In this document: positions 1 to 64,000 of the stretch, in pieces
Position numbering within the stretch: position 1 is the stretch's first letter
Layout of the letters: each line of letters begins with the position of its first letter
Assembly: GCF_947568905.1 (NCBI RefSeq)
Contig: NC_079172.1
Coordinates: forward strand, 40,486,001 to 40,550,000
DNA from: Ostrea edulis
Taxonomy: Eukaryota
Direction of reading: 5' to 3'
DNA length: 64,000 bases
The notes under the pieces: generated by a model
What the model saw: only the letters and a program-made list of their open reading frames with translations
Told to the model about the DNA's origin: nothing
Database searches by the model: none
Translations under genes and position numbers: made by a program

Positions 1-625
1 ATAACCTCAGTTTCCTTTTGTAACTTGATGTGGTTTACTATATATAAAACGATACCTAGTTCATCATACTAACCGGTCCGCCTCTATTTATGACAACGCA
101 CCTTGAAACAAAACGTGACTTTATAAGTATGAAATTATCTTCGCATTTGACCAGTCTTTAAAAATTCCCGGAAATATTCATTCCTCTCCGTGTGGGTTCA
201 TTTGTTTATGTTTTCCGGATGTTTTGAGTCTTGACGTTCATCCATGATAAATGATTGAAATTGTTGAAAACAAGGCTTAGGTTTGTGAATTTGAACTAAA
301 ACCGATAGAAATGATATTATGACATAATGATTGCGCACTCGAAAAATTTTATTAGTCACAAAAGAATTTGCTACGGTGTTTTCCTACCCACCTCAGTACG
401 AATCCATAGGCTTGCTAAGTTGCTCCTGGCATATAGGCCTCAGAAGGAAAAATAAGTTTTGGGGGGAAAACAAACAATTTGTAGGCCTAGATATCGTTAG
501 GTATAGATTGAATGTTCATGATTATTTTATCAAACTCGATTTTAGAAGCTGGGAGTAAGCAGAGTATTGTGTCATTAACTGATCAGCTGATGAAGGAAAA
601 CATGAAAAATTATTTAACTTTTAAA

Positions 626-1084
626 CAGGTTGGGAACACTTCCCCTATAGCGAGATATTCTCGCTAAAACGCGATTATCCCTCACTAGCGAGAATAAATA
701 TATCCCGTACAACCGAGAAAAACACCCGCGGAATACATCTTTTCGTGATTCACGTGAAAAGAAGAAAAAGTGCTAAAATGTCCGATACTTCTGCAAATAT
801 ATGAATCAAAACAAAAACACTCACGATATGTATTGGATTTCAGACTGCTTCCCTCTTACGCAGCAACTTTGATATGCAATTTCATGACTATGTTGTCAAT
901 TTCATTGAAACAATTCGCATCATGTTGAGTGTGTGTCGCACTTATTCAGCGTTGCACGGGATTTGCCATTATTTTCAATAAAGACGCCCGAACACCTGTT
1001 TATGGTAATGTTTATTTCTCACTAAAGAGGGATAATCGCGCTTTAGCGAGAATATCTCGCTATAGGGGAAGTGTTCCCAACCTG
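626..1084 (+). mobile_element. MITE copy 1 (~460 bp) with ~58-bp TIRs
   Basis: Starts CAGGTTGGGAACACTTCCCCTATAGCGAGATATTCTCGCTAAAACGCGATTATCCCTC and ends with its reverse complement. Flanked by TTAAA at 621-625 and 1085-1089 (putative 5-bp TSD). No ORF. Confidence 0.85.
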
Positions 1085-1250
1085 TTAAAGTATTAGGCTA
1101 TTTAATGTTCTAACCACTGGGACGTGGGCATCATGTATACAGATATTATATAAACTGTAACATAACTCACCATGTCTAGATGGTTTTTACTTTTAGGTGC
1201 AGGTTTTATTTCTGCAAGTAATGAAGTTACTTTTTTCACCATCTTGTTAG

Positions 1251-2134
1251 TAGGTTGGGAACACTTCCCCTATAGCGAGATATTCTCGCTAAAACGCGAT
1301 TATCCCTCTTTAGCGAGAAATAAACATTACCATAAACAGATGTTTTGGCATCTTCAGTCTATGCGAATTTTTTTTGCACCACACAGGACATTCAGTCCTG
1401 TGTAATCAATGAACACACCAGACCGAACCAAATTTTGTCAGACCAAAAAACCTAATGTAAAAAAGTGAAACATGTGAAAATGCAAAACCAAGGGAATCTT
1501 ATTTATTATACTAGTAATACTATACCAGGGATCCCTCCCGTATAATACTTTAGACAGTCCATGCGGTTTTAATCACATTCATTTACGTATTTGGATTTTT
1601 GTGCTATTTTTTACTTATAACAAACATTTAGATGACTCCACATCAAAGTAGTAAAGCTCAAAACCGGACACTGAGACATCAAACATTCCGGTCCGGTGTA
1701 AAAAATGATGCATCGGACCTGAGGCACTACACATCGGTCAGGTCCGACAGTCCGATGTCTTTCACATAGACTGCATCTTTATTGATAATAATGGCAAATC
1801 CCGTGCAACGCTGAATAAGTGTGACACGCACTCAACATGATGCGAACTGTTTCTATAAAATTGACAACATAGTCATGAAATTGCATATCAAAGTTGCTGC
1901 GTAAGAGGGAAGCAGTCTGAAATCCAATACACATCGTGAGTGTTTTTGTTTTGATTAATATATTTGCAGAAGTATCGGACATTTTAGCACTTTTTCTTCT
2001 TTTCACGTGAATCACGAAGAGATGTACTCCACGGGTGTTTTTCTCGGTTGTACGGGATATATTTATTCTCGCTAGAGAGGGATAATCGCGTTTTAGCGAG
2101 AATATCTCGCTATAGGGGAAGTGTTACCAACCTG
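1251..2134 (-). mobile_element. MITE copy 2, same family as 626-1084, inverted, carrying a nested insertion
   Basis: Same TIRs; internal sequence is the reverse complement of copy 1 with scattered substitutions. Flanks are GTTAG/TTTAG (5 bp, 1 mismatch). Confidence 0.85.
1355..1773. mobile_element. Nested 419-bp MITE with 13-bp TIR and 6-bp TSD
   Basis: TIR CAGTCTATGCGAA ... TTCACATAGACTG. Direct repeat CATCTT at 1349-1354 and 1774-1779. The empty site is visible in copy 1 (reverse complement of CAATAAAGACGCCC, ~977-990). Confidence 0.8.
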
Positions 2135-2862
2135 TTTAGTACCTGTAAACTTTAGTGTGATAATGTACATTTTTATCTATCTGTCATGATTCTCAACATA
2201 TTCAAGAAACTTGTCTCATTTTGCCAACGTTTCATTGTAGGCTTGTAGCTACTGTTTTGTCCTAGTACCATTATACCATTATTTCTGTTTTACAACCTGT
2301 TCATATCTCAATCCAACTTGGGGCAAAACCACTTAGTGCAAGCAAATACAGTGCACACATGTACATGTGCAAGGAGATTGGGGCAAAACAACTCGAGCCG
2401 CAAACAACCTAGGAGTGATTCAAAAAGTCTTGAGTGACCCAAACACTTCCTTTAGTTTAAATTCAAACAGCAATGAAAGCGATTAAGAAAAAAAGAATGA
2501 GATTTGAATTTCACATAGTCATGCACGTTCATACTCTGCAAATATTTAATGATAAGTCCTCTTTTCTTGAATAGTTTCCTGTTTATTTATTCATGTCATT
2601 GTAAATGCTGTTTGGTTTCAAATTTATTCTCAATAATGTTAATTAATATTCATTACAGAGATGTACAGTAAAACAACGCTGATAATGAATTCATGACTTT
2701 TGTGAAGTGATATTTATTCCCCTATGAAAGGAAAATATAATGAAAATTTTATTGAAAATAATGAATTTTAGTTTTTCACAGTTGATCCCTTGAAATAAAT
2801 TGGTATCAACCTCAACGTCAGTTCAACTGCACAACACTGAAGCATTCTGGATTCCTTGTTAG

Positions 2863-15529
<12,667 letters not shown>

Positions 15530-15907
15530 GTCGTACTGTAATGAAAGTAATGGACTATACCATCGAACAATTCTTCACGAGGCATACTACAGTTATTAGA
15601 TAGATTAGAACAAATCAACAAAATTACTTGGATGGAACTAGGAACTAGAAGCTTTTAGATGGAACTACAAGTTTTTACATGAACTCTGACAATGCACATG
15701 TTTGTCTGCATATAGCGAGTGGGGACAGTCAGTGTGATAAAAATGACTAAAACTACAGAGATCTATCATGTGTAAACTGTCTTTTTTATATACAGAGTGA
15801 ACAAAATTTCATGGTTGGTTTCTATTCCAATATTCCTGATGCAGATTTTTTATAGATTTAAATGGAAAGTATCGGAAGGTAAAGTAAAAACTTTCAAATG
15901 TAGTTAA

Positions 15908-16050
15908 TTCTCAAGGTGGTGTGGCAAATGTAGGTGATTCTTGAGGTGCCGTGGCAAATGTAGGCGATTCTCAGTCGGTCGTGGCAAATGTAGGCGATTC
16001 TCGAGGGGCCGTGGCAAATGTAGGCGATTCTCAAGGTGCCTTGGCAAATG
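15908..16050. repeat. 30-bp minisatellite (~5 copies) downstream of the R3HCC1 stop
   Basis: Unit approximately GGCAAATGTAGGCGATTCTCAAGGTGCCGT. Confidence 0.85.
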
Positions 16051-18416
16051 AGGTTGTGAAAATAGTAGTGTGTTGAATATAGAGAAACAAGCTAATAGAA
16101 GCATAATAATACTGTTTATTGTAAATTTGCAGAAAGTGTTCAACATTCAGATTTACGTAGTGTTAATCTTGGGTTATATTTCACACTTAAGAATGCTGTA
16201 ACTGGTCTCTATTTTATCATTCATTTTTTCTTCTATTGTCACGCAGTCAAACTGCTTATGTTGTTTCATATACAACTGTCGGATGAATGTTATATATTTA
16301 TTTTATCTGATCGTTTTCAAACTGCATAAAATGTAACACCGATTAGCATTTACCATGATCTACGAATTGTTCGCGACAAAAACGACAAGCCTTTTAATAT
16401 CTACTGCATAATCATTGCATTCAATGGAATTTGTTGTTAAAATACACATATTTTATTTATCAGAAGAGGAGATGGAATCTGGTGATTTTAGAAATGAGTG
16501 ATTAACTGTACCGGTATGAGATCATCTATCACAAAATAAAAAATTTTGTAAAAAATGGATGCTATTCTGTTGTTATTAGATGAAATCAGCACCAAACAAG
16601 AGGCCCTCAGTGAAATAATGTTACAACTACATTGAACTGCATATAGTGTGGGTCCATTTTGGGGCCCAAAGCACTTGATGACACTGATTTGACATGTTGT
16701 TGAGAAGGAAATTTGTTTGAAAACTTTATAGTACCCCTTCCCTATACCTTAACAAACTTGAATTCACACAGCCAGTTCATAGTTTACCTGGAATTCATGG
16801 TAAATGATAGACATATCATTCGTTCCAGTCAGGATAGAAGTGGTGAAGAAATACTTCAGCTTTGAAAGTCACTCAATGTTGTGACATACATGTATAAGGG
16901 ACTGAAGAATACTGAGACCCAAGAATGAATTCTTGTGAGTGAGAGAGAGAAAACTGGTAAACCTTTTTTATTAATGAATCTGTTCTTTATTCAAGTTTTA
17001 AACTTTGGTATTCAAACCAACCAAATACATGTTGTCGTTTTTTATCCTATGTCGCCATTGACCCCTTATGATATCCTCTATGTCGACCCTGTCGCGTTAA
17101 TTGACATTTGACCTCCACAGCAAGTCCCGTTTAGATGTAGACTGTTACACCCCTATGTCATATGACCTACCAGTATGGTCTGTCTGACCTTGACCCATAA
17201 TGTTAGAAAGTGCAATAAGCATCTCGAAAAAAAGGAAGACTGGGGAGTTTTGACTAGGACACAGAGAATTTGATTATATTGGTACTGTTAACATTGGTCG
17301 CCATTCAGAACTCTGATCAATGCGTTTAAATCCCAGTTGTCTACTCGAGAAAATAAATGATAATTCAATGTTTACTTTATGTTAGGTCATGTAATTAATG
17401 TCTTTGGTAGGAGACTAGTTTAGCTGCCAAGCAGTTATATAAAAAAAATCGCAAGTTTTCTATACATTCCTATTCTTATAAGATTTGTACTTGTAGATTG
17501 TTGAATGCTTTCATGTTCGAAGTCGGACTAACCTAGATAACAAATCAAATGGCGTTGTTTATATTGTCCATTCAGCAATTACGAAATACTTAAAGCCTGC
17601 CACAGAAAAAAGCAAATCTAGGTTTTTGATCCGCCTCCGAACGGTATATCGCTACACAGAATAGTACCATGCACGTATTTAGGAGTGGATCCAACATGGT
17701 TTTTACTCGGATGATAGATTTTCTGGTGTTAATTACATGTACGATACAGTATTTTGTTCATGCTTATAGTTGTTTACTATGCTGTCGTTTGTAGAAAGTT
17801 GTCAGATTATTTTTCAAAATCATCTGTTGGGTTCCTTAGGTGTTCATGTAAAAAAATCAAGTTTCAACAATGTTTTTACAATATAATTGTAAGGTAATGA
17901 CTGTATTTCAAATTGAAATATATATATGTACATATATAATTATTCATTAAAAGTTCGGTAAAACTGCAATATACAACTGTAATAAATAGGGTATGTTTTC
18001 TACCTAAAATAAACACCCGATATGTACATGTAATCTATATCAGTCTATCAGAGATTCTGAATCCATCGTTAATTTTTTCCTTTTTTAATTGATATAAAGG
18101 TTTGTGTACATCACACTGAAAGACTATGGAATTTTTTATGGACTGTACGTACTATTTTCTATAGATTTTATTCAGTTCACGTATGATCATCTTTAAATGA
18201 AATTATTCTAATCACTTTAGAAGTCCTACAGGTGTAGAGCCACCCAGAGTAACTGAGATCGAATATGTTGAGACAGTGTCCATTCCTCTTTTATTGTAAG
18301 GTTTTTCCAAAGTTCCTCTTCCACTCAAGAAGACCCCAAAGGGTTCTAAAGATAAGTTCCGTAGTGGTTTGACTCCCAGGAATATTTACACGAAATACTG
18401 GATCCGCGCCGGTATT

Positions 18417-21400
18417 TTAGTACCGATGGGTGTAGGCGGAATATGTCCTATAACTGGGTCCATATATATGCTTGGCTTTGGTCCTCGTGTTGTCCATGGG
18501 TCTGAAGGCTCTGTCGTGTTTGTACTCCAACTCCTCCTCGTAACTGATGTCGTGTTCCTGTGACAGCGGCCGGAAGGTGTTGTACGGGGAGGCGGTGGCA
18601 GATGCTAGTTTGTTCCGGACTGCCGACAGGACTTCACTTGTCGTGTAGCCGGTACCAGCGTTCTGGTCCTTGGTTGGCAGTTCTAGTAACTCTGGAAAGA
18701 CAAAAGAATGATGACATTTAATTTTTTTTTTAATTGAAAGAAATATAATTTATTCTGAGTCATTTTTTTATCAGTTTGGTCGGTGTGGTATCCTTAGTAC
18801 CGGATTATTAGGATTAGATATGATTGATTCTCACACAAACAAGCATCAACATCGGTTGCATGCTACATATTTTAATCAAGGGCAATAATCCAAAATCACA
18901 AAGTTAACAGAATCTTTGCGACGATGTTACAGTCAGAACTTCTTTTTTTTTATTCATGAATAAGGTATTTGCTGGAGGGGGTATCTTTAAAAACAACCAC
19001 ATGTTTAATTTTGAATGTCACTTCCTTAAGAACGATATCGTGAACTTGAATAAGATTAAATCAATGTTGTTTTTAAATGACGAAAATGGATTTACATTTA
19101 TACATGGTAGCTTTTGAAAAGAAAAAAAAACCCAAACATGACATTATCTTTTGTGTGCGAATTAATCATGTATCTAGAGTGATTGACAAGCAAAACGAAC
19201 ATGTTGCTATTCCCTGGGATATGTTATAGGTCTTCGTGGGAACATGGGGAAGAATTGAATACATTTAGCAAAGTCACATAGACTCCAATAATTGGACTTA
19301 ATTCGCATACAATACGACTGTAATTGTTTAAGCTGTTAAAAGTCCCCTGATCAAATAGCTTAAAATTTGCTGATACATGAATTTCATATCTATGCATTAA
19401 GTAGTTTATATCTTAATACGTCTGCCAAGAAGTTAAGACAGGGTTTTCTCGTACCGTCCCACTGTATGTAACAGTTCATAAGTTCAGTGCAAGATAACCA
19501 ATTCATTTAGGACGTCTTGTTTTTAAAGCCACACGGCACTAACTATTGTGTATTCACAAACGGGTGATAAACACATTATATCCTAACCCTGACGATCATC
19601 CGCCGACCCTCTGATCAAGAGATGCGTGAAGTAAATTCTTCCTTTTCATAAGCCCAGGGCTGGGGCTTCTGCTACTAACTTTTTGAATGCAAAACACTAA
19701 TGCTTTCTTCACTACCCTCACAATAACTTGTGTCCTGAGACTCACCCAAATCGGAATCCCGAGCTCCGTTGACACTGCCGAAGGACGTATCTCGGAGACT
19801 GGATGTCGAGCTCGTCATGATGGGTGTCCCCAACGTCTTCCCGCGCTTCACGGCATTTTTCAGCCGTTTTATTTCATCATCTTGGCGCTGTAAGGTTGCC
19901 CGGGCTGTTTCTAGGTCCGTCCGGAGGCGCGTGCATAACGCAATGGCACCCTTGGCTACGCAGGTTGCGGGGACAATCGAGGCTGATAGCGCACCTTGCA
20001 GTGTCTCTTCGTTGAGGAGAGTGAAATTCACAGTTTCTATCAGCTCTTGTCGCTGTTCCGGGGTTAGGTTGTCCCGTTCTGAAATTTAGTTTTCATCTGG
20101 ATTTAAAAATAAATCGATGTTTGAGAAGGGGACTAAATGTTGTTCAATTACTAGTATATGATAGAAAGAATCTCCTTTAGGGACTGCCCAATCTGTCCTG
20201 TACAAAGTTAATCTTTTACGAGTTCATTATTTCAACATTTTCTTCGTATGTATATTCATTTTTGTCTGAGACGGAAATAGTTTCTATTAGAGCCATGTTA
20301 ACAATATATCGGGCAATTGTCATTCATTGTTAAAACTTTATCAGATGACAAGGTCAAAACACTGAGACTTTTTTCAATGAATCTTTCGCCTCGTAAACGT
20401 TTTGTCTTTAAAAAACATTGTACATCGCTGAAATTTGTTACCCCTTGAATTTTGTTTAAACCTTTTCTAATCAATGCAATCTTTCTACTAAGCACAAAGT
20501 GGGGTCACGTTTGTGTGAACAGAATCTACACATGGAATTTGTTTTATCTATAAGAGTAAATACTTCTTAAGGCAAACACTTCGAAACTTTCCTCGTATTG
20601 ATTAGCAACACCGTATCGATCTCATGAAGGCAGTGAAACTAGTAGTTACGGCCACTGGCAAGTATATCGCTTGGGTTCAAATTTACTATTAAAGAGTACT
20701 CTTTAAATTCGAACCCAAACGATATAATTATCTGTGGACATTCATTGACGCTGTATCTTATGTAACATGTAGAAGGGGTTGTTTATTTCCACGTAGTTTC
20801 CAAATGCTGATCTTTTATTTACGAGAATTTATGATACATTATTTTATTGCACGGCACTGTAAATGATTTCAATGCATATCAAAGTGTGAAGTATAAATTA
20901 ATCTAAATACGTTCACTTTGAGGTTTAACATATACCTGGTTTGGCAAGGAATCAATGAAAAAGATATACATGTACCACCAAAAGTTGTTGTATACCTGCT
21001 GATAAAACATACTCCAGTATGTTGTACATTTGATCGTGGTTGCTTCGCGCATCCTTTGGTACAACAGTTGCTAGCAATTTGAACGTTTCTGCTGTGAGAA
21101 CACCCTTTCGGACCATCTCGGACATGTACGTATCGACAATACGACAGGCCTTTTCCATTTGTCCGTTTTCTGAACTACACGATTCTTCCACTATGTCTCG
21201 TAATAGGGATGGAGAGATGATACAGAGGTCTTCTGCAGACAGTGTGCTCAGTAGTTCTCCAGCAGATTTGATTAGAAGTTTTCGACATTTGCAATTATGT
21301 GATGTTGCAACTCGGATCACCTTTGTCAACCAATCAATCGTAATTACGTCACTGTACAACGAATCTTCTGGCAAGACCGTGATGATACTGTCTAAAACTT

Positions 21401-22163
21401 TGGCAATATCGGTTTTCTTTGGCGATTTCGCACGAGGGGATTTGGCGTGACCGTCGCCCGATTCACCACTTTGGGCTGATTTTTCTTCGGATTCCTCGCG
21501 GTCGATCACGACTGCAATATATGACGTAGATAGTTCTGCAAGTAACGTCGACTGAACCCCTTGGTCACGTGCTGATAGGATAAGCTTCATATACCAGTCC
21601 AACGGAAGACTCAGCAATGCTAATATTGTCTTGTCTTCTCGTCGGTCAGGCATTTGCTTCAAGATATTCGTTGGCGAGCTAAATTTTGTTGGTGGTTTTA
21701 GCCAACAATCAATTAAAGCTTCGCAGCAAATGTCGACAATACCGGAAACGTTAGCCAATTCTCCGACTGCAGACGCATACAGAAGAAGTGACGCAATGCA
21801 TGACGTGGACCTACTCATTTTAGTTGACGTGATGGTGTCATTGAAGAACTTTCCTGCCATGTCAATCAAGTTGCCTTCACCTTTCATCTGAAGAAATTCT
21901 GAGGCGCACCGTACTTGCACAATATTGTTTTTGGATAGATCTATCTTCATATTATAGCAGAAATCGGCCACAATGCTGAATATTTCGGGTCCCCCGGGAA
22001 AGCCCATTAATTCCACCTTCTTCACGTCTGCACTATGTGCCAGTTTGCAGAAGTACTCGGATTTCGCGTACAGCGGAAATTTGTGGAGCTTAAAGACCTG
22101 CTCGTCCACGGTCACTGTCAGGTCAGACAGATCTCCACTTTCACGAAATTTTGAGAAATCCAT
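18417..22163 (-). CDS. BTB/POZ + NPH3-domain + coiled-coil protein (NPH3/RPT2-like, NRL family), 591 aa
   Basis: Exons 22163-20996 (1168 bp), 20078-19746 (333 bp) and 18691-18417 (275 bp, TAA); GT-AG, phase 1/1, total 1776 bp. An in-frame TAA lies two codons before the ATG. Motifs LHKFPL, FPGGPEIFSIVADFCY, RCASEFLQM..EGNL, RIVDTYMSEM and DARSNHDQMYNILEYVL recall the plant NRL consensus. Coiled-coil-like LRTDLETARATLQRQDDEIKRLKN in exon 2. Confidence 0.85.
20652..20737. mobile_element. Short palindromic element, same family as 61229-61320
   Basis: Arms CCACTGGCAAGTATATCGCTTGGGTTCAAATTTA / TAAATTCGAACCCAAACGATATAATTATCTGTGG around a central AAAGAGTACTCTTT. Confidence 0.7.
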
Positions 22164-23067
22164 AATTGGTTATTTTTCCTTGAATTTCGTGTCTTCTGTT
22201 GTTTCAACAAAATAACATGTGTCGAGCACACAGAAATTACATTGACATGCCAGTTTCGTATCAATATGCACAGATATACTTATACTTATTTAAAATAACA
22301 CACTTTGTATGTCGGCGAGAACTCGCGATCAATATGTGCTTTAATAATCCTTCTATTATTAATCCAATTTTAATCGTCTACAAGGGGAATTGCTATTCCA
22401 TAACAACAGTAAAACGCATGCACCACTCTACTGGTTTGTTAACTCCCAACTTATACAATCAGGGCATGTTGTATACCTGACAAAAGTTTTGTTTACATGA
22501 TACGGGTATTTACAAAGCTGACCCGCGACTGCAGGCTTTAACACGATCGAACATTTACTCGGGTTTATTTCATTGAACACTAAACTGTGTACTAAATAAC
22601 TGAATAATTCATCTTTTTATGTTTAAATTACTTTGTTGCTATAGAAGTGATGTGCATGTCAGATAGTTTCGGTCCACCTAGTTACCGATGAAATAAACAC
22701 AAGTACCCAGTGGAAATGCATGTTTCTAATTTTTGGATTTAAAACAAAATTGTAAGTCGGTAGAACGCTCGCTTCTTGTGTAGTTTTAAAGTCTTCGTTT
22801 CTGAGAGTCGTCGAGGTCGCCCGTCACTCAGACTGAGACGGTCTGAGCTCAGACCACCTGTTCGGTCGTCACTCAGATTGAGACGGTCTGAGCTCGGAGC
22901 AACAGTCCGGTTAGGTTTCGCGGTAAAGTCCTGTACTTCAACCAAAAGCTGGAAACAATCCATTCAGAAGCGGTGACTTAGAATATGTTCCTTTAATAAA
23001 TTATTTAATGAATTATTGAATTTGTAATGTGTTCCTTTAATAAATTATTAAATCTTTTCCTTTAATA

Positions 23068-24328
23068 CGAGGACTGTTCGATATGTAATGTGTATTGTAC
23101 CACAGCGCGATAACGCTTTGCACAATTTCGTGGATGATGATACTATGCAATACCTTTCCAACGGTATAAACACGAGCCTTCAGCTCCACATGGTTTTAAA
23201 CTTATAATCATTTCAATAGAGCCAGTTGTTGACCACTGTTGCAAAAATGGTTGGGAAACAGGTTGAGAATATTGAAGAAATTAGAGCTTATATAAAAGTT
23301 TGCACAAAACTCGGTCATTCGATAATGCAGATTTTTACTGAATTGGGGGAAGTTTATGGGTTTGATAAGGTATCTTATGAGACAGTTCGTAGGTGGAAAA
23401 AGAAATTTCTGACTGACACAGAGTCGTCAAAGATGCTGCAAAATCTGGCCGACCTTTGACTGTAACGGGCAAGGCAAATGTCTCAAAAGTCAGGGAAATA
23501 ATTGAAGGTGATGGCAGATACACGATTCGTAATATTGCCAAAGCTGTTGGCATATCGCTATCGCGGGTGCATTTCATTTTGAAAGTACGAAAGATTTCTG
23601 CCAGATGGATACCACATACATTGACAGATGACCAAAAACGGGTACGAGTACAAACCGTTAAGCAATTGCTCAAAATGTTTCCCAAATTCAATCAAAGACA
23701 ATTTGCAAACATTGTTACTGGTGACGAAACATGGCTTGACTATTTCGAACCAGTAAGAAAAATTGGAAACAAAATATGGCTCACTAAACACGGTAGAAGG
23801 CCTGTAGTTGCCAAAAAAAACCATAAGCACAAAGAAGGTTCTTTATTGAATATTCTTCTCATGTGATGGTATAGCCGTACAAATCCTGGTGCCGAAGGAC
23901 AAAAGTGTTACAGGTCGGTATTACCAAGATGTTATACTAAAAAATCTCCAGAAATATTATCATAAACGACGCCCTGTGTCAGGATTTAGGCATGTTCGTC
24001 TACTTCATGATAATGCTCCATCACATACATCTGAGCTTGTGAAGCAACTTTTGAAGTCGTCGAAGGTTACCGTCTTGCCAAACCCACCATACTCTCCAGA
24101 TATAGCCCCATGTGATTTTTTTCCTTGTTCCAAAATTTAAAAAGTTCTTATCTGGTCGTCGTTACAAGTACCATGACGCATTTCAGAAATGGATTCAGAG
24201 ATTAAAATTATGTACATATATTTCAAACCGCGGAGAATACTTTGAAGGAATGTAATGTTCATTTCACTATTTGAGTCGAATGCTTTTGAGGTATCGTACA
24301 ATACACATTACATATCGAACAGCCCTCG
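23068..24328 (+). mobile_element. Full-length mariner (DD34D) transposon, 1261 bp
   Basis: 33-bp TIR CGAGGACTGTTCGATATGTAATGTGTATTGTAC with 1 mismatch to the right end. TA TSD at 23066-23067 and 24329-24330. Confidence 0.92.
23247..24170 (+). pseudogene. Frameshifted mariner transposase
   Basis: Segments in three ORF-track entries: MVGKQVENIEEIRAYIK.., ARWIPHTLT, IVTGDETW, LLHDNAPSH and PPYSPDIAPCDF, with 34 residues between the second and third Asp. At least three frameshifts plus an internal stop. Confidence 0.9.
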
Positions 24329-25409
24329 TATATTATCAAATGAATATACTATTATTTTAGTAACTGCACGACACTTCGCTTGGTCGAGCGTGCAACGTTT
24401 GTGCGAAACTTCATATAGATTTCAATGGAACTTAACAGGTTTTAAAAGTAATGTAAGTCACCGAGTCTTAATGATTATTGAAATTGAAAAATACATGTTA
24501 CACTATCCACACTGTAGGGGGGTGGGGGGCGAAAATTCTCCGAATTATTCGCGGGAGTTATCACACAACAATACAGGAATAATCAAATGAAAATAAATGT
24601 CCACAAGTTTAATTTTGATTCACAAAATGTAATCGAGATTCTTCTTTTGTTCATATCATTTAGATTGGTGTTATATAGTGAGACTATCCCTGCCCCCGGA
24701 AGACTGGCTATTATAGTCAAATTTCCACCCAAGGGAAATCACGCTATATAGTAAGAAACACCCCACCCAAACTATCAATAGTGAGGCTTCCCCCCTACGT
24801 ACTTGGTCTGGATTTTATTTTCTAGATTTCCACCGAAAGTCTGGCTATGACATTTAGTGAGTCATGCTCTTTAGAGGGGTGGCTACATGGGTATATCCCC
24901 TCACCACTAGTAGTGAAACTCCCCCTACAATACACATACGACGTGGTTGGCTGTAATTTCATCAATATCTTTGATGTATTGATTGAACTGGTAGGTTCTT
25001 TTATCTGTCGTTCAACTACTGAATTGAATGAGCTTATCAAGGATACGTGTTTGAATGAGATGTATCTTCAAAGGAATTTAAACCGAATTGAATTATATTA
25101 TCTGATATTAAGAATAAAGATTATTCCATAACATTACTGAAATCATTACACCATACACTGAAGTGAAAATATCCGTAATCAGCGCGTGTCATATGTCATT
25201 ATCAATGTCATTATTAATTCAATTATTGCACACTATACATGTAATTGAATATATGATATATTTATATCCATGACTGATATCTTAATGTATCAAGTCAAAT
25301 AAACCAAATGATATTTTTATCTCAAGTTTTGTTTCTGCCTTTTCAAGTAATTATACGTGTATCTTCAAATTCTTATTATGAAATATACTCTGTTGTCTAG
25401 ATTTTCGGG

Positions 25410-26060
25410 GGTGGGGGTGTTAATTTGTCTATAAGATGGGAGACATTTCGCTATATAGCCCTATTTCAGTGGGGTTAATGCTCCTAGTTAGCCAGATGTC
25501 CGGGGGTGGGGTGATAATTTGTCTATAAGATGGGAGACATTTCGCTATATAGCCCTATTTCAGTGGGGTTAATGCTCCTAGTTAGCCAGATGTCCGGGGG
25601 TGGGGTGATAATTTGTCTATAAGATGGGAGACATTTCGCTATATAGCCCTATTTCAGTGGGGTTAATGCTCCTAGTTAGCCAGATGTCCGGGGGTGGGGT
25701 GATAATTTGTCTATAAGATGGGAGACATTTCGCTATATAGCCCTATTTCAGTGGGGTTAATGCTCCTAGTTAGCCAGATGTCCGGGGGTGGGGTGATAAT
25801 TTGTCTATAAGATGGGAGACATTTCGCTATATAGCCCTATTTCAGTGGGGTTAATGCTCCTAGTTAGCCAGATGTCCGGGGGTGGGGTGATAATTTGTCT
25901 ATAAGATGGGAGACATTTCGCTATATAGCCCTATTTCAGTGGGGTTAATGCTCCTAGTTAGCCAGATGTCCGGGGGTGGGGTGATAATTTGTCTATAAGA
26001 TGGGAGACATTTCGCTATATAGCCCTATTTCAGTGGGGTTAATGCTCCTAGTTAGCCGGG
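25410..26060. repeat. 94-bp tandem array, ~7 essentially identical copies
   Basis: GTCTATAAGATGGGAGAC at 25427, 25521, 25615, 25709, 25803, 25897, 25991. Confidence 0.95.
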
Positions 26061-26833
26061 GGTGAGGGTGGGACTACTTTGATTATAGTCAGGTTTTCGA
26101 TGTGACAAATGGCTAGGGGGCAAGGTTACTCTTTTACTCTGTGATGGTGAATAAAGAATAACTTGAATTTTCAACATACCGTAGGTCGTAAATATCACTT
26201 AGGATCATCCACTATCCTAAAGTAATACTAAATGGCCAGGCATAAAGTAGATTTTCCGGAGGGGCATCCTACTTAGGGGGAGGTCTACTCTATAGCACCA
26301 GGGGCTTCATCTCATGCTCCACCAGGGCTTGGCCCTGGACACACTGGAGGCAAAACGGTGGACTCTTCAGACCCATTGCCTCTGAGGACTGGTCCACGCC
26401 CCCTCCCATCCGCACCCCTCTTAAGCTGAAACTTTGCATCCACAACCTCATATTCTGTCTGAGAAGCTGTATCGACTGATAATCGGTCTTTCTAAAGGTA
26501 CCTAATTTCTACACATTATGTTGTGTTAAACCGAATTAAAACACTGCATAAGAGATATTAAATGTGTTTGTATTTAAATAACTAGGGTAAAGGGGAACAC
26601 TGGCTATAGAGAAAGATTTCCCTTGGAAGACCTTCTATACAATGAGACTCCCCCCCACCCCACCCCCACCCCCACCCACCCCCGAATACTGGCTATACAG
26701 TGAAACTTCTTCCGGGGAAGTCTCACTATATAGCCAGTCTTCCGAGGAAAGCCTCACTATTTATAGCAATATTTAGAGGTCTCACTATATAGCCAGACTT
26801 CCGGCGGAAGTCTCACTATAGGAAACCCTTACT

Positions 26834-27111
26834 AGTTCGCTCATCAACTATGGTAACTAAAGTTGAATCAAAGTACGGTCGAACTGTCTTTGGTCGAAAC
26901 CGGAAGGAGTGTCACTGCGCATGTTTAGTCTACCATACAGCAACCTATGCTTGGAGAGTGATTGAACTTTAGTAACCGGACATGCGCATTGAAGGTCCGG
27001 AAGCAAGCTAGGCATGCGCAATGAAGTTTCGTAAGTCGACTAGACAACTACTATAGTTGCTGATCGAACTTACTTTGGTTCAACTTTGGTTTAATAGTTG
27101 GTGGTAGAACT
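26834..27111. mobile_element. ~280-bp MITE with ~50-bp imperfect TIRs nested in the foldback-like element
   Basis: AGTTCGCTCATCAACTATGGTAACTAAAGTTGAATCAAAGTACGGTCGA versus reverse complement AGTTCTACCACCAACTATTAAACCAAAGTTGAACCAAAGTAAGTTCGA. Confidence 0.6.
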
Positions 27112-27509
27112 CGGCTTATATAACAAGTCTTCCAGGAGAAGTCTCACTATGGGACAGTCTTATTATATACCGGTAGCCAGTCTTCCGGGGTAAGTCTCAC
27201 TATGGGACAGTCTTATTATATAGCCAGTCTTCCGGGGTAAGCCTCACTATGAGATAGTCTTATTATATAACCAATCTTCCGGGGGAAGTCTCACTATATA
27301 GCCAGACTTTCGGGGGAAGTCTCACTATGGGGAAGTTTGACTATATAACCAGACTTCCGGGGGAAGTCTCTCTGTAGGAAAGTCTTATAATATAACCAAT
27401 CGTCCGGGGAAGTCTCGCTATATTGCCAGACTTCCGGGGGAAGTCTCACTATGGGAAAGTCTCACTATATACTCAGTCTTCCAGCGGAAGTCTCACGATA
27501 TAACACTGG

Positions 27510-27804
27510 TCTCCCTAACTATGAGGTTAGAGCGCTCGCTTCGTGGCCGGGAGGTTTTAAGTAAGAGCCTTGCTCGTACATGTAACTCAGCCTCGTCAAA
27601 GACTTATAAGAATACAGGTATTGTCTGCTCGTTTGCCATGCAAATGCTCGGTGTTTAGAAACCGAAGTTCCGCTTCTCGACAAGCGTTGGCACGATGACG
27701 AACCCTCACTCCTACGGCTTTTAGCGTCAGAGCATAGGTATAACTTCGTGACGTTTCCGTAGGATTGAAAAATTCTCAAAGGGACGTAAAACAATAAATA
27801 AATA
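27510..27804 (+). mobile_element. Decayed tRNA-derived SINE (Meta-domain bivalve family, by recall)
   Basis: A-box-like GAGGTTAGAGCG, degenerate B box, central GGCACGATGACGAACCCTCAC and tail AAAATTCTCAAAGGGACGTAAAACAATAAATAAATA. The tail is shared with the copy at 54061-54327. Confidence 0.65.
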
Positions 27805-28609
27805 GTCAAAATCCTCATTTAGAATTATTACGGGATCAGTATGACTGACCGGCTCACAAAATACAGTATTAGATAAGAGCACTGTTCTTGCCGCCGTGTG
27901 AAGTGTGTTAGTATGCTGGCGTGAAGCTGTAATTCAAGTAAACATACAATAAAGCTATGAGTTTTTTATAATAAAAGTCAACATTTACAAGATATACAAA
28001 CCATGATAGATAGATACAAACTACACAATAGATAAATACATGTTTATATAACGAGGTGAGAAAAATCACATCAGAATTGTACTCTTGTCATAGAAATAGC
28101 CACACTGTATGTTGACAAAAAATCACTTTTAAAAAATGATCCGATATTTTACCGATTGTAGAATTATTACACCATTATTTCAGTTTTTCTTGTGATTTAT
28201 ATCACACTACGTGTACATATCGTATCCTACGTATAGATTCCACCTTCCGCCTAATCCTTATTGAGTAGTTGGCGAACATAAAGAAATACTGTAAACTACA
28301 GTAGATGGAAGACAATCCTGATAACCATTTAGAGTGTTCGTTTCTTTCAGTATAGTACAATGTATATCTTATTCAAAATATCTTAAGTCAAATGAATTAT
28401 ATGGACAAATGTTTAATATGAAGAATTTTCGGCCAGGCGAAAGTTTGCCCAACTCTTTGCCGAAAACCTCCGCTTCCGTGTCTATGTGCGGTATCCCCTG
28501 CCAAGTTGCACCTCATCGTTTCTGAAATAATATAGCAGTATTACATCTGAACGTCAAAATGGTCAATTTTAAACGGTGAATTCCATAAAACATTTTTTTT
28601 TTCTCTGTA

Positions 28610-28870
28610 ACCATCGTCGCAAACCACTGCTGAAACGTACGCTCCTCTCCTCTTTCAGGAAGAAACTCTCCTCTCCCCTTTCAGGAAAAAAAGGGGAGAG
28701 GAGCGTACGTTTCAGCTGTGGTTTGGTGAAAAGGTAATTTCTGTGGAAACAAGGGGTTGTCTAAATTCAGTTTTTCCAGTAAAGACCTACTATGAATAAT
28801 CCTCTCGCTCCACAGAAATTAGTGAAAGGGGAGAGGAGCGTGCATTTCAGCCGTGGTTTGCGGCGATGCT
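28610..28870. mobile_element. ~260-bp MITE with ~47-bp TIRs immediately 3' of the DUOXA-B stop codon
   Basis: ACCATCGTCGCAAACCACTGCTGAAACGTACGCTCCTCTCC versus the reverse complement of GGAGAGGAGCGTGCATTTCAGCCGTGGTTTGCGGCGATGCT. An extra internal palindrome lies at 28621-28724. Confidence 0.7.
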
Positions 28871-28872
28871 CT

Positions 28873-31800
28873 TTACCGAGTGTTATCGTAGAGATCGTCC
28901 ATTTCATTAGACTCGTCTGGAATTGGAGGAGGTGCTCGTCGTCTCGGTTTCTGCAGACGTTGTGTCAGACCACGTGATCTACGCTTTTCAAAATGAGGTT
29001 CTTTAGGTGGCTGTGGCTGGAACACCTGTGTGTATAAGGGAGTTTTACTAGTCAGTAACAGTCAACACTAAAAACAATTTCCTGCCATGAAATGCGTTAG
29101 TATACTTCGCACTACTGTGGGTTCGTCGGGTATTTGAATTTTTAATGGGAGGGAGGGGAGGTGTTCTGTTACCCACCGGAGGTTCGTAAATTTCATCGTC
29201 ATCATCGTCATCTTCCATTTGCATAGGGTAAGACGAACCGTCTCCGTGCGCTTCTCCGTTCTCCATTCTTCTCAGTTCGACGTCATCACCCTTCTTCTCG
29301 TTACTTAGTGCGAATGATTCTCCTGTGTATCAAATATGCCAACTTTGATTTATAGGGGAAGGAAGGGAGCGACATATTAAGAAATTCCACGAAGACAACG
29401 ACAGGTTAATGTTTAATAGAATAGATAATCGATTGATTGATTGAATATTGTTTGACGTCTAGATAATTGAAATGAAATACCTTCCACGAACGTCTCAGCT
29501 TGTAAAGGATCTACACCAAAGAAAGATGTAATCGCTTCTGGATATCGAAGATCTAGGATCCAGATCACGGCACCCAAAACTATGCACATTATCCCTATCA
29601 AAGTTTTCAACGAGGATTTATTTCTCATTTCATTTCATACATATGTACTTTTGACAATATGGTATATTTCGTTACCTGTATAAGTTTAATGTTTTTTAGT
29701 AATTCATAATAAAATGAAAAGGCAGCCAAACCTGTGAACAAATTAACATAAAAACACGGTCCGAAATGGAACTCCAATTTGTGTTCGGCGCTGAATGGAA
29801 TGATAAGCTCGTTCACGTTTCTAATGCTGGCCCAAGCAATATTAGCTCCCACCATAGTACCTCCGGTCAACATCAATAGGTATGCTCCATACTTTAGCAG
29901 TATAAAGAACAGAATGATTGTCAGGATCCACAGAGGAAGCGCGAGCCTGCGAGAGGTGTAATTCCATTGTTATCATAGGCAGATTTGATTTGCTCAAATT
30001 TCTGTTTTCAAAAATAGCATTTGAATATTGAGTCATTGGTTAATTTTAAATGTTCCCCGTAACCTTTGTTTATTTACTTCTTTTTTTTTTTTTTTCTTTT
30101 TTTTTTTCTTTTTCTTTTACCCTTTTGATTTTTCGGAGGAATGCATACATTTTTCAAAAGAATAGATTTAATGTCGAAGCGTCTGTAACGAAATCAATAC
30201 ACATACAATATATAACCTTACCACATCATGATGTGGGCGTACCACCCTGCCTGTCTGTAATGACGCCCCCATCTGATCCCCTCCCCGTCAAACGTGAAGT
30301 ATTCGGCTATCCAGATAATGGGTAGGGGAGTACCTCGAAACTGGGCGGCTCGAAACTCTTGGTTGAAACGTCCAGCTACAATAGAAATTTTAACAGTACA
30401 CAGTACACATAGAAAGTTGAAGGAATTCAAGGTCGAAACGACTACTTCAAGAGGTTGCAAGAGGCACCGACAAAGTTATCAATACGATGTTACATAATCT
30501 CGCCAAAAACCCGCCATATCTATCGAGTTTTGGGGTGTGTGTTTTTTTACCAAATATTCCAAATCCCAGTCTCCCCTGTTCCCATCTCCAGTCAAAGTTT
30601 TCGTTGTAGTTGATGGTTTCATTGAAAGGTCCCCGATTTTCTCCTTCAGCTGCAATATCACAAAAAGTGTAATCTAAAATAATGTGTTAGTGAGCACCAC
30701 GATTCATCGGACACCACGTATTACGTATTTTAGAAGTTTATTTCCGAAGGTAAAGGATCCGAAAGACAAAACAAACAAATAAACCTTGCTTTAGTTCAGT
30801 TACATCATTGCAGGCGAACTGATCGTCAACAAACAAATAAACCTTGCTTTAGTTCAGTTACATCATTGCAGGCGAACTGACCGTCAACAAACAAATAAAC
30901 CTTGCTTTAGTTCAGTTACATCATTGCAGGCGAACTGATCGTCAACAAACAAATAAACCTTGCTTTAGTTCAGTTACATCATTGCAGGCGAACTGACCGT
31001 CGTATTTTTTAGTTTCACATTGACTTTTTGCCATATACTTTAAAACCTTTTTTGTCAAAACTTATGCAGATTAGTGAGGATTACTTCGATATTTTTTATA
31101 TACTGTGGGTATTGAACAAATCAATCGTCTACGAAAAGGTGAAGATAACGAACAGTTATTAATCTCATAACTCCTATGAGGAATACAAAATAGAGTTAGG
31201 CAAACATGGACTCCTGGGCATACCAGAGGTGGGATCAGGTGCCTAGGAAGAGTAAGCATCTGACTAAACAAGATCGCGGAATTAACGTCTCGCGAAATAT
31301 ATGTAATTTACAGTACATGCAGTGAAAGAAAACAGTAACCGTTTTAGAACCCTATGATGTAATCCTAAAATGATCTATGGCAATCTCACATTTTTTATCA
31401 TCGCCTGATAATCACTGTAGAAAATTGAAATTCGCCTTAGTTTAGAAACCTAATAAAGTGACGTTCACAAGCGTGTAGATCACAGATCATGTTTCCTCGA
31501 ATCTCCATCTTTACTTCGCTCCTTGTTACACAAATATACAAAGATGACCAATCATCGTTGGTAACCCATGGTTACCTCAAGATAAGAGATGGTGAGACCG
31601 ACCGTGGGTTACCGTTGATGATGGCCAATCAGATTTGGCGAACCTTTCAGTGTGACGTTGATGCCTCGGAGACTCATTAACACCTCGATGTCGGCGGTTA
31701 TCTCCCCTGCCGATCCCGCCTTGTATTTGGTCCGTACATCCGTGGATTCTGCCGTCTCCCAGAAACCATAGTTGCACACTGCGCACAATCAGCACAGATA

Positions 31801-33024
31801 TCAGAAAATCAAAAGAAATTGTTGCTTACATACTTGTAATGAATCAGATAATTAACTCTAAAATTTCATCAATGTCTGACCACCAAAGTCTACAACAATT
31901 ATCGAAACAATTGTTGTGTAAAAATATCTTAATTTCGTTTGATATTTTAATGTATTCGAGGGTATGTATACCCAAACGATGTCAGTATTTTATAATTCTT
32001 TTAAATTGATTTTGATTGTATGTACTGTATCATACTAATACTCTTTAGAATCCACTTACACATTATGACTCCGCCGATGTAGAGCGTCACAGTTATGCGA
32101 ATGAATGCGAAGATTCTCTAAAAATATACATCAAATTATATAATTATACAATTTGGCATACATTCATATTGTTTAAAACAAGGTATCCTTCCTTTGTAAT
32201 CTACAGCATATCTGCATGCAATAAATATTCATTAGACACTCTTTGTCTTCGCGAATAAAATCACCTGTATATGTGTTTATTCAGTATAGTTATAAGTGTC
32301 ACACAAACTGTATTTTGCACTAGAACAAGAGAAAATTCCTCCGCCATTATTTTTTTCAGTAAAAATACTCTTTTCTGCGTATCAATATCTTTTCCTCAGG
32401 ACCAATATTAATACAAATTTTCACCATCAAACTTTGAAGTGTTAACAGTTTGTAAGCAAAATCAAAAACTATTTCAGAGGCACCTGTTTTGATGTTGGCT
32501 GTTTTCAGATTTCCTAAAAGTACGCGAGATATCTAAATTGAACAATGTTCTATTGATAATAAACTATTGATCCCGTATACAGGAGTGGTGTATTTGTCGA
32601 GGAAATTACCGACCTTTCAACAGACTATGGATGTAAGGAATAAATGTGGAGGATAGTTGCATTATAATGGAAGCATAGAGTAATTATTGCAAAATCGGTT
32701 TCACTAATTACACAAATTACCACCATATTTTCATGTTTTATACACCCTCATAATCCTGGCAACCATAGACATTTATTCACCAATTAACATCCGGATTTAT
32801 AGGATTACGACTTTTTATACCGGTTTGCCAGAATTCAGTGTCTGTGACCTTACCTCTTTCCCACGGATACCGGGAAGAATAACGAAGAAAGAAAAGCCTA
32901 AAATGACAAAAGCGTAGATGAGTCCGGATTCCAAGATATCTGCCATAAACGGAGTCTTGAAGGACTCGTAGTAGGTCGGGGCGCCATTGGACCGGAAGGC
33001 ATCGAAAAGGCCCGGAGAAGCCAT
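28873..33024 (-). CDS. DUOXA: Dual oxidase maturation factor (DUOXA/NIP family), paralog B, 414 aa
   Basis: Exons 33024-32854, 32117-32060, 31778-31644, 30649-30551, 30375-30222, 29946-29732, 29594-29481, 29322-29177, 29025-28873; GT-AG, total 1245 bp. Family motifs GLRGINVTL, INYNENFDW, PLPIIWIAEYFTFDGEGIRWGRHYRQAGWY and five hydrophobic segments. Confidence 0.92.
30773..31003. repeat. 58-bp tandem array (4 copies) in a DUOXA-B intron
   Basis: AAACCTTGCTTTAGTTCAGTTACATCATTGCAGGCGAACTGA at 30781, 30839, 30897, 30955. Confidence 0.9.
31132..31260 (-). mobile_element. Solo 3'-end (pLTR-like) fragment of a Penelope-like retroelement
   Basis: Reverse complement matches GATGCTTACTCCTCCTAGGCACCTGATCCCACCTCTGG...GTTATCTTCACCT seen at 34340-34470 and 55686-55815. 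Confidence 0.75.
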
Positions 33025-33149
33025 GGTCAACTAAATGTCGAACTTCCTGAATAAATCTGCAGAGAAATAATAAGCAGTGGAATGGTTATTTTCTTTCTTA
33101 GTAGCAGCATGTAATAAAATTTATCACAAGGTGTTTCATCAAAGCCATT

Positions 33150-34470
33150 ATTCGATCATATTGTGCCCAAACATTTGGCAGAAGTGGTGTAAATCAAATG
33201 TGGACGTTAAATAATTCTACTAAAGGACTTTCAGTAAATTTGAAATCACAAAACTTTTCTCAAGTCAACAACATCAAAACGTATGGCTTTTCAACACTTT
33301 ACACGACCATTCCTTACGATAAATTAATGACTACACTTTTTGACATCACAGACAGTTGCTTCTTCATCAAAAATAGGAAAGGGAAATATTCACATCTAGT
33401 TATCAGTATTTAAAAAAACATTACTTCGTTAAATATCACTCTGATTCTACGCACAAGTACTCTAAAGTTGATATTAAAAAGATGCTGGGGTTCCTTATTG
33501 AAAATATATTCGTAGTCTTTGGTGATTAGGTCTCCTAACAGTCTGTTGGAATTCCCATGGACACGAATTGTGCCCCTTTGTTTGCTGACCTTTTAAAGCT
33601 TCTACATGAGAGGAAGAAATATCTACCTGTGGCCTTCATTTCGACATTCAGATACATCGGCGACGTTTTATCTATCAACAATAATTATTTTCATTCATAC
33701 ATGTCGATTTGATATATACCAGAGAACTCGATATAAAAGGCAACACAGAGTCTTCCACGTCTGCTTCGTACTTAGATTTTTATTGAACATAGATGCTAAC
33801 GGCAAGCTTAAAAACTCAACTTAATCGCAAACGGGATGACTTCAGCTTCTTCATCGTCAAGTTCCCATATTTATGTAGCAATATTACATTATCACCTGCA
33901 TATGGTGTTTATATCTCTCAACTAGTTCGATACACAAGAGCTTTTTATGCAGATAATCAGTTTTTAAATCGAAGCAGGCTACTAAAAAACAAGTAGATGT
34001 TACAGGGGTTTCAACAGTCTCGTTTAAAGTCAGCATTTCGTAAATTATATGGTCGTTATAACGATCTACTTTGCACAATCTGATAAAAATCATATCTTAC
34101 AATCCACTCACGTAGATCGCTACACATCTTTACACTAGTGTAGCGATCTACGTTAGTGGATCATAGGATATTATTATTAAAATCAGATTGTAGTTTGCCA
34201 GTAAAACCCGTCATTGGGTCAAATGCTGTCTGGCGTGTTTCATACCAATTGTTAGGTCGTTCTTCACACATTGATTTTGACTACTCCGTTTACCTGATCA
34301 AGATACAGGGCTCACGGCGGGTGTGACCGGTCGATAGGGGATGCTTACTCCTCCTAGGCACCTGACCCTACCTCTGGTATATCCAGGGATCCATGTTTGC
34401 CCAGCTCTTAATTTTGTATTTCTTATAGGAGTTATGAGATTGATCACTGTTTGTTATCTTCACCTTTTGA
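33150..34470 (+). pseudogene. 5'-truncated, decayed Penelope-like reverse transcriptase plus 3' terminal repeat
   Basis: Frameshifted segments RSGVNQMWTL, IKTYGFSTLYTTIP, GIPMDTNCAPLFADL, FRYIGDVLS (YIDD mutated), KRDDFSFFIVKFPYLCSNI and SPAYGVYISQLVRY, followed by the GGTGTGACCGGTCGATAGGGGATGCTTACTCCTCC terminal repeat. Confidence 0.8.
34075..34191. mobile_element. ~116-bp palindromic insertion inside the Penelope-like fragment
   Basis: Arms ACAATCTGAT...ATCCACTCACGTAGATCGCTACAC / GTGTAGCGATCTACGTTAGTGGAT...ATCAGATTGT. Flanking repeat TACTTTGC/TAGTTTGC. The uninterrupted site GATCTAGTTTGCCAG is present in the copy at ~55527-55541. Confidence 0.75.
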
Positions 34471-34494
34471 CTTGTTTTATATTGACATGTCACT

Positions 34495-34820
34495 TATTTA
34501 CTCGCATGTTAACAGAAGTAAGTCGCATGTCAAGATAATAAATCGCATTTCAGCATAGATAAATCGCATGTCGATATAAATAAATTGCATGTCAACATAA
34601 TTACGTTGAATATCGACTTAAAAAATCGCATCTCTGCATAAAAAAGTCGCATGTCAAGATAGATATGTTGCATCTTGCCAGTTTCATTTCATATACTGTA
34701 AAAGTAAATTCCATGTAAAAGTCAGATTCTCTACATAGATTGGCAGCTTGCATGTCAACTTAGTATCTTGCATGCTAGCATATTTTTCTTGCATGTTGGC
34801 ATAATCTATCTTGCATATAG
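34495..34820. repeat. Degenerate ~20-bp GCATGTCAAC-core repeat cluster (probable MITE remnant)
   Basis: Repeated TCGCATGTCAA(C/G)ATAA and TTGCATG motifs in both orientations. Confidence 0.5.
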
Positions 34821-35075
34821 GGGGCAGAAATATGCCACCATAAAGATGCGCGACAGATATATAAGCGCACGGAGAGAGTACATCTCATCATGGACGAATT
34901 GTTACAAAAACAGTAAAACTCGCGAATGTGCACGTGTTTTCGAGGGAATATCTAATATCAGCGCCGATAAACATTCAAAGGTGGGGACCTAAGTTTGTAT
35001 CTTTTCCGCCCAAAAAGGGTCTTATTTTTAACAGTCAAAAATTATTCAAACAAATGTGGGGGGGGATTTCCTGTA

Positions 35076-35078
<3 letters not shown>

Positions 35079-35122
<44 letters not shown>
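35079..35122. repeat. (CT)n microsatellite
   Basis: Direct reading. Others: (AT)n ~42422-42477, ~43440-43493 and ~47077-47120; (CA)n ~46535-46593; (AG)n ~53008-53049. Confidence 0.95.
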
Positions 35123-35125
<3 letters not shown>

Positions 35126-35369
35126 TGTAAGTTGTAAGTTATCTTTCAGTATGAATTTTATGAGATAACCACATACATGTATACCGTGTTATATAGCGTC
35201 AGAAATGTTAATCACATCTTTTCTTAAGTGTGTTGGTGTACTCTCTCAGTGCTATAACTATGACTAAGGAAAATGACTCTTATCCTATCTTGTACTCTGA
35301 AACATTTCACACTGCACATGCATTTAAACCTTTGAACGATGAGAACCATCTCTGGTGGATGAAAACGAG

Positions 35370-35655
35370 CAATAGATCCCTCCGCACCGGCAAAGCCGAC
35401 AGACACATGGACTTACTACAATAGATTCATCCGCACCGGCAAAGCCTACAGACACATGGACTTACTGCAATAGATTCATCCGCACCGGCAAAGCCGAAAG
35501 ACACATGGTCTTACTGCAATAGATTCATCCGCACCGGCAAAGCAGACAGACACATGGACTTACTGCAATAGATTCATCCGCACCGGCAAAGCAGACAGAC
35601 ACATGGACTTACTGCAATAGATACATCCGTACCGGCAAATCCGACATGAACTTAC
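35370..35655. repeat. 49-bp tandem array (~5.7 copies)
   Basis: Unit CAATAGATTCATCCGCACCGGCAAAGCCGACAGACACATGGACTTACTG. Confidence 0.9.
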
Positions 35656-36138
35656 TGATTCAAATGTACCTCGATCCCCTAAACTTTGTTTCAGGAGATT
35701 TAATATTTAAGATACCACGCTTGTTTTCTATCTACAGCTAAAAAGTGCTAACACTAGGATTTGAAGAAGAATATCACAGTTTGTGTGAGCACATCATTTC
35801 CGGAAATCGTTGTCGTTTCAATAAAACGAATAATAATTTCATTTCAGTTTTTACTTATGAGTAATGCTATAAAGCACTCACTATCCTTTTATACTAAAGA
35901 AATTATCAAAGTTGTCCTATCCTCGCTTTACGTCACAATTTTAAAAGTAATTGCGGAACTGTGCTTCCGTTTTCCGAAATGTGGTGATGGCGTAATACAA
36001 AATACGAGTTATTCCGAACTTGGACCAAAACGGGCATAACTTTAAACATGGATGATTTAAATGACAAAATGCAAAATTGTGTTTTTGTACCCAAATATAC
36101 TGTTCATATAAGCAGTGGACATCTTCATCATGAATATA

Positions 36139-37695
36139 TACTACTCAAAATTTGATAAGGATCACTAGGTTATATGTGTGTAATTTACCACTAACATAAC
36201 AAAAGACATAAATTTGACTCAGAAACGTGTTTACTCAGGTTATGAATGAAAATTCATGAACGGCATGAACTTTTATCAATACGGAATGCTTGAAATCTGA
36301 TAACAACACCAAAAGGCATTTCATTACAAAAAGTTAACAGCAAACCAGAGAAAGAATTACACAGTTTTGGGGGATAGTCCATCATTACACTTAGTCGATG
36401 AAGTGTCAATACCGGGTATGGCCTCCCCTTACATCAATGACGGCTTGACAACGTCAAGCCATGCTGTCAATAAGCACCCGGATGTTTCCATTGGGAAGGT
36501 TGTTCCACTCTTCCACGAGGGCGTTTCCGAGCTCTGCCAAAGTCATGGGTTGTGCTCTACGGCGTGAAAGGGCAATCTGCAGCATGTTCCATACATGCTC
36601 AATCCGGCGAGCGCGCTGGCCAGTCCATATGGACAATTATCTCCTTCTGAAGGTACTGCTCCACCACCCTGGCGCGATGAGGACAGGCGTTATAATCTAT
36701 CAGGATGAACTCAGGGCCAACAGCACCAGCGTAGGGTCTGACGTAAACATCGAGGATCTCATCCCGGTACTGCACCCCCGTCATTGTTCCTCTCTCCAGG
36801 ACATGAAGATCTGTTCTTCCATCCCTGCTGATTCCACCCCAGACCATGATGGAACCACCACCATAGCGGTCATGTTCACTGATGTTGGCATCATGGAAAC
36901 GTTCACGTTGTCGTCGCCACATTCGGTGCCTCCTGTCTGTAAAGTCCAAACAATACCCGGACTCATCAGTGAACAGAACTTGAACCCAATCGTTCTGTGT
37001 CCAAGTGACATGATCTTCAGCCCAGTCCAATCGCTCCCGCCGGTGTCGAACAGTCAGAGGGACTCGAACACATGCCCTTCTCGAGTTGAGACCTGCATTC
37101 TGAAGTCGATTCCGTATCGTCTGAGTGGACACATTCACCCCCGAGGCGTTCAGGAGGTCGTTACGTAGGCTGGTTGCTGTCCAGAAGGGATGGCGTCGTG
37201 CCTGAAGAGCCACAAAATGGTCTTGGTGTTGGGTTTTCGACCTCTGACGACCACCCCCATGTCGATGTGCTGCTGTACCAAAAGTTTGCTGTCGGTTCCA
37301 GGCCCTGTTTACAACGCTCTGACTGACATTTAGTGCATTTGCAACGTCACGTTGTGAATAGCCAGCGTCAAGCATTCCAATACATCTGCCCAGTTGTTCT
37401 GTCGTCAGGCGACGCCTTACACGTTGAGGGGGCATTGTGTTGATAAACGTAGTGTAAACACTCAAGTGAGTTTGAAATTTTAGAAAGAATCAGACACCGA
37501 TGCCTGAGTGAAAATCGTGCAATGGTAGCAAAAGCATAAACTGTGATGAGAAACGCATTTCCCATGGCATGTAATGCACGTGCAAGTTTGTTGAAGACGG
37601 TTTTTATTTCACTTGGACACAATATTGCCAGTTATGCAGTTATTAATTTTTTAAACAGAAACATATCTATGATCCTTCTCAAATTTTGAGTAGTA
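36139..37695 (-). mobile_element. Full-length Tc1-like transposon, ~1557 bp
   Basis: TIR TACTACTCAAAATTTGATAAGGATCA versus TGATCCTTCTCAAATTTTGAGTAGTA (1 mismatch), with TA flanks. Confidence 0.9.
36406..37435 (-). pseudogene. Tc1 (DD34E-type) transposase with catalytic substitution and late frameshift
   Basis: MPPQRVRRRLTTEQ..., VLFTDESGY, VWGGIS, second catalytic motif DDNA(R)PH changed to DYNACPH. WPARSPD is followed by a short deletion that shifts the frame before IEHVWN. The terminal GGHTRY-TGA ends at 36406. Confidence 0.88.
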
Positions 37696-38908
37696 TATAG
37701 TTAGAGGTGATATCCAGACTCATTTGAGATGTACACGCCACTTGTAGCACAGTGTCTTGTATATGATGTGTATGGTAGCAAAAGACGGTGCTACAAGACA
37801 GAATTAATTATTCACTTCTACCAAAAACAACATAACACACTCACAAGTCACAAACACAGTCATTAACAAAAGCACCTAGTATATACCTCCCATTTGTTTA
37901 AAGCAATAAAAATTGTAACTGACGGTTAAACAGTAATTTTTTAACTACCCAAGTATGCACCAATTAATACTATCCGTAGTATGATATGATCCTTAAGATC
38001 TGATGAAAAATGAAGCAAAATAAACAAGGAAATATTGCATGAGCGCATACATTGTTGATCATTTCGTATAAACCGCCATAGCCTCGGACGCAATCGTCCT
38101 ATAACGATGATTGCCGAACATAGTCGGGTTGCTGAGACCGAGGTTATACGAAGATGGAAATTGACGCGAGTAGATATACATATCGTTTGTCATGAATGAC
38201 TTTAAAGTTTTTTAAGTGTAAGATAGTAATACTAGTAATCATATAAATGTGCCACTCGAATGAAACTGAGATAATGAATTTTCTATAAATTTGGCGTATT
38301 GGAAAATGTTTACCAATCTGACACTCTTCCGCACTATTCTGAACTGGTGATCTCCGAGGTCAATGTACATCGAAGATTAAGAACAGGAAAATTACTGTCT
38401 GGAAGATAATGATTCAACGGGTTTATTGCTTTAGATCCACTTTGATTCAATGAGATTATATATATGTTGTATTTTTATTTTTTAATTTATGTACCGTTCA
38501 GCTTTACCTGCAAGTCAATTGAAAGCCAAAGACTGAATAAAATTGTATTTATGAATAAACTGATGCAGAGGATAGCAACAGACAGTTATTCACTTAGAGC
38601 TACCCTAAGCAGCATGTACAAGCACCTACACAGTGCAATTGACGAAAAGTATTCTTATATTATGCAGCGTAAACGCATGTAAATCAGCAAGTTCTAATCA
38701 GTATTTGCCTAATAAGCATGTATTATATGCATTCTGTAAGTGTGGATTATAGTAAAATGCGAAGGGCAGCATGAAACAGTAGCTATAGGACTATGGATTG
38801 TTGATTTTTATCCAATGCAGAATATACAACATAACACACACGGTACATAATTCATGTACAACAGCACTAATTTCATTACATAAATTATCAAACTGTACTT
38901 CTTATTAG

Positions 38909-39335
38909 GGTTCACAGCGGGTGTGACCGGTCGACAGGGGATGTTTACTCCTCCTAGGCACCTGATCCCACCTCAGATATATCCAGGGGTCCGTGTTTAT
39001 AAAGTTACTAAGGTCAGTCGACAGGGGATGTTTACTCCTCCTAGGCACCTGATCCCACCTCTGGTATATCCAGGGATCCGTGTTTATAAAGTTACTAAGG
39101 TCAGTCGACAGGGGATGTTTACTCCTCCTAGGCACCTGATACCACCTCTGGTGTGTCCAGGGGTCCGTGTTTGTACAGGGGATGTTTACTCCTCCTAGGC
39201 ACCTGATCCCACCTCTGGTATACCCAGGGGTTCGTGTTTATAATGTTTCTAAGGTCAGTCGACAGGGGATGTTTACTCCTCCTAGGCACCTGATCCCACC
39301 TCTGGTATATCCAGGGGTCAGTGTTTATAAAGTTA
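38909..39335 (+). repeat. 87-bp tandem array (~5 copies) derived from the Penelope-like 3' terminal repeat
   Basis: GTCGACAGGGGATGTTTACTCCTCCTAGGCACCTGATCCCACCTCTGG at 38930, 39017, 39104, ~39175 (truncated) and 39258. Confidence 0.85.
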
Positions 39336-42300
39336 CTAAGATCGCTCAAAACATCAACATCTCCACAGTTCATCAACCATAAAAAAAAAATCTAACATAC
39401 ACTTGTAGTAATTGATGTTTTTGAAAAGAAGACAAGTTGCTGATATGATGGATCAAACCACAATACGAGCAGTCTCTCTTCACGTGGAAATCACGTGATA
39501 TCTGCAAACTGCTCTTTTCAATCATCAGTTTATGGGAGGTAACTCTGAATTTTGTCAAGTTATTTCTATGTTTAATTTCTTTGAATTAATAAATATGGTT
39601 CCAAACTCAAAATATGCTTAATTGTACTACGCATCTCTGGAGTCCTAATTAACACTCCTGTCAAGGATGAATAAAAGCTGTCATGGGTGGAAAGTGGAGG
39701 ATATGTAAAATGATTGAAAACTTCCGAATTTTCCTTATTTAGATAAAAAATGCAGTTTAGTAGAAAGTAATCTAAAGAAAAAAATAACAAACCCCTGCTA
39801 GACTCCAAAGTATGGACTATAGATCAGCAGTTGACACGTTAACTTATAGCAATATGTACTATTTATAAATCCAAAGGTGTTAACTTCTCTTAGTGTCGTC
39901 CGAAACTGATTTTACATCGTTTCAAAACCGGTTCTATTGAACTGTATGACTAAACATACCTATACAGGTATTTGAATTAAAAACTTGAAATATCCGGAAT
40001 AATCCATTCATTATAGACAGGTTTTCCTGACACATCACCGACTGTCAAAAATAATGAAATATACTGTAGACTGATTTCGAGTAATTTAGGAAAATCGGCA
40101 GAAAACAAACAAGAGTGTATCAATTTGCTTTTCATTGGATTTTTAGGAAAGGTGCTCGCACGTTCTAACCAATAACGAGCATCTATATCGTGACTTTATA
40201 CATGTATAGGTGATTGGAATTATAGAAATTTGGCAGGAGCATTGATTGTGTATTACGGATTTATACATGTAATATTGAGAGTCCCGCGGAGGGACTTCGC
40301 CCTGTTACGAAAAGATCACATGGTTTAAGCCAAATTTGGGCCCGAATTCTGTGATATCATAAATATATATTTATGGTATCACAGGGTTCGGGCCCAAAAC
40401 AGGTTTAGCCCCTGTGGAAAAGATTATTTCATCCTTCTTCAGTAGACACATTCTACAGTTGTAGCTATATTTTAACGACCGCTATTCAAATTTTCGAAAA
40501 AAAATCAACAAAATAAAGTCATATACCTGAACTTCTTAGCCAAGGGCGGACCTAGCGAGGGAGACCTGATCCCCCCCCCACCCACCCACCCCCACCTCCG
40601 GAGATTGGTCAAAAGTACTGGGTTGTTTGTCTTACTTCTTTACAGATTCAATTGATTATTACACCCTTAGAATCCGCCCGAAGTGAAATATATAGAATTC
40701 GCGCACGTCATAAATATGTACAACATATTCATTTGCTACTGTTTACAGGTACGTTATCAATACAATAGGATATTATAATGTACAAATTCAAATACCTCGA
40801 ATGAATTAAAACTGAAATTCACGAATGAATACAAACCTTGGAGGGGTAATCTCGTGGACAAAATAGTCGACTTCCTCTTTCGTAAAACTGCATTAGAGTG
40901 AGGAGACAATCTATTGTCAACGGAAGTACTCTACGCGATGTTTTTACGTTAGCACGAGTGGTTTGAATAGAAAGCAGCTTAAGTATCGTGTGTATTACAC
41001 ACTTGAAATCTACAATTCAAGAATTAAAAATAACAACTTCAAGTCGTAGAATTTTAATATAGGCACATATACAAGATAACATTCTAATAAGAGTTTTCTT
41101 TATTACTTACAGAATTGTCTCTCGAAGTTTAGATTCTTATACAATGAAACGATTGCTGGTATAACTTCACAACTCTATCATAAATATGAAGTACATAATT
41201 AATGATATTCAAATTGAACGTAGATCACGATAAACCACTTGCTCCTATCCATACAATGCAGATATGTCATTTTTTAAATAAAAGTGTATATAGATGAAAA
41301 TACACAGAATTTCATTGATAACAATGGATATGCAACAAAGAATACGAAAAGGTAATAAAATACGTGTGTAGGATATGAAAACCGACACTTAGATCACACG
41401 CATGCGCTGAAATGAATTCGTTTTAGGAAGCCCTTCATATGAATTCTCCTGAAGTCTGTAAAGTTTACTGGCGGTAACCCATATTGATATGCACTTGTTC
41501 CGGATATCTGAAAATAGTAAACAAAAATCATAGATTTATTACATTCGTTTGATTTTTTCTGGTTTTTTTTTTAAAAAATAGATATCATCAACTTATAATT
41601 TTTGCATTAATTATTGACTTTTAATGGATCTAAATGGATAGGTAGAATTGTTAATTTGATTTTTTTTTTTTTTTTTTTTTTTAGAATTCTGTCCTTTGAT
41701 CACATGGCGAAAACTAAATGAATCATTTAAGGACACTTGATGCAAACAAAGAAGATAAAAAGGATTCGTCAGTTGATGTATAGTCTGGGTGTTTTAAATA
41801 CAAAAATAAAATTCCTTAAAAATTGAAAGACTTGTAAATCTTCTACAACTTGTGATGTTCAAAAAGTTGAAATATATTTCCCTTCCCTATATAACGTTAA
41901 TTACAAACTTTCCCAGTTTTTGACTTAAATGAGAAATCAAGGGAATAAATTACATTCAATAGGGTAAATTATTCTGTTTACTATTTTTGAAAAAAAGAGT
42001 TCGTTTGCACAAAGTGTCTTTAGCACTTTTCCTTTGGCGATTGAAAAAACTCCATAAATTTTTATATCAAAAGAAGGAAAACTCAAGAGGATTGAACTTT
42101 AGAAATATTATTCTAAATGTGATAATAATACTATATACATTTGTATAAATACGCTTCAATTTAAGCGTACAAGCATACCTAAAATATGTGGAATATAAAG
42201 TGAAAAGGAATAAGTTGGTTATAGGAAGTGAATGGAAATAAGAATCATGTGTTTGGAACAATGATTACATACCTTATATATCGGAAATTAATTGGGAATA

Positions 42301-42418
42301 ATCTATATTCATTATAATTACAGGTAAATCATTATAGTTATAAAAAGTGAAGCGACTAGCTCTACAACCTTCAAGGAATGCAAGCTACCGTATACCACTT
42401 ACTGTTTCCACCACAGCA

Positions 42419-42481
<63 letters not shown>

Positions 42482-42947
42482 TCATAACCTGCCAGTGCAA
42501 TAAAAGTAATATGTGATAGCTGAGTAACAAGGATACTACACAGGATTCGAGCTTTAAAAAATTGAAGAAGAAAAAACAATTTAATAAACACGTTTTATCT
42601 TTACTTAACTTTTACACTTATAATCAATCATAAATCATCATATGGAACAATTCTTTATAACCGCTGCACTGTATGTATCAAGGTAAAGTGGCAAATCGAA
42701 AAATGCATTACAAACTCTACCCTTTAATTTGGTTAATTTTGTTAAAGAAAAAGATCACTTACTGTCATCATGGGGTCCCCTTTTTAGACAAAAATATACA
42801 ATCTTGGGTCGCCCCCTCCACCCCCACCCCTCCCTCCTTTGAATTTTTTTTTGATCCCCCTGAGATATGGCTGCATGTACAACAGTGCAGGAATTGTAAA
42901 ATTCTAGACCGGATGATTAGTATTTAATTAAGTGTAGCAAGCATGCA

Positions 42948-43437
42948 TTACGTAGAGGAGTAAGGGATATTGTTGTCAAAAACGCCGCTAAATTGCCTAG
43001 TATTGCTGTATATTTCATCCGGTTCATCCTGGTCATCATCGGGGACTGGGGGCGGGGCACGGCGCCTTGGTTTCTGCAAACGTTGTGTCACACCACGTGA
43101 CTTGCGTTTCTCGAACTTTGTTTGTTTAGATGTTGGTCTTGGATTAAATACCTGCGATCCAGGAAACATATTTCATTAACATTTTCTTTATGCTGCATAA
43201 ATTTACTTATAATGTACACTGTACAAAGATAACAGGTAACCATAAATATATACATTCAATGAATCTTTTCTCTTATATTTCGTTTGAAATTGCCATCGTT
43301 TTCATCATAGACAATGAATACACGTTTTGTTTTTTGCAAACTATGGAGCGTCATCAAGGTCGATCAAAGAGTGCATTGGCTGTTCCATTTAAAGTAACGA
43401 ATGGGTCAATGATATGATATTTTAGTACTTGAATCTA

Positions 43438-43497
<60 letters not shown>

Positions 43498-46400
43498 AAT
43501 AAAATGTCTTTCTTTGTTGTTTCATCGGGTGATGAAGGTAGCAATAATTGCCGAAAAAAATTGCATGAATTGTGAAATTTTCTGCAATGCTAGCTACCTT
43601 CATCACTTGATGAAACAATAAAGAAAGAATTCTATTGTTTAAATAAAAACAAATTAGAAAACTTTAGCGTATTTACCGGAGGTTCGTATATTTCATCATC
43701 GTCGTCCTCGTCATCATCCGCCGAAGCGGTTTGTGACGGTCGATGGCTTGCGTGGTGATTGTCGTCTGGTCTACCGTTCTCTGCGCCTTGCATTTCCATA
43801 CCATTCCTATTTTCAACTGTTTCGAAACCGACCCCTTTAAAACAAACACACAAAAGCAATATCAGAACCGTAAAGAAAATACTAATCCCTATAATGCCGT
43901 ACAAAAATCTGCACGACATGTAATGTAAACATATCGCAACACGTGCAGTTTTACACTAGCATTGTGACCGACATTCCTCGAACGTTTACCTTGAATAACT
44001 GAATCGTCATCCTGTAGTGGATCGACTCCAAAGAAATTCGTCACCACTTCCGGAAATCGGAGATCCAGAATCCAGATCACGGCACCCAAAACGACACACA
44101 ACAAGCCTGAAACAAAACGTGAAATGTCACGTGAGAAATGCAACTTTTCAACGCGAAATCATAATGTTTACACACAAATACAAATCCAAACCTGTAATCA
44201 AATTCAGATAAAACGACGGTCCGAAATGGAATTCCAGCTTGTGTTCGGCACTAAATGGAATGATGAGTTCGTTGACGTTTCTGATGCTGGCCCACAGTAT
44301 ATTAGCTATCACCATGACGCCACCAGTTAACATTAAGAAGTATGCGCCGTATTTTAGAAGAATGAAGAATAAAACTATCGTCAGAACCCAGAGGGGAAGA
44401 GCCAACCTGCGGTGGGTAACAAAGTTGTGCTTTAATATTGTGATATACAGTTCTAATCTTGTAATCAAAGTACGCATCTAGAAATTTTGTTTTCTTTTTT
44501 GGAACAATTTCACTTTAAAATTCAAAAAGGAGAAATATAAGAAATTTCTTACCACATCATGATGTGGGCGTACCACCCTGCCTGTCTGTAATGACGCCCC
44601 CATCTGATCCCCTCCCCATCAAACGTGAAGTATTCGGCTATCCAAATAATGGGTAGGGGAGTACCTCGAAACTGGGCGGCTCGAAACTCTTGGTTGAAAC
44701 GTCCAGCTACAATAGGAATTCAAACAAAAGTTTATAATCAAGTAAATGGAAAGCGAATCAAAAGCGGAAATGCCGAAAGGTGGGAGTAAATGTTTAAAGC
44801 GCAAGCCAATGATTAAAGCCCCTTTCACATATTCACGGATCAGGAGCCGGTTGATGATACCGGATGCAAAATTCTAGTCATCCGGGGTGATCCGGCGTCT
44901 TTGGGTTTCGTGACGTCGTAATGCCGGTGTCAACAGTCTTATCACGATGCAGACACGTAAAACGCCAGTTTCTCTACAGATAAGCACGGTAGCTACCCGT
45001 ACGTCCCCGGACAATATCCCGGTGCCGGGGGGATCACGGAGCGCACGGAAGATCACGGTTTCTTCCACAGTTTCACGGAGATACGCGGATGTCCACGGAT
45101 TATCACGGTCTTTCTCCTCTGTGTTTATCGTGTCTGTCCGTGTAATTTCCGGGAAAAATCCGTGCACAATCCATAAACATCCGTGTTCTTCTGCAAAAAA
45201 GTTTATTACACAAAGGACCCCGAACTTTACACGGTTACTTCGGTGGCTACACGGATCTCTCGGTTAATGCACGAACCTCTCGGTTTATACACGAACCTCT
45301 CGGTTTATACACGGACCTCTCGGTTTATACACGGAGGTACACAGAACCTACACGGATCAATATAGATGATTTTCATAATTTCGTGACGATCCGGGGGGGG
45401 GGGGGGGGGGGGGGAATTAAACATGTTCAATTTTTTCCCCGCATTGGCTTAACCAAGCCTGATGGTCCTGGATGAAGCCGGATGTATACAAGGTTTGTAC
45501 ACAATGATAACGGAGTGTCACGGACCATCACGGATTGACGATCCGGAATGATCCGGCGTCTCATCCGTGAATGTGTTGAATATAAGAACCTCACATGTGT
45601 AGTTTTATACACAGCTGGTTTTATACTTACCAAATATTCCAAAGCCTAACCGTCCCTGTTCCCATCGCCAGTCAAAATGTTCATTGTAGTTTATAGTCTC
45701 ATTGAAAGGACCCCGGTTACCATCCTCCGCTGAAGTCAAAATGTGAAATCATTAGGGAATCAAAACATCGTTATCTGCCCAGTGAAAATTACATGACATG
45801 TGTCTTATAATGTAAGTAATGGTGATCAATACTAAAGTGATCCTGACGAGATGTGCTAACATTTTTTTTAAATTTCAACGCGCTTCATGGAATATGCCGG
45901 TGTGAAGTGTTGCAGTTCATACCCTCATGTATTTTCAACAATGAACTTTTTATCTTATATTGACACTCTACTTCCATTTTTGTCGGACTGTTAAAATAGA
46001 CGTACTATATGTATCAAGTATTTATCATTGTTTACATCTGCAGTGCGTTCACGAGGAAATGCCTGTCAATATATTTTGTGAAGAAACTTCGGAAATGAAA
46101 ATATTCTATCACACACGTGTATTTTGAAGAACTAAATTAGTATAATATCCAGATTGTTTTTCTCTCCCAAACTGACAGCGTCAGTCCAGTACAGCGGTGT
46201 GTACAGACCACTTGCGATATTCACTTTCTCAGGGGCCCAGGCCCCAGGATGGTGTTATGTTCTTGTAACATTACCTTTTAACGTAACGTTGATTCCTCGG
46301 AGACCCATGTACACGCTGATATCAGCGGTTATCTCCCCTGCTGACCCTGCCTTATATTTCGTTTTAACATTCTTGGCTTCAGCAACTTCCCACTCATATC

Positions 46401-46534
46401 CAAAATTAGTCACTGGAATTTTAATAAATTCATTATAAATATAACAGTTTAATTAAATTACTATTGGTCACTTCTTTTCTCCTGAGTTCCAGGCATGCTA
46501 TCAACATTTAACTTACTATCAATTGTTTTCTAAA

Positions 46535-46596
<62 letters not shown>

Positions 46597-47072
46597 TAGA
46601 AAACATAAAAATATACTTACGCATGATGACGCCACCAATAAATAACGTCACTGTTACACGAATTAACACAAAAATTCTCTGAAAATTATTAACGAAATAA
46701 ATATATTAGAATTTGTTTTACATAATGATATCATCTAACGCTATCAGGGTCAAATCAAACATACCCTCTAACTAAATTGCATGCACTAAGTAGGAATCTG
46801 TCGTGGTAATTGTCTGATTCAATTCTTTTTTTAATAAAGTCTTTGGTAACTATACCTATAGACCCATATACAAATGCATACATTCGTGCATTTCCATTTG
46901 GACATTGAGTGATTATTTCTATTATCTTTTATACGATCATCGATCGACTTACTGGTTACTAACGCGGAACGATATGTGATCATTGTGACGACAAATGACA
47001 AATGGAATAAGGCGAGTACAGGCGATGGTTTGTCTTCGAAAAATCCCGTACATATTATTTTTGCAATAGATG

Positions 47073-47123
<51 letters not shown>

Positions 47124-47869
47124 CATTTAATGTTTGTCTTTACATTTTTTTTTTTTACTAAAATGTACGGAAAATTTATCAATCAAAAAATATGATTCGG
47201 ACGAGGAATTACTGTTTGCAAAATTTTTCGGTTCTCTTTCTGTCCGCGCATGGTCACTGAAGTGAACTCCCCACAAAAAGGGGGTTGGGGAGGGACACGA
47301 GTAGAAAAGAAATAATTTTTTGGGAATTAGAATTCAAACAACAATTCAGATAATGTATATACATGGAGATTTTCTACCTCGTTTTATTGCCATCATTTAA
47401 CCCTTATCATAAAGGAGGTTTTTAAACCGTGTGATTATAGACTTAACAAGTTCGAGCGAATTGTAAAATCCGTGCGACCATAACACGACAAAAAGCAGTG
47501 GCGGATTTAAAGGGGGTGTCCCTCTTTTTCACCACAAATCTACAAGATATTACTGGCATATATAGACGTTAACGTTGAAAACATTAAAACCCTGCACAGA
47601 AGGTACTTGACTAGGTATATGCCCCCCCCCCCCCTTCGGAAATCCTGGATCCGCCACTGAAAAGTTCTCTGCAAATAGACTGGTGAAGTGTAACTTACCT
47701 CTTTCCCACGAATACCGGGAAGGATGATGAAGAATGAGAAGGCTACTATCACAAAAGCATAGATGAGTCCAGATTCCAAAATATCTGCCATAAAAGGAGT
47801 CTTGTTAGACTCGTAGTAGGTCGGGGCGCCATTGGACCGGAAGGCATCGAACAGGCCCGGAGAAGACAT
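42948..47869 (-). CDS. DUOXA: Dual oxidase maturation factor (DUOXA/NIP family), paralog A, 437 aa
   Basis: Exons 47869-47699, 46678-46621, 46412-46275, 45729-45631, 44706-44553, 44406-44192, 44106-43990, 43834-43677, 43151-42948; GT-AG, total 1314 bp. Same intron positions and phases as paralog B. The exon 8 acceptor could alternatively be at 43816. Confidence 0.92.
44812..45590. mobile_element. Degenerate MITE rich in CACGG/CCGTG motifs (possibly PIF/Harbinger-type) in a DUOXA-A intron
   Basis: Left TTAAAGCCCCTTTCACATATTCACGGATCAGGAGCCGG versus right reverse complement TTCAACACATTCACGGATGAGACGCCGG. Contains a 22-G run at ~45393-45414. Confidence 0.45.
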
Positions 47870-48340
47870 TGGTCTTGAAATATTTAGCAGCTATTAATGA
47901 TATGTTTCCCTGATCAAAAGACAAAAAACAAGAAACGTATGTACATGTGTGTAGGAAAGGGTGAATTCCTGAGGGAAGATTTGAACAAACAGATTTTAAA
48001 CGTTTTCCGTTTTGCTATTTTAACAGTTATAAGATTAGTTTTTATTTATCATACATAACATCTAAAACCTTTTAAAAGGGGGAAATACATATATTACAAG
48101 AGTGTCCTCAACAAACAATGCTTGTGAAACACAACATGCACATTTTAAAGCGGCATTATAGCTGTCATTTTATCACCAAAAACTTAATTCAATGAAAATT
48201 AAATTGCCCCATCTGATATATTTCAGTAATTAACGTCAGTATTTAATGATCTCAAACAATTTGGTAATTAGATAAATATTGTCTTGCAAGACAACAATTT
48301 TTCCTTATACATTTCTTTCTACTAAAAGTGGTTACTAACT

Positions 48341-48469
48341 NNNNNNNNNNNNNNNNNNNNNNNNNNNNNNNNNNNNNNNNNNNNNNNNNNNNNNNNNNNN
48401 NNNNNNNNNNNNNNNNNNNNNNNNNNNNNNNNNNNNNNNNNNNNNNNNNNNNNNNNNNNNNNNNNNNNN
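48341..48469. other. Assembly gap (129 N)
   Basis: Run of N. Confidence 1.
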
Positions 48470-48724
48470 AGTCATTAATATCTATTCCTTTACTATTCAG
48501 AGATTTTGAGAAAAAAAAAGGTTGCCATCACTTTCAACGCTAATGCTCTTTAAACGCTCCCTAATCATGTAAAGAAGGAAGTTTTCTGTTTTTCAATTAC
48601 TAGAGATTGATTGTAGTGAGAATTGTTTGTTTGCAAACATTACAATATATGTTGACATTTTTCTGATATTTCACAACTATATTGTAGTAGAGTTATGCAG
48701 GGTAAAATTCCTACTAAAAAGTAA

Positions 48725-49140
48725 GGGATGGAAGGGGGATAGAGAGAAAACAGAGGAAAAGAAGATAGAGAGAAGAAAGGTAAAATATATGAGGGGAAAG
48801 GAAGATAGAGAGAAGAGAGAAGATACAAGAGGGGAAAGGAAGATAGAGAGAAGAGAGGGGAAAGATATGAGGGGAAAGGATGATAGAGAGAAGAGAGGGA
48901 AAAGGAAGATAGAGAGAAGAGAGGGGAAAGATATGATGGGAAAGGAAGATAGAGAGAAGAGAAAAGATACAAGAGGGGAAAGGAAGATAGAGAGAAGAGA
49001 GGGAAAAGGGAGATAGAGAGAAGAGAGGAAAAAGATATGAGGGGAGAGGAAGATACAAGAGGGGAAAGGAAGATAGAGAGAAGAGAGGGGAAAAGATATA
49101 ATAGGAACAGGAGGGGAAAGTAAGATAGAGAGACTGGAAA
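48725..49140. repeat. Purine-rich low-complexity degenerate tandem repeat
   Basis: Recurrent GGAAGATAGAGAGAAGAGAGGG units; produces spurious ORFs on both strands. Confidence 0.85.
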
Positions 49141-52100
49141 CTGATAGAGGTATAGGGCGGATAGAGCTGAGGAGGAGCACTGTCAACTCTCCCCGTCATC
49201 ATTTAAACAGCTATCCACACATTAGCTACAGATAGGTTAATATGTAATGACCATACAGAGGCAGTGAAATATCGGCCCACTTTAATGTTTCTGTTACATA
49301 CAAGTAAATTCAAGCTCGCTCCTATATGGTGTACAAACGAATATCATTTTATGTACCGGTACATGCATATTTAAATTTACTCCAAAATGCTACACTGTTG
49401 TAGTATACTAGTAGTTTTCTACTCGGTTTGCCAACACTTGTGTATACCCTCATAAGAGAGAGAGGTGATCTGTGCAGGCTTTTCGTAGACATCACAGGAA
49501 ACAGCCTGAGGTCATCCCTACTGAGGAGCGGATATTGTTAAGAGTACGGGCCAATTCTACAGGAAATTTCATTGTCGATGACACAACACGGTCTCATGAT
49601 GTTTATTGAAACTTTTCAGTTTTTAAATATAGGAGATGGTATACCGCGAATCTCTTCACATCGGTACATTGAATGGGGGACATTAGAAAATGTGAATTTA
49701 CTGTTTTATTTAAAATATCACGAGTGATGCAAGTTAATAAAAAAAAGTTTGTTACTTTTTTAAAAGCTTGCAACATACGTTAATCATCTTCTATCCGAGA
49801 TAAGAAATGCAATCGACACATTATAAGAATCTACTTCCTCTTTCATTTCTGATAACATGGTCAGATTTTAGAAATATAGGGATAACAACCCCAAACTCAT
49901 TGAAACAATGTAGCACTCATCCACCCCACCCCCACCCACCCCCCACCCCCCGAGAGAAAGAGTTCAGCATAACAGTATCCAGGACCCTGCGATGTACACA
50001 ACATGCACAATTGTAAATATACCAATCTAACTAAAGTTAGATCCACAGATCATATCTCAGATTTCAATATCGTATCATATGAATTAGATCGAGATTATAC
50101 AAAACTCATTGAAAAAGAATTAGCTCTGATACATCGGAAAAAGAAAAATCACGCTTAGATGCAGGAAGCATACATGTACATACAAAACTCATAGGAACAA
50201 TAGATCTTATCAGGTCCAGAACAGACAATATGTGGCACAATAGTGTCAGGGAATATAACGGTCGGATCTTTAAATACAGAAAGACACAAATAAATACTAC
50301 TAGGCCAATCTGTATATCAACCACCACCACCCCCCTTTTTTACAATTAATGATTAAACGTGAAGTACATGTATATCCTTCGACAGGATGCACAACTTTAG
50401 AATACTTGAAAGATATTTTCTATCAGATTTACAGGAAAAATGAGCTAACACAAAACCACAGTACATACCCTATATCGACATTCCGTCGCTCTGCTTTTAA
50501 ACTTCCCGTTTCGGGCTGATGAGCTCACAGATCACGTGGTTAAATCGAACTGGTAATACACAATACACGGAAGTCAATTATTTTAGACGTGTTTACAAAG
50601 CTCTTGTGATGTCAGGTAAATCAAACAGTGATTTAGTATACACGAGTAAAGCAGATATATACAATGAGCACTCATCAAACAAAAGTTTTTTTTAAAAAAA
50701 TAGACGGATAAAGATTGACTGAAATAGAAATGGCAATATGCTACTCTCACATTCGTGACTCTCCGTGATATTCACCACCCCTTGATATCCCGCCAACAGT
50801 TCTTAATGATTTAAATTTTTTAAACACATAGCTCTGTGTTCTCTATACAGGTACGTAGCAGGAAGAGTGGGTGTGTCCACAATGACAAACTGACAACGTA
50901 TTTCCCCCGTTAAGTTGAATTCATTGACTGGTTGGACACCCCACCCCCCCACCCCCACCCCCACACACACACACACACTTTTTATAGTAGTAAAAAGTAG
51001 CGGTAAAATGTATAGTTAAAGTATAAGTTTGAAGCGATGAATTAAATCCATGTAAACCGAGTATGTATTATGTAACAACACTATACATAGGCATCTTCTT
51101 TGGGATAAAAGTCATCTTACCTTATTTCATTCGTTCGGTTGTATTATGATTTTACATCCTAAAATAGTCATGTTATTGCGGAGTTTTCTTTTTCAGATCA
51201 GAGAATCATTGTCTGCTAGCCTGATCTAACGGCCAGCTATATACTTATCTTAATGCATTCTCTCTTTAAACTTTTTCTAAAAGATGTCTTTTTTTAATTT
51301 AACTTTTAAAATTATATTGCAGGTGACCAGAGAAAGAGAAGGAGACTTGCATAAATATACATAGTAACACGCAAAATAAAAATTAGAATTTGAAATTCTT
51401 TGTATTTCAGAATACGTCTGTATATTTGGTGTGATGAGTTCTTTAACAGAGGAAACTTTATATTTTCATATTTTAGACAGAGTCGTCCCCCTTCCTCTGT
51501 GTCCCCCTATGCGCTTTCTGCATATCCGTTTGTTGAGGAAGAAATTGTCCCTTAATTTTTTTAAAGTACGTACTATCGTTGTTTTAGTTATTCAAAGAAT
51601 AAATTCAGAACCAAAGCATTTTATTATAAACAATTCACTGGGTGTTTTTTTTTAAGTGCTATTTACAATAAGTAATTCAATATAACACTTTGCTGTAAAA
51701 TTTATTCCTTATAATCTAATTTACTACTGATAAATATACTTTGATAAAAAAAAATTTCAATGATTGAAATTCTAAAAGTTTTTCAAGCGTTAATTGACGT
51801 CACAATGCGTATATCATATACTGTAAAATAAAGTATGTCTCTAAACAAATCATATATACTGCATTCAATCAATTTTTTTTTAAATTTGTAACCACACAGG
51901 GCGGGAATATTTGCTGAATATATGATGATATTTTCCTCACTCAGTTCGATGAAATTCTGTTGTCAGGTTATACAATGTATATGATGATATTTTCCTCACT
52001 CAGTTCGATGAAATTCTGTTGTCAGGTTATACAATGTATATGGAACACACACACACATCCCTCCTTTTTTTTAAGAGGAGGAGGAAAATTCCGTCTTCGC

Positions 52101-53003
52101 ACAATAGGCACCCTTTTGTGAAAACAATCTATAGATTTATATAAATCTTTAATCTACACCATCTTTACATTATCTTTGAATGAACACCGAATCTCCCCTC
52201 TTGACAGCGGAATTTTTAAGTGTAATCGATCATTATGATCGATTGCTACGCCATTACCCATCGGAGCAATATTACTTTGTTTACGCGTTGTAGCCATCTC
52301 GTTACATTTTGTTGCTGGAGAAATTGGAATCGGTTGTCATGGTAATACATTTTCGCGCATGATCAGCGAGCTGACGTTCATCGCCGTCTGCAGTACAAGT
52401 ATTCGGCACTGTTGATTTTCTTCTTATTTTTTTTTTAGTTTCTTGGATATTACATCATCGGATGTGTATATAATGGAATTCCAGTTTTTCTTTTGAGAAT
52501 GATTATTGCTATGCCGTATGTTTTCACTGAAAATAACGGTAAGTACGTCCATATCCTACGTGACATTCACCGAAGTATGTATCGATTTCAAGAATTCTTT
52601 TAAAAAGGAAATCGACAGCGTACATCTTTTCAATGTTTTGATTTTGTTATAACTGCTTGAAATAAATATGTACATTGTATATATCATATATCTCTATATA
52701 TATCGGGGTTGGTTCCATGAGCATCAGAAAGAAATAAAGAAAACCCAGCGTTTCCAGTCAGTATGAGTTAAGCGATATAAATAGGACATGATAGCTACGT
52801 TCGCAGACTCTAGGCAATGAGAAACTAACTCTCACGTACCACATCAGATTAAGATACCACAGTTACTAGGGTCTTTGTTTTATTGAATTTTAATATCAGC
52901 GTGGATTCTAAAAGACATAGAGTATTACTTTTAGTTATCGAACTTCGATATCTTACGAATGTCACCGAAGCAAATGTGTACACATACAACTTCGATGGAT
53001 CAC

Positions 53004-53054
<51 letters not shown>

Positions 53055-54060
53055 TGGCATATTTTATTTTAATAATGATGGGAGGTGACATGGAAGTTAA
53101 TTTTTATGGGTGGGGTGTAATTTTCTTATTCTAATGTTGGTATTTACACTAATTCACGAAATTATATATTGTCGCAAGATTATATATTACTATTCTGAAG
53201 TTTGTAAAAAATTAAATTTAAAAAGGATAACCTACATCCGGTATCAGACAAACGCAGTAAACCATGGAAGATGATGTAACGCCTTCTAAAATGGTTCATG
53301 ATGAAGGCTGTAAAAAACCATTACCATGCATTATAACTGCATGAGAGTAATTAAGTATGATAAAGAGAGGAAATGGGCTGGTTGTTTGAATAGCATATAT
53401 ATAAATTATTCCTCTCTCACCTGATGGTATCTAGGCATTTGTAATTTACCGGCAGGTGGTTTCTGATAACTATTGGAAATTCAATGGAATATCGGGATTA
53501 ATATTTCATAAATTGATCCCACAATTTGACAGAAATTTATGTGCACATGACTATCTTTGTTCACAATCAATAAAAGAAATAGTTAAGTATAACTGAATTT
53601 GTTAATCATCTGTCTTATCGAAAGCGTATCTGGGATGGGGAGTGATATTGTGTTATAATATTTCCCTTTTGTCTTTCGCCATGAAACCAGACTAAACGAG
53701 TTCTTGAGATGAAACTTGTATGCTTGTATGCGAGATAAGTCCAATAAAAAGATTCGAATCAATAAGATTATATTCATATTCAATAGGTTTTGCCCCTTAT
53801 CCACTCTGCCGTATAGTTTTATCAATGATGCGAGAAGCAGTTGATATTACTTGACACGATACCAGACCTTGATCTGGGAAGCCACGTGTCAACTGCTGCA
53901 ATATTGAAAAAGAAAGGTGTCCATTTTTCTTGTTTTAAGTTATAAGTAAAACCAAAACCCTGCTGTAAATTTCTAGAAATAATTTATAATGACTTTCCCC
54001 TAGAAATAATTTACAATGACTTTCCCGCCAATCAAATCATGTTACGACCTGTCTGTGCCG

Positions 54061-54327
54061 TTTCATTTCGTGCTCTTACTGTATTACGTCCCTCTCGAGA
54101 ATATTTCACTCATGGATACTTCACCATTGCCGGTTAAGGGCTGCAAAATTTAGGCATTTACTCGGCGCTTAAGTTATGGCCTTTAAACAGGGAGGAATCT
54201 TTATCGTGCCACACCTGCTGTGACACGGGACCTAGGTTTTTGCGGTCTCATCCGAAGGACCGCCCATTTAGTCGCCTCTTTCGACATGCAAGGAGTACTG
54301 AGGATCTGTTCTAACCCGGATCCACAC
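54061..54327 (-). mobile_element. 5'-truncated SINE (Meta-domain bivalve family, by recall)
   Basis: Reverse complement reads GGTCCTTCGGATGAGACCGCAAAACCTAGGTCCCGTGTCACAGCAGGTGTGGCACGATAAAG...GAGTGAAATATTCTCGAGAGGGACGTAA. Tail resembles the SINE at 27510-27804. Confidence 0.65.
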
Positions 54328-55065
54328 TGTATCTTATAGACTTTTTTAAAAATAACAAAAAGCGTTACACAATCACCTTTAAGTTGGTGTTGAGGTAAAC
54401 ATATCCACACGTGTTGTCATTTTTCTACACTGCGGGCGAACGTCATGTCCCCGACAATGATAATAAATCCACACTTCATTGCTAAATCATAATATATATT
54501 TGAGTGTAGAAGTGTTAAATTTCCATAATATGCAAAATTCAAATGTTAATTTATTACAAATAATGGAAGAAATAAGATCAGTATAATAAATATAATGATA
54601 AAATACATTTATAGAGCGCCTTACCTAAAAAGTACTCTAAAGTAAAGTGTATTCCATATTAATGCACGGAACAAATATTTTCGCGTAAATTCACAAGATG
54701 TGTTTAGCCTTGCTATGGAGAGGAATCGCGAATTAGTATTATCCCAAGAACAGTTAAGAAATCTTATAAGTACTCATCTATCAAATATACATCTAACCAC
54801 AGCAAAAATGTCTGTAGTATAACTTTAATATACTCAAGCTCGTTAAAACTAAGAAGTTTTCTTCATGTCCACGCATATTGAAAATATGAAATTAATTTTG
54901 TGTACCCCAATACATTAAATTGCTGGTGCCTATTTGGACAGTCGGTGCATAAAGTGGTTCATTATCCAGAAAATCGACCGTGCCTAGTGTATTTAAGCAC
55001 ACGGAGCATCAATATTGACACAATGCCTGTACATTTCAGTGACCCATTGACCAGTGATGTAGAAG

Positions 55066-58000
55066 ATGAGACTGCCTGAACCTGCACACTGTGTATTGGC
55101 TATATTTACAGGACTGGCTCTCTGTCCCTACAATGGTAAGGAGGTATTCTCTACTTTTACTGTAAAAAAAACCCAAAAAACAGAAATATCATTTTACACC
55201 CATTCTCCTTTTTGAGGTTACCTGCAATCTACTCCTTGGTGTACTTTTTCTCTCTTCATTTTATGCACACACTTCAGATAAACAACCGTAATTTTTTTTA
55301 AAAATGTATGACATTGGAATGTTAAGAAAGAGGCCCACGGACCATACCGCTCACCTGAGTCATCTTGTTTATACACAGATCCCGACCACAGCTATCGCTT
55401 GGAGACCTAATTACTATATATATAAGAGTATATACTGACAGGCTACTGACAAACAAGTTGATGGTGCAGGGGTTCCAACAGTCTCGTTTAAAGTCAGCAT
55501 TTCGCAAATTATATGGTCGTTATAACGATCTAGTTTGCCAGTACAACCTATCCTTGGGTCAAATGTTGTCTGACGTGTTTCCTACCGATTGTTATGCCGT
55601 TCTTGGCACACTGATTTTGACTACGGATAACTCCGTTTACCTGATCAAGATAAAGGGCTCACGGCGGGTGTGACCGGTCGACGGGGAATGCTTGCTCCTC
55701 CTATGCACCTGATCCCACCTCTGGTATATCTAGAGGTCCGTGTTTGCCCAACTCTCTATTCTGTATTGCTTATAGGAGTTATGAGATTGATCACTGTTCA
55801 TTATCTTCACATTTCATGAGTACTTATATATAGTAATTAGACCTCCAAGCGATAGAAGTGCCTGTGATCCCGATACAAATGTATTTGAAACCCTTTAAAT
55901 GTATCGCCATTTATGTTCTATGATCACATTGTGTAAAACAAACTTGAATGTATACTATATGAGGATGTTTGCATATTGATTGGCATAATGTATCAACTAG
56001 TTATTGAAAGAATTTAAATTAACCCTTTATATTCCTAATTAAAACTTACAAACTTGAGTCCACACTACACAAGGCTATGAAGTGAAAATTGATATGATAA
56101 AATGCAGACTTGTCATGTTTGAAAAGAACATGTCAATATGTATTTCCTATACCGTATACTCGAATAGAAAAAAATTCAAACCCGTAGTATGGTCATCTTT
56201 TTTGATAAACCTGAACTTATACTACATGGGGATAATTACAAACCAACACATTTTCGACTTGTTGTTAAGAAGATTATTTTCAAAAAATTCTTCCTGTACA
56301 TACCTATGTAAAAGCGATACCCCTAACCGTTGTCCCACCCTAGCCCAAAGAGTTTTCGTTTGAACAAATAATCTTCATTATAGAAAGAAAAATTCATCCA
56401 ATTTTTTTATTTTTCCGGAATTGTGGTTCTCACCAAAACAATTTTTGAAATGCCTCATACTATATTAACTATTTTCTAAATATCTCCCAGGAAGACGATA
56501 TATCTCTTCATTCTAACACATTTAATCCCCTTCAAGCAATGATACATGCACTTTATGTCAAGTTTGGTTGAAATTAGCCAAGTGGTTCTCGAAACGAAGT
56601 CGAAAATGTGAAAAGTTTATTACAACGACGACGCCAACGGACGGCAAAGTTTGATCAGAAAGTTAAGGCTGCGCCGACTATGCGTACATGACATTGATTT
56701 ATGAAACTTAAAAAATGATATACATTATGTATGGTATCCATATTAATTTTATGTTGCTAATACGGTATAATTATGTCTCCCCTCTTTCGGGGGGAGGGGG
56801 CATATTGTTTTTGTACTTTCTGTCCGTCCGTCTGTCTGTCACAAAATCTTGTGAACACTTCTCCTCCTATATGCCTTATCAGATAGACTTGCAACTTTGT
56901 ACAGTGCTTCAAACTTTGTACAATGTTTCATTGCCATTTTTAGGCATGCATATAAGGAAGATTACAAACTGTAAATATAGGAAAGATTACAAACTGTAAA
57001 TATAAAGAAGATTACAAAGTGTAAATATAAGGAAGATTACAAAGTGTAAATATAAGGAAGATTACAAACTGTAAATATAGGAAGATTACAAACTGTAAAT
57101 ATAAGGAAGATTACAAAGTGTAAATATAAGGAAGATTACAAAGTGTAAATATAAGGAAGATTACAAAGTGTAAATATAGGGAAGATTACCAAATGTAAAT
57201 ATAAGGAAGATTACAAACTGTAAATATAGGGAAGATTACAAACTGTAAATATAGGAAGATTACAAACTGTAAATATAAGGAAGATTACAAACTGTAAATA
57301 TAGGGAAGATTGCAAAGTGTAAATGTAAGGAAGGTTACAAAGTGTAAATATAAGGAAGATTAAAAACAGTAAATATAGGAAGATTACAAAGTGTAAATAT
57401 AGGAAGATTACAACGTGTAAATATAAGGAAGATTACAAAGTGTAAATATAGGGAAGATTACAAACAGTAAATATAGGAAGATTACAAACTATAAATATAA
57501 GGAAGATTACAAACTGTAAATATATGAAGATTACAAAGTGTAAATATAAGGAAGATTACAAACTGTATATATAAGGAAGATTACAAAGTGTAAATATAGG
57601 GAAGATTACAAAGTATAAATGTAAGGAATATTACAAACTGTAAATATAAGGAAGATTACAAACTGTAAATATAGGGAAGGTTACAAAGTGTAAATACATG
57701 TATAAGGAAAATATAAGGAAGATAACAAAATGTAAATATAAGGAAAATATAGGGAAGATTACAAACTGTAAATATAAGGAAGATTACAAAGTGTAAATAT
57801 AAAGAAAATATAAGGAAGAGTACAAACTGGAAATGTAAGGAAGATTACAAACTGTAAATGTAGGAAGATTACAAAGTGTAAATATAGGAAGATTACAAAG
57901 TGTAAATATAAGGAAGATTACAAACTGTAAATATAAGGAAGATTACAAACTGTAAATATAAGGAAGATTACAAAGTGTAAATATAGGAAGATTACAAAGT

Positions 58001-59440
58001 GTAAATATAAGGAAGATTACGAACTGTAAATATAGGAAGATTACAAAGTGTAAATATAAGGAAGATTACGAACTGTAAATATAGGAAGATTACAAAGTGT
58101 AAATATAAGGAAGATTACAAACTGTAAATATAAGGAAGGTTACAAACTGTAAATATAGGAAGATTACAAAGTGTAAATATAAGGAAGATTACAAAGTGTA
58201 AATGTAAGAAAGATTACAAAGTGTAAATATAGGGAAAATTGCAAAGTGTAAATATAAGGAAAATATGGGGAAGATTACAAAGTGTAAATATAAGAAACAT
58301 TACAAAGTGTAAATATAGGAAGATTACAAAGTGTAAATATAAGGAAGATTACAAACTGTAAATATAAGGAAGAGTACAAATTGTAAATTTAAGGATAATA
58401 TAGGGAAGATTACAAACTGTAAATATAAGGATGATTACAAGCTATATAAGGAAGATTACAAACTGTAAATAAAAGGAAGATTACAAACAGTAAACATAGG
58501 AAGATTACAAACTGTAAAAAAAGGAAGATTACAAACTGTAAATATAAGGAAGATTACAAACTGTAAATTTAAGGAAGATTAGAAACTGTAAATATAAGGA
58601 TGATTACAAGCTATATAAGGAAGATTACAAACTGTAAATAAAAGGAAGATTACAAACAGTAAACATACGAAGATTACAAAGTGTAAATAAAAGGAAGATT
58701 ACAAACTGTAAATATAAGGAAGATTACAAAGTGTAAATTCAAGGAAGATTACAAACTGTAAATATAAGGAAGATTACAAACTGTAAATATGAGGAAGATT
58801 ACAAACTGTAAATATGAGGAAGATTACAAACTGTAAATTTAAGGAAAATATAGGGAAGATTACAAACTGTAAATATAAGGGAGATTACGAAGTGTAAATA
58901 TAAGGAAGATTACAAACAATTGTAAATATGAAGAAGGTTACATACTATATAAGGAAGATTACGAACTGTGAATATAAGGAAGATTACAAACAGTAAATAT
59001 AGGAAGATTACAAACTGTAAATATAAGGAAGATTACAAACTGTAAATATAGGAAGATTACAAACTGTAAATATAAGGAAGATTACAAAGTGTAAATATAA
59101 GGAAGATTTCAAACTGTAAATATGAGGAAGAAATCGTAAATCTATTTAAAGGAGGACATATTCATTTCTTGTCTGTACAAAAGCATTTACTCCATGAATG
59201 GACATGTGCATAATAATATAACCAAGACCTGCAAAATGTCTAAAAGAAAAATATTTCGTGCTCTTTCAGCAAATGCCATCGGCTGCTTCGTTTGCACTTC
59301 GCTCAACAGAGGAAACAAAGGTTGCGAGGACACTTTCAATAACACCGGGAAATACTACAGGTCCGACTGCCAGGCGAACCGAGACGGACGGATAGGAACA
59401 TTTCCCGCCACTCAGTGTATCAAAATGGTGGCAGAAGACG
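55066..59440 (+). CDS. Quiver/sleepless-like Ly6/uPAR three-finger protein (3'-partial)
   Basis: Coding exons 55066-55135 and 59270-59440 (phase 1/1) give MRLPEPAHCVLAIFTGLALCPYNANA|IGCFVCTSLNRGNKGCEDTFNNTGKYYRSDCQANRDGRIGTFPATQCIKMVAED. This is a signal peptide followed by the CxxC...CED.F...C...FPAT.CIK pattern. A probable non-coding first exon ends at 52538 (G|GTAAGT). No further exons were found before 64000. Confidence 0.78.
55322..56665 (-). mobile_element. HINE/Cg170-type element interrupted by a Penelope-like fragment
   Basis: One end AAGAGGCCCACGGACCATACCGCTCACCTGAG; the other AAGTTTGGTTGAAATTAGCCAAGTGGTTCTC...ACGACGACGCCAACGGACGG...GATCAGAAAG. Both are typical of oyster HINEs as recalled. 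Confidence 0.5.
55435..55817 (+). mobile_element. 3' fragment of a Penelope-like element (RT C-terminus plus terminal repeat)
   Basis: DRLLTNKLMVQGFQQSRLKSAFRKLYGRYNDLVCQY, colinear with 33980-34470. Confidence 0.8.
56771..59172 (+). mobile_element. HINE-type element whose centre is a 2.2-kb 24-25-bp satellite
   Basis: 5' hairpin TTATGTCTCCCC...GGGGAGGGGGCATA, (GTCY)n microsatellite, then ~85-90 copies of GGAAGATTACAAA(C/G)TGTAAATATAA (~56952-59130). Ends with subterminal GGAGGACATA and CTTGT. Confidence 0.75.
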
Positions 59441-61228
59441 GTAAGTGTCAGATCACCGGTTTTGGTTTCGTAACCTGTAATGGAACATGTATTGCCGATT
59501 GGCGAATTCTGTAACGTAAATATTAGGCATTGCGGAGTGTGCGGGTGACTTTACCGGACGGCAACGCAACGTTTATGGAAAACACACTACGTGATGTGTG
59601 GTGTTCAAGATCCAGTAATAAATCTTGTTTGTTGACTTGTATCTAAAGAAAAGTTATACAAGCATCAGATCAGTTAGGAATTAATTATACAATGGAAAGC
59701 ATAATAGAAGTGCATGTCAAATTGCTTTAGTTGCAACGGAAAATATCAGTACTTTATAGCAAGCTAGGTGTTATGTATGGTATCCTACCTACAATCCACC
59801 AATTTTTGTGTATTGTATAAACTTTGTATCAAATGAAAGATAATCAATATTCAAAGTTTTCAGAATTGATAAGATAAATATGAACTATATAAATAAAAAT
59901 ACAAGTCAGTTACAATAACTTCCAAAGCAAGCTGATGGTGAAAAGGTTTATATTACTGTGGTCTTTCAAAACATGCAAAGAGAAGCATAAGTCGCCATAC
60001 AAAGTATGAAGAAATTCATTTCCCCCTAAATTTCTACAAGGGGAAATAACTTCGATAAAAAATTCAAACTACTAATCTTTATCATGTAAAATAGAGGCAT
60101 TTTATTTTTACGCAAAATTGAATGCTACAGATATCATACTTTTGTTAAAAACAAAACAAACAAAAAACAAACAAAAAAAACAACAACAACAAAAAAATAA
60201 TAATAAACGCCGTTTTGGATCGGATATCTTGATTTTTTGGTATAAAACAACTTCAGGACAACTCTGCAACAATCCCATCTTCCACTCGTCAAGGTTTCTG
60301 ATCAATACGCCACTCTTTGTAAAGAGGATAGCGTATCAGAAAACTTTTGGCTCGAGCTATGTCCATATCCCTTACCTTATCACCGTAGCGCTATCCCCCA
60401 ACATTAGCTAACTACCCTGACTGTTGACTACAGTTCGTGGGTTTTCCTGCTGTGCACAGTAGAAAAATTGATTTGCTGAATATGTATGTTACATGTCTCT
60501 GGTTAGAGAAGGAATTGATTTGTTGCGATAATTCTGCTTTGGCAATTTACACTGGTAACAAGCGCAAAGCATCTGTTTCGAAAGGGAGGGGTGTGCTGTA
60601 GGAGGAGGAGACAATTTCACAATTGTCTAAAATTCTGGTCACACCCCCTTTCAACTTCAATACGAAAGAAAGAAGATAGGGAGAAATGGGGGCATCTTTC
60701 ACTACATTGGTTCTCTTCAGTAATTCAAGCTTACATCCTTACCATTCAATGCTGTATTACAAAACAAGAAGCCCATGGGCGACACCATGGTCATGCTGTT
60801 GTGATTTTTACAAGATTTTATTAAATCTCTATTCCAACGAAGAATTTTGATCCAATGTTATACTAGCCCTAACCTAGCCCTAAAGGGTCATGACATAATC
60901 AAACTCGAATTCACACAACATGGGGATACCTCAATACTAATGTGACTGATATGATCTTGCTGTTCTGGAGAAGATCAAGATCACAGGTCATAGGATGAAA
61001 TGGGAAGTCTAGCCAAAAGAAATCTATACACAAAGTATGAAAGCTCTACCTTACACATTTAAGGAAATATCAAGTTGAATAGGTTAGGTTTCTTAGAAGT
61101 AGGTCATACATCAAAATCACAAGATTAAAAACTTTCAAATTGGTTTTGTAAAAAGGGTCTTGTCACAAGGAAATTAATGCACATTCGAAATATGACAGCT
61201 TTGTCGCTTACTATTAAAAAGTTATGAG

Positions 61229-61320
61229 CACAGGCAATTGCATAGCTTGGGGTCGAATTTACTATATAAAGAGTACTATTTATATAGTAAATTCGACCCC
61301 AAGTGAAGCAATTGCCTGTG
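61229..61320. mobile_element. 92-bp palindromic element with 8-9-bp flanking direct repeat
   Basis: CACAGGCAATTGC..CTTGGGGTCGAATTTACTATATA-AAGAGTACTATT-TATATAGTAAATTCGACCCCAAG..GCAATTGCCTGTG. GTTATGAG(C) at 61221-61229 and 61321-61329. Confidence 0.8.
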
Positions 61321-62059
61321 GTTATGAGCGAACAACTTAGGAACAGATCAAGTGTGATCCTGCTACTCTTCAAAAGAATTTGTTTTAATTACTAGTAATT
61401 TCATGTATATTTTGATACACACATATTTAAATAACAAAATGCTTTCTTTGCTTTGATTATTGGAATATGAAGGTCACTGACAATATTGCAGAAAAATTCA
61501 GAACCTGTGTTAGCAGGCTATGCAAATTTTTCTGCAATGTTTGCAATCATCATCTCTCATTTAATTAACAATTAAACTAAAGAAAGGCATTTTATTATTC
61601 ACATTTTTCTGTATCTATCAATAACATAAAACATCGATATTATTAATTGATATTAATCCAAAAGTAATTTAAATCTAACTGTTGAAAATCACCTGACCTT
61701 GACTTGTTCTACATTCAAAATAAAAGGTAAAAGATAATCAGCAAACATGCTTTCCAACAATTTCAACAGTGCTACAAATAGGTCGCGCAGTTCATGGAAT
61801 GTGTATATACTCACATGCAGACAGACGGCACTATAATAATCAGATTTCAGTAAATTGAAACAAATTGCAATCTGACTACAGTACAGACCTACATGTATAT
61901 CATAAATACGTGTATATATTTATGATATTATAGATCTGTACTTTAGTCAGATTGAACAAACTCTGTGTCTTCTTACATGTACAATTTGTAGTTGCAAATG
62001 ACAATCAATGGATTTCGATAGAAATTAAGCAGAATACACACAGTGGATGTAAATAAAAA

Positions 62060-63321
62060 AAATTTGATCTCCTATTGCGACCCCAACTTACCCCTGGGAT
62101 TCCTGATTTGAATAAACTTGAATCAGCACTGCTTGCACATCAATAATGACTAATCATGGCCCTGCTGAAATGAAGATTTTTATAAATTTTTCCCCATATA
62201 TAAATTCCATGTAAAACTTTAGACCCCTTCTGTGTTCTGTTTCCAGGGACCACAATTTGAACTAGTTCTAATTGTAACGGGGACCGTTACATATGTTCCC
62301 CAAACCTCCCCCAATTAAAAAGTGATGTCCTTTTAAATCTATAGCAAAAAATCATTTTATTTTAGTCTTTAATTACATGTAGTACATTCAATATGGTCAT
62401 TTCAGTACCAAGAAATGAAAGAAAGTGTTGCACGTGCATGCACGCGCACGCGTGTACGATTCCGAATTTTTGTTGATGTCGTTCAACAGGCATTTGTATC
62501 ATATACCCACAGTATGAATTTCATAACGTTTCCACCAAATATAAGAAAGTTATAGCGATTTTAAAATCGTCCAATCAGAATTCAGCACACGTGCATACAC
62601 GTGCTTAGCAGTAATTCTAACCACAGCAATTTGTAAGGAGTACCAAGACACATCTAAACCATTAATATCAATAGAATTTGATGAAAAACAAAAACGTTAT
62701 CGTCCTTTAAAAATTGAACATTTAAAAAACGTTGCACGCGCATGCGCGTGTACGTTGGCATTTTTTTATTACACCAATATATAGATACACATATTGTCTA
62801 CTTATGCTGTGAATATCATCTCATTCGCTTCATAAATAAGATAGTTACAAACATTTTAGTATTATCCAATCAAAATGAAGCGCACGTGCATGCGCGTGCA
62901 AATTGGTAATTTTGACTATGTAAATCAGTTAAGGGTCTCAATATCTACCTATGATATGAATTTCAAGCCATTTCAATGAACAACAAAAAAGTTAGACTGA
63001 TTCCAAAGTTAGTGTACAAATTTTGGAATGCGCGTGCACGCGCATGCGTGCGCGTGCTGACAAAATAACTATTATTTTTCATATGTACAAATGATATACT
63101 ATCATCCTATTTAGGTTTTATATCGCTTCCTTCAATATTCTGATTTTCCATTTTTTGTACCAAAATTGCAATGCACGTGCGCGCGCGTGCATGCACGTGC
63201 AAACAAAATGACTATCACTATGCACATCTACAAACGCTATACTATCATCCTGGAAAGTTTCATATCGATCCCTTTTGTAGTTTCTGAGAACACTACCGGA
63301 CAAAAAAGTACCGGAGAAAAA

Positions 63322-63357
<36 letters not shown>

Positions 63358-64000
63358 GAAACAGAGTAAAAACAATATGTTCCCAAACTTTGTTTGGGGA
63401 ACATAATAAACTTGCATCTGCACTACCAAGGGATCCTTGCATATTGATATGTCTAATCATGTCCCTTTTTTCTTGAGAAGACTTTTTCCTATATGTTCCA
63501 ATTAATGTAAAACTTGATCCCCAATTGTGGTTCAACCCTACTGCCAGGAGCCACAATTTGAACAAACTTCAATCTACACTACCTGAGAATGCTAGAGCAT
63601 GCTTGATATGACTAAACATTGCCCTGTTGAGCTTGTAAAATGATTTTTCCTATATATACATGTAAAACTCTGATCCCCAAATGTAACCCCACGTTAAACA
63701 ACAACCAACTCCGTTAGCTATGATTTGAACAAACTTGAATCTCTTTCATGTCGGGAAGCTTTCATGTAAATTTCAACCCAATAGTTCTTGAGAACATGTT
63801 TAAATGCATCTTCATAAGTCAAGGGTTATTGATTCGTAACCTAACGAATCAATAACTCTTGCCTTGTGAAGATGGTCTAAATAACCCTACTCTATTTTTG
63901 CCTTTTCTTAATTATCTCCCCTTTAGAGGAAGCAAATTTTGTGCCAAGTTTGATTGAAATTGGCTCAGTGGTTCTGGAAAGACTTTAAAAATGCCACTAA
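62060..64000. repeat. Cg170/HindIII-like satellite-related monomers (HINE-associated), split by the element at 62263-63408
   Basis: Recurrent AACAAACTTGAATCT(ACACTACCTGAG), CCCCAATTGTGG, TGTAAAACTT and AAGTTTGATTGAAATTGGCTCAGTGGTTCTGG, matching the oyster 166-bp satellite from memory. Confidence 0.55.
62263..63408 (-). mobile_element. HINE-type element with ~150-bp internal repeats carrying alternating purine-pyrimidine GC islands
   Basis: On the minus strand: 5' hairpin TATGTTCCCCAAAC-AAA-GTTTGGGAACATA, (ATT)n microsatellite, six GCACGCGCATGCACGTG-type islands, subterminal TTTGGGGAACATA and 3' palindrome TGTAACGGTCCCCGTTACA. Confidence 0.75.

What the first reader, a model, noticed from the sequence alone, without database searches (positions are those of the whole stretch)
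18417..22163. Intact animal gene for a plant-type NPH3/RPT2-like (NRL) BTB-NPH3-coiled-coil protein
Seen in sequence: a three-exon, stop-free 591-aa gene with GT-AG introns, lying between animal genes and bivalve-type repeats, so simple contamination is unlikely. Similarity extends well beyond a generic BTB. LHKFPL, FPGGPEIFSIVADFCY and RCASEFLQM..GNL match the NRL-type BTB (plant LHKFPL, PGG.EAFE..AKFCY, RCAAEYLEM..GNL). LPLDWYMKLI, LDSIITVLP, RIVDTYMSEM, VPKDARSNHDQMYNILEYVL and LTPEQRQELIETVN align in order with the NPH3 domain (plant K(L)VD.YL.E, P..AR..HDGLYRAIDIYL, LSE.E+..+C). Established: NRLs are CUL3 substrate adaptors acting with phototropins and PIN auxin transport, and are usually called plant-specific; animals lack phototropins. 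The plant C-terminal RxS 14-3-3/phototropin site is absent here (the protein ends RTYSAYTHRY). Inference: either horizontal acquisition from an alga/plant-lineage donor or an ancient family lost from most animals, now serving an uncharacterised CUL3 pathway. One 1168-bp exon holds BTB plus most of NPH3, which fits intron-poor entry but does not prove it. Automated pipelines may already label such bivalve proteins with Arabidopsis names, so the novelty would lie in origin and function.
Basis: partly seen in the sequence, partly recalled or inferred. Interest (0 to 1): 0.85.

Follow-up and report, generated by a model that had tools for sequence, protein, structure and literature searches.

The report
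Oyster gene for "plant-only" NPH3 protein
The flat oyster has a working gene for a BTB-NPH3 protein, a family that the literature calls plant-specific, and the same family is inherited across sponges, soft corals, worms, molluscs and acorn worms, so it is old in animals and was not recently borrowed from plants.

Summary
On the minus strand, exons 22163-20996, 20078-19746 and 18691-18417 (GT-AG introns) give a stop-free 591-aa protein. It is identical to Ostrea edulis LOC125660391. cDNA-like contigs remove exactly these introns.

- **Domains:** Pfam finds a near-complete NPH3 domain (E=9e-20, 71.8 bits against a cut-off of 27) and a BTB domain.
- **Homology without the BTB:** profile-profile comparison gives E=1.7e-29 between animal and plant NPH3 regions.
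- **Fold:** the model's best match is a plant BTB-NPH3 cluster (TM 0.58 over 421 residues).
- **Selection:** strong purifying selection (dN/dS about 0.05 against Saccostrea).
- **Context:** the gene order DuoxA, this gene, then a third gene is shared with Saccostrea.

Recent transfer from a plant or alga is refuted. Homologues occur in molluscs, annelids, a nemertean, flatworms, rotifers, a bryozoan, hemichordates, an octocoral and homoscleromorph sponges. In the tree, all streptophytes sit on one side of a 100/100 branch and all animals on the other. Molluscs and a hemichordate share both intron positions.

The deeper origin is unresolved. It could be an ancient eukaryotic family with many losses, or one very old transfer between kingdoms. 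Function is inferred only: a dimeric BTB scaffold, possibly a CUL3 adaptor, working without phototropin. Databases already hint at this family, but I found no paper on it, and one from 2024 says metazoans lack it.

The parts
22164..22227 (-). 5' UTR (minimum extent)
   Evidence: The spliced contig of run X1 reaches 22227. The ATG is at 22163-22161.
20996..22163 (-). Exon 1 CDS (1168 nt; residues 1-389 plus 1 nt). It holds the BTB domain and most of the NPH3 domain.
   Evidence: The GT donor lies at 20995-20994. The joint 20078|20996 is seen in contigs of X1 and X7.
21879..22157 (-). BTB/POZ domain coding part (residues 3-95)
   Evidence: Pfam PF00651, E=4.5e-12. The model's residues 1-114 align to solved BTB domains at Z about 15, rmsd 1.5-1.8. 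The motifs LHKFPL, PGG..F..FCY and RCA.E.L.M..GNL are shared with plants.
20996..21617 (-). NPH3 domain, part in exon 1 (residues 183-389)
   Evidence: Pfam PF03000. hhalign of the post-BTB region against plants gives E=1.7e-29.
20079..20995 (-). Intron 1 (917 nt, phase 1, GT..AG)
   Evidence: The position and phase are shared with Saccostrea, Argopecten, Haliotis and the hemichordate Ptychodera.
20664..20725 (.). Small foldback (MITE-like) element inside intron 1, with very many copies in the genome
   Evidence: Inverted arms at 20664-20684 and 20705-20725 with 2 mismatches. Depth is about 1080 against about 4-6 in DNA run X3, and contigs break there.
19746..20078 (-). Exon 2 CDS (333 nt; residues 390-500). 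It holds the end of the NPH3 domain, the long helix and the start of the tail.
20011..20078 (-). NPH3 domain, part in exon 2 (to residue 412)
   Evidence: Pfam match to residues 183-412 of P0002.
19846..19968 (-). Long helix, a candidate coiled coil (residues 427-467)
   Evidence: AlphaFold helix 427-467 at pLDDT about 90. The heptad pattern is weak.
18692..19745 (-). Intron 2 (1054 nt, phase 1, GT..AG)
   Evidence: The joint 18691|19746 is seen in X1 and X7.
18417..18691 (-). Exon 3 CDS including the stop (residues 501-591). This is a disordered tail with conserved short motifs that ends ...YSAYTHRY.
   Evidence: pLDDT is below 50 over most of it. The motifs VLSA.R.KLA, YNTFRP, EHDIS.E.E..K.DR.FR and ...RY-COOH are conserved across molluscs. 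The tail has dN/dS 0.054.
18302..18416 (-). 3' UTR (minimum extent)
   Evidence: The X1 contig ends at 18302 with adapter-like letters. X7 contigs further downstream (17503-18116) may mean a longer UTR.

Best explanation
This is a real, transcribed and selectively constrained Ostrea edulis gene (LOC125660391). It encodes a BTB, NPH3, long-helix and disordered-tail protein. It belongs to an animal clade of the NPH3/RPT2-like (NRL) superfamily that was already present in the last common ancestor of sponges and bilaterians. That clade has been inherited vertically, with losses in several large groups: no vertebrate, arthropod, nematode or echinoderm member was seen. It is the sister group of all streptophyte NRLs, not a branch inside them. 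How it probably works is inference, not shown. The BTB domain dimerises. The helices after it form a BACK/3-box-like extension of the kind that CUL3 adaptors use. The NPH3 core is an all-alpha solenoid that binds partners. The conserved C-terminal short motifs recruit or regulate cargo. Together these would make a dimeric cortical or trafficking scaffold, possibly a CUL3 substrate adaptor. It must act without phototropin and without the plant RxS/14-3-3 switch. The ultimate link to plants is unresolved. It is either descent from a very early eukaryote with many losses, or one transfer between the stem lineages of streptophytes and animals before sponges diverged.
For: Gene model and expression: (both introns removed in contigs of X1 and X7). 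Identity: 100% to the O. edulis protein; chromosome record with a DuoxA neighbour. Domains. Homology of the NPH3 region without the BTB: eumetazoa against plants E=1.7e-29, sponges against eumetazoa 3.7e-37, sponges against plants 3.3e-17. Fold: where the best Atlas match is a plant BTB-NPH3 cluster at TM 0.58 over 421 residues, against about 0.35 for BTB-BACK-Kelch clusters. One search agrees by language-model features (score 0.96). Taxa: (nine animal phyla including Porifera and Cnidaria; Chara, Mesotaenium and Spirogloea on the plant side). Tree. Streptophyta is one side of a branch at 100/100 (length 0.93), sponges are a clade at 100/100, molluscs at 92/84 and Ostrea+Saccostrea at 100/100. 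Rooted on the plant branch, sponges are sister to the other animals. Shared intron positions and phases in four molluscs and Ptychodera. Animal genomic context for the octocoral gene (FGF neighbour) and the sponge genes (among 7tm_1 genes). Microsynteny of DuoxA, this gene and a third gene in Ostrea and Saccostrea. Purifying selection: dN/dS 0.052 overall and below 0.08 in every region. CUL3-adaptor-like architecture: model residues 1-220 against vaccinia A55 BTB-BACK bound to CUL3 (Z 15.6, rmsd 3.1, 181 aligned) and 1-303 against KBTBD2 in CRL3 complexes (Z 15.1).
Against: Function is wholly inferred. No binding, localisation or tissue data were available. In my alignment a hydrophobic-x-Glu triplet is seen in the RPT3-like plant row only (IYE); the oyster (KLAHSAD) and the other plant rows lack one. 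That this triplet contacts CUL3 is my recollection, not tested. The within-animal topology is imperfect. Octocoral and hemichordate sequences group at 100/99, and rotifers and Bugula sit near the base on long branches. Only 150 of 1967 hits of the exhaustive search could be seen, and about 30 were named. Members in other eukaryotes therefore cannot be excluded, nor can absence from chordates and ecdysozoans be proven. The tree is unrooted, so 'animals are monophyletic' depends on placing the root on the plant branch. The dS of 1.2 is near saturation.
Confidence: 0.85

Rival explanations
1. Recent horizontal transfer. A bivalve or mollusc ancestor acquired an NRL gene from a land plant or green alga, for example from food or a symbiont.
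For: Pfam NPH3 is otherwise known from plants. Published statements call it plant-specific. The first exon is large and intron-poor.
Against: Homologues are present in at least nine animal phyla including sponges. The streptophyte clade excludes all animals at 100/100. Identity to plants is only about 25%, against 33-36% to the hemichordate, annelid and nemertean proteins. Introns are shared with a hemichordate. The mollusc subtree broadly follows the taxonomy.
Confidence: 0.02
2. One very ancient transfer between kingdoms. The family arose in either the streptophyte stem or the animal stem and moved once to the other, before sponges and eumetazoans split and before the Chara/Zygnematophyceae/land-plant split. 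After that it was inherited vertically in both.
For: Every one of the 150 best hits that I could name is either an animal or a streptophyte. None of the named hits of the word-indexed search is a fungus, a choanoflagellate or another protist, although two EukProt rows there stayed unnamed. Vertical descent from a common ancestor of plants and animals would need many independent losses. With midpoint rooting, sponges group with plants, which would fit an animal-to-plant direction.
Against: Absence from other eukaryotes was not established, because 1817 weaker hits were unseen. Neither kingdom nests inside the other. No vector was found: pattern scans of viral and prokaryotic collections were negative. 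The midpoint root is unreliable with such unequal branches.
Confidence: 0.4
3. Contamination or misassembly. Plant or algal DNA was assembled into the oyster scaffold.
For: None beyond the plant-like domain.
Against: The gene lies on a 75.6-Mb chromosome record between animal genes. The same gene order is found in Saccostrea. Several DNA runs from more than one study hold 90-100% of the sampled words of the stretch, and contigs of one of them, X3, cover the gene and its flanks. GC content is the same as in the flanks. An oyster high-copy repeat lies inside intron 1. Orthologues exist in more than 15 mollusc genomes.
Confidence: 0.01
4. It is an ordinary animal BTB-BACK(-Kelch-less) protein whose helical region only mimics NPH3.
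For: The first roughly 220-300 residues superpose on BTB-BACK structures. The NPH3 core is a generic-looking alpha solenoid.
Against: There is no Pfam BACK hit, whereas NPH3 scores 71.8 bits. The profile-profile E-value against plants is 1.7e-29 over 323 columns without the BTB. Forty-one columns are conserved in at least 75% of both animals and plants. The Atlas match to plant NPH3 is TM 0.58 against about 0.35 for BTB-BACK-Kelch.
Confidence: 0.02

Closest known systems
Plant NPH3/RPT2-like (NRL) family (Arabidopsis NPH3, RPT2, NPY/MAB4, NCH1, DOT3, NRL5)
   Same: The order of parts is the same: N-terminal NRL-type BTB, NPH3 domain (Pfam PF03000, nearly full length), a long helix, then a disordered C-terminal tail. 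The BTB motifs LHKFPL, PGG..F..FCY and RCA.E.L.M..GNL are shared. So are the NPH3 positions LP(264-265), D.Y(344/346), P..R...D(369/373/377) and P426. The predicted fold is the same.
   Different: It belongs to a separate clade that is sister to all streptophyte NRLs, at about 25% identity. It has no C-terminal R-x-S-x-S-COOH phototropin/14-3-3 site, which RPT3-, NPY1- and DOT3-like plant sequences have (role of the site: PMC8531357). Instead it carries animal-specific tail motifs ending ...RY-COOH. Its host lacks phototropins and PIN transporters (established knowledge). Intron positions differ.
CUL3 substrate adaptors of the BTB-BACK type (KLHL11, KBTBD2, SPOP BTB-3box, vaccinia A55)
   Same: The BTB fold plus the following helical hairpins superpose on BTB-BACK/3-box modules solved in complex with CUL3 (Z 15-15.6, 170-230 residues aligned).
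   Different: There is no Kelch or MATH substrate domain. The helical region continues into the NPH3 solenoid. There is no Pfam BACK match. CUL3 contact residues were not verified.
NRL5 as a reported NPH3-domain GTPase that binds RAB and VAMP72 proteins (Sci Adv 2024, PMC11313873)
   Same: It has the same domain. The reported partners (RAB and longin-VAMP families) also exist in animals (established knowledge), so a trafficking role could carry over.
   Different: That paper states that this type of GTPase is 'not found in metazoans'. The presence of the domain here contradicts that statement, though activity was not tested. The modelled domain is all-alpha, has no strands, and its 50 best PDB matches are generic helical-repeat proteins.

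Membership tests
NRL (BTB-NPH3) superfamily | NPH3 domain (Pfam PF03000) above the curated cut-off | tested here: met
   71.8 bits against a cut-off of 27, E=9e-20, profile positions 7-254 of 258.
NRL (BTB-NPH3) superfamily | N-terminal BTB domain of the NRL type, directly upstream of NPH3 | tested here: met
   PF00651 at residues 3-95. NRL-type BTB motifs are conserved with plants.
NRL (BTB-NPH3) superfamily | Homology of the post-BTB region that does not depend on the BTB | tested here: met
   hhalign of animal against plant post-BTB alignments: probability 99.8, E=1.7e-29, 323 columns.
NRL (BTB-NPH3) superfamily | Same predicted fold as plant members | tested here: met
   The best ESM Atlas match is a plant BTB-NPH3 cluster, TM 0.58 by query, 421 residues aligned. 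No NPH3 structure has been solved.
NRL (BTB-NPH3) superfamily | C-terminal coiled coil | tested here: inconclusive
   A 41-residue helix at 427-467 is predicted with confidence. The best heptad register has only 6 of 13 strongly hydrophobic a/d positions.
Plant (streptophyte) NRL clade, phototropin/AGC-kinase regulated | Branches within the streptophyte NRL radiation | tested here: not met
   All 20 streptophyte rows are on one side of a 100/100 branch, and the oyster and all other animals are on the other.
Plant (streptophyte) NRL clade, phototropin/AGC-kinase regulated | C-terminal RxS phosphorylation and 14-3-3 site (Ser third from the end) | tested here: not met
   It is absent from all 23 animal tails examined. 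It is present in the RPT3-, NPY1- and DOT3-like plant rows and one Glycine row.
Plant (streptophyte) NRL clade, phototropin/AGC-kinase regulated | Interaction with phototropin or AGCVIII kinases | not testable with these tools
   That animals lack phototropins is established knowledge and was not searched here.
CRL3 substrate adaptors | BTB followed by a 3-box/BACK-like helical extension | tested here: met
   VIA-align gives Z 15.6 to A55 BTB-BACK with CUL3 over model residues 1-220, and Z 15.1 to KBTBD2 over 1-303.
CRL3 substrate adaptors | Physical binding to CUL3 (including the hydrophobic-x-Glu contact) | not testable with these tools
   No complex prediction or assay was available. The oyster loop reads KLAHSAD, with no such triplet. 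The role of the motif is from my memory.
NPH3-domain GTPases (as reported for NRL5) | GTP binding and hydrolysis by the NPH3 domain | not testable with these tools
   The model is all-alpha with no strands, and its 50 best PDB matches are generic helical-repeat proteins. An assay is needed.

The most novel reading that the evidence does not exclude
The NPH3 domain is not a plant invention. Streptophytes and animals are the only holders, linked by a single transfer between kingdoms more than 600-700 million years ago, before sponges split from other animals and before the Chara/Zygnematophyceae/land-plant split. Its ancestral job, a BTB-dimerised cortical or trafficking scaffold, predates and is independent of phototropin signalling.
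Probability: 0.35. Interest if true: 0.85.

Novelty: new variant of a known kind. Interest (0 to 1): 0.68.

Why it matters
Papers on the NRL family call the NPH3 domain plant-specific (Stogios 2005, PMC1257465). [quoted passage not shown] This oyster gene is one member of a conserved and selectively constrained animal clade that runs from sponges to hemichordates, so that premise is wrong.

This matters in three ways:
- **Ancestral function becomes testable.** The phototropin-independent function of the NPH3 domain can now be studied in animals, in tractable holders such as Macrostomum, Capitella, Owenia, oysters or trematodes.
- **Plant functions can be sorted.** It helps tell which plant NRL activities are ancestral (CUL3 adaptor, membrane association, RAB/VAMP trafficking) and which are plant add-ons (the RxS/14-3-3 switch).
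- **An evolutionary puzzle.** The patchy distribution over streptophytes and some animals poses a clean question: an early eukaryotic family with massive loss, or a very old transfer between kingdoms.

Parasitic flatworms (Paragonimus, the schistosomatid Heterobilharzia, a monogenean) hold divergent members, and I saw no vertebrate member. That may interest parasitologists.

Tried and rejected
- **Pattern scans with the animal alignment:** alignment A1 found no relative in IMG/VR viral contigs or in 185,579 prokaryotic genomes. These scans used BTB-motif patterns only, so sensitivity is low and they are not proof of absence.
- **Atlas search leaving out PF03000 clusters:** no usable hit.
- **Paper searches:** NPH3 with oyster, with animals, with invertebrate groups, and 'root phototropism protein' with bivalve names. 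None found a paper on animal NPH3 proteins.
- **Earlier notes of this scan:** nothing relevant.
- **Shared intron as evidence of common descent with plants:** rejected. The Eutrema intron lies 4 nt from bilaterian intron 1 but in phase 0 rather than 1, and Chara has no intron there.
- **Rooting:** no usable outgroup exists, since only the short BTB aligns to other families. The tree is therefore read unrooted.
- **Solved-structure sequence search with the NPH3 profile:** only designed helical repeats were found.
- **PDB-wide structural search of the NPH3 core:** only generic helical-repeat matches at Z of 9.5 or less, below the level that means anything for helical repeats.
- **Heptad count for the coiled coil:** inconclusive.
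Full report
**1. Is the thing there?**

Yes. The minus strand between 22163 and 18417 carries three exons: 22163-20996, 20078-19746 and 18691-18417. Both introns are GT..AG and phase 1. The spliced CDS is 1776 nt and gives 591 residues with no internal stop, ending RTYSAYTHRY.

The search for homologous proteins returns a 591-aa protein that is 100% identical, 'uncharacterized protein LOC125660391 [Ostrea edulis]'. Its gene sits on the 75.6-Mb record OX387712.1 of assembly GCA_947568905.1. The window is therefore flat-oyster chromosome sequence.

**2. Is it expressed and correctly assembled?**

I laid contigs of four public runs on 17500-23000.
- **Run X1:** one 1994-nt contig is about 2.5% divergent and comes from a different coded organism. 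It ends in adapter-like letters. It joins 18302-18691 | 19746-20078 | 20996-22227, which is both predicted introns removed exactly.
- **Run X7:** this is the same sample as DNA run X3. It has contigs with the joints 20078|20996 and 18691|19746, the first of them (the one shown in full) with no mismatch, and no cover of the introns.
- **Run X3:** its contigs cover 17500-20692 and 20677-23000. They break only at a small foldback repeat in intron 1 (arms 20664-20684 and 20705-20725), where depth is about 1080 against 4-6 elsewhere.

Several DNA runs from more than one study hold 90-100% of the sampled words of the stretch. GC content matches the flanks. Contamination and misassembly can be set aside.

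**3. What does it encode?**

- **Pfam on the whole protein:** NPH3 (PF03000) at E=9e-20, 71.8 bits against a curated cut-off of 27, residues 183-412 on profile positions 7-254 of 258. BTB (PF00651) at E=4.5e-12, residues 3-95. There is no BACK or Kelch hit.
- **BTB left out:** I cut the BTB off alignments of eumetazoan, sponge and streptophyte proteins and compared the profiles.

| Comparison of post-BTB regions | E-value | Columns aligned | Probability |
|---|---|---|---|
| Eumetazoa against plants | 1.7e-29 | 323 | 99.8% |
| Sponges against eumetazoa | 3.7e-37 | 326 | 99.9% |
| Sponges against plants | 3.3e-17 | 304 | 98.9% |

- **Conserved positions:** forty-one columns keep the oyster residue in at least 75% of both animals and plants. 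They include LHKFPL, PGG..F..FCY, RCA.E.L.M..GNL, LP (264-265), D.Y (344/346), P369, R373, D377 and P426.
- **Full-length AlphaFold model:** built from 19 animal sequences, mean pLDDT 74, confident over residues 1-467.
- **Best ESM Atlas match:** a plant 'BTB/POZ At5g48800-like' cluster in which 100% of members carry NPH3, at TM 0.58 over 421 residues. BTB-BACK-Kelch clusters reach only about 0.35. Language-model features agree (score 0.96 to streptophyte NPH3 clusters).

The gene passes that test.

**4. Anatomy of the protein**

- **Residues 1-114:** these superpose on solved BTB domains at Z about 15 and rmsd 1.5-1.8.
- **Residues 1-220 and 1-303:** the first superposes on the vaccinia A55 BTB-BACK module bound to CUL3 (Z 15.6, rmsd 3.1, 181 aligned). 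The second superposes on KBTBD2 in CUL3-RBX1 complexes (Z 15.1, about 231 aligned). The BTB is therefore followed by a 3-box/BACK-like helical extension, as in CUL3 adaptors.
- **NPH3 core modelled alone (residues 180-432, pLDDT 88):** an all-alpha solenoid without strands.
- **PDB-wide structural search of the core:** only generic helical-repeat proteins, at Z of 9.5 or less. That is below what is meaningful for helical repeats, and all 50 listed matches are generic helical-repeat proteins. No NPH3 structure has been solved.
- **Residues 427-467:** one long helix follows. Whether it is a coiled coil is undecided.
- **Tail (468-591):** it is predicted disordered but is not free to vary. It has dN/dS 0.054. 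Motifs conserved across molluscs include VLSA.R.KLA, YNTFRP, EHDIS.E.E..K.DR.FR.LD and a terminal ...Y.x.RY-COOH. The terminal motif recurs in the annelid Owenia and the rotifer Adineta.
- **Plant RxS site:** the plant R-x-S-x-S-COOH site is phosphorylated by phototropin 1 and binds 14-3-3 proteins (PMC8531357). In my set it is present in RPT3-, NPY1- and DOT3-like plant sequences and one Glycine sequence. It is absent from all 23 animal tails.

**5. Selection and synteny**

Against the Saccostrea echinata orthologue (90% protein identity), Nei-Gojobori dN/dS is 0.052. By region it is 0.016 for the BTB, 0.074 for NPH3, 0.040 for the helix and 0.054 for the tail. dS is about 1.2 and so near saturation. 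Of the 36 listed differences between the X1 contig and the window inside the CDS, 26 are synonymous.

Both oysters have the same local order and orientation: DuoxA, this gene, then a 636/648-aa gene on the other strand. Argopecten and Haliotis have other neighbours within 10 kb.

**6. Who else has it?**

The word-indexed search lists BTB+NPH3 proteins in these groups:
- many bivalves;
- gastropods: Haliotis, Gigantopelta, Patella, Batillaria;
- the nemertean Lineus;
- the annelid Capitella;
- the flatworm Macrostomum;
- the hemichordates Ptychodera and Glandiceps.

Plants begin only at E of about 1e-20 and about 25% identity.

The exhaustive profile search gave 1967 hits, of which 253 were at E of 1e-30 or better, and listed 150. 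I named about 30 of them through cluster look-ups and two further searches. These added:
- Octopus;
- the annelid Owenia;
- the bryozoan Bugula;
- the rotifers Adineta and Brachionus;
- the monogenean Cichlidogyrus;
- the trematodes Paragonimus and Heterobilharzia;
- the octocoral Dendronephthya;
- the homoscleromorph sponges Oscarella and Corticium, with many paralogues.

On the plant side the look-ups named Chara, Mesotaenium, Spirogloea and Taxus.

NCBI's pipeline already gives some of these animal proteins Arabidopsis-style names:
- 'root phototropism protein 2-like' (Gigantopelta);
- 'At5g48800-like' (Haliotis);
- 'DOT3-like' (Mya);
- 'phototropism 2-like' (Octopus);
- 'At3g08660' (Dendronephthya).

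No vertebrate, arthropod, nematode or echinoderm protein appeared among the named hits. An older survey of 17 genomes, which looked at metazoan, Dictyostelium and Arabidopsis genomes among others, also found BTB-NPH3 only in Arabidopsis (PMC1257465). Sponge, trematode and monogonont-rotifer members fall below Pfam's NPH3 threshold. They are tied in by the animal profile and, for the sponges, by hhalign as well.

**7. Phylogeny**

I built an IQ-TREE tree (LG+C20+F+G4 by PMSF) with 54 rows and 531 columns.
- All 20 streptophyte rows sit on one side of a branch with 100/100 support and length 0.93.
- Inside that clade, streptophyte algae and land plants are reciprocal clades, each at 100/99.
- All animals are on the other side.
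- Sponges form a clade at 100/100, flatworms at 94/99, molluscs at 92/84 and Ostrea+Saccostrea at 100/100.
- If the root is put on the plant branch, sponges are sister to all other animals.

The fit to animal phylogeny is not perfect. The octocoral group joins the hemichordates at 100/99. The long-branched rotifers and Bugula sit near the base.

Neither kingdom is nested in the other. That excludes a donor inside crown land plants or inside the sampled streptophyte algae. The tree is unrooted, so it cannot tell vertical descent from one very old transfer.

**8. Gene structure**

I mapped exons exactly.
- Ostrea, Saccostrea, Argopecten, Haliotis and the hemichordate Ptychodera all have three exons with two phase-1 introns.
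- The first intron falls in the codon right after the ...LEYVLSA / ...MLFQT block in all five. The second falls in the poorly aligned tail in all five, within 17 alignment columns. This structure therefore goes back at least to the protostome-deuterostome ancestor.
- The Dendronephthya gene (next to an FGF gene) and the Oscarella gene are intronless. The Oscarella gene lies in a tandem array of paralogues interleaved with 7tm_1 receptor genes.
- Chara and Eutrema have introns elsewhere. One Eutrema intron lies 4 nt from the bilaterian one but in another phase, and I do not count it.

**9. How it most likely works (inference)**

- **Shown:** the domain composition, the fold, the constraint and the transcription.
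- **Inferred from the plant family:** plant NRLs work as CUL3 substrate adaptors (NPH3 with CUL3 ubiquitinates phot1, Roberts 2011, cited in PMC8531357). They are plasma-membrane-associated scaffolds regulated through the C-terminus (PMC8531357). NRL5 is reported to be a RAB/VAMP-binding GTPase in trafficking (PMC11313873).
- **My reading:** the oyster protein keeps the BTB, the BACK-like extension and the NPH3 solenoid, but replaces the plant regulatory tail with animal-specific motifs. The most likely function is a BTB-dimerised adaptor that uses the solenoid and tail motifs to bind partners at membranes or in trafficking, possibly handing them to CUL3. I put this at about 55% for a CUL3-linked adaptor and 30% for a CUL3-independent scaffold or trafficking role; the rest is unknown. 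Phototropin-style light control is very unlikely.

**10. Novelty**

The gene and its Pfam domains are already in public databases, so the sequence itself is not new. What seems unrecognised is the phyletic spread and its consequence. My paper searches found no work on animal NPH3 proteins. Papers I read call the domain plant-specific or 'not found in metazoans'.

I class it as a new variant of a known kind: an animal sister clade of the NRL family with its own tail motifs. The deep origin stays open. Of the hits I could name, only streptophytes and animals appear, which favours one ancient transfer on parsimony. But 1817 weaker hits were unseen, so I give the transfer about 0.35-0.4.

Noticed in passing
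window 20664-20725 (intron 1): A small foldback element with 21-nt inverted arms and 2 mismatches. Its depth in DNA run X3 is about 1080 against about 5 for the flanks, and contigs of all four runs break there. It is probably a very abundant oyster MITE.
   Followed up: partly
window 25399-26000 (may run further): A tandem array with a 94-bp unit, at least 6.4 copies and 99% matches, between the NPH3 gene and the DuoxA gene. A second array with a 30-bp unit and 5.2 copies lies at 15895-16050.
   Followed up: no
window 36602-37465 (-): An ORF with Tc1/mariner-type transposase domains: HTH_Tnp_Tc3_2 at E=6e-18 and a weak DDE_3 hit. It is a transposon remnant or copy.
   Followed up: no
C-termini of P0002, P0004, P0009, P0012, P0028, P0031, P0049, P0116 (Owenia), P0133 (Adineta): These proteins end in an aromatic/basic motif, ...Y-x-x-x-R-Y-COOH, shared by molluscs, an annelid and a rotifer. 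Hemichordates and the octocoral share an upstream ...(F/Y)WP(Y/F)... motif. The function is unknown. It sits where plant NRLs carry the RxS/14-3-3 site.
   Followed up: partly
L009 (Eutrema NRL gene), intron before codon 448, against window intron 1: A land-plant NRL intron lies only 4 nt from the conserved bilaterian intron 1 on the protein alignment, at phase 0 against phase 1. Chara has no intron there. This is probably coincidence or intron sliding.
   Followed up: partly
L007 (Oscarella lobularis OX382158.1, 798-820 kb): Three intronless BTB-NPH3-like paralogues lie within 14 kb, interleaved with five 7tm_1 receptor genes. Corticium also has at least four paralogues with neighbouring LOC numbers. 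This is a lineage-specific tandem expansion in homoscleromorph sponges.
   Followed up: no
P0134, P0136, P0152: Parasitic flatworms hold divergent members of the family: the schistosomatid Heterobilharzia, the lung fluke Paragonimus and the monogenean Cichlidogyrus. No vertebrate member was seen among the named hits.
   Followed up: no
tree: The octocoral clade (Dendronephthya plus two unnamed sequences) groups with hemichordates at 100/99 instead of outside Bilateria. No other cnidarian class appeared among the named hits. The cause could be an artefact, hidden paralogy or a transfer within animals.
   Followed up: no
window 17503-18116: The RNA-like run X7 has contigs downstream of the 3' end seen in X1 (18302). 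This may be a longer 3' UTR, an alternative polyadenylation site or another transcript.
   Followed up: no
window 7976-9172 (+): A 398-aa ORF with no Pfam match. It lies inside the range of the neighbouring 636-aa gene on the plus strand, which has no Pfam hit on record.
   Followed up: partly
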